Assembly (NCBI GenBank): GCA_035763125.1
Contig: DASUBU010000298.1
Span: 447-64,446 of the forward strand
From: Ktedonobacterales bacterium
GTDB lineage: Bacteria > Chloroflexota > Ktedonobacteria > Ktedonobacterales > JADMIN01
Direction of reading: 5' to 3'
DNA: 64,000 nucleotides
Of this stretch, positions 1 through 64,000 are shown piece by piece. Numbering within the stretch: position 1 is the stretch's first letter; each line of letters begins with the position of its first letter. The position numbers were made by a program, and so were the translations under genes. The notes beneath the pieces were generated by a model, which had not been told where the DNA came from, ran no database searches, and saw nothing but the letters and a program-made list of their open reading frames with translations.

Positions 1-646
1 TGATCACTTCGTCGGGGGCGAGCCGTGTCTCGCTGCGGCGATCATCGGTGGGCGGCGCGAACAGGTCGGCCAGTGGGATGACGCGCGAGCCGGCAGGGCC
101 TTGCATCAGCACGCGCGCGTCCACAGCGAGCAGCACCGGGGCCAGATCGGAGGGGTGAACCGCCACACAAGGGGCCGGCTGGAAGATGGCGTGATGCTGG
201 TTCTGGCCCTCGCGCGCGAAGCACCGCTCGCCGCCCTTCAGCCAGCAATTGTACTCCCCGCGGAAGTACCAGCAGCGCGGGCGCTGGAGCAGGTTGCCGG
301 CGACGGTGGCGACGGTGCGCAATTGCGGCGTGGCGGCGTCGCGCACGGCCTGGACGAGGATCGGCAGCTTCGCGCCGACCTCGGGGTGGCGCTCCAGCTC
401 AGCGAGCGTGGTCAGCGCGCCGATGCGCAGCGTGCCATCGGGGTCGAAGCGCAGATAGCGCAGCTCGTCGCGCGCCGTCTTGATATCCACCAGGCGGCGC
501 GGCTCCAAAATGCCGGCCTTCATTAGTGTGAGCAGATCGGTGCCGCCGGCGATCAGCCGGGTGGCAGTCGTGCCGGGCGGCTCGGCAGCCAGGAAGGCGA
601 CGGCCTCACGAGCAGTGGCGGCGGCGGCATGGGCGAAGGTCTTCAT
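1..646 (-). CDS. Xanthine dehydrogenase/CO dehydrogenase-family FAD-binding (medium) subunit; C-terminus cut by the window edge
   Basis: My own minus-strand translation from ATG at 646 gives MKTFAHAAAATAREAVAFLAAEPPGTTATRLIAGGTDLLTLMKAGILEPRRLVDI... The AGGTDL motif is typical of this FAD-binding domain. An ATGA start/stop overlap joins it to the large subunit (stop 643-645). It is absent from the ORF track because no stop lies inside the window. Confidence 0.8.
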   Translation of the reverse strand, partial: MKTFAHAAAATAREAVAFLAAEPPGTTATRLIAGGTDLLTLMKAGILEPRRLVDIKTARDELRYLRFDPDGTLRIGALTTLAELERHPEVGAKLPILVQAVRDAATPQLRTVATVAGNLLQRPRCWYFRGEYNCWLKGGERCFAREGQNQHHAIFQPAPCVAVHPSDLAPVLLAVDARVLMQGPAGSRVIPLADLFAPPTDDRRSETRLAPDEVI

Positions 647-2961
647 TGGGCAGGCTCCCGGAGCAGATCGAGGATACGCGCGGGGGTCAGCGGCAGCGCC
701 GAGACCGGCCGGCTGATGGCGTGCGCGACGGCGTTGGCGATGGCGGCGGGCGCCGGGATGATGGGCGGCTCGCCAGCGCCCAGCGTGCCGATCGTGTTGG
801 CCTGCACGACTGGCGAGTCGAGCAGGATGATGTCAATCTGCGGGATGTCGCGGATCGTGGGAACTGTGTAGTCCTCCAGATTGGCGTTCATCACCGTGCC
901 GAAGCGCTCATCCACGATGCGCTGCTCCATCAGGGCCATCCCCAGCCCCTGGATGATGCCGCCCTCGATCTGACTGCTGAAGGTCAGCGGGTTGACGATG
1001 CGGCCGCAGTCGTGGCAGGCGACCACTCGCACCACGCGCACCTGCCCCGTGCCGATATCCACCTCGACCTCGGCGAACTGCGCGCCGAAGGTCCGCACGG
1101 TCATATTCTCGGCATTGGGGCCGCGCATGCCCTTGCCGCTGATCTCGTGGCCGTCGAGCTGCTCCAGGAATGAGGCGAGCGTGCCGAGCTCCTTACCGGT
1201 CTCGCGGTTGTACGCCGTGCCGCCGCGCAGCTCGATGGCATCGGTGGGCGCCTCGGTGAGATGCGCGATCACCTCCAACGCCTGCTTGCGCGCCTCGGTG
1301 GCGGCCATCCGCACGGCAGGCCCGACCGACGAAAGCGTAACGCTGCCCCCGCTGGGCGGCGAGTAGAGACCGAACTCGGTGTCGCCTAGCTCGACGCGAA
1401 TGTGGTCCAGCGGCAGGCTCAGCTCATCGGCGGCGATCTGCGCTAGCACGGTGCGTGTGCCAGTGCCGATATCCTGCGTGCCGGTTAGGATCACGGCGGT
1501 GCCGTCGGGCAGCAGCTTGGCGCTGGCCTGGGCGGGCGGGCCGCCGTCACCGCCCCACATCTGGCTGGCCATGCCCACGCCGCGTCGCAGCATGCCACCT
1601 TTGCCGTTGGGGTAGCGGCGGACGTCGAGGTTGCGCGTGCCCCAGCCAATCGCCTCGGCGCCCTGCTCGTAGGCCTCCAGCACGAGCTTGCGGGCGTATG
1701 GGCGGTTGAGATCCTGGTGCTCGGCCGCGTAGTTCTGGCGGCGAAACGCCAGCGGATCCATGCCGAGCGCGTTGGCCAGCCGGTCCAGCGTGATCTCTAG
1801 GCCAACGGTGCCCTCGACGGCGCCTGGCGCGCGGAACGAGGCGAATGGACCGAGATTGGTCTGCACCGCCACATCAACCGCGCGGACGTTGGGACAGAGA
1901 TACATTTCCTTGGTTGCCATCGCCACCGGCGGCATCCAGGCGCCCTGGCCGATGCTTGCCACTGAGCGCTGATCGAGCGCGGTGAGCGTGCCGTCGCGCT
2001 TGGCCCCCGCGCGGAAGGTCTGGATGGAGGGGGAGCGATAGCCGGCGCAGAGGTTTTCTTCCTCGCGCGTGAGCATGTACTTGACCGGCGCGCCGAGGCG
2101 GTGCGCGGCGTAGGCGGCAAGCAAGCCTGAGTCATGCGCGCCGAACTTGCTGCCGAAGCCGCCGCCCATATACTGCTTGACGGCGCGCACCTGATTCTGG
2201 CGCAGGCCGAGCGCCGTGGCCACCTGGCGGCGCACGCCGAAGAGATCCTGCGTGGAGCTCCAGATGGTGAGCATACGGCCGTCCCACTCGGCGGTCGCGC
2301 CGTGCGTCTCCATCGAGTTGTGCAGGCAGGCGGGCGTCTCGACGTGTACCTCGACGATCTCGTCGGCGCTCGCCATGCCGGCGTCCACGTCGCCGCGCTC
2401 GTAGGTCTTCGGATACTCCTCCAGGATGTTGCTGGCTTTGGTGGTAGCGGCGAGCGGACCCGTGCCGAGCGCCTGGTCGGGGTCCACCACGAACGGCAAC
2501 GGCTCGTACTCGACGTGGATCAGGCGCAGGGCGTCATTGGCTTGCTCGCGCGACTCGGCGACTACCACCGCCACGAGCGCGCCCTGGTAGAGCAGCTCAT
2601 CGGCGAAGATCGTCGCATCGCGGTTGGGATTCTGGAAGTCGGCGGCATTGTTGCGCGAGAAGACGGCGCGCACGCCAGGCGCGGCCTCGGCGGCGGTGGT
2701 GTCGAGGCGGGTGATGCGAGCGTGGGCGTGGGGAGAGCGCAACCCGGCCGCGGTCAGCAGACCGGCGGGCTGCATATCGTAGGCGTAGTCAGCGGCGCCG
2801 GTGACACGTTCCTGGGCATCCACGCGTGGCTGCGGCGTGCCGACGACGGCGAGCTCGGCGTCAGGCCCCCAGACCGGCGGCTCCTCGCCCTCCATCACGA
2901 CGCGCTGCTCGTAGACGCGGCCCTCGAACTCGGTGTGTGTGGTGACGATGCGGATGGACAT
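643..2961 (-). CDS. Molybdopterin-binding large subunit of a xanthine dehydrogenase/aldehyde oxidase-family hydroxylase
   Basis: This is the 643..3327 ORF trimmed to the internal ATG at 2961 (MSIRIVTTHTEFEGRVYEQRVV). It carries the GGGFGSKF motif and is about 770 aa long. The 5' extension in the track would overlap the small-subunit gene. Confidence 0.9.
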   Translation of the reverse strand: MSIRIVTTHTEFEGRVYEQRVVMEGEEPPVWGPDAELAVVGTPQPRVDAQERVTGAADYAYDMQPAGLLTAAGLRSPHAHARITRLDTTAAEAAPGVRAVFSRNNAADFQNPNRDATIFADELLYQGALVAVVVAESREQANDALRLIHVEYEPLPFVVDPDQALGTGPLAATTKASNILEEYPKTYERGDVDAGMASADEIVEVHVETPACLHNSMETHGATAEWDGRMLTIWSSTQDLFGVRRQVATALGLRQNQVRAVKQYMGGGFGSKFGAHDSGLLAAYAAHRLGAPVKYMLTREEENLCAGYRSPSIQTFRAGAKRDGTLTALDQRSVASIGQGAWMPPVAMATKEMYLCPNVRAVDVAVQTNLGPFASFRAPGAVEGTVGLEITLDRLANALGMDPLAFRRQNYAAEHQDLNRPYARKLVLEAYEQGAEAIGWGTRNLDVRRYPNGKGGMLRRGVGMASQMWGGDGGPPAQASAKLLPDGTAVILTGTQDIGTGTRTVLAQIAADELSLPLDHIRVELGDTEFGLYSPPSGGSVTLSSVGPAVRMAATEARKQALEVIAHLTEAPTDAIELRGGTAYNRETGKELGTLASFLEQLDGHEISGKGMRGPNAENMTVRTFGAQFAEVEVDIGTGQVRVVRVVACHDCGRIVNPLTFSSQIEGGIIQGLGMALMEQRIVDERFGTVMNANLEDYTVPTIRDIPQIDIILLDSPVVQANTIGTLGAGEPPIIPAPAAIANAVAHAISRPVSALPLTPARILDLLREPAQ

Positions 2962-3019
2962 GAACAACCTCTCCCCCCATCCCCCTCCCCACGAGGAGAG
3001 GAGATGGCTGGCGGCGAAA

Positions 3020-3544
3020 CTAGTCGGGACGGCTGGCAAGCGCGCGGGCGGCGGCCAGAATCTTGGGATAAGCGCCGCAACGGCAGAGGTTGCCAGCCAT
3101 GCCACGCTCGATCTCCTCATCGGTTGGGTGTGGATTGCGCGCCAGCAACGACTTGAGGGCGAGCACCTGCCCCGGCGTGCAGAAGCCGCACTGGAGCGCG
3201 TCGTGCTCGATGAAGGCGCGCTGAACGGGGTCGAGCTGGTCGCCCTGGGCCAGCCCTTCGATGGTGGTGATGGTGTGGCCGACGCACTCGACGGCAAGCT
3301 GGAGACAGCTATAGACAGCCTCGCCATCCAGCAGGATCGTGCAGGCGCCGCAGTTGCCCATATTGCAGCCGGGTTTGGCCCCCGTCAGCCGCAGGTCGTC
3401 GCGTAGGGCGTCCAGCAGCGTGCGGCGTGGCTCGACGCTGAGCGAGTAGGCGGTCTCGTTGACGGTGAGCTGTATGCGTACACGGTCGACCATGCCGGCG
3501 GCTGGGACAGCCGCGGCTGACGGGCCACTGGCAGGATCACTCAT
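3020..3544 (-). CDS. [2Fe-2S]-binding small subunit of the molybdenum hydroxylase
   Basis: Trimmed to ATG at 3544 (MSDPASGPS...). It has the motifs CNMGNCGACTILLDG..YSC and QCGFCTPG..CRCG. It lies directly upstream of the large subunit on the same strand. Confidence 0.9.
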   Translation of the reverse strand: MSDPASGPSAAAVPAAGMVDRVRIQLTVNETAYSLSVEPRRTLLDALRDDLRLTGAKPGCNMGNCGACTILLDGEAVYSCLQLAVECVGHTITTIEGLAQGDQLDPVQRAFIEHDALQCGFCTPGQVLALKSLLARNPHPTDEEIERGMAGNLCRCGAYPKILAAARALASRPD

Positions 3545-3904
3545 AGCGGAGGCCTTTCCTGTCGCTGGTTCCCTCCCGCGGTCCGCCTCCCCCTCACGAG
3601 AAGGAGCGAAGGCGTGCCACAGGCTTGCCGGCTGGCGCGCGGCGCGCGCGCCTGGATGCCCAGGCGTGCCGTGCGGGCAGGGGATACCAGAGGGACGGTG
3701 GGGTAACGAAGGGACTGTAGCACAGGCGCAAGTGGCCCGGCAAACCGGAAGGCAGCCGTGCAAGGGGCATGCCAGGTGTGTGCCTCGCGCGCGGCGGCCG
3801 GGATAAGTATCTGTTGAGGTTAACGCTGCTGGCTGGGCTTATCGAGAAATGGCGCAAAGTGCATGCGGGTTCGCGCGACATATCTGTATGGAGGGTAGAA
3901 TGTC

Positions 3905-5119
3905 ATGGTTGTCAATCAGGCCTGCGAGGCGGCTTCATCTGCGGGAGAATGCACGCGTATGCCGCTAGCCGATCAGGTTGAAGATCTCTTCAGGCGCGCG
4001 GAGCCGCGCCTGGTGCATCTTGCCCGTTCGCAGCAGATCGCCCCCGGCGCTGTGGAAGACATCGTTCAGGAGACCTTGCTAGAAGCCTGGCGATCGCTGG
4101 ACCACTTGCGTGACGAGACGCGCTTTGCCCCGTGGCTGGATGCTATCTGCCGCAACGTCTGTCTCCGCCACCACCGGCGGCAAAGCGTGCTTCGGGCACG
4201 CGAGGTGGCTCTTGGCTTCCCTGACGGCGATGCTGAGGCATCTGACAGCGCCGACGAATTTCCGGGGCTTGCAGATCCCGATGATTTCGACCCGCTGGAA
4301 GAGTTGACGCGACGCGATATGGCACTGCTGCTGGATCGCGCGCTGGGGTATCTCTCGCCGGAGAGCCGAACGCTCGTGGAGCGGCACTACCTCGCGGAGA
4401 TACCCCAGCGCGAGCTTGCTGCTCAGATGGGGCTGACGTTGAGCGCGTTGGTGTCGCGTCTGCACCGGGCGCGCGGCCAGATCCTGCGTGCCCTCTGCCA
4501 CGAGCTGCGCGCTGAAGCACTCGCGGTGGGGCTGGCAGTCACCCCGGAGGACGCCCTTGGCTGGCGTGAGACGCGGATGTGGTGCATCTTCTGCGGCCGA
4601 CAGCGTATGGCAGGCATGTTCGAACCGATGCAAGAAGGGCGCGTCAACCTGCGACTCCGCTGCCCAGCCTGCAAGCCAATCGAGATCGACTCCCTCGGCA
4701 TAGTTGATTTGTCGAGTGCCCGCTCTTTCCTACCGGCCACCAAGAAGGTCATCGGCGAAGCTGGGCGATTCGTGTCGGCGGCGATGGCGGTTGGAGGAGT
4801 CTGCCACTGCTGGATCTGCGGGCGACAAAGCCAATTGCGTATTGTTCGAAATGCCAGCCTCACTCCACAGACCTGGCTCCTCTCCAGTTGCGGCTGCCTT
4901 CGCATGCTTGCCTCGCCTGTGTCGCTCTATGGCTCCCTGCCGGCAGTGCGGGACTTCATGTTTGGTCCCGGCCGCCTCGTGATCGCACCCGACGATGACA
5001 CAGCGTACGCTGGGCGAAACGCGATCCGCTTTTGCCTGCTGAGTCCGGAAGACGGCCGGCGGCTTTATGTCTTCGCGGATGCCGGAACGCTCCTGCCACT
5101 CGCCGTTGTCGTGGAGTAG
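3905..5119 (+). CDS. ECF-type sigma-70 factor with a roughly 200-aa Cys-rich C-terminal extension
   Basis: Region 2 reads VEDIVQETLLEAWRSLDHLRDETRFAPWLDAICRNVC and region 4 reads IPQRELAAQMGLTLSALVSRLHRAR. The tail carries CxxC..CxxC (WCIFCG..CPAC) and CHCWIC..CGC clusters. GGAGGG lies 9 nt before ATG 3905. An alternative ATG is at 3959. Confidence 0.85.
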   Translation: MVVNQACEAASSAGECTRMPLADQVEDLFRRAEPRLVHLARSQQIAPGAVEDIVQETLLEAWRSLDHLRDETRFAPWLDAICRNVCLRHHRRQSVLRAREVALGFPDGDAEASDSADEFPGLADPDDFDPLEELTRRDMALLLDRALGYLSPESRTLVERHYLAEIPQRELAAQMGLTLSALVSRLHRARGQILRALCHELRAEALAVGLAVTPEDALGWRETRMWCIFCGRQRMAGMFEPMQEGRVNLRLRCPACKPIEIDSLGIVDLSSARSFLPATKKVIGEAGRFVSAAMAVGGVCHCWICGRQSQLRIVRNASLTPQTWLLSSCGCLRMLASPVSLYGSLPAVRDFMFGPGRLVIAPDDDTAYAGRNAIRFCLLSPEDGRRLYVFADAGTLLPLAVVVE

Positions 5120-5171
5120 CCTCGCTGCCACCTTCTGCCACCCTGCACACTCAGTCTTGGGAGGACTTGTC

Positions 5172-6536
5172 ATGTCTTCGATAGAGGCCAAGGCACCGAC
5201 ACGTAAGCCATGCCTGCTCATCAACCGCGACTTCGCCCTGCTCTGGTTGGGACAGTCTGTCTCCTCGATTGGGGATGCGCTGTTGGACTTCACACTCGTG
5301 CTGTGGATCGTCTTCGATCTCGGTCGCGGTCAAGCCTGGGCGCCGCTCGCGGTGAGCGGCGTCTTGGTCAGCTCATCGATGGGTACGCTCGTCATCGGCC
5401 CCATCGCCGGCGTCTTCGTCGACCGATGGGATAAGCGCCAGACGCTGCTGTGGGTCACCGCTGTGCAGGCGATGCTGACCGCATCGTTGCTCCTGGCGGC
5501 GGATCTTGTGCCGCTGCCGTTCTTCGTCGGCGGTCAGCCGTCGCTCACGGTGAAGCTGGCGATGCTCTATACCGTCATCTTCCTGGTCTATGGCTGTGCG
5601 CAGTTCACGCGGTCGGCGCGCACGGCGCTGATTGGTGATCTCGTGGAGGAGCGCGACCGCCCGCAGGCGAGCGGATTGATGGAAACGATGGCAAGCCTGG
5701 CGTTCCTGATCGGATTCGGCATTGCGCCGGTATTGTTCGTGCCGTTCGGCATTGGCGTTGCGCTCTTCGCGGACGCGCTGTCATTTGTCGTCGCGTTCGC
5801 GGCACTTCTAGGTGTCAAGGCGCCGCCGTCCGCTCGTAGTGTCGCGGCCGGACGGCGTGGCAGCGTCCGAGGGGAGTTCTTCGAGGGAGTGCGCTTCTCG
5901 CTCGGCAATCTCGTCATCAGAACGCTGCTCGTTGTCTACGTGATTGTGCTGTTTGGGTCGGGCGCGATCAATGCGCTCTTCGTGTTCTTTCTCTCGGAGG
6001 ATCTGCACGCGCCAGCAGCGGCAATTGGGGTCTTTCCAGTCGCGCTCGGAGTGGGATTGGTGCTCGGCTCTATTCTTGGCGGTGCACTTGCGAGGCGCGT
6101 GGGCCTGACGCGCATCTTCTGGATATCCGTCGTTCTGCTAGGCATCTGCGCGATCACGCTTTCGCGGCAGACGTCCCTGGCCGCCGCTCTCGTTCTCGCC
6201 TTCTTGCTCGGCATACCCAACGGAGTGATGAACGTTGCGCTGATGCCGCTGGTACTCCACGTGACGCCGAAAGAGCTGGTCGGGCGCGTGATGACCGTGC
6301 TGGAGCCAGCGATGACCGTTGCGCAGGTTGCCTCGATGGCAGTCTTCGGCACACTCGCCAGCACAGTGTTCTTTGGCTTCAAGGCGAGCGTGCTGGGCGC
6401 AAAGTTCGACACGTACAACGTGCTCATACTGATCCCCGGACTGCTCTGTCTGCTGGCTGGGGCGATTGCGTTCGCGAGCTTGCGCCATGTGAGCCTCAGG
6501 CTTGCAGCAGCCCATCAGGTTGATGATGGCGCATGA
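5172..6536 (+). CDS. MFS transporter
   Basis: Trimmed to ATG 5172, with GGGAGGA 6 nt upstream. The N-terminus is LLINRDFALLWLGQSVSSIGDAL and many hydrophobic helices follow, giving about 12 TM by eye. Confidence 0.85.
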   Translation: MSSIEAKAPTRKPCLLINRDFALLWLGQSVSSIGDALLDFTLVLWIVFDLGRGQAWAPLAVSGVLVSSSMGTLVIGPIAGVFVDRWDKRQTLLWVTAVQAMLTASLLLAADLVPLPFFVGGQPSLTVKLAMLYTVIFLVYGCAQFTRSARTALIGDLVEERDRPQASGLMETMASLAFLIGFGIAPVLFVPFGIGVALFADALSFVVAFAALLGVKAPPSARSVAAGRRGSVRGEFFEGVRFSLGNLVIRTLLVVYVIVLFGSGAINALFVFFLSEDLHAPAAAIGVFPVALGVGLVLGSILGGALARRVGLTRIFWISVVLLGICAITLSRQTSLAAALVLAFLLGIPNGVMNVALMPLVLHVTPKELVGRVMTVLEPAMTVAQVASMAVFGTLASTVFFGFKASVLGAKFDTYNVLILIPGLLCLLAGAIAFASLRHVSLRLAAAHQVDDGA

Positions 6537-6599
6537 TACCCGAGAGGAACCTCCGTACGAAGCGTGCGGGTGAGCGCACAGTGTGTGATCTGTGTCGGC

Positions 6600-6812
6600 T
6601 CATGCGGGGGCGAAGGGGATGCCGGGGAGCACCTGCGCGGGCGTCAGTGTCTCGGGCAGGGCGAGCGTCACCAGGATCAGACCGCCCGGCGCGGGGGGCG
6701 CGAAGGATACTCGGCCGCCCAGGCGCTCGATGTCGCGCTGCGCTGCGCGAATGCGCGCGATGCTTTCTGGCCGCGACAGGATCGCCTCATAAAGTCGCAC
6801 ACCCATCCCCAC
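6600..6812 (-). CDS. Hypothetical small protein (70 aa)
   Basis: The frame has a strong third-position GC bias. I recognise no family and the start is uncertain (ATG 6812 or a GTG four codons in). Confidence 0.35.
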   Translation of the reverse strand: MGMGVRLYEAILSRPESIARIRAAQRDIERLGGRVSFAPPAPGGLILVTLALPETLTPAQVLPGIPFAPA

Positions 6813-6895
6813 CCCCGCATCCTTCGCACCTGCTCACGCCCGCCAGCCCTCGGCGACCGAGCCCGCCCCTCCCCTGGCGCACGTCACGTACGCTG

Positions 6896-7819
6896 CTACA
6901 TCGCGGTACGCTGGCCGTAGGCGATGTAGAAAGACCATTCGTAGCGGCCGGTATCCAGCTCCTTGCGCGCTGAGCGCATCATCTCGTCAAAGGCCTCCCC
7001 GGTGGTGATGCCTTGTGAGATCAGGATCGGCCGCAGGGCCGCGAAGCCGCTGAAATAGTCGGTCTCGGCCATCGTACCGAGGTGCCCGCCTTTGCGACCC
7101 AGCGGCAGACGAATCTCGCGCATCGTGACGTGGTGGAGTCCTCCCCGCCGCAAGTAATCGCCGATTTGATTGCCCACCAGCGGGTCAATATTGCGCCGCG
7201 CACAGAAGTCGAGCACCCACTGATGCAGCGTGGTGAGCGCTGGCGTCCGCACATGCACCGCCGGCCGGCCCTCGACCAGCTCGATCCAGCCGCCAGGCCG
7301 CGTGACGCGCACGAGCTCGCGCACGTCGTCCGGCCAGCGCTCCAGCGGCAACGCGAAGACCAGGAGCCGTTGGTGGACGAAATCGAAGCTGGCATCAGGA
7401 TAGGGCAGCCCCTCCAGCAGGTTGGCCACCTGGAACCGCAGATTGGATGGCAGCACCGCCCCTGCGAGCGCACTGCCCGGAGCGGTAGGGTCGGACAGGT
7501 CGAGCGAGATGATCTGCGCCTGGGGGAAGACAGATGCCAGCTCAAGCGCCCAGCGTCCAGTCCCACCACCGACGTCCAGGATGGCCGACGGCCCCTGGGC
7601 GGGCGCGGCGAAATTGCCGCGCAGAGCGAAGCGTAGCATGTAGTGCTGGAAGTCGAGCCGGTTGATCTCGGCGAGGTCAGTCGGCAGGACGTACGGAATG
7701 CCCACGCGGTGGCGCCGGCCTCCGATGCGGCGGAAGAAGCCTCCGCTGCCAGGATCCTGCTCGATGGCGGGAGGAGCATCTACGATGGCGGCGGCTTGCC
7801 GGCGGCGAAACCACGGCAC
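6896..7819 (-). CDS. Class I SAM-dependent methyltransferase
   Basis: ILDVGGGTGRWALELA is the SAM-binding motif I, and the N-terminal region reads LPTDLAEINRLDFQHYML. The start is uncertain: GTG 7819 sits 9 nt after AAAGGA, while the longest ORF reaches 7942. Confidence 0.8.
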   Translation of the reverse strand: MPWFRRRQAAAIVDAPPAIEQDPGSGGFFRRIGGRRHRVGIPYVLPTDLAEINRLDFQHYMLRFALRGNFAAPAQGPSAILDVGGGTGRWALELASVFPQAQIISLDLSDPTAPGSALAGAVLPSNLRFQVANLLEGLPYPDASFDFVHQRLLVFALPLERWPDDVRELVRVTRPGGWIELVEGRPAVHVRTPALTTLHQWVLDFCARRNIDPLVGNQIGDYLRRGGLHHVTMREIRLPLGRKGGHLGTMAETDYFSGFAALRPILISQGITTGEAFDEMMRSARKELDTGRYEWSFYIAYGQRTAM

Positions 7820-8027
7820 AGGAATGCATCCTTTCTGATGAGCACCCTGGCCGCACGCACGCAACCTAGGTCGTGCCGCGTCAGGTCGCTTCCTTAGCCG
7901 GCCGAGATCGGCCGGCTGTTTATCTCGCGTACCAGGGTACATCGCTTGTCAAGCACCCTCGCTTTAGCATACGTCAGCCGGTACACCCGAGCAGGCCGGT
8001 GCGAGGGTCGCGCGACGAGACCGGCGC

Positions 8028-8804
8028 TCACGCCGTCGGGATGGCGTGGTGGGCTGTGATGGCGAGCCAGAAGATGTCGGCCAGGACCTCGTAGCCGGCG
8101 CTGGAGGGATGGAAGCCATCGGCGGCGACGTACTCTGGGTGCCCCTCCAGATTGGAGCTGTACAGGTCCACCAGCGTCGCACCGTGGCGTGCGACGAGCG
8201 GATTGATGACATCGTTCCATTGCCGGGACAGCGCGCGAATCTGGGCGGGCGACTCGCCCTGCAAGCAGGGGCTCTCGGGCGCTCCTTGCTTGAAATACGG
8301 GAGCTCGCTCATGTCGGGGGTATTGGCCACGAAGACGTCCGCGTGAGTCTGCGACTGGAGCTGGTCGAGCAGCGTATTGAGGCTGGCAGCATACTGGGTG
8401 AGCGGCGTGCAATTGCGGAAGTCATTGCCGACCAGCCAGACGGTGACGAGCGTCGGCTGAAGCGCGATGACCTTGGGCAGCTCGCGGGTGAGGGCGTCTT
8501 GCACCAGCGCGCCGCTGATGCCGACGTTGAGGGCGCGCGAGTGGGCGGGCAGGTGGGCGATCAGGCGCGGGACGTAGCCCTCGGTATTGGGGTGCGTCGC
8601 GCCGACGCCGACGGCGTCCGAAGCGCCAATCGCGGCGTAGACGACTGGCGGGAAGACGGTGGGCGTGGGCGCCGCACGGCGGATGGCCGCCGAGGGACTG
8701 GAGCCGCAGGCCGCGAACAGGAGCGAGGCGGTCGTGAGGAGCAGTGGGAACAACGCGGCAGCGCGCCGGGGAGCATGTAGTACACGGATGGCACGCTTGT
8801 CCAT
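8028..8804 (-). CDS. SGNH/GDSL-family hydrolase, probable lipoprotein
   Basis: ATG 8804 starts a signal peptide with the lipobox LLFAACGSS. SGNH blocks are present: GASD, LVGNDF and DGFHPS. Confidence 0.8.
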   Translation of the reverse strand: MDKRAIRVLHAPRRAAALFPLLLTTASLLFAACGSSPSAAIRRAAPTPTVFPPVVYAAIGASDAVGVGATHPNTEGYVPRLIAHLPAHSRALNVGISGALVQDALTRELPKVIALQPTLVTVWLVGNDFRNCTPLTQYAASLNTLLDQLQSQTHADVFVANTPDMSELPYFKQGAPESPCLQGESPAQIRALSRQWNDVINPLVARHGATLVDLYSSNLEGHPEYVAADGFHPSSAGYEVLADIFWLAITAHHAIPTA

Positions 8805-9004
8805 GATCCTCTCCTCTTCGCTACGATAAGGCACTCGGCAAACATCGGATGAAGCTGTACAGGAAATCGTAGCGAGGCAGTATGCGGAGCGTCAACTTGG
8901 GAATCACACCCTTGGACGAGCCGAAGAGCAGGAGCTATGTGCAGGATCACCTGGCCTCCCAGATGCCATCCGAGAAGCCAGGCGAGAGGTGAGCCGCAAG
9001 CATC

Positions 9005-9706
9005 CTAGCGTCGGCTACTGGTAAGCCGGCTCGCCAGCAGCACCACACTTGCCGCCGCGAGGAAGAGGCCTGTGTCGAGCGCACCGCCGTAGGCGATGCT
9101 CGGCGTGAACCAGGGCGAAGGCAGCCCATCAAGCAAGAAGAAGCTCAGGCCGAGCAGGCCCGCGCCCGCCGCGGCGAAGGGCGCCAGCGCGTCGAGCAGC
9201 CGCGCTCCGCGCGCGAAGGCCGCACCCCAGATGCCCGTCAGCCGCCGTTGGGCTGTGCGTCGCAGCAGCTCGACCAATCCCGCCGCGATCAGGCCCAGAC
9301 CGGCCAGTATCTCACCCCACTCGATCAGATAGCCGAAGGCGACCGCGTTCGGCATGACAAGCACGCGCAGCAGGGCGGCGAAGAAGCTGGGCAATCGCCC
9401 GCCGCTGAGCGCGCTTGCCAGCAGGCTGCTCAGCGTGCCAGGGAAACCACTGTACAGTAGTTTGTCCACCCCCGACACCAGCCACTCGTAGCCGATGAGC
9501 AGCTCCAGACCCGCCAGCGCGATATTACGCGAGATAGCTGGCGTTGCCAGCGTCGCCGCCAGCGCATGCCGATCGCCGCGGCGGCTGTGACGGCGGTAAA
9601 GCCCTTCGGGAAGACGAGGCATACGGGGAGAGTGTCGTACATGCGGCTGGCGCCGGGTCTGCCGGGCCGACGGGGGCGAGCGTCGTGACGTGATATGAAT
9701 GGCCAT
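9005..9706 (-). CDS. DoxX-like integral membrane protein
   Basis: ATG 9706 follows AAGGAGGG. The motifs GYEWLVSGVDKLL and FGYLIEWGEILAGLGLIAAG resemble the second DoxX-like gene at 30341. Confidence 0.65.
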   Translation of the reverse strand: MAIHITSRRSPPSARQTRRQPHVRHSPRMPRLPEGLYRRHSRRGDRHALAATLATPAISRNIALAGLELLIGYEWLVSGVDKLLYSGFPGTLSSLLASALSGGRLPSFFAALLRVLVMPNAVAFGYLIEWGEILAGLGLIAAGLVELLRRTAQRRLTGIWGAAFARGARLLDALAPFAAAGAGLLGLSFFLLDGLPSPWFTPSIAYGGALDTGLFLAAASVVLLASRLTSSRR

Positions 9707-10176
9707 CTGGCCCTCCTTCGCGGAGCGCCACGCCGGAGCTATCAGCAGGACCTCGTCGCGCTCCACACCCTGGATGATATGGCCGCATAGACGGCTGCGG
9801 ATCAGGTACAGACTGTATTCTTCGGCCGCGATGGGTAGGAATGCGGCCTACTGTGTCGCGCCCGTGTGGGCGGGTAACAGGACTCGATCTCATGCGCCGC
9901 GACGTGCAACATGCACGCCCCGCCCTGGCTTATCACCGCATGGGTCAGGTGGACACTGGAGAGGCTCGCGGAGTTGCGCAGCGTGGGCACATAGTGCTTG
10001 CCGTGCCTGTGAGCGCGCCGCTATACTCAGCGCGTGCGCCAACGGCCGGCTGCGAAGCGAGCATCGTGAAGTGTGGCGCCGGGCGATGCAGGTATCGCCC
10101 CTACAGGTAATCCGGCTGGCTGCCACGCGAGGCGACGAGTCGGCCGTGGCTGGGATAGATGAAGGGTGACACGCGC

Positions 10177-11151
10177 ATGCGAGTGTTGGTAACCGGTGGG
10201 GCCGGCTTTATTGGAAGCGTGATCGTCGAGGAGCTGATCGAGGCCGGGCATACGCCAGTGGTCTACGACTCACTAGCGAAGGGGCGGCGCGCGGCCCTGG
10301 CGCCGGAGGTGGCGCTGATCGAGGGCGACGTGCGCGACACGGCGGCCATGCGGCGCGCACTTGACGAACATGCCATCGAGGCGGTCATCCACATGGCGGG
10401 CCTGATCGAGGTCGGCCTCTCGGTCACGCACCCTGGCCTGTTCTTCGAGGTCAACGTCGGCGGTACCCTGAGCGTGGTGCGGGCGATGCTTGATGCGGGC
10501 GTGAAGAAGCTCGTCTTTAGCTCGACGGCGGCGGTCTACGGCGATCCCGACCGGCTGCCCATCACCGAGGACGCGCCAGCGGCGCCGACCAATCCGTATG
10601 GCGCGTCGAAGCTGATGGTGGAGCAGATGCTGCACTGGATAGCTCCAGCGCATGGGCTGACCACCACGGCGCTGCGCTACTTCAACGCGGCCGGCGCGAC
10701 CGAGGCCAACGGCGAGCTGCACGAACCCGAGACACATCTGATCCCGCTGGTGCTCGCAGCGGCGGAACAGGGCCGCCCTGTCACGATGTTTGGCACGGAC
10801 TATCCCACCGCGGACGGTACGACCGTGCGCGACTACGTGCATGTGGTGGATCTGGCGCAGGCGCACCTGCGTGCCCTGGGCCGCGAGGAGCCAGGGCTGC
10901 GCGTGTACAACGTGGGCACTGGCGAGGGCTATTCGGTGCGGCAGGTGGTGGAGGCGGTGCGCCAGGTCACGGGCCTGCCCCTGCCAGTGGAGGAGCTGCC
11001 GCGGCGCGCGGGCGATCAGGTGGCGACGGTGGCGAGCAGCGAGCGCATTCGGCGCGAGCTGGGCTGGCAGCCGCGGTACGCAGATCTGCGTGAGATCGTC
11101 GGCAGCGCGTGGAACTGGCGGCGGGCACACCCGCGCGGCTATGAGGGCTAA
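10177..11151 (+). CDS. galE: UDP-glucose 4-epimerase
   Basis: The N-terminus MRVLVTGGAGFIGS is a Rossmann motif, YGASK is the catalytic YxxxK, and DYVHVVDLA is present. The length is about 324 aa. Confidence 0.9.
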   Translation: MRVLVTGGAGFIGSVIVEELIEAGHTPVVYDSLAKGRRAALAPEVALIEGDVRDTAAMRRALDEHAIEAVIHMAGLIEVGLSVTHPGLFFEVNVGGTLSVVRAMLDAGVKKLVFSSTAAVYGDPDRLPITEDAPAAPTNPYGASKLMVEQMLHWIAPAHGLTTTALRYFNAAGATEANGELHEPETHLIPLVLAAAEQGRPVTMFGTDYPTADGTTVRDYVHVVDLAQAHLRALGREEPGLRVYNVGTGEGYSVRQVVEAVRQVTGLPLPVEELPRRAGDQVATVASSERIRRELGWQPRYADLREIVGSAWNWRRAHPRGYEG

Positions 11152-11608
11152 GGGACCAGATCAAGACTCCGGAGGCAACCGAAGCAGCAGTACGCATTGC
11201 CACGTGCGATGTCGTCCAGCAGCAATCCAGCTGACGCGCCTCGCCCTGCCCCTCTGCTAGATGCGGTACGTTGTAGACCAGTGCCGGTCCAAATCGCGGG
11301 CATGAGGGAGTGCGGTTAGCTAGCTGAAGGGAGGCGGCACATGTCGACGATCGCAATCGGGAGATCGCGGAGCGGGCGCAGGAGTTGGAGGCGCGCCGCG
11401 CGGCCGGCAAGGTGCGGGGACCATTGCGGACGGCGCTGCTGGTCGCTGGCATCACGCTGATCATCTTCGCGTTGGTGATCGCGTACTGGCTGCTGGTGGT
11501 GCGATAGTGCCATAGCCGCTTGTGAAGACGCGCACAGCAGACATGGCCGGGGAGGGTGGGTGCCTTGCCCGGCCGGCCTGTTATTCGTTTGTGGGTGATG
11601 CTGGCGTC

Positions 11609-11896
11609 TTACCGCCGCACGCGCACGCGCTCGAAGCAGTCGCTGCAATAGACAGGCTTGTCGTTGCGCGGCAGGAAGGGGACCTGATCCTCTTTGCCAC
11701 ACTCCGCGCAGACGATAGTGTGCATCTCGCGCGGGCCGCGGTCGGCGCCCATCGTCTGGCGGCGGCGCTGGCGGCAGTTCGGGCAGCGTCCAGGCTCGTT
11801 GAGTAGGCCTTTCTGCTGATAGAACTCCTGCTCGCCTGCGCTGAAGACGAACATCTCGCCACACTCACGACACTGCAGGTTCTTGTCCTCGTACAT
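11609..11896 (-). CDS. Small zinc-ribbon protein (two CxxC..CxxC modules)
   Basis: The 95-aa product is MYEDKNLQCRECGEMFVFSAGEQEFYQQKG..CPNCR..CAECG..CSDCF. It is the only credible part of the 561-aa track ORF 11609..13294. Confidence 0.75.
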   Translation of the reverse strand: MYEDKNLQCRECGEMFVFSAGEQEFYQQKGLLNEPGRCPNCRQRRRQTMGADRGPREMHTIVCAECGKEDQVPFLPRNDKPVYCSDCFERVRVRR

Positions 11897-12193
11897 GTGT
11901 CTTGCAGGACCTCCACTTCGCGATGGCATTCGGCCTGGTCCGCCGCGCTTTGATTGCCAAGTTCGCGCCGTACCCGACGAGCAGCTCGGCACGCCTCCCT
12001 GGGAATACATCCCCTGGGAACCCGGTGGAAACCGAGCAAAGGATACATGAATAGCGTGCGATTGGCAATCCCTCGCCACGAAACCTGTTCCCAGCGCTGT
12101 GCGAGGCCGTGCGGAAAGCGATACAATGAGGGGCACGTCACGACAGAATTCCTGATGCGCGGCGAGCGTGTGAGGGCAGGAGGAACGCGGATA

Positions 12194-13453
12194 GTGCAGG
12201 CAGCGGAGACGAACGAGCGCGACGAGCGGGACACCGCGGTGGTGGCTGCGGCGAATGATCTGCCAGTCGGGCAGGCGCTGAGCTTCGAGGTGATCGCGCG
12301 AGACGAGACGACAGGCGCGCGGGCGGGTCTCCTGCGGACGCCGCATGGCGCGGTGCGGACGCCGGTCTTCATGCCGGTGGGCACGCACGCGACGGTCAAG
12401 GCGGTTGGTCCGGACGACCTGGATGCCATCGGCGCGCAGATCGTGCTCTCGAACACCTATCATCTGCTGCTGCGCCCCGGTCCTGACCTGGTGGCTGAGT
12501 TCGGCGGATTGCACGGCTTCATGCGCTGGCCGCGGCCGATCCTGACCGATAGCGGCGGCTTTCAGGTCTTCAGCCTGGGCAATCTGCGGGAGGTGAACGA
12601 GCAGGGTGTGCGATTCCGCTCGCATCTGGACGGCGCCGAGCTGCTGATGACGCCGGAGAGTGTGATGCAGGTGGAGGCCAAGCTCGGCGCCGACATCATC
12701 CTGCCGCTCGATGTGTGCCCGCCGTATCCCTGCCCGCCGGAGGAGGCGCGGGCGGCCACTGAGCGCACACACCGCTGGGCTGAGCGCGCACTGGCGGCGA
12801 AGGTGCGCGCCGATCAGGCGCTCTTTGGCATTCCGCAGGGTGGGATGGATGCCGAACAGCGAGCGGCGAGCGCGCGCACGATTGGTGCGCTGCCCTTCGA
12901 CGGATTCTCGATCGGCGGGCTCTCGGTCGGCGAGCCCAAAGATCTGATGTGGCGCATGCTGGAGGCGGCAGTGCCAGAGTTGCCGGATGCCAGGCCGCGG
13001 CACCTGCTGGGCGTCGGCTCGCCGGACGATCTGCTGGAGGGTGTCGCGCGCGGAGTGGACATGTTCGATTGCGTGCTGCCCACACGAACGGCGCGCACCG
13101 GTGGACTCTACACGCCTGCGGGGCGCGTCAACGTGCGCGCGGCGCGCTGGCGAGCCGAGCGCGGGCCGGTGGATCCCACCTGTGATTGCTACACGTGCCG
13201 CACATTCAGCGCGGGCTATTTGCACCACCTGATCCGCGCGGAGGAGGATGAGAGCCGAGGTGAGCTGCTCTATTACCGGCTGGCCAGCATCCACAATCTG
13301 CGCTTCCTGATCCGGCTGATGGAGGGCGCGCGGCAGGCGATCATCGAGGGCAGCTTCCCGGCATACCGCGCACGCTTTATGGAAGGCTTCACGCCACCTG
13401 ACCGCGAGGTCGCCGAGCAGCAGCGGCGCAAGCGGGCTGGGAAGACGCAGTAG
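12194..13453 (+). CDS. tgt: tRNA-guanine transglycosylase (queuine tRNA-ribosyltransferase)
   Basis: Motifs are TPVFMPVGT, LTDSGGFQV, LFGIPQGG and the zinc motif CDCYTC. GTG 12194 sits 9 nt after AGGAGGA. ATG 12155 is an alternative start. Confidence 0.9.
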   Translation: MQAAETNERDERDTAVVAAANDLPVGQALSFEVIARDETTGARAGLLRTPHGAVRTPVFMPVGTHATVKAVGPDDLDAIGAQIVLSNTYHLLLRPGPDLVAEFGGLHGFMRWPRPILTDSGGFQVFSLGNLREVNEQGVRFRSHLDGAELLMTPESVMQVEAKLGADIILPLDVCPPYPCPPEEARAATERTHRWAERALAAKVRADQALFGIPQGGMDAEQRAASARTIGALPFDGFSIGGLSVGEPKDLMWRMLEAAVPELPDARPRHLLGVGSPDDLLEGVARGVDMFDCVLPTRTARTGGLYTPAGRVNVRAARWRAERGPVDPTCDCYTCRTFSAGYLHHLIRAEEDESRGELLYYRLASIHNLRFLIRLMEGARQAIIEGSFPAYRARFMEGFTPPDREVAEQQRRKRAGKTQ

Positions 13454-13590
13454 CCTGCGCGTCGGACCTCGGGCCGCACATCATGCCTGCGCTGGCCGTC
13501 GAGGCTGGTCTGTCGTGCTACACTGGCGGCGTTACCAGGCAGCGTAGTGGCGGCTGGCAGGGCGTGATGGTCCACGCGGGAGAATTGGTG

Positions 13591-15207
13591 ATGGATGCGA
13601 TGGCAGCGAGCGGCGCGAAAGTGGGGACGGCGGCGAGCGAGTTGACCCGGCGCGGCGCGGCGGAGCTGGCGGAGATGATCGCGCGTGGCGAGGTCTCGGC
13701 GGCTGAGGTGGTCGAGGCGCACATCACGCGGATCGAAGCGGTCAACCCGGCGCTTAACGCGGTGGTGGTCAAGCGCTACGACGAGGCGCGGGCGGAGGCG
13801 CGGACTGCCGACCTGCGGCGAGTGCGTGGTGAGCTGGCGGGGCCGCTGCACGGCGTGCCAGTGACGATCAAGGAAGCGTTCGACGTGGTGGGGACGCCCG
13901 CGACGTTTGGGCTGCGCTCGCGGGCGAGCCGGCTGGCCGAGCGCGACGACCTCTACGTGGCACGGCTGCGAGCGGCGGGAGCCATCGTGCTGGGCAAGAC
14001 CAACGTGCCGCAGGTGCTTTTCTACAACGAGACCGATAGCCCGGTCTATGGCCGCACGAACAATCCCTGGAATCTCGCGCGCACGCCTGGCGGCAGCAGC
14101 GGCGGAGAGGCGGCGATCATCGCGGTGGGTGGCTCGCCGCTCGGGCTAGGATCTGATATCGCCGGGAGCCTGCGCCTGCCCGCTGCGTACTGCGGGATTT
14201 GCAGTCTGCGGCCGACGGCCGGACGGCTGCCGGATTTCGCTGACTTCGGCATGTCGCACGGGCAGGCGGCGATTCTCTCGCAGGCGGGGCCGATGGCGCG
14301 CAGCGTGCGCGACGTGGCGCAGGCGCTTCGTGTGCTCAACGGCAGCAGTGGCGGCGGAGGCGCGCAACGAGTGGGCGAGCTGCCGCGCCCGCTGGGAAAC
14401 CCTGACGATGTGGATCTCGCGGGCCTGCGGGTGGCCTACTTCGCGGATGACGGCACACTGACGCCGGCACCCGGCGTCCGCCGGGCGGTGACGGAGGCGG
14501 CGGGGATGCTGGCCGGACGAGGCGCGCAGGTGGTCGAGTGGCGCCCACCGGACCCAGAGCGGGTAGCACACCTGGTGCTCGGCATCTTCGCCGCGGACGG
14601 CGCGCGCCGCATCAAGCGCTTCATCGGGCGCGACCCGAAGGATCCGCGCATTGCCCAACTGTTGCTGCTGGCGGGGCTGCCGCGGCCAGTGCTGGGCCTG
14701 CTGAGCGTGCTGCTGGCGGCCACAGGCCAGCGCGGCCAGCGCGAGATGGTGCGTGCTTTCGGCCGGCACGACACGCTGCACTATTGGGAGCTAGTGGAGG
14801 CGCAGCAAGCCTACCAGCGGGAGTTCGCGCGCGCGCTGGCGGAAGACGAGGGCGGCCCATTTGACGTGATCGTCTGCCCGGCGCACGCGCTGCCGGCGCT
14901 GCCACATGGCGCGTCGAAGCAGATCGTGACCGGCGGCACCTACGCGATTCTGGTCAACCTGCTCGGCTATCCAGCCGGGATCGTGCCGGTGACGCGCGTG
15001 CGGCCAGGCGAGGAGACAGAGCGTAAGAGCTCGGCTGATGTGGTGCTGCGCGCGGCACGCAGGGCTGAACGCGGGACGGCTGGGCTGCCGGTAGGCGTGC
15101 AGGTGATCGCGCGGCCCTGGCGCGAGCATGTCGCGCTGGCGGCGCTGGCGGCCATCGAGGCGGGAGCGCGCGCGAGCGGCGAGCATCCAGGCATGCCGGA
15201 GCTGTAG
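13591..15207 (+). CDS. Amidase-signature family amidase
   Basis: It has the GGSSGGEAA signature and the upstream element KTNVPQ. The start is uncertain between ATG 13591 and 13567. Confidence 0.85.
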   Translation: MDAMAASGAKVGTAASELTRRGAAELAEMIARGEVSAAEVVEAHITRIEAVNPALNAVVVKRYDEARAEARTADLRRVRGELAGPLHGVPVTIKEAFDVVGTPATFGLRSRASRLAERDDLYVARLRAAGAIVLGKTNVPQVLFYNETDSPVYGRTNNPWNLARTPGGSSGGEAAIIAVGGSPLGLGSDIAGSLRLPAAYCGICSLRPTAGRLPDFADFGMSHGQAAILSQAGPMARSVRDVAQALRVLNGSSGGGGAQRVGELPRPLGNPDDVDLAGLRVAYFADDGTLTPAPGVRRAVTEAAGMLAGRGAQVVEWRPPDPERVAHLVLGIFAADGARRIKRFIGRDPKDPRIAQLLLLAGLPRPVLGLLSVLLAATGQRGQREMVRAFGRHDTLHYWELVEAQQAYQREFARALAEDEGGPFDVIVCPAHALPALPHGASKQIVTGGTYAILVNLLGYPAGIVPVTRVRPGEETERKSSADVVLRAARRAERGTAGLPVGVQVIARPWREHVALAALAAIEAGARASGEHPGMPEL

Positions 15208-15210
15208 AGA

Positions 15211-15238
15211 GGCGCGCGGCTACTGCCACCCGCGCGCC
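15211..15238. terminator. GC-rich hairpin between convergent genes (candidate bidirectional terminator)
   Basis: The arms ggcgcgcgg and ccgcgcgcc form a 9-bp stem with a 10-nt loop. There is no U-tract. Confidence 0.25.
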
Positions 15239-15342
15239 GCGCGGCGCGGCGCCCAAAAGGCCGGCAGCGACAGCCGCCGGCAAGGTACATCAGGCTGCTC
15301 CCGCATTTCTGTACCTGGAAGTCAGCGCTCACGTATTCGGCT

Positions 15343-16242
15343 TCAGTCAGCCGTGGCGCGTCTGCCGTCGAGGACCACCGGATCGAGCTGGCGAAGGCGC
15401 TCGGGGTCGGCGACCAGGTCGATCGCCACGATCTTGTCGTGTGTCACGGTGAACACGAAAGCGACACGCGTTTGCCCGCCTGGCGCCCATACGGCTCCCA
15501 CGGCTCCGCTCATGCGCGCCACGCGTGCGCCCCGGACTCCCGCGAACCGCCTGGCCATGTCTTGCGCGCCTCGGACCCCGTTCCATGCGCCCAGGGCCAG
15601 GGCCGTGTCGTCTGCGCGGAGCACGACCTCTGGATCGAGCAGCGCGAGCAGCGCCTCGAAGTCACCGCTGCGCGACGCGGCGAGGAAGGCGTTGACCACG
15701 TTGCGCTGGCTGGTGAGATCCGCGTCAAGGTCCGCTGCCGCTCGCTGCCCGCGTACCCGGCGGCGTGCACGGCTCGCGAGCTGCCGCGCCGCAGTCGGCG
15801 AGCGCCCTACGATGGGTGCGATCTCGTCGAAGGGCACGTCGAACAGGTCGTGCAGCACGAACGCGAGGCGCTCGGCTGGGTTCAGCGTGTCAAGGACCAC
15901 GAGCAGCGCGAGACCAACCGCGTCGGCCATGAGTGCTTCTTGCTCGGGATCTATCTCGCCTTCACGGGTTGTGATTGGCTCTGACAACTGTTGCGCATCC
16001 AGTGGCTTCTCACGCCGCGACTCGCGCGAGCGGAGCATGTCGAGGCAGACCCGTGCGACAACTGTCGTCAGCCATCCACCGAGGTTCGCGACATCGCTGG
16101 TGTCGGCGCGGCTGAGGTGCAGCCAGGCTTCCTGGACGGCATCGTCCGCCTCGCTCGCGGAGCCGAGCATGCGATAGGCCACCGCGCGCAGATGTGCCCG
16201 GCGCTCTTCGAATTGTTGGGCAAGCGGATCGTGTTGGCTCAT
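15343..16242 (-). CDS. ECF sigma factor with a C-terminal SnoaL-like extension (SigJ/ECF41-like)
   Basis: AVQEAWLHLSR is region 2. The C-terminal 110 aa or so read AFLAASRSGDFEALLALLDPEVVLRAD. No anti-sigma gene lies adjacent. Confidence 0.85.
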   Translation of the reverse strand: MSQHDPLAQQFEERRAHLRAVAYRMLGSASEADDAVQEAWLHLSRADTSDVANLGGWLTTVVARVCLDMLRSRESRREKPLDAQQLSEPITTREGEIDPEQEALMADAVGLALLVVLDTLNPAERLAFVLHDLFDVPFDEIAPIVGRSPTAARQLASRARRRVRGQRAAADLDADLTSQRNVVNAFLAASRSGDFEALLALLDPEVVLRADDTALALGAWNGVRGAQDMARRFAGVRGARVARMSGAVGAVWAPGGQTRVAFVFTVTHDKIVAIDLVADPERLRQLDPVVLDGRRATAD

Positions 16243-16349
16243 CGGTCACATTCCTTCTTCGCGGTCCGTCATAGCTGTGACGAGCGAAACCCGGCCGATG
16301 TGACCGGCAGAGCGCGTCAAGAATACCGCGGCAACCAGAGGGTACCGAC

Positions 16350-16742
16350 ATGAAGATCAAGCTGACGAGTGTGTACGTGGACGACCAGGACAAGGCCTTG
16401 CGTTATTATACGGAGGTGCTGGGTTTTGTGAAGAAAGCCGACGTTACGCAAGGCCCATATCGCTGGCTGACCGTCGCCTCGGCAGAGGAGCCGGACGGCA
16501 CCGAGCTGCAGCTGGCGCTGAACGACAACCCGGCGGCCAAGGGCTACCAACAGGCGATGTTCGAGCAGGGCCAGCCCGCGGCGATGTTCCTCACCGCCGA
16601 TGTGACAGCCGACTACGAGCGCATCCAGGCTCGCGGAGCCAAGTTCACGATGCCGCCAACCAAGGTCACCGGCTCGACCATCGCCATGCTGGACGACACC
16701 TGCGGCAACCGCATTCAGCTCACCCAGTTGGAACGCTATTAA
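16350..16742 (+). CDS. VOC (glyoxalase/bleomycin-resistance) family protein
   Basis: It is 130 aa, with the N-terminus MKIKLTSVYVDDQDKALRYYTEVLGF and the C-terminal element DTCGNRIQL. Confidence 0.8.
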   Translation: MKIKLTSVYVDDQDKALRYYTEVLGFVKKADVTQGPYRWLTVASAEEPDGTELQLALNDNPAAKGYQQAMFEQGQPAAMFLTADVTADYERIQARGAKFTMPPTKVTGSTIAMLDDTCGNRIQLTQLERY

Positions 16743-16858
16743 GGGCCACCCTTCAGTAGGATGACAGCCCAGTGGGCGCCTGTGGCCGCAGCTTGAACGG
16801 CGGTGTACGGCGGCGCTCATGGCTTTCATGCGGCTAAGAAAGTAACGGAGAATGCTCC

Positions 16859-17317
16859 ATGTCAGCAGGCGACAAGAACGCGACGAACAAGCCCGCGAAG
16901 GCGAGCAAGAGATTCACGGACGAGGAACGAGCCGCGATGAGGGAGCGCGCCCAAGAGCAGAAGGCACGCCCAGGAGCGGACAAGGCGGACGGGGAAAGCG
17001 CCGTGCTCGCGAAGATTGCCGAGATGCCGGCGCCGGATCGCGCCATGGCTGAGCGGCTGCACGCGATTATCACGACCAGCGCGCCAGCCCTCGCGCCGAG
17101 AACCTGGTACGGGATGCCCGCGTATGCTAAGGACGGTAAGGTCGTCTGTTTCTTCCAACCCGCGTCCAAGTTCAAGACGCGGTACGCGACGTTCGGCTTC
17201 AACGACAGCGCGCACCTCGACGACGGCGCCATGTGGCCGACCGCCTTCGCGCTGACGGCGCTGGCCACTTCCGACGAGGAAAGGATCGCCGCGCTCGTAA
17301 AGCAGGCGGCGAGCTGA
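16859..17317 (+). CDS. DUF1801/YdhG-like domain protein
   Basis: A Lys/Glu-rich N-terminus is followed by [32 protein letters not shown]. Confidence 0.65.
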
Positions 17318-17414
17318 GGGCGCGCCGTCTGGCCTGGGTTGAAGGTCGCGACGGGCGACGGCCACTGATGGGTATCGCTTACTTTCTCTTGCAGGCGGGG
17401 CTTCTATAGACCGA

Positions 17415-18128
17415 TCACGTGTTCGGCTTGAGCCAGTCATAGGAGCGCCCGGCGTCGAAGATCGTGGATGCCGGCGCGTGCGCAGCATCGGCGGCGACCG
17501 CTAGCTGGGGGGAGCTCTCGGAGGGAGTGACGGGAAGCGCGGGCAGCACGAGATCGCCCACGTTGGTGCCGTTGAGCGGCAGCGCCTGCTCCCAGCGCTC
17601 GTCCTCCTGCGCGGGCCGCGCGTCGTTGTCGTCGCCGGCATCTACCTCATCCTCTGCGTCGGTAGGTTGCGCGCTGTCGTTTGGTTCTGCCTGGTGATCG
17701 GGCGGCCATGCATCTGGAGAGGTGTCGTCGGTCTCCTCGACGGTCTCCGCGCCGTCAGCCAGCTCGGCGTGGGGCCAGGTGAAATCAGCGGGCAGCGGCG
17801 CCCACACCAGCAGCTCGCCATTCGGGCCGTGGTAGATCTGGGGCCTGCGCTCGGCGGGAACGCGTGCTGCAATCGCCACAGCACAGCGCCCTTCGGCGTG
17901 GATCACCTCGAGCAGCTCGAAGACCGATCGAATGCGCAGCACGGGCGCGGCTTCGGCCGGTTGCGCGTAGAGATCGCGCAGCTCGCGCAGCTCCGCCCCC
18001 ACGACGATCAGCCGCAGGCCGGGCGCGACCCCGTGGCTCGTGCCGCGATTGACGAGTACCCACCCATCCTCGTTGACATGGATCACGTGCGCGGGCCAGA
18101 TTGGAGCTGTGTCTGCCGTCGAAGTCAT
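17415..18128 (-). CDS. Hypothetical protein with an acidic, low-complexity C-terminal half
   Basis: The frame is coding-like over 237 aa. The N-terminal 120 aa or so look globular, followed by an Asp/Glu/Pro-rich segment (ETVEETDDTSPDAWPPDHQAEPNDSAQPTDAEDEVDAGDDND). I recognise no family. Confidence 0.6.
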   Translation of the reverse strand: MTSTADTAPIWPAHVIHVNEDGWVLVNRGTSHGVAPGLRLIVVGAELRELRDLYAQPAEAAPVLRIRSVFELLEVIHAEGRCAVAIAARVPAERRPQIYHGPNGELLVWAPLPADFTWPHAELADGAETVEETDDTSPDAWPPDHQAEPNDSAQPTDAEDEVDAGDDNDARPAQEDERWEQALPLNGTNVGDLVLPALPVTPSESSPQLAVAADAAHAPASTIFDAGRSYDWLKPNT

Positions 18129-18289
18129 CGGTCGGGTTCCTCCCTGCGCCGTCCAAAGTAGTCGCGAGCCAGCGTTCGCAACGGCTCAGTCCAGCCGCAG
18201 TATAGCGGCTGGCGGCTCGCTCGGCAACGGGGCCGCATCGCGGGTGAGGATCGCGGCAGGGAGAGGCGAGGGGCGTGCGCCCCGCTCGC

Positions 18290-18706
18290 CTATGGCTCGC
18301 GCTGTGCCCTCGGCAGAAATCGCTCGATGAGCGCCTCGACATCCGTGAGGTCAAACGGCTTCGGCAGCACAGCATCGGCGCCCAGTGAATCCATGTACTG
18401 CGTGCCCGCCGCCGACATCAGCACGATGGCCGCTGGGCGATAGCCGCCGACCGCCGCGTCGGCGCGCAGCGCAGCCATAAGCTCCGCCCCGGTCATCTGG
18501 GGCATCATGAGGTCGGTGATGATGAGCGCGGGGTGATAGGTCAGCGCAAGCTCGAGCGCCTGCCGACCATGCGCCGCCACCAGCGGCAGGCCGCCGCACT
18601 CCTCGACAATGTAGGCCAGCGCCTGCGCGATAGGCTCGTCGTCATCGGCAATCAAGACCACGCCGGAGCTACCGACCGGACTGCCTGACTCACTATCATC
18701 CTGCAT
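18290..18706 (-). CDS. Stand-alone response-regulator receiver (CheY-like)
   Basis: The acidic pocket is IADDDEP, the phospho-acceptor context is IITDLMMPQMTG, and the conserved Lys sits in VLPKPF. The start overlaps the KaiC-like stop by 11 nt. Confidence 0.9.
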   Translation of the reverse strand: MQDDSESGSPVGSSGVVLIADDDEPIAQALAYIVEECGGLPLVAAHGRQALELALTYHPALIITDLMMPQMTGAELMAALRADAAVGGYRPAAIVLMSAAGTQYMDSLGADAVLPKPFDLTDVEALIERFLPRAQREP

Positions 18707-20372
18707 CGTCGGTGCTCCCGGGTCTCAACGGTGGCTGGGAAGGCTTCGGTTGCGCCGGCCTGTTCCGGCTGTGCCGCGGCTCTTCGCCTGACTGAAGGTG
18801 CCCTGCGTGCTGTTGTTGGCGCTCGGTGATGCCGGCGAGCACATCGTGCTCGCTCATGCCAGGCTCCAAGACTTCCAACCCGGCCGGGCTGGTGATGCGA
18901 AACTCCCGCAGGGTGGTGTCGTGGCCGGAGAAGCGCAGCTTGAGTACCGCCAGGATACGGTGTAGTTCTCCCGCGTACGGCACCTGTTGCAGCAGAATCA
19001 CATTCTCAGCGAGCACCGAGAGCGGATCAGCGGAGAAGTCCAGGGTTGCCGCGATGGCCTTGTCGGTCTCCTTGAGCATCAGTGCCGTCACTCCCCGCTC
19101 CCGTAGCGCAATGAGCAGGGCTGCCAGGTAGTCCTCAAGACGCTGCGGATCAGGGCTGCGTAGAATGGCTCGCTCCAGCTCGGCGACGCTGTCAATGACC
19201 AGACGGCGCGCCCCTGTGTGGTCGAGCAGGTGCAGCAGCCGGTCGGCCAGAATGTCGGCATTGACCTTGATCGGCGGGACTTCCAGGAATGTGAGGCTCC
19301 CTCCTGGCCGAAGCGCCTTCTCCAGCGCAGGGCCAATCTCGAATGCAGAGGCCGCCAGCCGAAGCTGGCGCTGGCTCTCGCGGAAGCCCAGATATGCCAC
19401 TGCCTCTCCGTTGCGCACGCCAGCCAATGCGAAATAGAGTGACATCAGTGTCTTGCCGGTCCCCAGGCTACCGACAAGCAGTGTGCAGGTCGCGCGTGGG
19501 ATGCCTCCCGCGAGCATGGTATCCAGCTCTGGCAGGCCGAACGCTGCCCGCGCCGGCCCAGGGTCCAGCGCTGATTCTGACTGGGCGCCCCCGGGCGCCG
19601 CACCCTGCGTCTGCGCTTCGCTGCCCAGCACATCCGCCGCGATGCGCTCCTCGAGCTGTGGATACACGCTTACACCGTCCGCGCTCAATGTCATCGCGTG
19701 GAGACCAGGCAGTGGCGCCGATGTACGTGCCTTGATCACTTCGATGCCGCGATGCTGCCGAACGCCGAACAGTTGATACTGCATGCCCAGGATCACGTCA
19801 GCGGTGGTGGCCTCAGGGAAGAAGGTGGGGTCGCGCGGATCGGTTTCGGCAGTGATGAGCAGTGTGGCGCCGAGTGCGCTGAGCGTTGTGCCAACGGTGA
19901 AGAGAAATTGGCGAGCGGCTCGGGCACTACCGGTCAAGCTGTCCAGACCGCGGAACCCATCGAGTACCACCACTGCGGCCTTGACCCGCCGAGCCTCGGA
20001 GAGGATCGCGTCGGCGGCAGTTTCCAGGCCCTCAGCAAGGGAGCTCTGCAAGCTCAAGAACTGAACCACTCCGCCGATCAGACTGGGCTCGAAGTAGCTG
20101 AATGCCCGCAGGTGGGCGATCAGCTTGCTGGTTGACTCTGAGAACGCCGTCAGGATGAGCACGCGCTTGCCGGCGCGTGCGGCGGTAAACGCGATCTGGC
20201 CCGCCAGCGTCGTCTTGCCGCTGCCAGGCACGCCCAGCACGAGCACCAGCGAACCGCGGGGCAGGCCACCGCCCAGGATGCGATCCAGATGCGGCACCCC
20301 TGTGAGATCACGCGGCTCCGGTGCCGCGGGGCTGCCACCGCGGGGGTCGCCTGAGTTGTCGGTCGCTCCCAT
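18696..20372 (-). CDS. KaiC-like double RecA-fold ATPase
   Basis: There are two P-loops (GVPGSGKTTLAGQ and GSLGTGKTLMSLY) and two Walker B-like strands (VVVLDGF and RLVIDSV). Each half begins with G(V/L)P.LD..LGGG(L/I)PRG. Confidence 0.85.
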   Translation of the reverse strand: MGATDNSGDPRGGSPAAPEPRDLTGVPHLDRILGGGLPRGSLVLVLGVPGSGKTTLAGQIAFTAARAGKRVLILTAFSESTSKLIAHLRAFSYFEPSLIGGVVQFLSLQSSLAEGLETAADAILSEARRVKAAVVVLDGFRGLDSLTGSARAARQFLFTVGTTLSALGATLLITAETDPRDPTFFPEATTADVILGMQYQLFGVRQHRGIEVIKARTSAPLPGLHAMTLSADGVSVYPQLEERIAADVLGSEAQTQGAAPGGAQSESALDPGPARAAFGLPELDTMLAGGIPRATCTLLVGSLGTGKTLMSLYFALAGVRNGEAVAYLGFRESQRQLRLAASAFEIGPALEKALRPGGSLTFLEVPPIKVNADILADRLLHLLDHTGARRLVIDSVAELERAILRSPDPQRLEDYLAALLIALRERGVTALMLKETDKAIAATLDFSADPLSVLAENVILLQQVPYAGELHRILAVLKLRFSGHDTTLREFRITSPAGLEVLEPGMSEHDVLAGITERQQQHAGHLQSGEEPRHSRNRPAQPKPSQPPLRPGSTDDAG

Positions 20373-20929
20373 TCCGCCCAGACCCTTCCGAGTATGATCG
20401 AAAGCCCCACAGCTTGAACTGTCAAGGCCGATCTTCGGCCCGGAGCGGCGCTTCGGTCACATGAATAGACGGCTGTCATCTGCATTGCCGTGCGGATGTC
20501 CGTCACCGGTGATTTGCAGAGCACATCAGCACAATGCGTGCCCTTTCCGCCACGGCTATCGCTCTGCCGTTTTCATCGCGCGTCGCGGCGCGAGGTGAGG
20601 CTCGGCGGCGATGATTCTGTGACGGTTTTGTGACACAGCCAGGGTGGCGTGACACCGCGAAGCTCTGGCATAATCGGGCGGCTCTCGTGACATCTAGGCG
20701 GCTCCATGATAGAATGGCCCCGCCCGATGTCGGCCTTAACTCTTGGCTCGACCCGCAGCGCTTGCCCGGAACGGAGAGCTCAGCGAGACGAGCGGGTGGC
20801 GGCAGGGGGTAGTGTATTGTATGAGTGCGGCAGCCCGGTCACGCGGGTGCGGCCGCAGACGCGCCGCCAAACAGAGCACGGGAGCGGCGAGACGAGACAA
20901 GCCAGATTGAGAGCATAAGGGGGGCCGGT

Positions 20930-21742
20930 GTGTCTGTAGACGTAGACGCGGCAAAGACGAGCGTAGCGCAGGCAGCCGCCGAGGGCATGCGGCGCTACTA
21001 CGCGCTGGCGAAGAAGCAGGCCTGGGATATCAAGGCGCTGCCGTGGAACGAGCTGGCGCCGGTCCCCGAGGGCAGCAACGCCTCGCCGGAGAAGAAGGCT
21101 CGGCGTCACAGCATGTGGCGCTCGGTGGTGACGCAGCAGCTTCAGGCGGATATGATCGCCGTGCAGTGTGCGACTCAACTCTTGAGCGCGTCTCCAGACT
21201 GGGAGGCGCGGCTCTACTACACGACAATGACCAATGATGAGAGCCGCCACTGCGAGGTCTGGATGCGCCTGAGCGATGAGATTGGCGGAGTCTGCGAGCC
21301 GGATCCGTTCCTCGAGAAGCTCGGCAATCTGACGATGAACCTCGACACGCTCGAAGAGAAGATCTGGCTCTTCCAGTGCGCCTTCGAGGGCATGGTGATC
21401 CCGCGCTTCCACCAGATCGCGGCGGCGGCGCCCAATACGGTGCTGGGCGACATCTGCACCCGCATCGCGATTGACGACGGCATCCACCACGGCTCAGGCG
21501 TCGTCTACGAGCGGCTGCTGCTGGAGCGCGCGACCGACAAGACGAAGCGATCCATTGAGCGGGTCTCCAAGGAGATGTGGCCGCTCTACGTGCAGCACAT
21601 TACGTGGCGCCCGCGCGAGCGGAGCTGGGCCAGCGCGGCGATGCGCTCGCGCGACTTCGCGATGGTACGCCAGCAGCGTGAGGACATCATGAAGATGGCC
21701 GCCGGCTTTGGGATGGATATCGAGTTCGAGCTGCCGCTGTAG
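20930..21742 (+). CDS. Ferritin-like diiron-carboxylate protein (family uncertain)
   Basis: Carboxylate/His motifs are NDESRHCEVW, QCAFEGMV and IDDGIHHG. GTG 20930 lies 5 nt after AAGGGGGG. The longest ORF starts at 20825. Confidence 0.6.
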   Translation: MSVDVDAAKTSVAQAAAEGMRRYYALAKKQAWDIKALPWNELAPVPEGSNASPEKKARRHSMWRSVVTQQLQADMIAVQCATQLLSASPDWEARLYYTTMTNDESRHCEVWMRLSDEIGGVCEPDPFLEKLGNLTMNLDTLEEKIWLFQCAFEGMVIPRFHQIAAAAPNTVLGDICTRIAIDDGIHHGSGVVYERLLLERATDKTKRSIERVSKEMWPLYVQHITWRPRERSWASAAMRSRDFAMVRQQREDIMKMAAGFGMDIEFELPL

Positions 21743-21778
21743 GCGCGGCGCGCAGGCTGCGCTCCACACGCGCCGCGC
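21743..21778. terminator. 10-bp GC stem hairpin between convergent genes
   Basis: The arms gcgcggcgcg and cgcgccgcgc enclose a 16-nt loop. The hairpin starts immediately after the stop at 21742. Confidence 0.35.
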
Positions 21779-21785
21779 GGCCGGT

Positions 21786-22478
21786 TCAGCGTCCCGCGGC
21801 GAAGATGACGTGCCACACGCCGCCGGCCCACTTGGCGTCCAGCGCATAGCAGCCGGACTGTGGAATGAGCAGCGTCGCGGCCCACTCGCGCCAGTTAGTC
21901 CTCGGCTGGCCGTGATACTCGGCTGGCCCAGGAATGCTTGGGTCCAGCACGAGCGTCTGTGTGGCGAGCGTGGGCGGAATGTCGCGGATCCACCACAGCG
22001 CCGTGTTGGTCTGCAGGTCGGTGACACGCACGCTGACCGTTTCGAGAGCGTTGGGGCCGACTTCCCAGATGAACCTGGCGTCCGGCCACGAGTCCGCACC
22101 GTGCGCACCCAGGTGAAGCGTGGTGGGGTAGTAGGTGCTTGGCAGCCAGATAATGTCCTGGCCGATGAATTCCACACGCCCACCGAATGTGCCGAAGCCC
22201 GATGGGAATGTCATGGTCTGATTCTTCGAGCTGGCAGCGGGGCAGTGTGGCGGTGGCGGGCCGAGCGGGCTGGAGGCAGCCTGTGGCCCCGGCAGGGCCG
22301 CCGGGGTGACGGTTGGCGAGGGGGTGGCGGTGGCGGTGGCGGTGGCCGTTGGCGTCGGCGATGGCGCCTGCGTGGCGGCTGGGTCGCAACTGGCCAGCAG
22401 CACGACGAGCACACACAGCACGATGGCAAGCGCGAACCGTCGCGCCGGACGCAGAGACAGCCAGCCGGTCGTTCGCAT
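21786..22478 (-). CDS. Hypothetical lipoprotein with a Thr/Ala/Pro-rich linker
   Basis: The signal peptide has the lipobox VVLLASCD. A TPTATATATATPSPTVTP linker follows, then a roughly 150-aa globular domain of unknown family. Confidence 0.7.
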   Translation of the reverse strand: MRTTGWLSLRPARRFALAIVLCVLVVLLASCDPAATQAPSPTPTATATATATPSPTVTPAALPGPQAASSPLGPPPPHCPAASSKNQTMTFPSGFGTFGGRVEFIGQDIIWLPSTYYPTTLHLGAHGADSWPDARFIWEVGPNALETVSVRVTDLQTNTALWWIRDIPPTLATQTLVLDPSIPGPAEYHGQPRTNWREWAATLLIPQSGCYALDAKWAGGVWHVIFAAGR

Positions 22479-22648
22479 GATGCTCCCCTCATCGCATGTG
22501 CGTACCTACTATCATATCGCGTCCGAGTGTACAGACGGCGGCGACGAATCTCGCGTTCCCGTGCGAGCCAGAAGCACCGGATCACCACGGCGAGCGCGGC
22601 TGGGACCTTTGGCGGGGCGCTGGTACCTTTTGGCGTGCGAGCGGCGCC

Positions 22649-22681
22649 TGGACACGTGTAATACACTGCGCATGGTATACT
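22649..22681 (+). promoter_or_regulatory. Candidate extended -10 promoter with an 11-bp palindrome, upstream of the SMC-like operon
   Basis: The extended -10 is TGgTATACT (22673-22681). The palindrome GTGTA-A-TACAC is at 22656-22666. TGGACA at 22649-22654 is 21 nt away, too far for a canonical -35. Confidence 0.3.
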
Positions 22682-22871
22682 CCCGTTGCCTGGCGGCGCC
22701 GCTTGCTGCCTGGCCTGGGACGCCTGTTCCAGTGCCACGAGCCATGCGAGGAGCGCCTGTCAAGTCTCCACAGCCCGGCGCTGCAGGGCGGGGCGCAGAC
22801 GAGGACGGGCGGAGACGCTGGAGTCACCGCGGCCAGAGCATGCCAGGGACGGCACAGGCACGGAGGCGGGT

Positions 22872-25004
22872 GTGATCGGAGACGACCAGCGCATCGCGGA
22901 CCTCTCGCGGGCGGCCGAGGCGATCATCGCCGGACCGCCCGAGTTTCTGCGTGCATTCGTCGGCGACGAGGGCGGCCTGCGCCAGCAGCGGCGAGCGGTG
23001 ATCGTCGCGTCGCTGCGCCAGCAAGAGAATGACGGCCGGGTGGGCGTCTCAGTAGACGAGCTGGCGGCCGACCTGGAGGCGGTGCTGCGGCTGCGCGGGC
23101 AAGCGCCGCCGGATGACGTGCGCGGCGAGGTGGTGGAGGTGCTGCGCCAGCTCGAAGGCTGGCAGGCGGTGGACGGCGGCCTCGCGCCGGAGCGTGCGGA
23201 GCGCGATGGGCTGCGGCGGCGAGTCGAGCGCGACTACGCTCTGGCGCGCTCGCTGCGCGTCTTTCTGCCGCATTGGGACGAGGTGCAGCGGGCGCTGCGG
23301 CGGCGCTACATCAGCCTCAGCGCCAACTACTTCGCCCAGGCCATCGCCGCGCTGGATACGCTGCTCGACGAGCTGCACTACGAGGACACCGATCCCCTGC
23401 GCACCCACACCGCGTGGCAGTCGCTGCGCCAGGCGTTGCATGGCATCATCACCGAGTCGCGCGATTTTGCCCGCGAGCTGCGCTCGCTGCGCGTGGATGG
23501 CAATCACCCCGAGGTGCTGGCCGACATCGCCGACCGGCTGGGTGTGCTGCACGAGAAGTTCTTCCGCGTGGCAGCCGAGGGCGCGGCGCAGGTGCGCGAG
23601 CGACTCGAGCGCCTGCGCGACGAGCGGCATGAGGGGGCGAACGTGCGCCGCCTGCAGGAGACGCTGCGCACCCGCGAGGAGGAGTGGAGCGTCGGCCTGG
23701 GCGAGACCGAGGACGAGCGGCGCGAGCGGCTGGACGCTGTGGCGCACGAGGTGCTGCATGAGCTGTGGATTTTCGAGCGGCTGATGGCTGAGAACGGCCC
23801 TGGCTCGTGGCGCGAAGCGGCAAAGGCGATCAGCCTGGCACTGGTGGATCTCACCGAACGCATCCACTCGGCCATCTCGCTGCGCTTGCAGCAGACGCAG
23901 GCCATCGCGGCGCTGCTGCGGCGCGCGCGCGACCTGGCCACCGGCGGGCCCGACGCGACACAGCGTGCCCGGCAATATCTGTGGAACGCCTCAGGAGCGG
24001 TGCATGCGGCGGTCTGGGTGCAGCAGCGGCCCTCCAGCGACGACCAGGTGCGTCTGGACCGCTGGCTGCATCTGAAGGGCGGCTCGCCGCTGCCCCTGGT
24101 GGACGAGGATACCTGGCGCAAGTCCATTCTCCCGCGGCACCGTCCCGCGCCGCCGGCGCCGCCCTCGGCACTGGTGACCGGCGAAGACTGGGATCCGGGC
24201 GAAGATCCGCGGATGCGCGAGCAAGAGGAGGCGCGCGCGCGGCTGGTAGAGCGCATGATCGCGGCTGGCTCGGCGGAGGCGCTGACAACGCTTGAGTCGT
24301 TCGACGAGCTGCGCTTGCTGGCGTCGCTGCTGTGGCTGCCGCGCGATAGCGCACCGCTCCGGCGGCTGGGCCTGAAGATCTCGCCGGCGGCCGCGGGAAC
24401 GGCTGCGCGGGCGGTGCTGCGCGGGCCGGAGTTCGAGGTGGAGCTTGACAACTACCGCTTTCACTCGCTGGCGGCCGCCCGGCGGGCGGGAGCAGCCGCC
24501 GAGGAGCGCCCGGCGGCAAGTGTGCCTCTCCGGCGCCTTGCGGCCAGCCAGCCGACACAGCAGCATCCGCCGCGGCCGATGGTCGTGCGCGAGCCGCAGC
24601 GAGCACCCGCCTCTGCCGCAGCGGCTCCAGCCGCAATGGGGATGGGATCGGCGCGCCAGCAAGGGAGTGCGACGCCCGTGCCCGTATCCGCGTCGCCGCC
24701 GATTGCCGCTCGCCCGACGCCGCCAGATGTCGCCCTGCCAACGCATCCCCTGCCGCCAGACGCAGCCCAGCCGACGCACCCCCTGGACGATTCGGAGGTC
24801 TATGCGACACGTCCGCTGCCAGCCCTTCCGCAGGGGGTGCGGCCGACACATCCGCTGCAGCCGCCGGATACGCTGCCCGCAAGCCCACAGCCACGCGAGC
24901 AGCCGCCGGTAAGCCAGGGACAGGGACAAGGGCGCAAGCTGTGGCCGTTCGGCCGGGGCCGCGGCAAGGGCGACCAGCACGACTCGGCGCGCGATGGCGG
25001 GTAG
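22872..25004 (+). CDS. Large alpha-helical protein, putative kleisin-like subunit (JetA/MksF-like) with a Pro-rich tail
   Basis: GTG 22872 lies 5 nt after GGAGG; the longest ORF starts at 22686. About 530 aa are helical and Arg/Glu/Leu-rich. The tail is about 180 aa of Pro/Ala-rich sequence with three PTHPL motifs. It is the first gene of a three-gene set ending in an SMC-like ATPase. The family call is inference. Confidence 0.55.
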   Translation: MIGDDQRIADLSRAAEAIIAGPPEFLRAFVGDEGGLRQQRRAVIVASLRQQENDGRVGVSVDELAADLEAVLRLRGQAPPDDVRGEVVEVLRQLEGWQAVDGGLAPERAERDGLRRRVERDYALARSLRVFLPHWDEVQRALRRRYISLSANYFAQAIAALDTLLDELHYEDTDPLRTHTAWQSLRQALHGIITESRDFARELRSLRVDGNHPEVLADIADRLGVLHEKFFRVAAEGAAQVRERLERLRDERHEGANVRRLQETLRTREEEWSVGLGETEDERRERLDAVAHEVLHELWIFERLMAENGPGSWREAAKAISLALVDLTERIHSAISLRLQQTQAIAALLRRARDLATGGPDATQRARQYLWNASGAVHAAVWVQQRPSSDDQVRLDRWLHLKGGSPLPLVDEDTWRKSILPRHRPAPPAPPSALVTGEDWDPGEDPRMREQEEARARLVERMIAAGSAEALTTLESFDELRLLASLLWLPRDSAPLRRLGLKISPAAAGTAARAVLRGPEFEVELDNYRFHSLAAARRAGAAAEERPAASVPLRRLAASQPTQQHPPRPMVVREPQRAPASAAAAPAAMGMGSARQQGSATPVPVSASPPIAARPTPPDVALPTHPLPPDAAQPTHPLDDSEVYATRPLPALPQGVRPTHPLQPPDTLPASPQPREQPPVSQGQGQGRKLWPFGRGRGKGDQHDSARDGG

Positions 25005-25033
25005 ATAGCTAGCAGGCGGAGCGAGCACACGAT

Positions 25034-25885
25034 ATGCCAACGTATACAGGACAGCGAGAGCAGGAGCTGGCGCGGCGCGTCAGGCGCATGCTGATCGAGC
25101 AGAGCGCGATTTTGGCTGAAGAGTCACCCGACGAGTTCGCCTGGCTCTCCAAGCACTACCCCGAAGAGCAGCGCTTCTTCGAGGAAGAGCTGGGCGCGCT
25201 GATCGAGCTGCGGCTGGGCCGCTGGGCGCGCGCGTACTGGCCGATGGCGCCGCGGCAGCGCGAGCTGTGCATCGCCGATGTCTTCGAGCTGACCACACGC
25301 AAGCAGACCGCCTACGCCTGCCTGATCCGCGCGTATCGCAGTGTGCGGCTGCTGGAGGCCGGCGAGTCGGCCAACACGTTCCGCTTCGCCGATCTATTCC
25401 GCTATGTGGCCGAGGATGGGCAGCGCCAGTCGCCATGGCTCAGCTTCGACGAGGGCGTGATCAACGATGCGCTGGCCACGCGCGGCGAGGCCGACGCCGG
25501 CGACGACGAAGAGCTGCTGGAGATCGCCGCCGAGAACGCGAAGGGCAGAGGCCGCAAGAAGGCCGCGGCAAACGGCGAAGCGGCGGCGGCGACCGCCACC
25601 GCCAGCCGGCCACGCAAGACCTCAGCGGCGCCTCAGCGCCTGGGCGCGGCTCAGCGTGTGCGCGCCAATCAGCGCGCCTTCTATCAGGCGTTCGCGGCGT
25701 TCGAGCGGCTGCGGCTGCTGCGGCGCATCGGTGCCGACGACCGCCAGCGCGCCGACGAGCGCTACAAGCTCGATGACCGCGACTATAGCGGCATTTACGA
25801 GTTCACCGACCTGATTGATCGCTTCCTGCCGCCGGCGGGGCTGGTGGTGCACGACGAGCTGAACCCCGACGGAGGCACGGCGTGA
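25034..25885 (+). CDS. Putative KITE-like middle subunit (JetB/MksE-like)
   Basis: It is 283 aa and sits between the helical protein and the SMC-like ATPase. It contains RFFEEELGALIELRLGRWARAY and a charged low-complexity insert. Its stop overlaps the next start in a GTGA. The family call is inference. Confidence 0.5.
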   Translation: MPTYTGQREQELARRVRRMLIEQSAILAEESPDEFAWLSKHYPEEQRFFEEELGALIELRLGRWARAYWPMAPRQRELCIADVFELTTRKQTAYACLIRAYRSVRLLEAGESANTFRFADLFRYVAEDGQRQSPWLSFDEGVINDALATRGEADAGDDEELLEIAAENAKGRGRKKAAANGEAAAATATASRPRKTSAAPQRLGAAQRVRANQRAFYQAFAAFERLRLLRRIGADDRQRADERYKLDDRDYSGIYEFTDLIDRFLPPAGLVVHDELNPDGGTA

Positions 25886-28800
25886 GCGGACGCATCAGCA
25901 TCGCCCACGGCAATGGGAACGGCGCTGCTCGCGCGAGCGGGCCGCTCGGCTCCAGCCGCAACGGTCGCTCCCCCGGCCGCGCGTGGATCCGGCGCATCCG
26001 GCTGATCAACTGGCACGGCCACGAGAACGCGACGCTCGACGTGCTGGGCGACATGCTCGCCATCATCGGCGAGAACGGCTCGGGCAAGTCACTGATCCTG
26101 GACGCCATTGACTGGGGCCTCTTCCCGGCCTCGGGCAAGCAGTTCAATCTGGCGGCGCGTGAGGGCGGTCGGACGAGCAAGCGTACGCTCAGCAACACGA
26201 TCCTGTTCTTCGATCCACACGGCGTCGAGCGGCCCGACAAAGGCTGGCGTCGGCAGCGGACGGTAGGCTACTGCGCCGTGGAGGTGGAGCACGAGGGCGA
26301 GGGACGCTGGGTCTACGGCGCGGCGGCGACCTGCACGCCCAACTCGGCGCACCCCTTCTACTACGCGCTGCCGGCGACACTGGAGCAGGTGGCGTTCCTG
26401 GAGGTGACGCCCAAGGGGCAGGCGCCGCTGGAGATGCAGGCCTTCCGCGCGGCCAACGACACGCTGATCAACAGCGGTGGCGCCGTCTTCAACGCCAGCC
26501 AGGCCGAAGACTATAATCGCCTCGTCGCGCGCCGGCTCCTCAACATCGAAGGGGCCGACTGGCAGCGGCGCTACGACGCGCTCTACGACGTGCTGCACCG
26601 CATGCTGGGCCTGCGCGTGGACGACGCACTGGTGGCTGACCCAAGCGGCGTGGTGCGCGAGTTCCTGCCAGTGGTGGATCGCCCGCACCTTGAACGGCTG
26701 GTAGAAGGCCTTGAGGGCATCCAGCGCATCCATCGCGACATCGAGGAATATGCCAAGCTGCGCGCGACGCTGGCCGGCGTGGTCGAGGCGCGCAAGCGCT
26801 ATCACGAGGCGGTGCTGCAACACGGCGCGCTCTCGTGGCTGCGTGCCGCCTGGACGCATGACGACAGCCTGGCGCAGCTTGCCGCGGCCGACGATCAGGT
26901 ACGTGAGGCGGAATCGGCGGCGCGGACGGCCGAGGCGGAGGAAGAGGCCGCCTACGCCGAGGAGCACGCCGCGCGGCGCGAGCTGGAGGCCCTGCAGCAA
27001 TTGCACCAGGGCGAGGTCGTGCAGGCGGTGTCGCGCGCCAACGAGACGCTGACCGCCGCCCAGCACGCGCAGGATCGCGCCGCCCGCGAGCTACGCCAGG
27101 CCCAGGAGCGCTTGCAGCGCTCCGAGGCGGCCGTCGCCTCCGCGCGCCACTCCCTGAATACCGAGCGCGAGGCAGCCGTCGCGCGGCTGACCGCGCTGCG
27201 CCAGCGAGCAATGGATGCGTTGGGCGCGCTGCCGAACACGCTGAGTGCGGCCTGGGCCGGCCTGATTGCCGAGCCAGGGGACCAGAACCTGGGCGACGCG
27301 CTGCACGCTGCCTGGGTGGAAGGCGACCACGAGCTGGCCGGCTTCGAGGCGCGGGCAAAGCGGATCGAGGGGGCCGTGGCGGCGACGGCCAGCGCCCGCC
27401 AGGCCGAGCGCGACGCACGCGCGCAGCACGAGGCGTCGGCCAGGGCGGTGCAGACGGGACGGCAGGCGCTGTGGGCGCGCTGGGATAAGATGGTGCAGCG
27501 GTGGCCGGCGGGAATTGGCGAGGCGCCGACCAACGAGCCGAGCACCATGGTGCTGAGTCCGCTGGGGCAGACCTGCCAACAGCAGGCTGACCATGCGCGC
27601 GCGGAGGTGCGTGAGGCAAGCGCACGAGCGGCGAAGGGCGAGGTGCAGATCGCCGAGCTGGAGGCGCGGCTGGCGGCGATCGAGCAGGAGATCGGCCAGA
27701 CGCAGACCGAGCCATTGCCGGCGCTCTCGCCGGAGCGCGAGCGTGCCCTGGCGCGCCTGCAGGGAGTGGATCGCGGCTGCGCGCCGGTCTACCGCCACCT
27801 GGACCTGGCGCGTGAGGGCGCGGCCTGGGGCGAGGCCATCGAGGGCCTGCTGGAACACCTGGACGTGCTGACCTTGCTCACGCTCTCGGTGCCGGTGGAG
27901 CATGCGCGGGCGGCGTTGGGCAACGAGGCGGACTGGCATGTGCTGGCGGCAAGTCCGGCCGGGGGCCGGGCGCAGCGCGGCTCGCTGGCCTCCGTGCTGG
28001 TGACGGGGCACCCGGACCTGCGGCGCTATCTGGATGGGGCATTCGGCTCGCTGATGCTGGCCCAAGACCCGCCGCGTGGCGGGGATTTCCTCTGTCCGGA
28101 CGGGCGCTACCGGCTGGGCGATGTGACCGGGACGGTGCGGCGCGCGAAGCGCTCGGAGGCGTTGATCGGCGTGGTGCGGCGGCAGGCGGCGGCTGCGGCG
28201 CGGCGCGACGAGCTCACACGCGAGCGGGCTGACCAACTGGCACGCCTGACGGATCAGCGCGACGTGCTGCGTGTCGAGCGTGAGACGATGCAGCAGGCGG
28301 AGGCGCGCGCCCGCAGTCTAAGCGAGCTGGCGCATATGCTGGAGGAGCTCGATCAGCGGCGTGGTGAGCTGCGTACCCTGCGCGAGGCCGAGGAGTCGGC
28401 CACGATGCGTCTCTCCACTGCTCGCCGTACGGTGGAGGATGCGACAGCCGAGGAGGAGGACGAGCGGCTGCGCTGGGCGGAGGCCACGGCGGCCTATCCG
28501 GCGCTGGCCGATCCGGCGCAGCTCGCGCGGGCGCGCACGGCCCTGGCACAAGCGGTGGCTGATACCGTCTCGCGTGCCGGCGAGACCCGCGGGCGCATGG
28601 GGCAGCTTCACACGCGGCTGCGCTCGGCGGAAGACTCCCACGATGCCGAAGGGGAGGCCTTCGGCGTGGCGCGCGCGCAGATGGAGCAGGCCGACCAGGA
28701 CGTGCAAGAGGCGCAGCGGCTGCTCAATCAGGCGCGCAGCGCGCTCCACGCGGCGGGGCTGCAGAACGTGGAGGCGCGCATTACGATGCTCCAGCGCCGG

Positions 28801-30126
28801 TTGAAGGAGGCCGAGGAGCAGGCGCGCCAGACGGCGGTCGCGCGCGGCATCGCCACGCATCAGCTTGCGGCGGCGCGCCAGGCACGGCAGGCCAAGGCGA
28901 GCGATGAGGCTGGTGCCAGCGCGCATCTGCAGCGCCGCAACCAGGCGTTCGCCGCGCTGTTGAATGCGGTGGCCGATAGTCTTGATCTGCCCGACAATCA
29001 GGTGGACGATCCGGTGCGCTACGCGCGCGGGGTCACGCGGGGCCGCGATAGCCGCCAACGGCTGGATGATGACCTGCCGCGCGCCTTCAGCGCCGCGGAG
29101 CGTGAGCAGAACGGCTTCCTGGTGGTCGTAGCGGAGTATGCCGCGCTGGTGGGCAGCGACGAGCGCTTTGGACTGCGCCCGCCGGTCAAGCGCGAGCTGG
29201 CGCTGGCGCCGCAGGGCTGGCTCCTGGACGTGGCGCCGCGCATGGAGGGCACCAGCGACGTGCGCCTGCTGCTGAACTTCCTCGACGTGACCATTGAGCA
29301 GCTCCAGCAGACGCTGGCCGAGCGCGTGACGCGTGTCGTGCGCGACATCATTCTGGGAGAGGTGGTCAGCCATCTGGTCGAGCAGCTTACGCGGGCGCAG
29401 GCGATCATCGAGGGGCTCAACGAGCGCCTGGCGAATGCCCGCTTCTTCGCGCGCAACACGCGCTTCTCGCTGAAGCTCTCGGTGCGCTTGGCGCGGCTGC
29501 CCGATATTCCCTTCGACCATGTATCGGTGGCGACGGCCCTGCTGGAGCACGGCCGCGCGATGCCAGCGGCGGTGCAGGGGCAGCTCACGGCGATCTTCGC
29601 CGGTTGGCTGGACGAGCAGATGAAGGGCCAGGCGCAGCCCTCGGTGGAGGCGCTGGTGGATCAGCTTGACTATCGCCGCTGGGTGGATATCTCGCTGCTG
29701 CACTCCGACGATCTGGACCCGCGTGTGCGGCCCTGGGACAGCGCGGTCTCGGGCTTTGGCAGCGGCGGAGAGCAGCGCGTGCCGGTCTACGTGCTACTGC
29801 TGACGGCGGCGGCGATGCAATTTGCCGTCTCGAACGCGCCGTTGCGGCTGCTGATGCACGACGAGGCGTTCGCGCGTATGGACCAGCGCAACGCCGACCT
29901 GGTGATTCGGTTCGCGCAGCAGCTTGGGATGGGCCTGGTGATCGCCAGTCCCAACCTTGATCTCTTCGCCGAGGGCGTGAGCTACGCGACGGCCTACCGG
30001 CTGCGACAGCTCCCTAGCGGCTTGATTGCGCGCGAGGCGCTGCATCTGCGCTCGGCGGCGCTCGACGTCGCAGAGGATGCGGGTAGCTCGCCACTGTCCG
30101 CGCAGGGATTCGGCGGGCAGCGCTGA
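25882..30126 (+). CDS. SMC/MukB/JetC-like ABC ATPase (1414 aa)
   Basis: Walker A is IIGENGSGKSLILDAI. The C-terminus has the signature GFGSGGEQRV and Walker B LRLLMHDEAFARMD. Very long Ala/Glu/Arg/Gln-rich helical arms are interrupted by a central globular, hinge-like region. Confidence 0.85.
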   Translation: MSGRISIAHGNGNGAARASGPLGSSRNGRSPGRAWIRRIRLINWHGHENATLDVLGDMLAIIGENGSGKSLILDAIDWGLFPASGKQFNLAAREGGRTSKRTLSNTILFFDPHGVERPDKGWRRQRTVGYCAVEVEHEGEGRWVYGAAATCTPNSAHPFYYALPATLEQVAFLEVTPKGQAPLEMQAFRAANDTLINSGGAVFNASQAEDYNRLVARRLLNIEGADWQRRYDALYDVLHRMLGLRVDDALVADPSGVVREFLPVVDRPHLERLVEGLEGIQRIHRDIEEYAKLRATLAGVVEARKRYHEAVLQHGALSWLRAAWTHDDSLAQLAAADDQVREAESAARTAEAEEEAAYAEEHAARRELEALQQLHQGEVVQAVSRANETLTAAQHAQDRAARELRQAQERLQRSEAAVASARHSLNTEREAAVARLTALRQRAMDALGALPNTLSAAWAGLIAEPGDQNLGDALHAAWVEGDHELAGFEARAKRIEGAVAATASARQAERDARAQHEASARAVQTGRQALWARWDKMVQRWPAGIGEAPTNEPSTMVLSPLGQTCQQQADHARAEVREASARAAKGEVQIAELEARLAAIEQEIGQTQTEPLPALSPERERALARLQGVDRGCAPVYRHLDLAREGAAWGEAIEGLLEHLDVLTLLTLSVPVEHARAALGNEADWHVLAASPAGGRAQRGSLASVLVTGHPDLRRYLDGAFGSLMLAQDPPRGGDFLCPDGRYRLGDVTGTVRRAKRSEALIGVVRRQAAAAARRDELTRERADQLARLTDQRDVLRVERETMQQAEARARSLSELAHMLEELDQRRGELRTLREAEESATMRLSTARRTVEDATAEEEDERLRWAEATAAYPALADPAQLARARTALAQAVADTVSRAGETRGRMGQLHTRLRSAEDSHDAEGEAFGVARAQMEQADQDVQEAQRLLNQARSALHAAGLQNVEARITMLQRRLKEAEEQARQTAVARGIATHQLAAARQARQAKASDEAGASAHLQRRNQAFAALLNAVADSLDLPDNQVDDPVRYARGVTRGRDSRQRLDDDLPRAFSAAEREQNGFLVVVAEYAALVGSDERFGLRPPVKRELALAPQGWLLDVAPRMEGTSDVRLLLNFLDVTIEQLQQTLAERVTRVVRDIILGEVVSHLVEQLTRAQAIIEGLNERLANARFFARNTRFSLKLSVRLARLPDIPFDHVSVATALLEHGRAMPAAVQGQLTAIFAGWLDEQMKGQAQPSVEALVDQLDYRRWVDISLLHSDDLDPRVRPWDSAVSGFGSGGEQRVPVYVLLLTAAAMQFAVSNAPLRLLMHDEAFARMDQRNADLVIRFAQQLGMGLVIASPNLDLFAEGVSYATAYRLRQLPSGLIAREALHLRSAALDVAEDAGSSPLSAQGFGGQR

Positions 30127-30340
30127 GCCGCGCGATGACCATCCAGAGCAGCCCATGCCAATCGTGCCGTCCGATTCTGGCAACCGCGATAGCGGGCACG
30201 TGTGCGTCCAAAAGGGCATGGGCGGCACAGCGTGTGCGAGGCCGAGGTGACGAGGTCTACGGGCCCGTGCTCAGATGCCGCGCGGCAAGGAGACGTACCG
30301 GCGCAGCGGAGGACTGGCCCGCTGAGAGGAAGGATGCCGC

Positions 30341-31018
30341 ATGCAGCGACGCAATAGCGCCTTGGCCGCTTATTCTCCCAGTCAGATACCAGAGCCGCCG
30401 CTCGCGCGCTTCCTGTTTGCCGATAGGCGCATGGCGATCGTGTGGCTGATCGTGCGTGTCTACGTCGGGTATCAGTGGCTCATAGCCGGTTTGGAGAAGC
30501 TCACCGGCGTTGATTATGATTTCACGAGCAGTGCCTTCGGCAAGCCGGTAATCGGCGGCGCATGGGTGTTCGGTCCCAAAACGGGAGCGGCCATCACGGG
30601 CTTCGCGACGAGCGCACTCAAGCAAGCGGGTGGGGCACATCCCGCTGTGCAGGACTGGTATGCCAGCTTTCTCAGGAATCTCGTCCTTCCCAACGCCTCG
30701 GTTTGGGCCTACGTCATCACATTCGGTGAGGTGCTGGTTGGTGCCGGCCTGATTCTCGGCGCCCTTACCGGCATCGCCGCCTTCTTCGGAGTGGTCATGA
30801 ATTTGAACTACCTGCTGGCGGGGACGGTCAGCACCAATCCCATCCTGGGCGTTCTGAGCATCCTGATCGTCCTCGCCTGGCGCATTGCCGGTTACTACGG
30901 CCTGGACCGCTGGCTGCTCCCGCTGCTCGGCACGCCGTGGACGGGCTCGCTGCGCAACGTGGCCACCGGCGAGCCACCGCCGCCCAAAGAAACGCCGCAC
31001 GGCATGGCGCCCGCCTAG
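30341..31018 (+). CDS. DoxX/DoxD-like integral membrane protein
   Basis: GAGGAAGGA precedes the ATG. Motifs are VYVGYQWLIAGLEKL and ITFGEVLVGAGLILG, with about 4 TM. Confidence 0.7.
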   Translation: MQRRNSALAAYSPSQIPEPPLARFLFADRRMAIVWLIVRVYVGYQWLIAGLEKLTGVDYDFTSSAFGKPVIGGAWVFGPKTGAAITGFATSALKQAGGAHPAVQDWYASFLRNLVLPNASVWAYVITFGEVLVGAGLILGALTGIAAFFGVVMNLNYLLAGTVSTNPILGVLSILIVLAWRIAGYYGLDRWLLPLLGTPWTGSLRNVATGEPPPPKETPHGMAPA

Positions 31019-31622
31019 CGAACAGAAGTAGAGATCCCGGCGCATACATGGGCCGATACCACCTGGCGCCTGGTGAAGGCAGCTGGTTCACGCCGCAATC
31101 AGAGGCACCTCGCATTAGCCTCACATTATGTAACGTAGATCCGTACTCCGCGTTGACACTTCTGTGATGCCGCGAGTCCAGTGTGTGACGTTCGCGTAGC
31201 CCCGCGCGGATATCCTCTCAACGGGTGTGAGCCCACTGCCTGCGACTCGCACCTACGCACGCGTCCATCGCTTACTCTGAGAGCGATCTCACGAGTAAGC
31301 GTACTGAATATCAAGGATGGATACGGCGTCCACTCGGGCACAGGCCTGCACGCCGCCTGGGACACGATGGAGCCGCTCGTCCCCCAACGCGTCGCACCAC
31401 AAAGGCAAGACGCCTTCGGGACTGTTCTGCTCCGCCCCGTCGCCCCTGGAAGCGTAGCGCAGGCACTGCTCCTCGACGTCAACCATACAAGGGCCATGCT
31501 CGTAGGCAGTATGCCATGGGATGTTAGGTAGTCGTGGTGTTGCTCTTGCAGAGACGACATAATGCCAACATCCGTAAGCGAGCTGACGTGTAATCTGACT
31601 GTAGCTCGTGGGGGAGGAAACC

Positions 31623-32828
31623 ATGCGCGACCAGCCTGGCACTGATGTGGACGGCGACGGTCGGATGCAGCACTACGGACTCTATGGGCGGGATCAGCGA
31701 ATCGTCACTATCGGGGGCGGTACGGGGCCGTTCGCCTTGCTCTCGAGCCTGAAACAGTTTCCGTGCTCGATCACAGCCGTCGTGTCAATGTCCGATAGCG
31801 GCGGCAGCTCGGGCCGATTGATGGACGAATTCGGGCAGCTACCGTTTGGAGACCTGCGTCAGGCGCTGGTTGCGCTCTCTCGCAAGGCCTCGCTGTGGCG
31901 CGATATGTTTGCCTTCCGTTTCCCGCCGGGCCATGGCTACGGCGGTCTCCGCGACACGCTCGCCAGCCGGCGCGATATCTTGGCTGGCGAGGGGGAGAGT
32001 GCATCCGATCCACAGCAGGAGCACGCTGCCAGGCGCCGGGAGGTGAGCGGGCACAACCTGGGCAACCTCATCCTCTCCGCGCTCGAGAACCTGAATGATG
32101 GTGATCTGCTCGACGCGCTGGACGACGCGCAGGCATTGCTGGAGACCGCAGGCAAGGTGCTACCCGTCACGCTCGAACGCGCCACCCTCCGCGCGCAGCT
32201 TACGAATGGCGAGGTGTTGTGCGGTGAATCCATCATTGACACGCGCGGGCAGCACGATGACCGTCCGCTTCCCGCCATTCAGCGGCTTTCGCTGCAAGAG
32301 GATGTTGCCGCATGCGAGCAGGCGTTGCACGCTATCCGGCGCGCTGATGTGATCGTCATTGGCCCAGGAGACCTCTACACAAGCATTCTGCCCAATCTGC
32401 TCGTGCGGGGCGTGGCCGAGGCCATTCGCGAGTCCGAGGCGGAGACGGTCTACGTCGGTAACCTCATGACCAAGCGCGGCGAGACAGACGGCTTTCGCGC
32501 CTCCGACTTCGTGCGCGAGGTCCACCGTTACCTGGGTGGTCCAGTTGATCGTGTCATCTTGCACGACGGCACCTTTCCGTCCCACCTGCGCGAGCATTAT
32601 GCCGCTCAGCAGCAATATCCCGTTGAAGCTGACGTAGAGGCGGTCCGCGATCTCGTCTCCGAGGTCATCGTCGGTAGGTTCCTGAAGCTTCAAGGCGGCT
32701 ATCTCATCAGGCACGACGCCGGCTGTCTGACGCGAGCAATCTTTGCGCCCGCTGAGCGCGAGCCCGACGATCTCGGCATCTCTATGGCATTGGGGCCGAA
32801 TCTGGTGCCAGAGACGGCCACTGGATGA
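31623..32828 (+). CDS. YvcK/CofD-family (UPF0052) protein
   Basis: Motifs are VTIGGGTGPFALLSSLK, VVSMSDSGGSSGRL and GHNLGNLILSAL. ATG 31623 follows GGAGGAAACC. Compared with typical members it has an insertion of roughly 35 aa. Confidence 0.8.
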   Translation: MRDQPGTDVDGDGRMQHYGLYGRDQRIVTIGGGTGPFALLSSLKQFPCSITAVVSMSDSGGSSGRLMDEFGQLPFGDLRQALVALSRKASLWRDMFAFRFPPGHGYGGLRDTLASRRDILAGEGESASDPQQEHAARRREVSGHNLGNLILSALENLNDGDLLDALDDAQALLETAGKVLPVTLERATLRAQLTNGEVLCGESIIDTRGQHDDRPLPAIQRLSLQEDVAACEQALHAIRRADVIVIGPGDLYTSILPNLLVRGVAEAIRESEAETVYVGNLMTKRGETDGFRASDFVREVHRYLGGPVDRVILHDGTFPSHLREHYAAQQQYPVEADVEAVRDLVSEVIVGRFLKLQGGYLIRHDAGCLTRAIFAPAEREPDDLGISMALGPNLVPETATG

Positions 32829-32913
32829 GAGGTCAGCAATCTGAGGCTGCACTCCCGGCAGCCTGTCTACGAGCAAAATCGAGAGAGCAATATTTAGAAG
32901 CGAGAAGGAACTG

Positions 32914-35301
32914 ATGGCAACCCAAGCGACCAATCCAAAGTCGCCGCGCGGCCCCGAGACACGCGCCGTCCCTATTCCTCCGCGTGCTGTCTTCTTCGAC
33001 CCGACTGGCCGCCGCTGGCGCTTGATCAGGGCTGGCGCGCTCATCCTGCTGATGCTGGTCGTCATGGTCGTCGTCGCGTCCTGGGAGCCAGTTCAGCAGG
33101 CGCCCACCCTCGGCGTGAACGGGCAAGAGCTGCCGCAGACGTACTCGGTGCCACCAGAAGGGCTGCAACGCCTGCCCATTATCGGCGTCGGTCCGCTCGT
33201 GCGCATCGTGCAGCTTGCGCACGAGCAGAATCAGGTTGTCGCGATTGACCCACTTACCAACGAGAACCTGGGTCCACTCTCGCAGGATGACGCGGATACG
33301 GCTGGTGACCACGAATTCGGGTTGCAGCGATATGGCTACAGCGGCGTCGCACACAAGACTATCGAGCTCACCTTCGACGACGGGCCCGATCCGACCTGGA
33401 CGCCCAAAATCCTCGACGTACTGAGCAGATATCATGTCCAGGCGACGTTCTTTGTCGTCGGATCCGAGGTTGCCAAGTACCCATCAATTGCCCAGCGCGA
33501 GGTGCAGGAAGGCCATGCGATAGGCAACCATACGCTGACCCACCCGATCCTGGGCCCGAGTGAGGTCGAGCAGCAGTTTGGGCTCACCGACCGCATCATT
33601 CGCGCGGCGACCGGCGTCCAGACGACCCTCGCGCGGCTGCCCTACGATGGCACGACTGGGTCGCGGCACCTCGATAGCGAATTCAGCCAGGTCATCATCA
33701 ACGCGGAGCGCATGAGATACATCCTCTCGCTCGACGAGTTCGACACCAACGATTGGATGTATGGCAATGCGGCCACACGCCCCAAGGCGCCGATGCCGCT
33801 GCCGCCGACCACGACGGACAATATCACGGTCCTGCTCCACGATGGTGGCGGCAACCGCGCCGAGACTATCGCTTATCTGGAGCGTCTCATCCCATGGGCC
33901 CGCGCACAGGGCTACACGTTCCAGTCGCTGGTCCAGGTCAGTCCACAGGTCAAGGCCGGCACCACGCACGGCGCGCCGAGCATCTGGGATCGCGAGGTGT
34001 TCTGGGGTGCTCAGGCTATCTGGTCATGGCCCACCAAGCTGATCGAGCTGCTCTTCTGGCTGGCGATCATCTCGGTCGTGTTCAGTGGCGGCGTCAATGT
34101 GGCGCTTGCGGTCGGCCGCCGGATCCGCCGCAGGCGGAGGTTTGCTGGCCTGCCAGAGGATTTCACCGGCCCTGAGGTGTCTGTGGCGATTGCCGCGTTC
34201 AACGAAGAAAAGGTCATCGGCCGGACTGTGGAGGCGGTTTGTCGCTCGCGCTATGCCAATCTCAAAGAAGTGATCGTCGTTGATGACGGCTCATCCGACC
34301 GCACCGCGGAGGTGGTCGCCGCGGCGGCCGCTGCGGATCCACGGATTCGGCTGCTGCGGCAGGTGAACGCGGGCAAAGCGGCGGCCCTCAACCGTGCGTT
34401 TGCTCAGGCGCGGTCGCCAATCGTCGTGACTCTCGACGCCGACACACTGTTCACTCCTGATACTGTCAGCAATCTGGTCCGGCACTTCGCGCTCGATACA
34501 TGGTGGCGGCTGGGTGCGGTGGCTGGCATCGTCAAGGTCGGGAACCTGCGCAACCTGTTGACTCGCTATCAGGCGCTGGAGTATCTGACCCAGATCGGCG
34601 TGGACCGTGGAGCGCAGGACGCGCTGCGGGGGATCATGGTCGTGCCTGGTGCCTGCGCGGCTTGGCGGCGAACTGCCGTGCGACGAGTGGGCGGGTACTC
34701 TATGACGACGCTGGCCGAGGACTGTGATCTCGCCCTGGCGCTGCAGCAAGCGGGCTATATGGTGACGCAGGATGACGAGGCGGTGTGCTACACCGAGGCC
34801 CCCGAGACCGTGTCCGCGCTCGTGCGGCAGCGCTTCCGCTGGATGTACGGAATCCTGCAGTCGTTGTGGAAGCATCGCCGCATGATCTTCAATCCCCGCT
34901 ACCGCTGGCTGGGCATGCTGACCCTGCCATTCGCGGTGATCTCGGTGCTGATGCCGCTGATCTTCTTGCCGTTCGTGTACGTCATGGCCGTCGTGCTCTT
35001 CCAGGGTCAAGGGCTGGGGCTACTATTGGCCTATGCCGCGGTCTTCCTGCTGGCGCAACTGCTCACTGCCATCGCCGGTCTATGGCTGACGCGTGAGCGG
35101 CCGGTCCATCTGCTGATGGTGCCGCTCTACCGGCTCATCTACGAGCCGCTGCGTGCCTACATCCTGTATAAATCGGCACTGACGGTGCTGCGGGGCACGC
35201 GGTCGAGCTGGAACAAGCTGCAACGCCTGGGCACGGTCACCACGCCGTCATTCGAGCGAGCGAGCACTCGTCTGCGAGGTCGAGTACGAGGCGTGGCATG
35301 A
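32914..35301 (+). CDS. Bifunctional polysaccharide deacetylase (NodB) and processive family-2 glycosyltransferase
   Basis: The NodB part reads TFDDGPDPTWTPKILDVL..ATFFVVG..GNHTLTHP. The GT2 part reads VSVAIAAFNEE..VVDDGSSD..DAD..QRFRW, followed by several C-terminal TM helices. Confidence 0.85.
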   Translation: MATQATNPKSPRGPETRAVPIPPRAVFFDPTGRRWRLIRAGALILLMLVVMVVVASWEPVQQAPTLGVNGQELPQTYSVPPEGLQRLPIIGVGPLVRIVQLAHEQNQVVAIDPLTNENLGPLSQDDADTAGDHEFGLQRYGYSGVAHKTIELTFDDGPDPTWTPKILDVLSRYHVQATFFVVGSEVAKYPSIAQREVQEGHAIGNHTLTHPILGPSEVEQQFGLTDRIIRAATGVQTTLARLPYDGTTGSRHLDSEFSQVIINAERMRYILSLDEFDTNDWMYGNAATRPKAPMPLPPTTTDNITVLLHDGGGNRAETIAYLERLIPWARAQGYTFQSLVQVSPQVKAGTTHGAPSIWDREVFWGAQAIWSWPTKLIELLFWLAIISVVFSGGVNVALAVGRRIRRRRRFAGLPEDFTGPEVSVAIAAFNEEKVIGRTVEAVCRSRYANLKEVIVVDDGSSDRTAEVVAAAAAADPRIRLLRQVNAGKAAALNRAFAQARSPIVVTLDADTLFTPDTVSNLVRHFALDTWWRLGAVAGIVKVGNLRNLLTRYQALEYLTQIGVDRGAQDALRGIMVVPGACAAWRRTAVRRVGGYSMTTLAEDCDLALALQQAGYMVTQDDEAVCYTEAPETVSALVRQRFRWMYGILQSLWKHRRMIFNPRYRWLGMLTLPFAVISVLMPLIFLPFVYVMAVVLFQGQGLGLLLAYAAVFLLAQLLTAIAGLWLTRERPVHLLMVPLYRLIYEPLRAYILYKSALTVLRGTRSSWNKLQRLGTVTTPSFERASTRLRGRVRGVA

Positions 35302-36368
35302 GCAGAAGACGGACGGCGTCTATCCTCGCGGGGGTGCTGGCAATCGTCTCCCTATTAGGCGGGTGCGCGTCCTTGCTGGGCGGGCAGTCTGCCACGCAGG
35401 TCAGTCCGTACAGCCTGCGGATCGTCGCGGGATATGTGGTGCCGGAGGACGACCGCGGCATCGCCGCCATCGGCCAAAGTACCCTCACCGAGGTGAGTCC
35501 GGTATGGTACCAACCGACCGAGAGTGGCCAGCTTGTATTCGCCTCGCCAGAGGCCCAGCAATCGCAATCCGAGCTAGCGGCACAGACGTCAGCGCGCCGC
35601 GTTGCGGTCGTGCCGGCGATCTCAAACTATGTCGGGGGCAAGTGGGATGGCGACCTGATTCATCGGCTCATCACTGATCCGCGGCTGCGGTCCGCGCACG
35701 TGGCCGCGATTGTGGATCTCGCGCGGTCGGGCCAGTGGGCCGGCGTGGATCTCGATTACGAATCCCTCAGGGCCGCGGATCGTGACGCATATAGCGCGTT
35801 CGTCCGCGATGTTGCCACCGCATTGCATCGGGCACAGAAGAAGCTGACGCTCACCGTGCATGCGAAGACCGCCGAGCCGGGGGACTGGAGTGGTGCGCAG
35901 GCCCAGGACTGGCAGGCGCTGGGCACCTCCGCCGACGAGGTCAGGGTGATGGCATACGACTACTCCACGAATAGCACGCCACCAGGGCCGATCGCTCCGG
36001 TGGCGTGGGTCGAAAGCGTGCTCAATCTGGCCGTCGCCGAGGTGCCGCGCGACAAGATTGTGCTCGGGCTGGGCACGTACGGCTACGACTGGGTGGATGG
36101 CGAGCAGGGCCAAGACCTCCAATGGGCCGACGCGGAAGCGCTGGCACAGGAGAATGGCGTGGACGTGAAGTGGGACGCCGTGAGCAAGTCGCCGTGGTTC
36201 GAATACACCGACGACCAAGACCGCTCGCACACGGTGTGGTACGAGAATGCCCGCAGCCTGAAGGCCCGGCTCGACCTGGCTGCCCGCTACCACGTCGCGG
36301 GCGTCGCTCTCTGGCGACTGGGCGGCGAGGATCCAGCGATCTGGGGGCTGATGCGCGGGGCGCCTTAG
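35298..36368 (+). CDS. GH18-family glycosyl hydrolase-like lipoprotein
   Basis: The lipobox is LLGGCAS. The catalytic motif is WAGVDLDYE (DxDxE). An ATGA overlap joins it to the upstream synthase. Confidence 0.8.
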   Translation: MSRRRTASILAGVLAIVSLLGGCASLLGGQSATQVSPYSLRIVAGYVVPEDDRGIAAIGQSTLTEVSPVWYQPTESGQLVFASPEAQQSQSELAAQTSARRVAVVPAISNYVGGKWDGDLIHRLITDPRLRSAHVAAIVDLARSGQWAGVDLDYESLRAADRDAYSAFVRDVATALHRAQKKLTLTVHAKTAEPGDWSGAQAQDWQALGTSADEVRVMAYDYSTNSTPPGPIAPVAWVESVLNLAVAEVPRDKIVLGLGTYGYDWVDGEQGQDLQWADAEALAQENGVDVKWDAVSKSPWFEYTDDQDRSHTVWYENARSLKARLDLAARYHVAGVALWRLGGEDPAIWGLMRGAP

Positions 36369-36562
36369 GGTGGGGATCTCGCAGGGTTTCGCTGGGGCGG
36401 GAAAGCGCCGGAATGGCGCACGGCGCACGGGCATACGATATCAAGCTGGCGAGGGCGCTGGGTGCGAAGTCTGGCAGGGGTAGCAGGAGTGTGCCCAGGG
36501 TCTTGCGAGCGCCGAGGCCGTGTGGTATCATTGTCATTGCTCCGAAGGGAGCATCCACGTTT

Positions 36563-36635
<73 letters not shown>

Positions 36636-36967
36636 CCGACTGCATGTGGGATCCAGATCGCGTCTGGATCCCTTTCTTGTTGCTTGCGGTCGGCGCTCAG
36701 CAGCGCCTGCGTCTCGCCCACGGCCGCGCGTCGCTACACCTACAAGGCTGCCAGTCACGGCGGCAGCCATCCTCACGCCTCCCAGGCGACCCCCACAGTG
36801 GCAAAGGTTCGCTCTTCACGGGATGAGTTCACCAAAGGGCCACGGCTAGGGCGTGGCGCGCTCGAAGTAGTGTACCGCCGAGCTGCGTAGACCACCATCC
36901 TGGAGACCAAAGGGGCATTGTCCTCGCGCCGAAGAGATCCCGACGGTCACGCGCAGGGCGCATGGGT

Positions 36968-37849
36968 TCACGCAGATTCATGCGGTGTAATACTGCTCCC
37001 CTCAGCCCCAGTCGGGGTGCGCCCTGCCAGAATGGTGCGAGCGACGAGGCCGGGGTCATCGTAGGTGGGGACGTGGCCGCAGCCAGGCAACGTGAGCCAG
37101 CGGGTCTGTGGCGGCAGCTCATCGCGGACGCGCGCCACACCCGGCAGCAGCATGCGGTCACGAGCGCCCCAGGCGACTGTGATCGGCACCTGAATCTGGC
37201 GCCCGCTCGAGAAGCGTTCGCGGCGGGTAGCACGGAAGGTCAGGTCGAAGCCAGGCGCCCGCACGAAGGTCTGTACGACCTCCAGCGCTGCGCTCGGCGG
37301 GAGATTCCACGGGCGACCGAAAAGATGAGCCATGATCAGCGTCCGGCCAACAGGCGAGGCCAGCAGGACGGGTGCGGCGGGGAGCAGCGTCCGCGCCAGC
37401 CAGCGCGTCACCCGGAACATTAGGACGTCATAGAGTGGCGTGTGGCGGCGCCAGAGCCCGGCCGGTGAGAGACACATCACGGAGCGCGTCCGCCCCAGCT
37501 TCGCTAGCTCCAGCGCGGTCCACCCGCCCAGCGAATTGCCCACCAGATGTGCCGTCTCGATGTCCAGCTCGTCCATGAAGTCCGCCAGCACCCGCGCGAA
37601 GCCCGCGGCATCTGGGGGCGTGCCGTCATCCAGCAGGGGAGATCCGCCATGCCCAGGCAGGTCCACGGCAATCACCTCGTGATAGGGCGCCAGCCAGGGC
37701 AGCACGGGATCCCAGACACGCAGCCCGCTGCCGATGCCGTGCAGCAGCAGCAGCGGCTCACCGTGCCCGCTCCGCTCGTAGTGAAGTGCTCCTCTGGCGC
37801 TCGTCTGCGACTGCTTCCAACGCTGCACGGTGTTCTGTTTCGTAAGCAC
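36968..37849 (-). CDS. Alpha/beta hydrolase
   Basis: The oxyanion region is LLLLHGIGSG and the nucleophile elbow is VGNSLGG. GTG 37849 follows GAAGG. The longest ORF, reaching 38134, is Arg/Ser/Pro-rich and implausible. Confidence 0.8.
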   Translation of the reverse strand: MLTKQNTVQRWKQSQTSARGALHYERSGHGEPLLLLHGIGSGLRVWDPVLPWLAPYHEVIAVDLPGHGGSPLLDDGTPPDAAGFARVLADFMDELDIETAHLVGNSLGGWTALELAKLGRTRSVMCLSPAGLWRRHTPLYDVLMFRVTRWLARTLLPAAPVLLASPVGRTLIMAHLFGRPWNLPPSAALEVVQTFVRAPGFDLTFRATRRERFSSGRQIQVPITVAWGARDRMLLPGVARVRDELPPQTRWLTLPGCGHVPTYDDPGLVARTILAGRTPTGAEGSSITPHESA

Positions 37850-38045
37850 GTGTAACCTTCTTGGGACGGTGTCCCTGTACTCTGAGCTGGTGCTTCTCGG
37901 CCTTTCCGATCGGCATGAGCGTCCCCGCGATCCGCTGGACTCCTCGACAGCGGCCTGTCGAGCGCGGTCATTTCTTGGCGGCGCAAGGCAGCGTGGCTGC
38001 ACAGATGAGATCGCCAGCGGATCGCGAGGGGCTGATGCGACGCCG

Positions 38046-39017
38046 CTAGGCGCGCAGAGCAGTACGTGACGTTGGTGTGGTGTGGGCATGCTCAACAGCC
38101 GGGCCGACAAGCTGCGGCAGCCCCGCATGCGCATCGGCCACGGTCGGCGCCCAGCCGGTCGCTGCCTTGAAGCGACGATTGGAGATGCGTTGGCTGCGAC
38201 TCAGCGACGCTGCGCCCGGCCCTGCGACCAGACGTATCAGCCATGCCGGCAGAGAATGCAGGCGCTTGCGTCCGACGACCGCTGCCATGCCCGCTGAGAT
38301 CTCCGCGCGACGAAGGGGATTGTCATCCACGACGTCGTACATGCCTGAGACGCCCCGGTCGAGCGCGGCGACGATAGCGTCGGCTGCGTCCTCAATCCAG
38401 ATGAGTGGCAGGTATCCCTCAGGCCGCCCCGGTACCGGCGAGATACCCATGCGAGCGATGCGAAGCTGGTCCTGGGCTGAGGGCACCTCCGGACCGTAGA
38501 ACGCGCCCATACGCAGCGAGAGACCGCGACGACCATCGGCTGCTGCGAAGCGTCTCACTTCGGCCTCGGCATCGAGCGTGGTCTGCTGAATCGCGGTTGG
38601 TGCCGCTGGGGTGTTCTCCGCGTCAATCCACGCGTCACCTCCATCGGGATACACAAGGGCGAAGCTTGGGTAGATGAAGGTCCGCGTGGCCGGAGAGGCC
38701 AGCGCCGCTGTGACGAGTGTGCGCGTGCCTTCGCGTCGGATGTGGTCGTTCTCCACCCATGCGGAGAGCCGCCCAGCACGGGACGTCGGCGGGATTTTCG
38801 TCGCCAGATGGAGCACCGCATCGCAGTCTTCGAGAGCCGCTCGCACCGAGGCAACGTCAAATAGATCGGCCTCGACCGGCTCCGCTCCGAGCTGGCGCAA
38901 CAGGGCGGCATTTTCGATTGAGCGGCTGAGACCATGGACGACATGACCAGCGGCGACAAGACGCCGGACGACAGGACGGCCCAGGACGCCTGTGGCGCCG
39001 GTAACGAAGATCGTCAT
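38046..39017 (-). CDS. NAD(P)-dependent epimerase/dehydratase-family oxidoreductase
   Basis: The N-terminus MTIFVTGATGVLGRPVVRRL is a Rossmann motif. The length is 323 aa. Confidence 0.8.
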   Translation of the reverse strand: MTIFVTGATGVLGRPVVRRLVAAGHVVHGLSRSIENAALLRQLGAEPVEADLFDVASVRAALEDCDAVLHLATKIPPTSRAGRLSAWVENDHIRREGTRTLVTAALASPATRTFIYPSFALVYPDGGDAWIDAENTPAAPTAIQQTTLDAEAEVRRFAAADGRRGLSLRMGAFYGPEVPSAQDQLRIARMGISPVPGRPEGYLPLIWIEDAADAIVAALDRGVSGMYDVVDDNPLRRAEISAGMAAVVGRKRLHSLPAWLIRLVAGPGAASLSRSQRISNRRFKAATGWAPTVADAHAGLPQLVGPAVEHAHTTPTSRTALRA

Positions 39018-39125
39018 GTATATCTTCCTTTCTTCTCTTCATGGCCTGTTCACTGCTTGCAGCAGCGCGGCGAGCGGCGGGTGGAAGGCGGCTCGCAGGC
39101 GGCGCTGGTGTGTGCTTCTATTGGG

Positions 39126-39617
39126 TCAGTTGCGGACGTGCTCCTGAAACCACGTGATCGTCTTTTCGACGGCGCGTGAATCCACCCGCTTGCTGAGGCC
39201 AGCCACGATGTCCGCTACCGTCTGCGCTTGGAGCGACTTGCGCCAGGCCGTCTCAGCGCGCAGCATCATCGCATTGATGGTGCAGGGCAGCCGGTAGATA
39301 TCGGGCTCGAGTCCCGCCGGACCCCGCTGGCGAATCTCGGTGCAGCGGAAGGCTGGCTCACGACCTTCGATAGCGTCTACGATCTCCAGCACCGTAATCT
39401 CGGCGGCTGGCCGCGCGAGCCGATATCCACCTTTGGGGCCAGGAACTGAGATGAGGATGCCGGCCGCCGTGAGTGCCTGGAGGTGCTTGACGAGATAGCT
39501 CTCGGAGATGCCGTGGTACTCGGCGAGGGCTTTGCCCGGCAGCACGGCATTGGGAGGAATGACCGCGAGCAACGCGGCACTGTGGAGGCCCCACTCCACA
39601 CCATCGCTAAGCTTCAC
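39126..39617 (-). CDS. Rrf2-family transcriptional regulator
   Basis: It reads MKLSDGVEWGLHSAALLA..ISESYLVKHLQALTAAGILISVPGPKGGYRLAR. Confidence 0.85.
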   Translation of the reverse strand: MKLSDGVEWGLHSAALLAVIPPNAVLPGKALAEYHGISESYLVKHLQALTAAGILISVPGPKGGYRLARPAAEITVLEIVDAIEGREPAFRCTEIRQRGPAGLEPDIYRLPCTINAMMLRAETAWRKSLQAQTVADIVAGLSKRVDSRAVEKTITWFQEHVRN

Positions 39618-39768
39618 ACGGGTCCTCCGGCCTGTTCGTCCACGATTCGCTCGCTGCTGCCGCCATCACCGCCATATCTATGCTAACAGATATCCTGGAT
39701 AGTTGCAAACCTGGATTCTTCGCACGCGGCGACACCACGAAAGCGGAGGGATTACATGCGTCGGCAGA

Positions 39769-40095
39769 TCAGGCGGGAGCCGCATCGAGCGTTGGCGCGG
39801 CACATACCGCGTAGTGCGCCACCGTTGGCTCCAACTCCAGCAAGAAATCGCTATCGAACGGGTAGTACTTGGCTCTCTCGATATCAGGGCCGGCAAATGC
39901 TCGTATCGCGTCCTCCGACTCCCACAGCGTCAGCAACAGGAAGTGGGCGTGCTCCTCTTCCACTCGCCGCATGACGTACACACCGCGATTCCCTGGTACG
40001 GCCTGATAGTCGGGTACGGCGACCGTGAGCATGAGGCGCAGATACTCGTCGGACCGCTCTATCGGCGTAATGCCGTGCCATGTACGCGCAATCAT
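39769..40095 (-). CDS. ABM (antibiotic biosynthesis monooxygenase-like, Dabb-fold) domain protein
   Basis: Trimmed to ATG 40095 (MIARTWHGIT..). The motif HFLLLTLWESEDAIRAFAG is present. The track's 5' extension merely translates the 21-bp tandem repeat. Confidence 0.55.
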   Translation of the reverse strand: MIARTWHGITPIERSDEYLRLMLTVAVPDYQAVPGNRGVYVMRRVEEEHAHFLLLTLWESEDAIRAFAGPDIERAKYYPFDSDFLLELEPTVAHYAVCAAPTLDAAPA

Positions 40096-40176
40096 GCTAT
40101 CCCCTGGCGTTTCGCCTATGCGATGTAGTTGGCTTCCCGGCCACGAACGACTGTGCCAAGCGCCCACTATTTCCCG

Positions 40177-40218
40177 CACGTTGTTCGACACTATCGTCAC
40201 GTTGTTCGACACTATCGT
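40177..40218. repeat. Perfect 2 x 21-bp tandem direct repeat in a divergent intergenic region
   Basis: The unit cacgttgttcgacactatcgt occurs twice back to back (40177-40197 and 40198-40218). Confidence 0.95.
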
Positions 40219-40351
40219 ACGGTACGTGCCCCCCCATGCGCACCTTGCGCCTATTGACGCAGAGTGAATCGTGCTACTATGCGCGCGATGAGGTCGCCGA
40301 ACAACTGTCGTTCACAGACTCAGACTGGCCAGACGACCTGGAGGAGTCCTA

Positions 40352-41260
40352 ATGTCCGAGCGCACACGCGAGCTGGAGTATCGCCACGTTGACGTCTTTA
40401 CCCAGGAGCCGCTCTCCGGCAATGGGCTGATTGTCTTTCCGGACGCCGGCGATCTCACCTCGGCGGCGATGCAGCGCATCACCCAGGAGATGCGCCAGTT
40501 CGAGTCTATCTTCCTGACGCCCACATCAGACGCGAACCGGGTTGGGGCGCGCGTGTTTACCATGGAGGAGGAGCTGCCCTTTGCTGGGCACCCTGTGCTG
40601 GGCGCGGCCTGCGTGCTGCATGAGCGATTGGCCGTGGCAGGCGAGCGGGAGGAGTGGACCATCGCGCTGGCGGAAGGCCCGGTGAAGGTGACGACCACCC
40701 GCCGCGGCAATGGGTATGAGGCGACGATGGACCAGGGCCGCCCCTCGTTCGGCGCGACCCTGGGCGCCGAGTTGGCAGTTCGAATGCTCACGGCTCTCAA
40801 CCTGAAGGAGGAGGATCTTCACCCCGGCCTCCCGCTGCAGATCGTCTCGACGGGCCTGCCCTATTTGCTGGTCATGCTTGCCAGCGGGCTTGAGCGTGCC
40901 GCCATCGTGCAGGCGAGCTTCGATGGTCTGCTCGCTCAGGCGGGGGCCAAATTCGTCTACGTGTTCCACGTCGCAACACGCGAGGGGCGCACCTGGGACA
41001 ACGATGGGCGCGTGGAGGACATCGCTACCGGTAGCGCCGCCGGACCAGTAGGCGCCTATCTGGTCCGCTACGGGCACGAAAGGTCCGGTGCGGAGATCGT
41101 GCTCCACCAGGGGCGTTTCGTTGGGCGACCTAGCCGTATGCTCGTCCGGGTAGATCAGGCGGGCAGCGACGCCACGTCCGTGCGCGTCACGGGGGAGGTG
41201 CGCATGGTCGCACGCGGCGCCTTCGACGCGGACGTGAGCACGGGCTTGGCCGACGTCTGA
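40352..41260 (+). CDS. PhzF-family isomerase-like protein
   Basis: Motifs are YRHVDVFTQEPLSGNGLIVF and ELPFAGHPVLGAA. The length is 302 aa. Confidence 0.8.
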   Translation: MSERTRELEYRHVDVFTQEPLSGNGLIVFPDAGDLTSAAMQRITQEMRQFESIFLTPTSDANRVGARVFTMEEELPFAGHPVLGAACVLHERLAVAGEREEWTIALAEGPVKVTTTRRGNGYEATMDQGRPSFGATLGAELAVRMLTALNLKEEDLHPGLPLQIVSTGLPYLLVMLASGLERAAIVQASFDGLLAQAGAKFVYVFHVATREGRTWDNDGRVEDIATGSAAGPVGAYLVRYGHERSGAEIVLHQGRFVGRPSRMLVRVDQAGSDATSVRVTGEVRMVARGAFDADVSTGLADV

Positions 41261-41620
41261 CCCGAGCTAAGGCGTCCGGATAGCTCTTCCGCCGGGCAAT
41301 GCATCACGCCTTCCCTTCCGCCGGGCGGCGCCTCGCCCGTATGACCCGGGCACCCCAGCTCGCCTCCTGAGTGGCGGATTCCCGATGCTCGGAGGAGAGT
41401 GCCTTTCTGGCGCATCCCATCGGTATCGCCCGTCCGTGGCGGCACTGTGATGTGATGGGGCGCTACCGAGTCGCCACCGTGATGGATGCGTGATAACTGT
41501 GTCTTCGGGAAAGCGCCACAGGCGTTGCTTTCATCCAACGTAGGCCGAGGACTTGCAGTGGAGATGCTATCTCCATACCTCAGTTTGCCTCTTCGCTGAG
41601 CCGCTTCAAGGAGGCGCGCC

Positions 41621-43567
41621 ATGCACGCACAGGCAGCGAATGCTCCCCGCGAGGGCGACCTGTCTCGTTCAGGGCCTCGGTCCTATTCCGAGGGCGCCCA
41701 ACCAGTGGCGACAGAGACGAATCTGGCCCAGCTCTTCCGCGCCCGCTCAGAGCGCTTCGCAGACATGGCACGCTGGCGGCAGCGCGAAGGACCGGCGTGG
41801 CGGAGCGCGACCTATCGCGAGAATCAGCGGCTGGTGAATCGCCTCATGAGTGGTCTCGACGCGCTCGGCGCGCGCCCCGGAGATGCGATCGGCATCTTCA
41901 GTGGGACGCGCTGGGAGTGGCCCGTCGCCGACTGGGCGGCCGTGGGCCTGGGCGGCTTTACCGTCACGCTGTATCAAACGCTCACAGCCGACACCGTCGA
42001 GTACATCCTGCACGATTCGGAGGCGCGCTACCTCTTCATAGACACTGCGCAGCAGTATGAGAAGGTCCGCGGCGTACAGGCGCAGCTCCCGCATCTTGAG
42101 AAGATCGTCATCTTCGATGAGGATGCGCACGTGCTCGCCGATCCCATGGTCATCTCGTTCTCGGACTTGCTGCGCCTGAGTGAGCGTAGCGACGAGGAGG
42201 CGGATGCCTTCGCGGCCGAGCGCGCGCGGCAAGTTCAGCCTGACGACACGGCGGGGCTCATCTACACCTCCGGAACGACGGGCCGGCCAAAGGGCGTGGT
42301 GCACACCCATCGTATGCTGCTCACGATGCTGGCGTGCGTGCGCACCATGCTCACGACGGTCCATCCCGGCAGCATTGATGTCCTGTGGCTGCCGCTCGCT
42401 CACGGGATGGGCCGACTGGAGCACATGTTTACCCTGGAGTTTGGCGGGGAGACGGTGGTCGTGCCGTCGGTGCTGCGTCTCATGCGCGACCTGAGCGAGG
42501 TTCGCCCCCATTTGATGCTCGCCGTTCCGCGACTGTACGAGAGGGCGCACGCGGGCATGTTCGAGCGTGCCGCAAGCTTACCGGCTCCGCAGCGCAGGCT
42601 TTTCCTGTGGGCAGTCGCGGCCGGGCAGCGAGCGGTGCCGCTGCGGCAGGCGCGGCGTCGCATTCCGCTCGGTCTGCGGCTGCAATTGGCCGTCGCCGAC
42701 CGGCTAGTCTTCCGCCGGCTGCGAGCGGCATTCGGCGGTCGGCTCGAGCTGGCTGTCACTGGTGGCGCGCCGATTGACGCCTCCATCGTGACGTTCTTCC
42801 ATGCGATCGGCATTCCGTTGCTTGACGGGTGGGGGCTGACCGAAACCACGACGGCGCTGACTATCAACAAGGTGGACTGGTTCCGCGTAGGGACCGTGGG
42901 CACGGTCTTTCCGGGCCATGAGCTGCGCATCGCACCAGACGGCGAAGTCCTGGCGCGCGGGCCATGCATCTTCACGCATTATCACGATCTCCCCGAGGCG
43001 ACGGCCGAAGCACTGGACGCCGAAGGCTGGCTGCATACCGGCGACATCGGCACGCTCGATGGCGATGGCTTCCTGACAATCATAGATCGAAAGAAAGACT
43101 TGATCGTTTCCGCAGGCGGCGACAAGATTGCGCCGCAGCATCTGGAGACGCTGCTGGATACGATCCCGTTGGTGGCCCATGCCTGCGTCTATGGCGACCG
43201 CAAGCCGTCTATGGTGGCCCTGCTCACACTGGAGTGGGCGGCCGTGCGCGCGTGGGCGGCGGGGCGCGGGTTCGATACCTCGGATCTGCGCAAGGTGGCT
43301 GCGTCGCCAGAGCTGCGCGCATATCTGGATACCCAGGTGGCGCAGGTGAACGCCAAACTGCAGATCTTCGAGCGGATAAAGTCCTACGGCATCCTGACGG
43401 ATGACTTCACCCTGGAGAATGGCCTGCTCACGCCGACGCAGAAGATCCGCCGCAAACAGATCAACGAGCGCTTTCGCGCGCAGTTTGAGCAGCTCTACGA
43501 GGCCGTCCCGCCGGGCCAGCGTCCCGAACCGAGGAGCGAGCAATTGACGGGCCACGGCCCAACGTAG
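41621..43567 (+). CDS. Long-chain fatty-acid--CoA ligase (AMP-dependent synthetase)
   Basis: The AMP-binding motif is LIYTSGTTGRPKGVVHTH; WLHTGDIG and TPTQKIRRK are also present. AAGGAGG lies 7 nt before the ATG. Confidence 0.85.
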   Translation: MHAQAANAPREGDLSRSGPRSYSEGAQPVATETNLAQLFRARSERFADMARWRQREGPAWRSATYRENQRLVNRLMSGLDALGARPGDAIGIFSGTRWEWPVADWAAVGLGGFTVTLYQTLTADTVEYILHDSEARYLFIDTAQQYEKVRGVQAQLPHLEKIVIFDEDAHVLADPMVISFSDLLRLSERSDEEADAFAAERARQVQPDDTAGLIYTSGTTGRPKGVVHTHRMLLTMLACVRTMLTTVHPGSIDVLWLPLAHGMGRLEHMFTLEFGGETVVVPSVLRLMRDLSEVRPHLMLAVPRLYERAHAGMFERAASLPAPQRRLFLWAVAAGQRAVPLRQARRRIPLGLRLQLAVADRLVFRRLRAAFGGRLELAVTGGAPIDASIVTFFHAIGIPLLDGWGLTETTTALTINKVDWFRVGTVGTVFPGHELRIAPDGEVLARGPCIFTHYHDLPEATAEALDAEGWLHTGDIGTLDGDGFLTIIDRKKDLIVSAGGDKIAPQHLETLLDTIPLVAHACVYGDRKPSMVALLTLEWAAVRAWAAGRGFDTSDLRKVAASPELRAYLDTQVAQVNAKLQIFERIKSYGILTDDFTLENGLLTPTQKIRRKQINERFRAQFEQLYEAVPPGQRPEPRSEQLTGHGPT

Positions 43568-43638
43568 CGCAGATGGCGGCACCGCCGTCCTTCACGCTGC
43601 CGAGGGCCATGGCCGTGATAGGCGACGTCCGCAGGTTC

Positions 43639-44511
43639 CTACGGTCGCGTGAGAGCGTAGAGCGCCCGCCACTCCGTGAGAGGCAACGCCGTCAGGTCAG
43701 ATGTGAGCGCCTGGATGCACACGTGGTCGGCTCCCGCGCGGTAGTGCTCCTCCATGCGTTCGCGAATATCGTCCAGGCCGCCCCAGGCGACCAGTTCGTC
43801 AACCAGGCGATCGCTGCCGCCGTCCGTGAAGTCGTCGGGTGTGAAGCCCAGCCGAAGCCAGTTGTTGCGATAGTTCGGCGCCTGCAGATAGCCCGCCAGA
43901 TGCTGCCGGGCAATACTGCGCGCGCGTACCGGATCTGTCTCTAGCACTACCCCTTGCTCGGGCGCGAGCAGACGTCCCGGCCCCAACACCTGGCGGGCGC
44001 GCCGCGTGTGCTCCACCGGCACGAGGTAGGGATGGGCGCCCACGCTGCGATCGCGCGCCAGCTCGAGCATGCGCGGGCCGAGGGCCGCCAGCACGCGCTG
44101 CTCGGCTGGCACCGGCTCGGGCGCTGCGTCCAGCGCGTCGAGGTAAGCCTGCATCTTCTCGAATGGCTTGCTATACCGGCCCGGCGCGTCACGCTCAACG
44201 AGATGGGCGTGGCTCACACCCAGACCCAGGAGGAAGCGGCCAGGGTGAGCCTGCTCCAGAGAGTGGTGCGCCGCGGCGGCCTGGAGCGGCGGGTGTGTCC
44301 AGATGCTGGCGATGCCGGTGGCGACCACGACGCGATGTGTGGCGCCCAGCAGATCCCGCGCGAGGTCGAAGACACCTGGCGCATTGCGATACCAAAGCGC
44401 GCTAAAGCCCAGCTCTTCGAGCTCGGCTGCCGCCTTCAGCACGGCCCCGCGCTCACCCCAGAACGGCTGCCCACACCAGATGCCAAGCCGGCCAATCTCC
44501 ACGTCAGACAC
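43639..44511 (-). CDS. Luciferase-like (LLM class) oxidoreductase, probably F420-dependent
   Basis: It reads IGRLGIWCG..ELEELGFSALWY..LGLGVSH. The start is GTG 44511 or GTG 44502, the latter 8 nt after AAGGAG. Confidence 0.75.
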   Translation of the reverse strand: MSDVEIGRLGIWCGQPFWGERGAVLKAAAELEELGFSALWYRNAPGVFDLARDLLGATHRVVVATGIASIWTHPPLQAAAAHHSLEQAHPGRFLLGLGVSHAHLVERDAPGRYSKPFEKMQAYLDALDAAPEPVPAEQRVLAALGPRMLELARDRSVGAHPYLVPVEHTRRARQVLGPGRLLAPEQGVVLETDPVRARSIARQHLAGYLQAPNYRNNWLRLGFTPDDFTDGGSDRLVDELVAWGGLDDIRERMEEHYRAGADHVCIQALTSDLTALPLTEWRALYALTRP

Positions 44512-44596
44512 TCCTTTCCACTGCCCTTATCGGACGCCGACGCTGGACATGCCTCGGTCAGTGGCCGCCCCGACCGTCCACCGTAGCCGTTGTGAC

Positions 44597-44635
44597 GCCG
44601 CTGTCCACTGCCGCTGTCCACTGCCGCTGTCCACT
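44597..44635. repeat. Perfect 3 x 13-bp tandem repeat
   Basis: The unit gccgctgtccact occurs three times (44597-44609, 44610-44622, 44623-44635). The repeat lies between the divergent LLM and ArsR genes. Confidence 0.95.
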
Positions 44636-44735
44636 CAGGCGTCCGTCACCTCTGTCCGCCTGTCCTATACGTATCGTACGGCGCGCTTGCACGGGCACGG
44701 CACGCCGGTCAGCAGGCCAGCCGCCGCATCATTGC

Positions 44736-44778
44736 TTGACGTATGCGCTGCACTATATTACTATGTGGGAATATAGTG
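44736..44778 (+). promoter_or_regulatory. Candidate sigma-70 promoter overlapped by an 8-bp inverted repeat (putative ArsR operator)
   Basis: The promoter is TTGACG (44736-41), a 17-nt spacer, then TACTAT (44759-64). The inverted repeat is CACTATAT (44751-58), a 12-nt spacer, then ATATAGTG (44771-78). It lies about 40 nt upstream of GTG 44814. Confidence 0.45.
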
Positions 44779-44813
44779 TGTGAAACCGCGATGGCCACAT
44801 CAAGGAGAAGACT

Positions 44814-45272
44814 GTGTTGGAAAGTATGCTGGCCACTTCCTGGCGGCAGCGCCGCGATGAGCATGGCTATCCCGACCCGCTGCTTGACCTGATCGCCGCG
44901 CGCTTCCGCTTGCTGGGGGAGCCGCTGCGCCTCAAGCTGCTGGCCGCGCTCTCGATGGGTGAGCGGAACGTCGGCGAGCTGGTTACGCTCACAGGTGCCA
45001 ACCAGCCCAATGTCTCCAAGCATCTCGCCGCGCTCGCGCAAGGAGGACTGGTGAGCCGGCGCAAAGCGGGAACCACGATCTACTACTCACTGACCGATCC
45101 TTCGGTGCTCGCGCTCTGCGACAGCGTCTGCGCCGGCATCCGGAACCGCTACGCCGTCGAAGCGCGCGCGCTGGGGCTGTCTGACGCGCCCATGGAAAGC
45201 TCGCCAGATGGTGCTGGCGAAGGTCCCGCAGCATTCAGTGCGGACGACCATCCCGCGCGCAGCGCGAAGTAG
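44814..45272 (+). CDS. ArsR/SmtB-family transcriptional regulator
   Basis: The HTH region is RLKLLAALSMGERNVGELVTLTGANQPNVSKHLAALAQGGLVSRRKAGTTIYYSL. A Cys pair follows in LALCDSVCAG. AAGGAG lies 6 nt before the GTG. Confidence 0.85.
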   Translation: MLESMLATSWRQRRDEHGYPDPLLDLIAARFRLLGEPLRLKLLAALSMGERNVGELVTLTGANQPNVSKHLAALAQGGLVSRRKAGTTIYYSLTDPSVLALCDSVCAGIRNRYAVEARALGLSDAPMESSPDGAGEGPAAFSADDHPARSAK

Positions 45273-45450
45273 TGCGCCTGCCTCGGCGGGATTGGGGAGT
45301 CTAACGTCATCGTCTGCTGTCACACGCGCTTGCTGGAGATGAAAGGAGGGGCTGAGGGTAACCCGTATGCACAGGAGGGCACGAGTGGCGGCGGGCCGCG
45401 GGCGCCCATCGGTGGCTGCCATGGCCCTTCTCTCCACCGTACTTGCATAA

Positions 45451-45466
45451 CTACATGCATATGTAG
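45451..45466. promoter_or_regulatory. 6-4-6 inverted repeat in an AT-rich island upstream of the rhodanese gene
   Basis: The repeat is CTACAT-gcat-ATGTAG, embedded in tgcataactacatgcatatgtagtaatattat. It lies about 100 nt upstream of GTG 45563. Confidence 0.35.
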
Positions 45467-45562
45467 TAATATTATCCCGCGGTGCTGGCATTCCGACAGC
45501 CAGCGCTCGTGACCGATGGATGTGACCGACAGGCAACAACGCTACGGAACGTGGAGGTAACA

Positions 45563-45919
45563 GTGCTCGAACGGCTCTTCGGCGGAGCAGCGAAAGTCCC
45601 CTCGATCAACCCGCGTGAGGCATGGGAGCGCCTCGGCAGCGGACAGTCCGCTCCCCTCTTGATTGATGTTCGGGAATCCTGGGAATTCAGCAGCGGTCGC
45701 GCCAAGGGCGCCAAGAATATCCCGCTGAGCCAGCTTGGCAAGCGCCTGGGCGAGATCCCGCGCAACCGCGAAGTGCTGCTCATCTGCCAGAGTGGCCACC
45801 GCAGCATGAATGCCGCTCGCTATCTGCATCAGCAGGGCATCACGCAGGTCGTCAATGTGACCGGCGGAACGTCGGCATGGCGCATGCACGGTCTGCCGCT
45901 GGACGGCGGCAAACGCTAA
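45563..45919 (+). CDS. Single-domain rhodanese sulfurtransferase
   Basis: The active-site loop is LICQSGHRSMNAA. GTG 45563 follows GGAGGT. The length is 118 aa. Confidence 0.85.
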   Translation: MLERLFGGAAKVPSINPREAWERLGSGQSAPLLIDVRESWEFSSGRAKGAKNIPLSQLGKRLGEIPRNREVLLICQSGHRSMNAARYLHQQGITQVVNVTGGTSAWRMHGLPLDGGKR

Positions 45920-45996
45920 GGTCAGGGCTGATGCCGATGTCCGACCTCGATGGGAGAGCCGCCGGCATCAGCATGATATACACGAAGGAGCGCTCG

Positions 45997-47436
45997 ATGC
46001 GCGTCGAACAGTTCTTCCTCGACGGGTTGGGGCACCAGTCGTACTTCATCTCCGATGAGGGCACCGGGATCGCCGCGGTCGTTGACCCGCGGCGCGATAT
46101 CGAGATCTATCTTCAGGTCGCCGAATCAGCCGGCGTGCGGATCGCCTACGTCTTCGAGACGCACGTCCATAACGACTACATCACAGGCGCGCGCGAGATC
46201 AGGGAGCGGACTGGCGCTACCATCGTCAACGCAGCGAGCGCCGAGCTGGCGTATGAGTATCAAGCCGTGCGCGATGGCGACCGCATCGAGGTTGGCACGC
46301 TGACCTTCGCGGTGATCGCCACACCCGGCCACACGCCGGACCATGTCAGTTACGCCGTCTACGAGGCTGGGAGCGCGACGCCGTCCGCCGTCTTCACCGG
46401 TGGGAGCATGCTGGTGGGCAGCGCCGGGCGGACCGATCTGGTCAGCCCAGGGATGACGCTGACGCTCACGCGAGAGCAGTATCGCTCGCTGCGCCGCCTG
46501 CTGGATACGCTGCCCGACGATGTGCTCGTGTACCCGACGCATGGCGCGGGCTCCTTCTGTGGCGCGACGATGGGCGAGACGTCCGCGCGCCGCAGTACCA
46601 TCGGCCAGGAGCGCCACGTCAGCCCGGCGGCAAACGTCCACGACGAAGCGGAGTTCGTGCGGCAGCAGCTCGCCGGCTATGGCGTATATCCCGCCTACTA
46701 CAACTACATGGGCGAGATCAACCAGCGCGGCCCACGTATTCTGGGCGATTTGCCGCTGTTGGCGCCCCTCACGCCGCAGGTGGTGCGGCACGACCTGGAC
46801 CACGGCCTGCCCCTGATTGATGGGCGCGCCCGCGGCGCCTTCGCCAAGGAGCACGTCCCTGGCGCGCTCAATATCGAGCTGGACGCCTCATTTGGCACCT
46901 ATGTCGGCTGGCTCTTGCCGTTCAACAAGCCCCTCATGCTGCTGGTGGAGGACGAGGACGGCCGCAAGGAAGCCGTCGCTCAGCTCATTCGCATCGGCTA
47001 CGAGGAGCTACGCGGCTATCTGGATGGTGGCGTTGCCGCCTGGAAAGCAGCCGGCTACTCGACGGGCGCGTTCGAGGCGATTGACGTTGACGAGCTGTAT
47101 CGCCGCTGGCAGCAGCACGAGCGACTTGCCGTGCTGGATGTGCGCGATGCGGCCGAGTGGGGCAGCGGCCATATCCCGGGCTCGCAGCACATTCACGTCG
47201 GCGATCTGATGCGGCACCTGCACGAGATTCCGCGGGATACGCCTGTAGCCACGATCTGCCGCAGCGGCCATCGCGCTTCCATGGCGGCCAGCATCGTCGC
47301 CGCACTCGGGCGCGAGACAATCGCCGTCCAGCGTGGCGGAGTCCCCGACTGGGTGGCAAAGAAGCTCCCGACTGAGTACGAAGCGCCGGCAGTGCCGCAG
47401 TCAGCCGACAGCGCGCTGGATCACGTTCACCCCTAG
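45997..47436 (+). CDS. MBL-fold persulfide dioxygenase-like domain, then a pseudo-rhodanese, then a catalytic rhodanese (CstB-like)
   Basis: ATG 45997 follows GAAGGAG. The MBL motif is ETHVHNDYITG, with TPGHTPDH downstream. The first rhodanese-like domain has no Cys (LLVEDEDG). The second has ICRSGHRAS. Confidence 0.8.
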   Translation: MRVEQFFLDGLGHQSYFISDEGTGIAAVVDPRRDIEIYLQVAESAGVRIAYVFETHVHNDYITGAREIRERTGATIVNAASAELAYEYQAVRDGDRIEVGTLTFAVIATPGHTPDHVSYAVYEAGSATPSAVFTGGSMLVGSAGRTDLVSPGMTLTLTREQYRSLRRLLDTLPDDVLVYPTHGAGSFCGATMGETSARRSTIGQERHVSPAANVHDEAEFVRQQLAGYGVYPAYYNYMGEINQRGPRILGDLPLLAPLTPQVVRHDLDHGLPLIDGRARGAFAKEHVPGALNIELDASFGTYVGWLLPFNKPLMLLVEDEDGRKEAVAQLIRIGYEELRGYLDGGVAAWKAAGYSTGAFEAIDVDELYRRWQQHERLAVLDVRDAAEWGSGHIPGSQHIHVGDLMRHLHEIPRDTPVATICRSGHRASMAASIVAALGRETIAVQRGGVPDWVAKKLPTEYEAPAVPQSADSALDHVHP

Positions 47437-47770
47437 GAGACCTCACGTCACACCGTTCATTCGTCTGGTCGCTGCCCGTGCGCTGTGCGCGCTAGCGCTC
47501 GCCATAGGCTCCCGGCCTGGCAAGGAGTAGCTCGCGATGCGCTCGCAGGTGTGGAATCGCTTCGTGCAGGCGCTGGGCATGGTGGCCAGCCAGTGCCCGC
47601 TGCTTGGCGCATGCCACCGTCTGGCCATATCGCTCGGCGCGGCCAGACGGCCTAGCAGCGACTCTACTACCAGGCAGGGGCAGGCGGCCATACCAGCCGG
47701 GCATCATCTTATTACCTCAACTCGCTCCGTGCGCCAGGGTGCCTCGGGAGCGCAAAACAAGGAGAGGCGC

Positions 47771-48391
47771 GTGGCAATTACGACCCTCACTGACAGCAAC
47801 TTTTCCCAGGTGGTCGAGCGATCCAAAGGCGTCGCGCTCGTGGACTTCTGGGCGCCCTGGTGCATGCCCTGTCGCCTGGTCGGGCCGACCATCGAGCGGT
47901 TAGCCAAAGAGTTTGACGGGCGCGTCACGGTAGGCAAGCTCAACGTTGACGAGCACATGAGCGTCGCGAAGCGCTTTCACATCAGTGGCATTCCCACAGT
48001 GGGCATCTTCCGCGACGGCAAGCTCATCAACCAGATGGTCGGCGTCCGGCCAGAGGCGGCCTATCGCCAGGCGCTGGAGTCCGTCCTCAAGCCTGCTGCC
48101 GCGACCGGCGCCCGCGGCGCGAGCGCGAAGACCGGCCCGGCTCGGCACAGCGTGACGGTCTATTCTACTCCGACCTGTCCGTGGTGCACTCGTCTCAAGG
48201 CGTACCTGCGTGAGAAGCGGATCGCCTTCAAAGATGTGGATGTGAGCCGCGACACCGCGGCGGCCCAGGAGATGGTGCGCCGGTCGGGAGAGATGGGCGT
48301 GCCCCAGGCCTGGATTGACGGCCAGGTGGTCGTAGGCTTCGACCGCAAGCGCGTGGATGCGCTGCTCGGTCTGTCCGCGGACGTCGCCTAG
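47771..48391 (+). CDS. Thioredoxin fused to a glutaredoxin-like domain
   Basis: The Trx part reads VDFWAPWCMPCR..GIPTVGIF. The Grx-like part reads VYSTPTCPWCTRLKAYL..GVPQAWIDGQVVVGFD. GTG 47771 follows AAGGAGAGG. An in-frame ATG at 47537, also preceded by AAGGAG, would add 78 aa. Confidence 0.8.
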   Translation: MAITTLTDSNFSQVVERSKGVALVDFWAPWCMPCRLVGPTIERLAKEFDGRVTVGKLNVDEHMSVAKRFHISGIPTVGIFRDGKLINQMVGVRPEAAYRQALESVLKPAAATGARGASAKTGPARHSVTVYSTPTCPWCTRLKAYLREKRIAFKDVDVSRDTAAAQEMVRRSGEMGVPQAWIDGQVVVGFDRKRVDALLGLSADVA

Positions 48392-48514
48392 CCGGCTCGC
48401 CGGCACGGAGAAGCCCAGAGGAGCCTGGGGGCGTGGGATTCGCGCGCCTGGCCTGGGCGCGAGGGCGGCGTCCACGAGTGTCTGTATCTGTCAGTGTTTT
48501 CGAGGAGCGATGCG

Positions 48515-48841
48515 ATGAAGACCATTCAACCGTTCGGAGACCGTGTCCTGGTCAGGGCCGTCGAGCCACGCCAGCAGACGGCAAGCGGCATTTACCTGCC
48601 GGATACCTCGCGTGAGGGGCCGGGCGAAGGCGAGATCGTGGCGATCGGCGAAGGCTCGGCGCTTCAGGAGAAGCTCAGCGTTGGCGACCAGATCCTCTAC
48701 CAGAAGTTCGGCGGCACCGAGATCAAGCTGGAGGGCGCGACCTACATGCTGCTCGGCGAAGCCGACATCCTCGGGCGCGTCGTCGAGCTCGGTCAACTCC
48801 CGACGGCTGGGAACGCGGACAAGACGGCGGCGGTCGCCTAG
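48515..48841 (+). CDS. groES: Co-chaperonin GroES with a roughly 15-aa C-terminal tail
   Basis: It reads MKTIQPFGDRVLVRAVE..TASGIYLPDT..GEIVAIGEG..VGDQILYQKFGGTEIKLEG. No groEL follows. Confidence 0.85.
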   Translation: MKTIQPFGDRVLVRAVEPRQQTASGIYLPDTSREGPGEGEIVAIGEGSALQEKLSVGDQILYQKFGGTEIKLEGATYMLLGEADILGRVVELGQLPTAGNADKTAAVA

Positions 48842-49014
48842 ACCAGCAACGCCGCGCACGTGCCGCTCGCGCAGCGGCGGCAACATGATCGCCCGGCAAC
48901 TCATCCAGACCGCAGTGATCGCGGCGGATGGGCTGCCGGGCTCTCTATTACACATAACGTCGCGGAGGGTACGCCCCCAATCGCGCGCACTCGCGGGCGA
49001 CGCCAATGGGCATC

Positions 49015-49227
49015 TCACGCAGTGTGCGCGAGCTCGCCTTCCGGCGGCGCTGCCTCGCGCTCGCGCGGCGCCAGTGCTGGCGTCTGCTTAGTGGCTGGCT
49101 CGACCTCCGCAGCCGGCCACTCCGCCTCATGGCTGCGGGCGAAAGCCCAGACAAAGTAGACCATCAGCACGAACACGAACGCTTCGAACAGCACGACCAC
49201 CATCGGCCAGGCGAATGCTTGCCACAT
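49015..49227 (-). CDS. Hypothetical small membrane protein (70 aa)
   Basis: It reads MWQAFAWPMVVVLFEAFVFVLMVYFVWAF, with one TM and a charged tail. GGAAGGAAAGGA lies upstream. The start could be further upstream in the same ORF. Confidence 0.4.
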   Translation of the reverse strand: MWQAFAWPMVVVLFEAFVFVLMVYFVWAFARSHEAEWPAAEVEPATKQTPALAPREREAAPPEGELAHTA

Positions 49228-49584
49228 CGTTCCCCATCCTTTCCTTCCGGCATGTCGGGCGCTCTGCGTTGCCAAGAGCTGCCTGCCGGCCGGGACGGCT
49301 TGAGCGGGAGCGCGAATGAGACTGTGCGGCACTTCTGCGGGCTCTAGCACACTGCCGCTCTTGGCGTTCACCATCACATCGCTCGTAGCCATCAGGGGAA
49401 CTATGGCTTCGGAAGGTCTGGATACGCTCACAGCCGCGCGTGGGAATGGCACAAGCCGCTCACAACCGCAACAACGAGGAGGTGGTGTGGGGCAGTAGCA
49501 GGAAGGAGCGCCAGGCCTCGCCACTACAGGATGGGGCGGAGGACAGGCTGATCGCGCCGTCGAAGTATGTGCCGGATGCAGCGC

Positions 49585-50661
49585 TCAGCGGGGGCTGGCG
49601 CTCGCGCGAGTCGCGCCGATAGCAGCGGCTGTCACCAGCGCCAGCGCGACGAGCGCGCGCGGCTCCAGTTGCTCGTGCAGCACGAGCCAGCCGATCAGCG
49701 CCGCGATTGCCGGCTCCAGGCTCATGAGCACGCCGAACGCGCTGGGCGGCATGCGCCGCAGTGCCGCCATCTCCAGCGAGTAGGGCACGACCGAGGAGAG
49801 CAGCGCCACGCCCAGGCCGAGCGCCACCAGGTGCAGGTCGAGCAGCGTGCTCCCAGCGCCGATGACGCCGACGGGCACCAGGGCCAGCGCGCCGACCACC
49901 ATAGCCAGGGAGAGACCTGTTCCACCGGGAAACACCCGCCCGACGCGGGCGCTCAGCAGAATGTACGTTGCCCAGCAAGCGCCTGCGCCGAGCGCCAGCA
50001 GCAGCCCCAGCGGATCGAGCGGAGCCGCGCCGAGCGTCTTGAGCGGGGCGAGCAGCACGATGCCGCCCAAGGCCAACGCCGCCCACAGCAGGTCGCGCGC
50101 GCGGCGCGAGCCGGCGATTGCCACGCCGAGCGGCCCTACGAACTCGACCATCACCGTGACACCCAGCGGTATGCGGGTGAGCGCCAGGTAGAACATGAAG
50201 TTCATCAGCGCCAGGACAAGCCCGAAGCTCACCACCGCCACGTAATCCGCGCGTCGCGCGCCAGTGGGCATGCCAACGCGCGCTGTGGCGCCCACGCCAC
50301 CGCCGCGGGCCGGCAGCGCGAGGCGCCACGGACGCCACAGCGCCAGCAACACCAGTGCTGCGAATCCCACCCGCAGGAAGACGACGCCGGCTGGCCCCAG
50401 CGTGCTGAACAGCTCTTTGGCCAGCGCCGAGCCCACCTGAACCGTGATCATCCCGATGAGCAGCAGGCTCGATGGCGGCACGCTTCCCGCCCGGCCAGCA
50501 ACCGCCCGCAGGGGATAGAGAGCGCCCCCGTCGCCGCGCGGGCGAGCGATCCCGCCGCTCTCGTTCACCAGCATCCAGCACACCATTCCAGTCGGGATGA
50601 TTGTAGGCACATAGCCTTGCACATGATACAACGCTGGCAGGGCACGAGTCTCGCGACTCAT
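49585..50661 (-). CDS. EamA/DMT-family transporter
   Basis: It is the only one of three overlapping long ORFs with membrane-protein character. Supporting sequence includes VGSALAKELF, NFMFYLALTRIPLGV, and YSLEMAALRRMP..FGVLMSLEPAIAAL. The start is probably downstream of 50661. Confidence 0.75.
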   Translation of the reverse strand: MSRETRALPALYHVQGYVPTIIPTGMVCWMLVNESGGIARPRGDGGALYPLRAVAGRAGSVPPSSLLLIGMITVQVGSALAKELFSTLGPAGVVFLRVGFAALVLLALWRPWRLALPARGGGVGATARVGMPTGARRADYVAVVSFGLVLALMNFMFYLALTRIPLGVTVMVEFVGPLGVAIAGSRRARDLLWAALALGGIVLLAPLKTLGAAPLDPLGLLLALGAGACWATYILLSARVGRVFPGGTGLSLAMVVGALALVPVGVIGAGSTLLDLHLVALGLGVALLSSVVPYSLEMAALRRMPPSAFGVLMSLEPAIAALIGWLVLHEQLEPRALVALALVTAAAIGATRASASPR

Positions 50662-50818
50662 TCATCCCAGGGTTGCCAAGCCTTGTGACTCCTTCGAGCT
50701 TACCCCCGACCGCACCGTTCGCGAGTCAGCCCTACAATGGAGAACATCCACTTGCTCGACCAGCATGAGACGACGTGAGGCTCAGCATAGGGAGGTTAGG
50801 AAGGCTAGGAATGGGACT

Positions 50819-51439
50819 ATGAGCGCATCTCGCCCAGCGCCGGGCGCCTGGCGACTGTTGGGCATCTGGGCCGGTATCGGGCTGCAATCCTTCGGCGGCG
50901 GCACCTCGACCCTCTTGCTGATTCAGCGCACGTTCATCGAGCGGCGCGGCTGGTTGACGATGGAAGAGTTCACACAGCTGTGGAGCCTGTGCTTGCTCGC
51001 GCCGGGCATGAACCTGGTCGCCGTCACAGCGCTGATTGGCAAGCGATTGGGCGGCACGCGTGGCATCGCCGTGTCGGTCGCCGGTTTGCTGCTGCCGAGC
51101 GCCACGATCACCTGTCTGTTGGCCGCCCTCTTTGTGCGCGCGGAGCACTCGGCCGTCGTCCAGGCGGCGCTGCGCGGGGTTGTGCCCGCGACAGCAGGCA
51201 TCATGATACTCGTCGCGGTCAACTTCGCCCGCCCGCTGATTCGCGCGCGCGTCACAATCGGGCGCTGGTACCCGTGGGCGAGCGCCGTGCTGGTGCCGTT
51301 GTTTGCGCTCGCGCTCATCGCATGGAATGTCTCGACGATTGCGATCGTGGTGAGCGCCGCACTCCTGGGCACGCTATTTTTCGCGCCGCGAGCGCCGCGC
51401 CCGCTGGCGGCGGACATTCAGAAGCGAGGCGAGAGCTGA
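50819..51439 (+). CDS. Chromate-ion-transporter (CHR) family protein, first half-size paralogue
   Basis: It reads GLQSFGGGTSTLLLIQRTFIERRGWLTMEEF. ATG 50819 is the call. The length is about 206 aa. Confidence 0.75.
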   Translation: MSASRPAPGAWRLLGIWAGIGLQSFGGGTSTLLLIQRTFIERRGWLTMEEFTQLWSLCLLAPGMNLVAVTALIGKRLGGTRGIAVSVAGLLLPSATITCLLAALFVRAEHSAVVQAALRGVVPATAGIMILVAVNFARPLIRARVTIGRWYPWASAVLVPLFALALIAWNVSTIAIVVSAALLGTLFFAPRAPRPLAADIQKRGES

Positions 51440-51948
51440 TCAATCCGCTGATTTTCTTCCTGCTGTGCCTGAAGGCGACGCTGTTCTCCACCGGTGGCTT
51501 TAGCAATCTGCCTAGCATCCATCAGGATATGATCGCCCGACGGTGGGCAACCGAAGCCGATTTTGGCCGTGCGATCGTCGTCGGGCAGATGAGTCCAGGA
51601 CCGAACGGGCTGTGGGTCATCAGTTTGGGCTACTTCACCGGTGGCATCCTGGGCGCGTTCCTCGCCTTGCTCGCCATCAGCGTGCCGCCGCTGCTGGTAC
51701 TCGTCATCGCCCGCAGCTATGCCCGCATCGAGCGCTGGCCGCGGACTCAGGGGGCCATGCATGGCGTCTCGATTGCGGTGCTGGCGCTTCTGATCGCCGT
51801 CATCTGGACAATCCTGCGCCAACCCGGAGTTGACGCGCGGGGGCTGCTGATTGCGACCGGAGCGTTTGGGCTTGCGCTGACGCGCAAGATCAATATCCTG
51901 CTCATCCTCGTGCTAGCGGGCCTCGTCGGCTATCTCGTATATCGCTGA
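51436..51948 (+). CDS. CHR-family protein, second half-size paralogue (start codon unresolved)
   Basis: It reads FLLCLKATLFSTGGFSNLPSIHQDMI..QMSPGPNGL. There is no ATG, GTG or TTG near the expected start. Options are CTG 51436, ATC 51439 or ATG 51322, the last giving a 118-nt overlap. Confidence 0.6.
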   Translation: MINPLIFFLLCLKATLFSTGGFSNLPSIHQDMIARRWATEADFGRAIVVGQMSPGPNGLWVISLGYFTGGILGAFLALLAISVPPLLVLVIARSYARIERWPRTQGAMHGVSIAVLALLIAVIWTILRQPGVDARGLLIATGAFGLALTRKINILLILVLAGLVGYLVYR

Positions 51949-51963
51949 GGCTCGCACAACGCT

Positions 51964-51983
51964 GAGCTCGCCAGCGCGAGCTC
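51964..51983. terminator. Hairpin following the CHR gene stop
   Basis: The arms gagctcgc and gcgagctc form an 8-bp stem with a 4-nt loop. Confidence 0.35.
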
Positions 51984-51991
51984 CAACGCTG

Positions 51992-52034
51992 CCATCAGGC
52001 GGCGCATGGATGATGGGCTCGCGCCGCCTGATGG
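51992..52034. terminator. 14-bp perfect-stem hairpin between convergent genes
   Basis: The arms ccatcaggcggcgc and gcgccgcctgatgg enclose a 15-nt loop. Confidence 0.4.
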
Positions 52035-52051
52035 TGCCGCTGAAGGCGTCG

Positions 52052-53383
52052 TCACCTGGCCAGGTCAACATCAAGCACCTGTGTGGCCTGCGCCTTGTCG
52101 GTTTCCCTCTCGATGGCCCTGGCAATCCACTCGGCATCTTCTCCGACACCGACGAACGTGCCGGACTTGAGGCCATGTAGCCAGGGGAGACCGATGAAAT
52201 ACAAGCCCCGAATGCGGGTGATGCCATGCGTCTGAATTGGGAAGCCGTAGTCATCGAACACGGGCAATCTGACCAGGCTGAAATCGAAGGTGTAGCCGGC
52301 TGCCCAGATGACCGTCGAGATACCGGCCGCCCGCACGTCCAGGCTGGTGATTTCTTCGGCGGCATACCCATCGCGCAGCCGCGGCAGCTCCTCACGTGGC
52401 GCTTCGAGCCCCATCTGCTCGATGTAGCGGTCTATCATGTCGCAGACTTCGGTCTCGAACTGGTCTGCTTTGGCCAGGTTCCCGTGCAGGCCGGCGGCGA
52501 GGGCGATGCGGCCGTCATGCGCGCCTTGCAAGCGGCCGAGCAGGGCGACGCCGTCGCGCGCGAACTGGTGCAGGTTGAGCGTGTGGCCGCCACGTGTGCC
52601 AGAGATGTGCGGAGGGCCTTCGAATCTGGCCTGTGGTGACGGAAGCTGCTCGGCTGGGCGGTCAAAGAACCCCGTGCGAATCAGCCAGCGAAAGATGTCG
52701 TCGCCACGGTAGCGACGTGGGGCACGGCCTGCGCTTCCCACGCACAAATACACGCGGTGCCCTCTCTGATACAGCTCCTCGGCGATCTGGCTGCCGGATT
52801 GGGCGGAACCCACCACCAGGACGGCCCCCTCTGGCAGCGCGGACGGATTGCGGTACGCGCTTGAATGGATCTGGTGGATGCTGGTCGGAAGGGCGTCGGC
52901 GTACACGGGAATCTTCGGCTGCTGGTCGATTCCGGTGGCGACGACGACGTTCGCCGCCGTGAAGGTGAGCGGCTCGCCATCGGCCGACTTGGCCCGCACC
53001 GTGTAGCGCACGCTAGGCCTGGTGGGCGCGGATTCGCCCTCGACAGTCGAGACGCGCACGCCATAGCGTACCGGTGGCCGGAACCGGGCAACGTAGTGAT
53101 CGAGATAGCTGACGAGCGCATCGCGCGGCATGAACGCCTCGGGCGCGTCTTCATCATATGTCGCCCCTGGCAGCAGAATAGACCAGTTTGGCGTGACCAG
53201 GGTAAACGAATCCCAGCGCTCGCTGCTCCACACATGCGCAGGTCGTGCAGCCTGTTCCAGCACAAGGTGGGGGCGATTGCGCTCGGTCAGGCAATAACTG
53301 GTCGCCAGCCCAGCCTGACCACCTCCGATGATGATGGTCTCATAGTGGGAAGTACGGTTGCTCACGGAATGGCCTCCTCTCAC
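52052..53383 (-). CDS. FAD/NAD(P)-binding flavoprotein monooxygenase-like oxidoreductase
   Basis: The FAD motif is IIIGGGQAGLATS and the second dinucleotide site is LVVGSAQSGSQIAEEL. Confidence 0.75.
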   Translation of the reverse strand: MRGGHSVSNRTSHYETIIIGGGQAGLATSYCLTERNRPHLVLEQAARPAHVWSSERWDSFTLVTPNWSILLPGATYDEDAPEAFMPRDALVSYLDHYVARFRPPVRYGVRVSTVEGESAPTRPSVRYTVRAKSADGEPLTFTAANVVVATGIDQQPKIPVYADALPTSIHQIHSSAYRNPSALPEGAVLVVGSAQSGSQIAEELYQRGHRVYLCVGSAGRAPRRYRGDDIFRWLIRTGFFDRPAEQLPSPQARFEGPPHISGTRGGHTLNLHQFARDGVALLGRLQGAHDGRIALAAGLHGNLAKADQFETEVCDMIDRYIEQMGLEAPREELPRLRDGYAAEEITSLDVRAAGISTVIWAAGYTFDFSLVRLPVFDDYGFPIQTHGITRIRGLYFIGLPWLHGLKSGTFVGVGEDAEWIARAIERETDKAQATQVLDVDLAR

Positions 53384-53515
53384 TGTTGCCGGATGGTTGG
53401 CACAAGAGCAGCAATGCAGCCAGATGGCTGCCTCACGGTCTATTCATCTGACTCGCCACGGCAGTGGCCGCAGTCACAGCCGCAGCGCGCTCTCCGGCGG
53501 CAAGTCAGGTGATGC

Positions 53516-54487
53516 CTACGCGACCAGAAAGCGTTCGATCTCTTCCACGATGCGCTCGGCGTCGTCCAGCCAGGGGAGGTGCCCTGCGTCGGGGACGCGA
53601 ATGACGCGCACGCGTGGATTGTGCGCGGCGATGGCCTCCCAGAACCGCCAACCTTGGGCTGAGATGAAGCGGTCGCGCTCACCACAAAGGAGCAGCGTTG
53701 GCACTGTCAGCTCCTGCCAGTGCTCGCCCAGGATCAGATGGCGCCGAAGTCCCCTCACACCGGCGATACCGCGCACAAAGCTCAGCATGCTGCCGATGTT
53801 GCGACGCGCATGCTCGATGTCCGCGTCGAGCAATGTGTCGTCGAGATGCTCGGGATGCACGACGAGGAGTTGGCCCCAAAACCGCCGATTGCCTTCGCGC
53901 GATTGACCGGACATCAAGCGCCGGCCGAGCGGCTGTCCGATCAGCGGGAGGCCCAGCAGCCGCAGCTCGAACGGGACGGAACGTGTAACACCGGCAGGTG
54001 CGCCGACAAGGGCGAGCCGCGAGACCCGATGCCGGGTGCCGAGCGCGAAGGCTGCCGACCACAGCCCGCCCATCGAGTTCGCCACAACGTCAACCGTGCG
54101 CAACTCAAGCGCATCGAGGATATCGCGCAGAAGCGTGGACGCGTGGTCGTGTGGATCCACGCCGGTGTAGTCGAATGGATCGGCCAGTCCGTGTCCGGGC
54201 AGATCGAAGGCGAGCACGCGATGATTCCTGGCAAGCGCTGGCAGAATCGGCGCCCAGTAGAAGGCGCTGGCCAAGGCACCGTGCACCAGCAGCAGCGGGG
54301 GGCCAGCGCCAAGCTCGAACAGTTGGGTCGTGCCCTGCGACCAGCGTATCCGGCGAATACGTGCGTTGGGTGCATACCGCGCCAGCAGGGCAGCCTGGGC
54401 TGCCTCAAGAGCCTCGGTGGGCGAATTCGGCGCGATCTGCTGGGTGGTCCGCCGTTTCGGCGTGTGGGTGATGGGCTTCATTGTCAC
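53516..54487 (-). CDS. Alpha/beta hydrolase
   Basis: Motifs are LLLVHGALAS and VANSMGG, with a C-terminal DAGHLPWLD. Confidence 0.8.
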   Translation of the reverse strand: MTMKPITHTPKRRTTQQIAPNSPTEALEAAQAALLARYAPNARIRRIRWSQGTTQLFELGAGPPLLLVHGALASAFYWAPILPALARNHRVLAFDLPGHGLADPFDYTGVDPHDHASTLLRDILDALELRTVDVVANSMGGLWSAAFALGTRHRVSRLALVGAPAGVTRSVPFELRLLGLPLIGQPLGRRLMSGQSREGNRRFWGQLLVVHPEHLDDTLLDADIEHARRNIGSMLSFVRGIAGVRGLRRHLILGEHWQELTVPTLLLCGERDRFISAQGWRFWEAIAAHNPRVRVIRVPDAGHLPWLDDAERIVEEIERFLVA

Positions 54488-54606
54488 ATCCCTTTGCTCT
54501 GCTCACTGCTCGCGAGTGTACGGACGTGGCTGGGCAGCGACATGCCCCACCTGAGGTATTTCACGGGGCACTGTTGATGACGATGAGGGCGAGACGCCGA
54601 TGGCGA

Positions 54607-54951
54607 TCATGCCACTTCGGGCCAACGCTCGATGGGCGCGGCCCGCCGCGATATCCACCACCGGTGCGCTCTTGCCAGCAGACGCGGCCGCCATTCGTAG
54701 CGCAGGTACCAGATCAGCATCAGGCCCGTGGTGACCAGGTAGAACGTGTGCAGCAGCCAGATAGGACCGGGCGGCAGGTGGAACACGTAGACCGAGTGAA
54801 TGACGTTGCCGACGTTGGCGAGCACGATGTTGCCGAAACTGTACGATCCCAGGTTCCGCGTCTGGAAGGCTTTCAACAGCATCGGCAGCGTGCTGAGCGC
54901 AAAGATGATCGTCGAGATCATGCCAGCCACGACCGGCAGATTGATGTCCAT
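54607..54951 (-). CDS. SemiSWEET/PQ-loop-like small membrane protein
   Basis: Trimmed to ATG 54951. It has three TM helices. TM1 reads FALSTLPMLLKAFQTRNLGSYS, which is PQ-loop-like with PM in place of PQ. Confidence 0.5.
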   Translation of the reverse strand: MDINLPVVAGMISTIIFALSTLPMLLKAFQTRNLGSYSFGNIVLANVGNVIHSVYVFHLPPGPIWLLHTFYLVTTGLMLIWYLRYEWRPRLLARAHRWWISRRAAPIERWPEVA

Positions 54952-55102
54952 TGCCAGATCCCCTTTGAACCCCGCATGTGCTGTCGTTCGCTGAGCCAAG
55001 GATAGGCGATCTAGAGTGCGCCAGCATGCCCGCGATGGGGTATTCGATAGGGGTATTTCGCGAGACCGCAAGAGGATGTGGTTGTGGGTGGGCGTCGTGC
55101 TG

Positions 55103-57769
55103 CTAATCGAGCAGATCCAGCTCCCTGGCCCTGGCCGCGGCCTCGGTGCGATTGCCAACGCCTAGTTTGCCGTAGATGCTGCCGGTGTGCTTCTTGACCG
55201 TCTCTGGAGAAACGACCAGTGCCTCGGCGATCTCGCGGTTGGTCAGCCCAGCGGCGAGCAATCGCAGGACTTCCTGCTCACGCCCGCTGAGAGGCTCCGG
55301 CAGCACGCTGCCCGCCACGGTGCGGATCGAACGAGCGCCGTTGAAGGCGGCGAGCAGCTTCTCGACGTACTCTGGCCTCACATCGCGGGCATGGGCCTCT
55401 TGCAACAGCCGAGCCATAGGAAGCCCGAAATCGGCGAAAAGGCGCACATAGCCTTCGGGCTCGGCCAGCCGCAGGGCGCGCTCCAGCGCGGTCATGGCAC
55501 TCGCCTGCTCGCCGCCTCGCCAGTGTGCGAGCGCCCGCAGCGCCAGTGCCTCAATCTGGACACCTACCCTGCCTTCCTCCTTCGCCGCCCGCAGCGAGCG
55601 CCCGAGCAGCGCCAGGGCACGCTCAAGGGATGGCGCATCCCCTCGGGCAACCAACACGCGCGCTGTGGCCAGCTGCGCTTCCTCGATCTCTGCTGGCCCC
55701 TCGTCCGCATCGCCTCGCAGCATCTCACCGGCCCACTCCACGGCGAGCCGTAGTTTGTTCTGCGCCAGCCAGCATTCGAGCTGCAAACGGCCAAAACGGC
55801 CGGTCCAATCAGGGAACGGGGCCTGCTGGACCAAAGGGCGAGCGCGCTCCAGATACTCACTCGCCGCGGCGACGTCACCCGCCGTTAACTTTGACCGCCC
55901 TGCCGCCAGATAGCCGGCGATCATCCCTTGCACGTCGCCGCCCAGCTCGGCGCGTTCCAGCCCTTGGGCTATGTGGTCGCTCGCCTCTCCCAGCTCGTTC
56001 CATTCGTAGAGAATCTCGCCCATGCGAATGTAAACCCAGCCGATGAGAGGGAGTGGAAAATTGCCCCAACTCTGTCGCTCGCCGATGACTGCCAGAGCCC
56101 GCCGCCAATATGCCGCGGCCCCGTGCAGGAGACCCTGCCTCAAATCGAGATCGGCCAGGGCGCCAAACGTGACCACTGACTGGGCGTGGAACGTCGGCGC
56201 GGTGGTGAAGTCTAGTGTTTTGAGGTAGCACGCTTTGGCTTCATCCCAGCGCCCTCTGCTGCGGTAGGTGTCCCCCAGCGAGCCATACACTCCATTGCGC
56301 AGGTCAAGCTCATCTTCCGGCAGATCGCGGATCGCCTGCTGCGCAAGGGCCTCCGCCGGCGCCAGATCGTTTTGATAGCAGGCAACCAAACAGCGCAGGG
56401 CCGTCACCCGTGCCAGGTGCCGGTGGCTATCCTCACCCTGCGCAAGCGCCAGCCGCTCAAGCTCGTCCAGGATGCGCGCGCCGGTGTCAAACTGACCGGT
56501 GTAGAGCAATGTGCAGGCCCAGGCGAAGCCGATTATTGGGTAGGTCGCTCGCCATGCCGGAGGGAGCGAGGCCAGCCACCGCTCGACGATTCTGATCTCG
56601 CCGCCTACCAGCTTGGCGGGGACAAAGCGCTCGAAGACTCGAATCACAAGTGCGGCATTATCCGCCTCCGCGGCATGGCGGAATGCCTGATCGGGCAGGT
56701 CATGCGCCAGATGCCACTGCGCCGCTCGGCCGTGCAGCATGGCGAGCTCGGCAGGGTGGCGCCGTTTCAGCTCGCTGTGGAGGAAATCCGCAAAGAGGTG
56801 GTGATAGCGGAACCATTCTCGGTTGTCGTCTAGCGGCACGAGGAACAGGTTCGCTCGCTCCAGACTCTCCAGCATCTGCTGGTTGCCGGCTCGTCCAGTG
56901 ACGGCATCGCAGAGCGACTCGCACAGGCGATCCAGGATGCTGGTCTGCAGCAGGAACCGCTGTGTGTCCTCCGGAAGGCGGGCAAGCACATTCTCGCTCA
57001 AATAATCGGCGATGAAGCGATGCCTGCCGCTGACGACTAGTTGATCGTTCACGCTGAGACGGCGCTGGCGAGTGAGCGCCGCCAATTGCAGACCAGCGAC
57101 CCAACCCTCGAGCTGCGCTTGCAGCGCCACAAGCTCATCATGCGTGAAATCGAGGCGCATTAATTGATTCAAGAAGTCGGCCGTCTCGTCGAGCGAGAAC
57201 TGCAGATCCTCGGCTCGCAGCTCCAGCAGCTCTTGGCGAACCCGATAGCGTGCCAGCGGCAGCGGCGGCTCGGCGCGGCTCGCCATCACGAAATGCACTG
57301 TCGGCGGCAGACGGTCGAGCACGAAGGTCAGTGCGCTGTGGATGGCGGGATCTTCGATCAGGTGAAAGTCGTCGAGGACAAACACCAAATGTGTGGGTGC
57401 GTTGTCGGCGGCATTGATGAAGGCCAGCAGAACCGCGTCGATATCCGGGGTCATCCCGCCGAGAAGCAGGCCCAGCGGACTTTGCCGCACCGCTGGCTGA
57501 AGCTCTGCCCACCCAGCCAGCAGGTAGCGCAGGAAGTGCTCAACATCATCATCCTCTTCGCCGAGCGACAGCCAAACAATAGGGAAGCGGCTAGCACGCG
57601 CCCAGGTGGCAAGCAGGGTCGTCTTGCCACAACCGGCCGGCGCTGAGATGAGGATGAGCTTGTGATGTGGCACTCTGCGCTCAAGGTCGTCAGTCAGCCG
57701 CGTACGCTCCACTGCCTGCTGAAGCGGCGGCGGGATGCGCAATTTGGTGGCCAGGAGAACGGTTTCCAT
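55103..57769 (-). CDS. MalT/LAL-type LuxR-family regulator (NTPase domain, TPR-like repeats, C-terminal HTH)
   Basis: The P-loop is [19 protein letters not shown]. The C-terminal HTH is [45 protein letters not shown]. Confidence 0.85.
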
Positions 57770-57926
57770 AAGCCTGCCGCCTTGTGCTGATCTCCATATC
57801 CGCTATTGTGCTCATTCCACCTTTACGACTGATAGAGGAGATTGTCCAGCGCAACATGGCTGAGGATGCTGCGCATCTAGGACCATCCTTCATGCATGTA
57901 CGATGCGCTCTAGCGTGCGGCGCACA

Positions 57927-59222
57927 TCAGTGGCCCAGCAGATTCGCGGCGCCACGGATGAGCATCTCGACGGAGATCAGCACCAGGATGGGGACGAAGA
58001 TCTTGCGAATCGTCGCGTTGGAGAGCCTGGCGAGCGTCTTGGCACCCAGCGTGGCCCCCGCCAGCACGCCTAGCGCCACCGGAGCGGCGATCAGCGGGTT
58101 GATCGCCCCGCGGTTGAAGTAGATGCCGGCGCTGGCGGCGGCGGTCACGCCGATCATGAAGTTGCTGGTGGTGGTCGAGACCTTCATCGGCAGCCGCATG
58201 GCGGTATCCATCGCCAGCACCTTGAACGTCCCACTGCCGATGCCGAGCAGGCCAGAGATCATGCCGGCGATGTACATCATGCCGAATCCGGCCGGCACGC
58301 GCGTGACCTGGTAGTCCACCCGGCGCCCGAGCCGCGCATCTTCATAGGAGCTCGCCAGGGCCAGGCGCTCCGCGTAGCGGTCATTCCGCACGCCCTGGGG
58401 CAGCTCCTCGCCGATCTTGACGATCAGGGGCGCCGCGGAGATCAGCAGTACGACACCAAAGATGATGAAGAGCAGACCGGGGTGGATGAAGACCGCTACG
58501 AAGCCGCCGATCACTGCGCCGAGCGACGTGGCAATCTCCAGAAACATGCCCACCCGCAGGTTCGTCACCCGGTCGCGTACGTAGGCCGCCGCGGCGCCGC
58601 TGGAGGTGGCAATCACTGAGACGATGGAGGCGCCGATGGCCACTTCGATGGGCACGCCCAGCCCCAGCGTGAGCAGCGGCACCACGAATACGCCGCCGCC
58701 CAGGCCGACCAGCGAGCCGATCAGGCCGGCGATCAGCGACCCCCCAAAGACGATGGCCGAGAAGCCCAAACCCGGCGAGGGCGCGGTCTCGCTCTGCCCT
58801 TGGCCGAACACCGCCCCTAGCACCAGGATGCTGACCAGCAGGATGGCCAGCACCAGGGACGTGATGCCGACATACAGCCGGTCATGCTCCAGCGCGAAGG
58901 CGACGATCGAGACGGCCACGCGGACCACCGGTGTAGCCAGCAGGACGAGCAGACCGAGCATGATGATCGCCAGCGGATTGCCTTGCGCGAGCATCTGCAC
59001 GACGGCCGACAGCGTATGGGGGAACGTGAGCGTCTGCCCGCCCCTATCAGCGTAAAACATGACGGCGCCGATGACGATGATCGCCGCGCTGAGCAGCACT
59101 CCGCCCCGCAGCACATTGCTGATGATGAGCTCTGCCTGGCGAACGAGCGCATCATTCTTGCTTGCTGGTGTGGGCGCCGCCTGAGGCGTCTCCGCGGGTG
59201 TGCTTCCGACCGACTCTGCCAT
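57927..59222 (-). CDS. DUF1634-like N-terminal domain fused to a TauE/SafE-family anion exporter
   Basis: ATG 59222 is the call. The N-terminal 140 aa or so read NVLRGGVLLSAAIIVIGAVMF..VAVSIVAFALEHD. The TauE-like part follows with GLIGSLVGLGGGVFVVPLL. Confidence 0.7.
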   Translation of the reverse strand: MAESVGSTPAETPQAAPTPASKNDALVRQAELIISNVLRGGVLLSAAIIVIGAVMFYADRGGQTLTFPHTLSAVVQMLAQGNPLAIIMLGLLVLLATPVVRVAVSIVAFALEHDRLYVGITSLVLAILLVSILVLGAVFGQGQSETAPSPGLGFSAIVFGGSLIAGLIGSLVGLGGGVFVVPLLTLGLGVPIEVAIGASIVSVIATSSGAAAAYVRDRVTNLRVGMFLEIATSLGAVIGGFVAVFIHPGLLFIIFGVVLLISAAPLIVKIGEELPQGVRNDRYAERLALASSYEDARLGRRVDYQVTRVPAGFGMMYIAGMISGLLGIGSGTFKVLAMDTAMRLPMKVSTTTSNFMIGVTAAASAGIYFNRGAINPLIAAPVALGVLAGATLGAKTLARLSNATIRKIFVPILVLISVEMLIRGAANLLGH

Positions 59223-59374
59223 ATTTCCCCACTCTCTTGATGGAACGGCGCCTCCAACGGCGCTATGCGACCACGGCCGCGCCAACCCACGTCGCTCCCC
59301 TCGTTCGGGCACTTATCACGATGCCCTTGACATTATCCCATTCACATTCTACTCTTGTCTCCATCCCTAGGTAA

Positions 59375-59393
59375 GATACTGTAGGGGAGTATC
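59375..59393. promoter_or_regulatory. CsoR-family-operator-like inverted repeat
   Basis: The repeat is GATACT-gtagggg-AGTATC. It lies in the divergent tauE / csoR-like intergenic region. Confidence 0.4.
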
Positions 59394-59457
59394 ACTCGAC
59401 CAGGCGGCACCATATCGGAAAAATACGGCAATTGATGAGACACATGCTGTTTGCGTT

Positions 59458-59470
59458 GGGGGGAGTATAT
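59458..59470. promoter_or_regulatory. Second GGGGAGTAT half-site
   Basis: ggggggagtatat repeats the GGGGAGTAT core of the site at 59375-59393. It lies 66 nt upstream of ATG 59536. Confidence 0.3.
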
Positions 59471-59535
59471 GCCAGCGCTCGGGATGCGCGCACAGCGGTG
59501 CCGCGGTTCCAGGTGGGGGGGGAGGTAGGTAGATC

Positions 59536-59823
59536 ATGGAGACAAGGGTGAGCCGGATCGACGAGGCTACGCAGGTGGATGCCCTGCGGCGCCTTCGCCG
59601 TATCGAGGGCCAGGCACGCGGCCTCCAGCGCATGATCACCGAGGGCCGCGACTGCCGGGAGGTCATCCAGCAGCTCATCGCGCTGCGGGCTGCATCGCAC
59701 GCGGTGAGCATTCGGCTGCTCGAAGCGCACGCCACGCAGTGCTTGAACGAAGTCGCGGACGGCGAGGAACGCCAGCAGGCGCTCGCGCAGCTGGTAGGCA
59801 TGATCGCGCGGCTCGCGGACTAG
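59536..59823 (+). CDS. CsoR/RcnR/CstR-family (DUF156) metal- or persulfide-sensing repressor
   Basis: It is 95 aa and reads RLRRIEGQARGLQRMI. Cys40, His65 and Cys69 have the spacing of the C-H-C signature. Confidence 0.85.
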   Translation: METRVSRIDEATQVDALRRLRRIEGQARGLQRMITEGRDCREVIQQLIALRAASHAVSIRLLEAHATQCLNEVADGEERQQALAQLVGMIARLAD

Positions 59824-60023
59824 TTCGCAGGAGCAGGCGGCAGCCAGCAGGCAAAGGAGGTGGAAGGCCCATACATCGCACCGGCCAGCTCGGCCCGCAA
59901 GGCCGGGCACGGACGGCTCCGCATCGGGATGCAAGCCACGGTGAGAGCACCCTAACGTTGTCGCTTTTCGCCTTCGTCCATATTCGCCCATAATGGAGCG
60001 ACGCCCCCGCAGAGGAGAGGCCC

Positions 60024-60656
60024 ATGGCGACCGAGACCGACGAGCAGCAGGCCAGTCCTAGTCATCCAGACGACGTCACCATCCCACCCGCGCTGGATCA
60101 GGCCATCGGGGCGCGCATAGACGCCCTGGTCGCGGAGCGACTCGATACCCTGGTGAAGGAGCGCGTCAAGCGCGCCCTCCAGCGCGACCCCGCCAAGCGC
60201 AAAGTGGCCATCATCGCCTCCAAAGGCACCCTCGATATGGCCTATCCCCCGCTGATTCTGGCAACCACCGCCGCGGCGATGGACGCCGAGGTGCGCGTCT
60301 TCTTCACCTTCTACGGGCTCGATATCCTCAAGAAGTCCGGCCCCGAGCGCCTGCAGGTCGCGCCCATCGGCAATCCCGCCATGCCCGTGCCCGTCCCCAA
60401 CATCGTCGGCATGCTCCCTGGCATGACGCCCATGGCCACCAAGATGATGAAGGCCATGTTTGCCAAGAACAACGTCGTGAGCGCGGCCGAGCTGCGCAAA
60501 CAGGCGATTGAGCTGGGTGTCAAGCTGATCGCCTGCACGATGACGATGGAGGTGATGGGCATCCGGCGCGAAGACCTGATTGACGAGTGCGAGGAGGGCG
60601 GCGCGGCGGCTTTCCTGGGCTTTGCCACGACGGCTCACACCACGCTGTTCATCTGA
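60024..60656 (+). CDS. DsrE/DsrF-like sulfur-relay family protein with a roughly 55-aa N-terminal extension
   Basis: It reads KVAIIASKGTLDMAYPPLILATTAAAMDAEVRVFFTFYGLDIL and LIACTMTMEVMGI. Confidence 0.75.
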   Translation: MATETDEQQASPSHPDDVTIPPALDQAIGARIDALVAERLDTLVKERVKRALQRDPAKRKVAIIASKGTLDMAYPPLILATTAAAMDAEVRVFFTFYGLDILKKSGPERLQVAPIGNPAMPVPVPNIVGMLPGMTPMATKMMKAMFAKNNVVSAAELRKQAIELGVKLIACTMTMEVMGIRREDLIDECEEGGAAAFLGFATTAHTTLFI

Positions 60657-60793
60657 CCGCTGATGCCCGGCGAGTGTTCGCTGGACGCCCTACGGTAGAC
60701 GTCTGAGCCCGCATGGCCGCAGCCCCGCGCGGCGTCCAGCATCGCTCACCCCAAGCGGCGCACGGCCAGCCGCAGACGAGAGGACGCAGACTG

Positions 60794-61054
60794 ATGAGCG
60801 AGACGATCCACGTAGACCGCTACCTCGACGCCAAGGGCATGCTCTGCCCCATGCCTGTCATCACCGTCAAGCGCGCCATCAAAGACCTCGAGCGCGGCCA
60901 GGTGATCGCCATCACCGCCACCGATAAGGGCGCCTGTCGCGACATCCCCGCCTGGGCCGAGCAGACCGGGCACAAGTTGCTCACCTGGAACGAAGACAAC
61001 GGCAGCTACACCTTCTACATCGAGAAGGCCGGCTGGGAGGATGAGGAGGATTAG
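60794..61054 (+). CDS. TusA-like sulfur carrier
   Basis: ATG 60794 is the call. It has LDAKGMLCPMPVITVKRAI, containing the CPxP motif. The product is 86 aa with an acidic C-terminus. Confidence 0.85.
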   Translation: MSETIHVDRYLDAKGMLCPMPVITVKRAIKDLERGQVIAITATDKGACRDIPAWAEQTGHKLLTWNEDNGSYTFYIEKAGWEDEED

Positions 61055-61067
61055 GAGGAGGACTAGC

Positions 61068-62462
61068 ATGTACTTCCGCCAGCTCCGCCTGCCGGACATG
61101 GGATGCGCGTCGTACATCGTCGGCGGCGACGGCGCGTGTGCGGTGGTGGATCCGCGCTGGGACGCCGTCGCGCAGTACCTCGGCCTCGCGCGCCAGCAGG
61201 GGCTCACGATCACCGCCATCCTCGAGACGCACACCCACGCCGATCACGTCTCCGGAGCCACGCGTCTGGCCGCGCGCACCGGCGCGCCGATCTACATCCA
61301 CGACGCGGCCACGGTCTCCTACCCGCGCCGCACGCTGCACGACGGCGATTTGCTCACCGTGGGAAGCGTGCGCATCGAGGTGCTGCACACGCCTGGCCAC
61401 AGCATGGATAGCACCTGCCTGCTGGTGCACGACGCGAGCGGCGCGGAGCCCTCACGCCTGCTCAGCGGCGACACGCTCTTCGTGAACGACGTAGGCCGGC
61501 CCGACCTGCACGCCGCCTCTGGCGATCAGGCCTCGACGCTGGCCGAGGCGCTCTACACCAGCCTGCATCACCGCCTGCTGAAGCTAGACGACGCGACCGA
61601 GGTCTTTCCCGCGCATCTGGCGGGCTCCCTCTGTGGCAAGCGCATCGCGCCCGATCCTTCGACCACCATCGGTCGTCAGCGGCAGAGCAACCCGTCGCTT
61701 GGCGTCACCGACCGCGAGACGTTCGTGCGCGCCATGCTCGACGATCTGCCGCCGCGCCCTCCCAACGTCAGCCGCATCGTCCAGCTCAACCGTGAGGGCG
61801 CCGCGACGGGCCGGCCGGAGGTGCGCCAGCTCTCGCCTGCCGAGGTGCGTGCCCTGTGGCCGCGGGTCATTCCGGTGGATGGCCGCGACTGTGCCGTCTT
61901 CGCGCAGGCCCATCTGGCAGGCGCGCTCAACGCGCCGATCAGCTATGGGCAGCTCGGCGTGATGTTGGCGTGGACGCTCTCGCCAGAGGCACCGCTGCTG
62001 CTGATCGCTGGCGATGAGGAGGACTTGAAAGAGGCTGTAGACTCGTTACAGGTCGTGGGCATGACCAATCCGTTCTACGCGCTGGAGGCGAATCTGGATG
62101 CCTGGCGCGAGGCGGGGTTGCCGGTGGAGGTCACCGAAACCATCGAGCCGGGGGAGCTTTACGCGCGCCTAACGGCGGGCGGCCTTGGCAACGTGGTGGA
62201 TGTGCGCGAGCCCGGAGAGCTGGGCGGCGGCGTGATCGAGGGCACGGTGAACATCCCGTATCGCCTCCTCACGCTGGCAGAGCAGCGCGACGCGCTGGCG
62301 CAGCCTGTCGTGACTGTCTGCAACAGCGGCAACCGCAGCAGCTTCGCCGCGAGCCTGCTGGCGCGCGTGGGTGTGCGTGTGATCAACCTGGGCGGTGGCA
62401 CGACCGCCTGGGAGGAAGCTGAATTGCCATTGAGCAAGGTCGCCGTGCCGGCTGGCGCGTAG
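61068..62462 (+). CDS. CstB-like MBL-fold persulfide dioxygenase, then a pseudo-rhodanese, then a rhodanese
   Basis: AGGAGGAGGA precedes ATG 61068. The MBL motif is the canonical ETHTHADHVSG, with TPGHSMDS downstream. The middle domain lacks Cys (LLIAGDEED). The C-terminal loop is VCNSGNRSS. Confidence 0.85.
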   Translation: MYFRQLRLPDMGCASYIVGGDGACAVVDPRWDAVAQYLGLARQQGLTITAILETHTHADHVSGATRLAARTGAPIYIHDAATVSYPRRTLHDGDLLTVGSVRIEVLHTPGHSMDSTCLLVHDASGAEPSRLLSGDTLFVNDVGRPDLHAASGDQASTLAEALYTSLHHRLLKLDDATEVFPAHLAGSLCGKRIAPDPSTTIGRQRQSNPSLGVTDRETFVRAMLDDLPPRPPNVSRIVQLNREGAATGRPEVRQLSPAEVRALWPRVIPVDGRDCAVFAQAHLAGALNAPISYGQLGVMLAWTLSPEAPLLLIAGDEEDLKEAVDSLQVVGMTNPFYALEANLDAWREAGLPVEVTETIEPGELYARLTAGGLGNVVDVREPGELGGGVIEGTVNIPYRLLTLAEQRDALAQPVVTVCNSGNRSSFAASLLARVGVRVINLGGGTTAWEEAELPLSKVAVPAGA

Positions 62463-62530
62463 ATCGCGGACGCAGCGCGGCGCCGCGCTGCGTCCCATAC
62501 GACCGCCGGCCTAGGAGGAGTCATCCGTTC

Positions 62531-64000
62531 ATGCGCTACGGCTTTCTGATTGACCAGCGCTCCTGTATTGGCTGCCATGCCTGCACGGTCGCGTGCAAGT
62601 CGGAGCATGACGTGCCACTCGGCGTCTTCCGCACGTGGGTAAAGTACGTCGAGAAGGGCGAATTCCCCAATACGCGGCGCCACTTCCTCGTCGAGCGGTG
62701 CAATCACTGCGAGAACGCCCCGTGCGTCGCGGTCTGCCCGACGAAAGCGCTCTTCACGCGCGAGGATGGCATCGTAGATTTCGACCGCGACCGCTGCATT
62801 GGCTGCAAGTCGTGCATGCAGGCTTGCCCATACGACGCGATCTATATTGATCCGGACACGCATACGGCGGCGAAGTGCAACTTCTGCGCGCACCGCATTG
62901 ACCAGCAGCTGCAGCCCGCGTGTGTCGCGGTATGTCCGGAGGAAGCCATCATCTTCGGCGATCTGGACGACCCCACCACGCGTATCTCGCAGCTGATTGG
63001 ACGCGAGTCCATCGCCGTGCGCCGGCCTGAGCAGGGCACCAAGCCCAAGCTGTTCTACCTGGGCGCCGATGCCACCGCGCTGATGCCCGAGGCGCTGCCG
63101 CAGCCGCTCGGCTCGATGTGGAACGAGCCGCCGGCTGAGGGGCCTCGGCCGGGGGTGGCGGCGGTAAGCGCTCCCGGCGAGGCCTGGATGCCGCACACCG
63201 AGCATGCCCAGGTGGACTACAACATCCGCCACGAGCGGCCGTGGGGCTGGCGCGTCTCGGCGTACCTGCTGACCAAGTCCATCTCCGCCGGGATCTTCCT
63301 GGTGCTGGCCGGGCTGCTCACGGCCGGCGTCGGTGCCGCCGGCGCGCTGGCGCTGCCGGGCGTGCTCGCGGCGCTCGTCTTTCTCGGCCTCACTACGCTG
63401 CTGCTGGTCGTAGACCTGAAGCGACCGGAGCGCTTCCTTTACATCCTCTTCAAGCCGCAGCCGCGCTCGTGGCTGGTGCGCGGCACCTTCATCCTGATCG
63501 CCTATGGCGGTCTGCTGGTTGTGTGGGGTGCGATCTGGCTGGTAGTGCGTCCGCCGCTGGCCTTCACCTGGCTCGTCGCGCTGCTAGCTCTCTTCACCGC
63601 CATCTACACGGCCTTCCTCTTCGGCCAGGCCGAGGGGCGCGACCTGTGGCAGGAGCCGCTGCTGCCGGCGTCGCTTACGGCGCAGGCGGTGATTGCTGGC
63701 GGGGTTGCCCTCGGTGCCGGTGCGGTCGTCACCGGCCAGCCGTCTGGGCTCGTGCATGCACTCATGGTGATCGCGCTGGGTGGCTTGCTGGTGCACGCGC
63801 TGCTGGTGGCGCTCGCCTTGCTCACGCCGCACGCGACGGCCAACGCTGCCTGGGGCAAGCACGCGCTGACGCGCGGCGAGCAGGCCTCGCGCTTCTGGGG
63901 CGTCGGCATCGGGCTGGGGATTGTGCTGCCGGTGGCGCTGATCGCCCTTGCGCTTGGCGCGCCGGGCGCCGCGGGTGCGTTGTTCGTGCTGGCCGCGCTG
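62531..64000 (+). CDS. Four-cluster [4Fe-4S] ferredoxin (NrfC/PsrB/DmsB-like) fused in frame to an NrfD/PsrC-type membrane domain; 3' end beyond the window
   Basis: My own translation from ATG 62531 gives MRYGFLIDQRSCIGCHACTVAC..CNHCENAPCVAVCP..CIGCKSCMQACP..CNFCAHR..ACVAVCP. After a linker come the TM helices and VVDLKRPERFLYILFKPQPRSWLVRG..FGQAEGRDLWQ. The frame has no stop up to 64000, so it is absent from the ORF track. Confidence 0.8.
   Translation, partial: MRYGFLIDQRSCIGCHACTVACKSEHDVPLGVFRTWVKYVEKGEFPNTRRHFLVERCNHCENAPCVAVCPTKALFTREDGIVDFDRDRCIGCKSCMQACPYDAIYIDPDTHTAAKCNFCAHRIDQQLQPACVAVCPEEAIIFGDLDDPTTRISQLIGRESIAVRRPEQGTKPKLFYLGADATALMPEALPQPLGSMWNEPPAEGPRPGVAAVSAPGEAWMPHTEHAQVDYNIRHERPWGWRVSAYLLTKSISAGIFLVLAGLLTAGVGAAGALALPGVLAALVFLGLTTLLLVVDLKRPERFLYILFKPQPRSWLVRGTFILIAYGGLLVVWGAIWLVVRPPLAFTWLVALLALFTAIYTAFLFGQAEGRDLWQEPLLPASLTAQAVIAGGVALGAGAVVTGQPSGLVHALMVIALGGLLVHALLVALALLTPHATANAAWGKHALTRGEQASRFWGVGIGLGIVLPVALIALALGAPGAAGALFVLAAL

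Follow-up and report, generated by a model that had tools for sequence, protein, structure and literature searches.

The closest described counterparts of the locus considered here include the cst operon of Staphylococcus aureus and the membrane-bound complex SoeABC. In S. aureus CstA, one protein joins its domains in the order Rhd-TusA-DsrE, and the characterized SoeA proteins are Alvin_2491, aq_1234 and SPO3559. SoeABC is defined by an NrfD-like anchor with cytoplasmic FeS and Mo subunits and oxidizes sulfite (PMC5114278, PMC8076601). Its SoeC subunit was described as restricted to Proteobacteria, Aquificae and a few Clostridia, with Chloroflexi proteins not counted (Calisto and Pereira, PMC8076601), while an uncharacterized B/C/A complex that includes Chloroflexi NrfD proteins was placed in a tentative formate:quinone group, 'FqoABC' (PMC8076601). 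Complexes of this PSRLC3/FqoABC type have been reported in Chlorobi, Actinobacteria, Chloroflexi and Deltaproteobacteria, and a statement in PMC6338057, citing Frigaard and Dahl (2008), presents PSRLC3 as a proposed alternative system for sulfite oxidation.

Gene Content of the Locus

The locus lies at the end of the window, a 64,000-nucleotide stretch of a Ktedonobacterales contig. Profile searches of positions 57927–64000 confirmed the six genes of the initial annotation of this DNA at their stated coordinates. The features, in order along the window, are:

57927–59312, reverse strand: DUF1634-TauE/SafE fusion, putative exporter of sulfite/sulfonate-type anions, encoded divergently to the regulator gene
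59376–59392, no strand: perfect palindrome ATACT-N7-AGTAT accompanied by a G tract, candidate operator in the tauE-cstR intergenic region
59536–59823, forward strand: CsoR/CstR-family transcriptional repressor, 95 aa (Pfam Trns_repr_metal, 6e-21)
60024–60656, forward strand: DsrE2-type sulfur carrier of 210 aa, ~55 of which form an N-terminal extension (Pfam DrsE_2, 7e-48)
60794–61054, forward strand: TusA-family sulfur carrier, 86 aa (Pfam TusA, 1.5e-24; CPMP motif in the translation)
61041–62462, forward strand: CstB-type persulfide dioxygenase-sulfurtransferase, MBL/pseudo-rhodanese/rhodanese (Pfam Lactamase_B, 1.8e-17; Rhodanese, 9.3e-17)
62468–62495, forward strand: 12-bp GC hairpin without a U tract, in the gap that separates the fusion from the CstB-type gene
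62531 to beyond 64000, forward strand: four-[4Fe-4S] ferredoxin (PsrB/SoeB-like) and NrfD/PsrC-type 8-TM quinone anchor in one ORF (Fer4_11, 2e-25; NrfD, 3e-18)

Pfam and PDB matches confirmed this gene content, from the divergent DUF1634-TauE gene and the CsoR/CstR-family repressor through DsrE2, TusA and the CstB-type protein to the FeS-NrfD fusion. The likeness to the staphylococcal cst locus that had been proposed was borne out by the divergent TauE, the two-Cys CsoR-family repressor and the CstB-type enzyme, as was the view that the DsrE and TusA domains of CstA are supplied here as separate proteins, encoded by two distinct genes. The DsrE2 protein scored 171.7 bits against the NCBIfam model SulfCarrDsrE2, under the cutoff of 210, and its top PDB match was 2qs7 (2.3e-14). 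The tusA gene has an alternative start at 60713, and its 3′ end overlaps the start of the CstB-type gene by 14 nt. The CstB-type protein carries HxHxDH in its MBL domain, a central rhodanese-like region that lacks Cys, and a CNSGNRS loop in its C-terminal rhodanese domain, and it matched PDB entries 3tp9 (1.7e-64) and S. aureus 3r2u (6e-46) over its full length.

Both segments of the exporter were recovered by Pfam (TauE at residues 189–450, 2.9e-46; DUF1634 at residues 64–163, 2.4e-28), and the true start of its gene may be an ATG near 59222. In a relative (L094), DUF1634 and TauE are encoded by separate adjoining genes 5′ of a CsoR-family gene. No second perfect copy of the palindrome ATACT-N7-AGTAT exists in the 64 kb window, in which 0.16 matches with at most one mismatch are expected by chance, and TAC(T/C)-N-(A)GTA-like elements precede the regulator orthologs of L001, L002, L003 and L027. 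The palindrome is a candidate operator, to which the CsoR/CstR-family repressor would bind. Alignments of the regulator reached the CstR structures 7mq1-3 (RDC...C, 3e-11) and CsoR 4m1p (6e-14). Among regulator orthologs encoded beside the fusion the only invariant cysteines are Cys40 and Cys69, the two CstR cysteines, and the position of the CsoR Cu-ligand His reads H, Y, F or M. The window protein keeps His at this position, so copper sensing is still conceivable for this protein.

The fusion had initially been placed at the position of a sulfide:quinone oxidoreductase (SQR). A quinone-linked enzyme is indeed encoded last and neither the operon nor the window has an SQR (none within 57.9–64 kb; the sole flavoprotein nearby, at 52052–53383, is FMO/Lys-Orn-oxygenase-like), but the fusion does not take over the function of SQR. 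Co-transcription of the CstB-type gene with the fusion is predicted, though the intervening GC hairpin makes it less than certain. No canonical terminator was found between the two genes, and a GGAGGAG ribosome-binding site follows the hairpin ahead of the fusion ATG at 62531; the 81-nt hairpin region gave a non-significant z-score of −0.9.

A Molybdoenzyme Subunit Beyond the Window

As initially described, the last gene is a true fusion of a four-cluster ferredoxin with an NrfD domain, Fer4_11 and NrfD lying in one ORF. The window stops at 64000, inside this ORF and 24 codons short of its end; the full-length protein has 513 aa and ends at ~64072 (P0001, 513 aa, is 100% identical). All 16 cluster cysteines (C12/15/18/22, C57/60/65/69, C89/92/95/99 and C116/119/131/135) are invariant in the family alignment, and the NrfD domain scored 67 bits against a Pfam cutoff of 25.8. 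The structural model contains 8 TM helices (pLDDT >90), and Foldseek matched the fusion to PsrB (2vpw_B, 47% identity), PsrC (2vpw_C, TM 0.68) and ActC. The TtrB family model gave 208 against its curated cutoff of 416.

The initial annotation further stated that no molybdopterin subunit lies upstream of the fusion, and proposed an undescribed wiring of persulfide or sulfite chemistry to quinone. The first statement is correct, but the implied absence of a Mo subunit is false. Contig L005 matches window positions 62462–64000 with 1 mismatch in 1539 nt and extends beyond them, carrying the fusion stop and, 11 nt after it, an ORF with a Molybdop_Fe4S4 domain, which puts the start of a Mo-bisPGD gene at ~64084. 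This ORF is identical at 147 of 148 positions to P0122, a 983-aa Ktedonobacterales protein with Molybdop_Fe4S4, Molybdopterin and Molydop_binding domains and an N-terminal Cys motif for FS0. Furthermore, a same-strand Mo ortholog (55–80% identity) follows the fusion in 68 of the 70 related genome loci that extend at least 2 kb past the fusion, from at least 7 phyla. With the Mo gene 11 nt downstream in the same organism and conserved in these relatives, the fusion is the B+C part of an ordinary three-module iron-sulfur molybdoenzyme with the gene order BC-A. The Mo subunit appeared to be lacking because the window stops at 64000, and the apparent novelty, a quinone module without a catalytic partner, vanishes once the sequence past this end is read, which was the check suggested with the initial annotation. 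That the fusion works without a molybdopterin partner, as a new persulfide/sulfite-quinone link, would agree with the window as it stands and with two Acidobacteriota loci (L024 and L051) in which no Mo gene adjoins the fusion; contradicted by L005 and P0122 at this locus and by the near-constant presence of the partner in relatives, it is extremely improbable.

The model of the Mo subunit (pTM 0.82) matched ArrA and PsrA (PsrA, 1.3e-47), reductases that are its nearest solved structures at ~20% identity. All NCBIfam equivalogs fell far under their cutoffs (best PhsA, 231 bits vs. 694), no Soe-named NCBIfam match was obtained, and Fdh family models scored under the Phs or Dms models. The Mo-site motif HTNxCS is invariant; its Cys aligns with the Mo-ligand Cys173 of PsrA, and the invariant pair C207-S208 aligns with CH in FdhF. 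Close relatives of the Mo subunit have only a vestigial DF(Q/R)RFA motif.

No functional Tat signal was found at the N-termini of 120 + 120 homologs of the two subunits. The first CxxC of the fusion starts no more than 20 residues from the N-terminus in 114 of 120 homologs, just 2 of which have an RR motif, and hydropathy and charge analysis gave the anchor an N-in topology with the K/R-rich loops 2-3 and 6-7 inside. The missing Tat signals on both subunits and the N-in anchor together place the complex on the cytoplasmic side of the membrane. A cytoplasm-facing Psr/Phs-like reductase, passing electrons from quinol to polysulfide, thiosulfate or tetrathionate in detoxification or respiration, would suit the best family and structure matches (PhsA, PsrA and ArrA) and the 47% identity of the ferredoxin domain to Thermus PsrB. 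However, Psr, Phs and Ttr are periplasmic whereas Tat signals are absent here, every equivalog score is far under cutoff, and the genomic neighbors are oxidative (O2-dependent PDO, sHdr, Sox and FCSD) and include a sulfate permease. We consider such a reductase quite unlikely.

Distribution and Genomic Neighborhoods

The fused-BC molybdoenzyme gave more than 600 pattern matches in species-representative genomes and is also present in cultured Thermomicrobium roseum and on a plasmid of Rhodococcus jostii RHA1; a haloarchaeal plasmid likewise carries the fusion-Mo pair. A CsoR-family gene, the fusion and the Mo subunit follow one another in L001 and L002 (86% identity each), L094 (73%) and T. 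roseum (L003), and a TorD-like chaperone gene comes after the Mo gene in the first three. An unbiased census of neighboring genes was dominated by CstB-like PDO, DrsE_2, FCSD with cytochrome c, TauE, SoxZ/Y/A, TusA, SulP, Sulf_transp, rhodanese and LbpA-like GcvH; sHdr genes are also found, and many loci contain PDO or sHdr. In five loci PDO genes are found on the same strand at a distance of up to 400 nt; two of these loci have the PDO gene between those for the Mo subunit and the chaperone. One Myxococcota contig encodes a sigma54 regulator, PDO-Rhd, two Sulf_transp proteins, the fusion and the Mo subunit. These neighborhoods argue that the fused-BC molybdoenzyme belongs to oxidative sulfur metabolism.

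Annotations of fusion-Mo homologs are generic or, for several, 'formate dehydrogenase', and Chloroflexi NrfD proteins (48% of species) were put in FqoC on the grounds that the A and B subunits are homologs of FdnGH (PMC8076601). Both would fit a formate:quinone oxidoreductase, FqoABC, unrelated to the upstream sulfur genes. Formate is, however, an unlikely substrate because the invariant Cys is followed by Ser, where formate dehydrogenases require a His. Fdh models also rank below Phs or Dms, the census neighbors are sulfur genes with no formate genes among them, and in relatives a CsoR/CstR-type regulator is encoded immediately 5′ of the genes, which makes this explanation very unlikely. The B/C/A complex tentatively named formate:quinone oxidoreductase in the review is probably the present complex, and the 'formate' label conflicts with the Cys-Ser active-site motif and sulfur gene context of this family.

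Alternatively, the Mo enzyme may oxidize sulfane sulfur borne by TusA/DsrE2, or thiosulfonate, directly with quinone as acceptor, and not be a sulfite dehydrogenase. In Actinomycetota loci and on R. jostii pRHL3, where DsrE, TusA, fusion and Mo genes lie beside MBL genes, the operon reads dsrE2-tusA-fusion-Mo and the MBL genes are on the opposite strand; TusA and DsrE proteins normally feed an oxidizing enzyme (PMC11094781). By sequence, the nearest characterized relatives are Psr/Phs, which act on sulfane sulfur, and the enzyme shares the Cys Mo ligand of PsrA. Against this, PDO or sHdr, which already make sulfite from sulfane sulfur, are present in many loci, the neighbors SulP and TauE suggest oxyanion products, and we know of no precedent for direct oxidation of carrier-bound sulfane sulfur by a Mo-bisPGD enzyme. 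We regard direct sulfane oxidation as unlikely, and equally so that the fused-BC enzyme is a third cytoplasmic/dissimilatory system beside rDsr and sHdr; if true, such a system would span Chloroflexota, Actinomycetota, Acidobacteriota, Bacteroidota, Myxococcota and haloarchaea.

Proposed Function

With the gene content, the fusion and the downstream Mo gene established, together with the lack of export signals and a conserved association with sulfur-oxidation genes, we propose with moderate confidence that the locus is a persulfide-responsive sulfur-oxidation operon ending in a cytoplasm-facing molybdoenzyme made of a fused BC protein and a downstream Mo-bisPGD A subunit. The best reading of the complex is a Soe-like sulfite:quinone oxidoreductase joined to a cst-like persulfide operon, the comparison being with SoeABC as described in the literature. 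The complex is genomically linked to pathways that generate cytoplasmic sulfite and to sulfur relay proteins (PDO/CstB, sHdr, TusA, DsrE2, TauE and SulP), and its substrate is most likely the product sulfite, not sulfide. Points against the sulfite reading are that the nearest structures are reductases, that no Soe-named family matched, that the published survey gives SoeC a distribution outside Chloroflexi, that the BC-A order and the fusion are unlike soeABC, and that two loci have no adjacent Mo gene.

The likely overall outcome is conversion of toxic persulfide sulfur to sulfate, with electrons passing to quinone. The CstR-like repressor would sit on ATACT-N7-AGTAT until persulfides or polysulfides cross-link its two cysteines and release it. 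DsrE2 and TusA may then carry sulfane sulfur as cysteine persulfides, and the CstB-type dioxygenase could use O2 to convert it to sulfite, or to thiosulfate via its rhodanese domain. The Mo subunit is predicted to oxidize cytoplasmic sulfite to sulfate, and electrons would flow from its FS0 through the four ferredoxin-domain clusters to a cytoplasmic-side quinone site in NrfD, while DUF1634-TauE may export surplus sulfite or another sulfur oxyanion. If the enzyme oxidizes the sulfite that persulfide dioxygenase or sHdr releases, reactive sulfur would go fully to sulfate in many soil heterotrophs, which would regain the electrons instead of excreting sulfite or thiosulfate, and the scoring of sulfite oxidation potential in metagenomes would change.

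Comparison with Known Systems

The S. aureus cst operon (tauE / cstR-cstA-cstB-sqr) shares with the present locus a divergent TauE, a two-Cys CsoR-family repressor, a CstB-type enzyme (3r2u, 6e-46), TusA-like and DsrE-like carriers, and a quinone-linked enzyme as the product of the last gene. In contrast to S. aureus, DsrE2 and TusA are separate here with no rhodanese domain ahead of them, the regulator has a His at the Cu-ligand site, unlike CstR, no SQR is present, and the operon ends with a molybdoenzyme whose substrate is probably sulfite rather than sulfide.

Among solved structures, Thermus thermophilus PsrABC (2vpw) comes nearest to each of the three modules, and it has the same Cys Mo ligand. 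However, Psr is a Tat-exported, periplasmic, quinol-oxidizing reductase, whereas the present complex has no Tat signal, an inverted N-in topology, fused B and C subunits, and an A subunit of 983 rather than 765 aa. PSRLC3 (CT0494-0496) of green sulfur bacteria, the 'FqoABC' of Calisto and Pereira (2021), is by its description a similar B/C/A complex with an 8-TM NrfD subunit, but its subunits are separate in C. tepidum whereas B and C are fused here.

SoeABC of Allochromatium vinosum, Aquifex aeolicus and Ruegeria pomeroyi resembles the present complex in its Mo-bisPGD subunit with an N-terminal FeS motif, four-cluster ferredoxin and 8-TM NrfD-type anchor, and in the lack of export signals, the cytoplasm-facing orientation and the link to sulfite-producing systems and TusA/DsrE. 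The two differ in that soeA-soeB-soeC encode three subunits, whereas B and C form one 513-aa protein here, the order is BC-A, and a TorD/NarJ-like or Mrp/NBP35 gene follows the BC-A genes.

Gene Content of the cst-Like Locus

The gene content of the locus was derived from an ORF listing with translation and from Pfam and NCBIfam scans, and these analyses bore out all six genes that the initial annotation had described:

57927-59312, minus strand: DUF1634-TauE fusion
59536-59823, plus strand: CsoR-family repressor, 95 aa
60024-60656: DrsE_2/DsrE2 protein
60794-61054: TusA
61041-62462: CstB-type protein, 473 aa, with an MBL domain, a rhodanese-like middle region without Cys and a rhodanese domain
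62531 to past the window end: Fer4_11 ferredoxin domain and NrfD domain in one ORF

The CstB-type protein matched Staphylococcus aureus PDB 3r2u over its full length (6e-46) and also matched 3tp9 (1.7e-64). Reading the last gene as a four-cluster ferredoxin fused to NrfD was correct, because in addition to its Fer4_11 and NrfD domains the protein has 16 cysteines in four groups, all of them invariant across 20 family members. A perfect GC hairpin of 12-13 bp (62468-62495) lies in the gap that separates the CstB-type gene from the fusion. It was rejected as a terminator because it lacks a U tract and was not significant against shuffled sequences; processing or attenuation is a possible role. 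On the other side of the locus, a MalT-type regulator of 888 aa (AAA, TPR_MalT and LuxR HTH; 55103-57769) directly adjoins the TauE gene.

A Molybdoenzyme Gene Directly Follows the Fusion

The same annotation had seen no molybdopterin catalytic subunit upstream and thereby implied an operon in which the fusion, in the position of a sulfide:quinone oxidoreductase, would work without one. The fusion protein is an exact match to a database protein of 513 aa (P0001), so that only the last 24 codons are missing from the window. The contig encoding P0001 (L005) differs from window positions 62462-64000 by one mismatch in 1539 nt and extends 529 nt past the window end, where the fusion stop codon is followed after 11 nt by a new ORF whose product carries a Molybdop_Fe4S4 domain. 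The 148-aa fragment encoded there is identical at 147 of 148 positions to P0122, a protein of 983 aa that comes from a Ktedonobacterales MAG and carries the domains Molybdop_Fe4S4, Molybdopterin and Molydop_binding. The apparent absence of a molybdopterin subunit is thus an effect of the window edge: the described gene content stands, while the absence and the stand-alone wiring implied by it fell once the sequence was read past 64000. In architecture the system is a complex iron-sulfur molybdoenzyme, of which the fusion is almost certainly the B+C part.

Distribution and Gene Order in Related Genomes

In the close relatives L001 and L002 (86% identity) and L094 (73%), a CsoR-family gene, the fusion, a Mo subunit of 976-996 aa and a TorD/NarJ-like chaperone gene follow one another, with TusA, DsrE and sHdr-like genes alongside. 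On the Thermomicrobium roseum megaplasmid (L003; 618-623 kb) this order recurs, with a Mo subunit of 972 aa but no chaperone gene. A scan of species-representative genomes recovered at least 80 loci and more than 600 pattern matches; the loci listed came from Chloroflexota, Acidobacteriota, Methylomirabilota/Rokubacteria, Binatia, Actinomycetota, Bacteroidota and Myxococcota. Where at least 2 kb of downstream sequence was available, a Mo orthologue (55-80% identical) lay directly after the fusion in 68 of 70 listed loci. The two exceptions, in which the fusion has no adjacent Mo gene, are Acidobacteriota MAG contigs (L024 1519-3084 and L051 101-1663); the fusion in L024 is an orphan, flanked by pdxJ and by unrelated genes, among them a dnaB that contains an intein.

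Plasmids also carry the pair. On pRHL3 of Rhodococcus jostii RHA1 (L088 5386-10968; RHA1_RS43835-43850) the order is DsrE-TusA-fusion-Mo-Mrp/NBP35 with adjoining MBL genes, and the haloarchaeal Natrinema halophilum plasmid (L092 4059-10078) likewise encodes fusion and Mo subunit; in both, an Mrp/NBP35 FeS-assembly ATPase follows the pair in place of the TorD-like chaperone. An unfused B-C-A-TorD relative (33% identity) was found on a plasmid of Azoarcus KH32C. Plasmid tblastn matches in Rhizobium and Ralstonia proved to be Mo enzymes that are either unrelated or without annotation.

A type II-like sHdr cluster (hdrC1B1A-hyp-C2B2) lies beside the Mo enzyme genes in the closest relatives (L002 1-7833, L001 8597-13563), with EtfAB and a CCG-domain protein added in L002. 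No sHdr genes were found in the 64-kb window.

The window itself contains a second reactive-sulfur-type locus at 44814-48391, similar in layout to the ArsR-MBL-trxA genes that adjoin the fusion operon of R. jostii pRHL3:

44814-45272: ArsR/SmtB-family regulator
45482-45919: single-domain rhodanese
45877-47436: second MBL-Rhd-Rhd protein, 34% identical to the CstB-type protein
47537-48391: thioredoxin-glutaredoxin fusion

Predicted Orientation of the Complex

The first cluster motif lies directly at the start of the fusion in 114 of 120 homologues, and a twin-arginine signal was absent from the N-termini of 120 Mo homologues. In close relatives (L005 1623-2066; P0121-P0127) the Mo subunit begins with a degenerate Tat-like motif, DF(Q/R)RFA (DFQRFAASFG, in some DFRRFAAT), followed by a polar, Thr/Pro-rich stretch with no hydrophobic signal region, and a NarJ/TorD-like chaperone gene follows the Mo gene. 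This combination recalls the remnant signal of NarG-NarJ, and the vestigial motif would fit chaperone binding, not export.

Hydropathy and an AlphaFold model predicted eight TM helices after a cytoplasmic ferredoxin domain, with K/R-rich loops 2-3 and 6-7 on the side of the N-terminus. This predicted topology matches the orientation, inverted relative to PsrC, that is expected of SoeC (PMC8076601). The ferredoxin domain was modeled with low confidence (pLDDT <50), too low for domain docking to be read. Foldseek matched the fusion to PsrB (47% identity), ArrB, PsrC (TM 0.68) and ActC, and the Mo subunit to ArrA and PsrA.

Regulator and Candidate Operator

Among orthologues adjoining the fusion, only two cysteines (Cys40 and Cys69) are invariant in the CsoR-family repressor. 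Where CsoR has its copper-ligand His, the window protein has H (residue 65) and its closest orthologues have Y, F or M. The window repressor aligns with structures 7mq1-3, which are of CstR (PMC9774590), and with Geobacillus CsoR; an S. aureus CstR sequence was also part of one alignment, and the conclusion rests on 7mq1-3. Persulfide sensing is likely for this repressor family, and the His-bearing window protein may be a dual or copper sensor. A perfect palindrome, ATACT-N7-AGTAT, with a G tract is present in the tauE-cstR intergenic region (59376-59392) and unique in the window, and similar sites precede orthologous regulator genes.

Neighboring Genes Across the Loci

Neighbors in 80 listed loci were called with a locus-trained codon model and clustered, and the clusters were checked against Pfam. 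The commonest were CstB-like MBL-Rhd-Rhd proteins, DrsE_2, FCSD flavoprotein with cytochrome c, TauE, SoxZ/SoxY/SoxA, TusA, SulP, Sulf_transp, double rhodanese, GcvH/LbpA, TorD-like and Moa genes; no formate genes appeared in this census. In Flavobacteria a SulP sulfate permease directly follows the Mo gene, as in L066 (14615-16333) and four other Flavobacteria/Bacteroidota loci, where SulP with a STAS domain lies 77 nt downstream and MoaC/D/E upstream. By tblastn, PDO-type genes were present in 20 of the 80 listed loci, and in five lay within 400 nt on the same strand. Two Anaerolineae-type MAG loci (L052 11916-17901, L081 12612-17932) have a CstB-like dioxygenase gene between the Mo and TorD-like chaperone genes, which places the dioxygenase within the molybdoenzyme operon. 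On a Myxococcota contig, the fusion and Mo genes are accompanied by PDO-Rhd, two Sulf_transp genes and a sigma54 regulator.

Substrate and Relation to Known Systems

No curated family claimed the Mo subunit, the best being PhsA at 231 bits (cutoff 694); NCBIfam gave no Soe-named match, 120 Mo homologues carried generic source names, and cluster look-up after an exhaustive search of representatives yielded none. No fused SoeBC was found in the literature searched, where the only use of the term was for a two-subunit module. In the invariant HTNxCS motif of the active site, the Cys stands at the position of Mo-ligand Cys173 in PsrA, and the Ser at a position for which formate dehydrogenases require His. 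Read most simply, the enzyme would be a Soe-type sulfite:quinone oxidoreductase removing cytoplasmic sulfite from PDO or sHdr, and sulfite is rather likely to be the substrate. The initial interpretation as a cst-like persulfide operon is retained, without its wiring lacking a Mo partner: judged from sequence, the locus is a putative cst-like persulfide operon joined to a Soe-like molybdoenzyme that faces the cytoplasm and has its B and C subunits fused. The family of this enzyme is widespread and probably mis-annotated.

We take CT0494-0496 of C. tepidum to be PSRLC3. An uncharacterized B/C/A complex typified by CT0494 occurs in 48% of Chloroflexi species and was tentatively named formate:quinone oxidoreductase (PMC8076601). 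For PSRLC3, a homologous system in green sulfur bacteria, a role as an alternative route of sulfite oxidation has been cited (PMC6338057). For the present family, which may correspond to the CT0494-type complex, the data favor a sulfur reading rather than the formate label. By analogy, the putative function most resembles that of SoeABC, from which the present system differs in the fusion of B and C and in its BC-A gene order.
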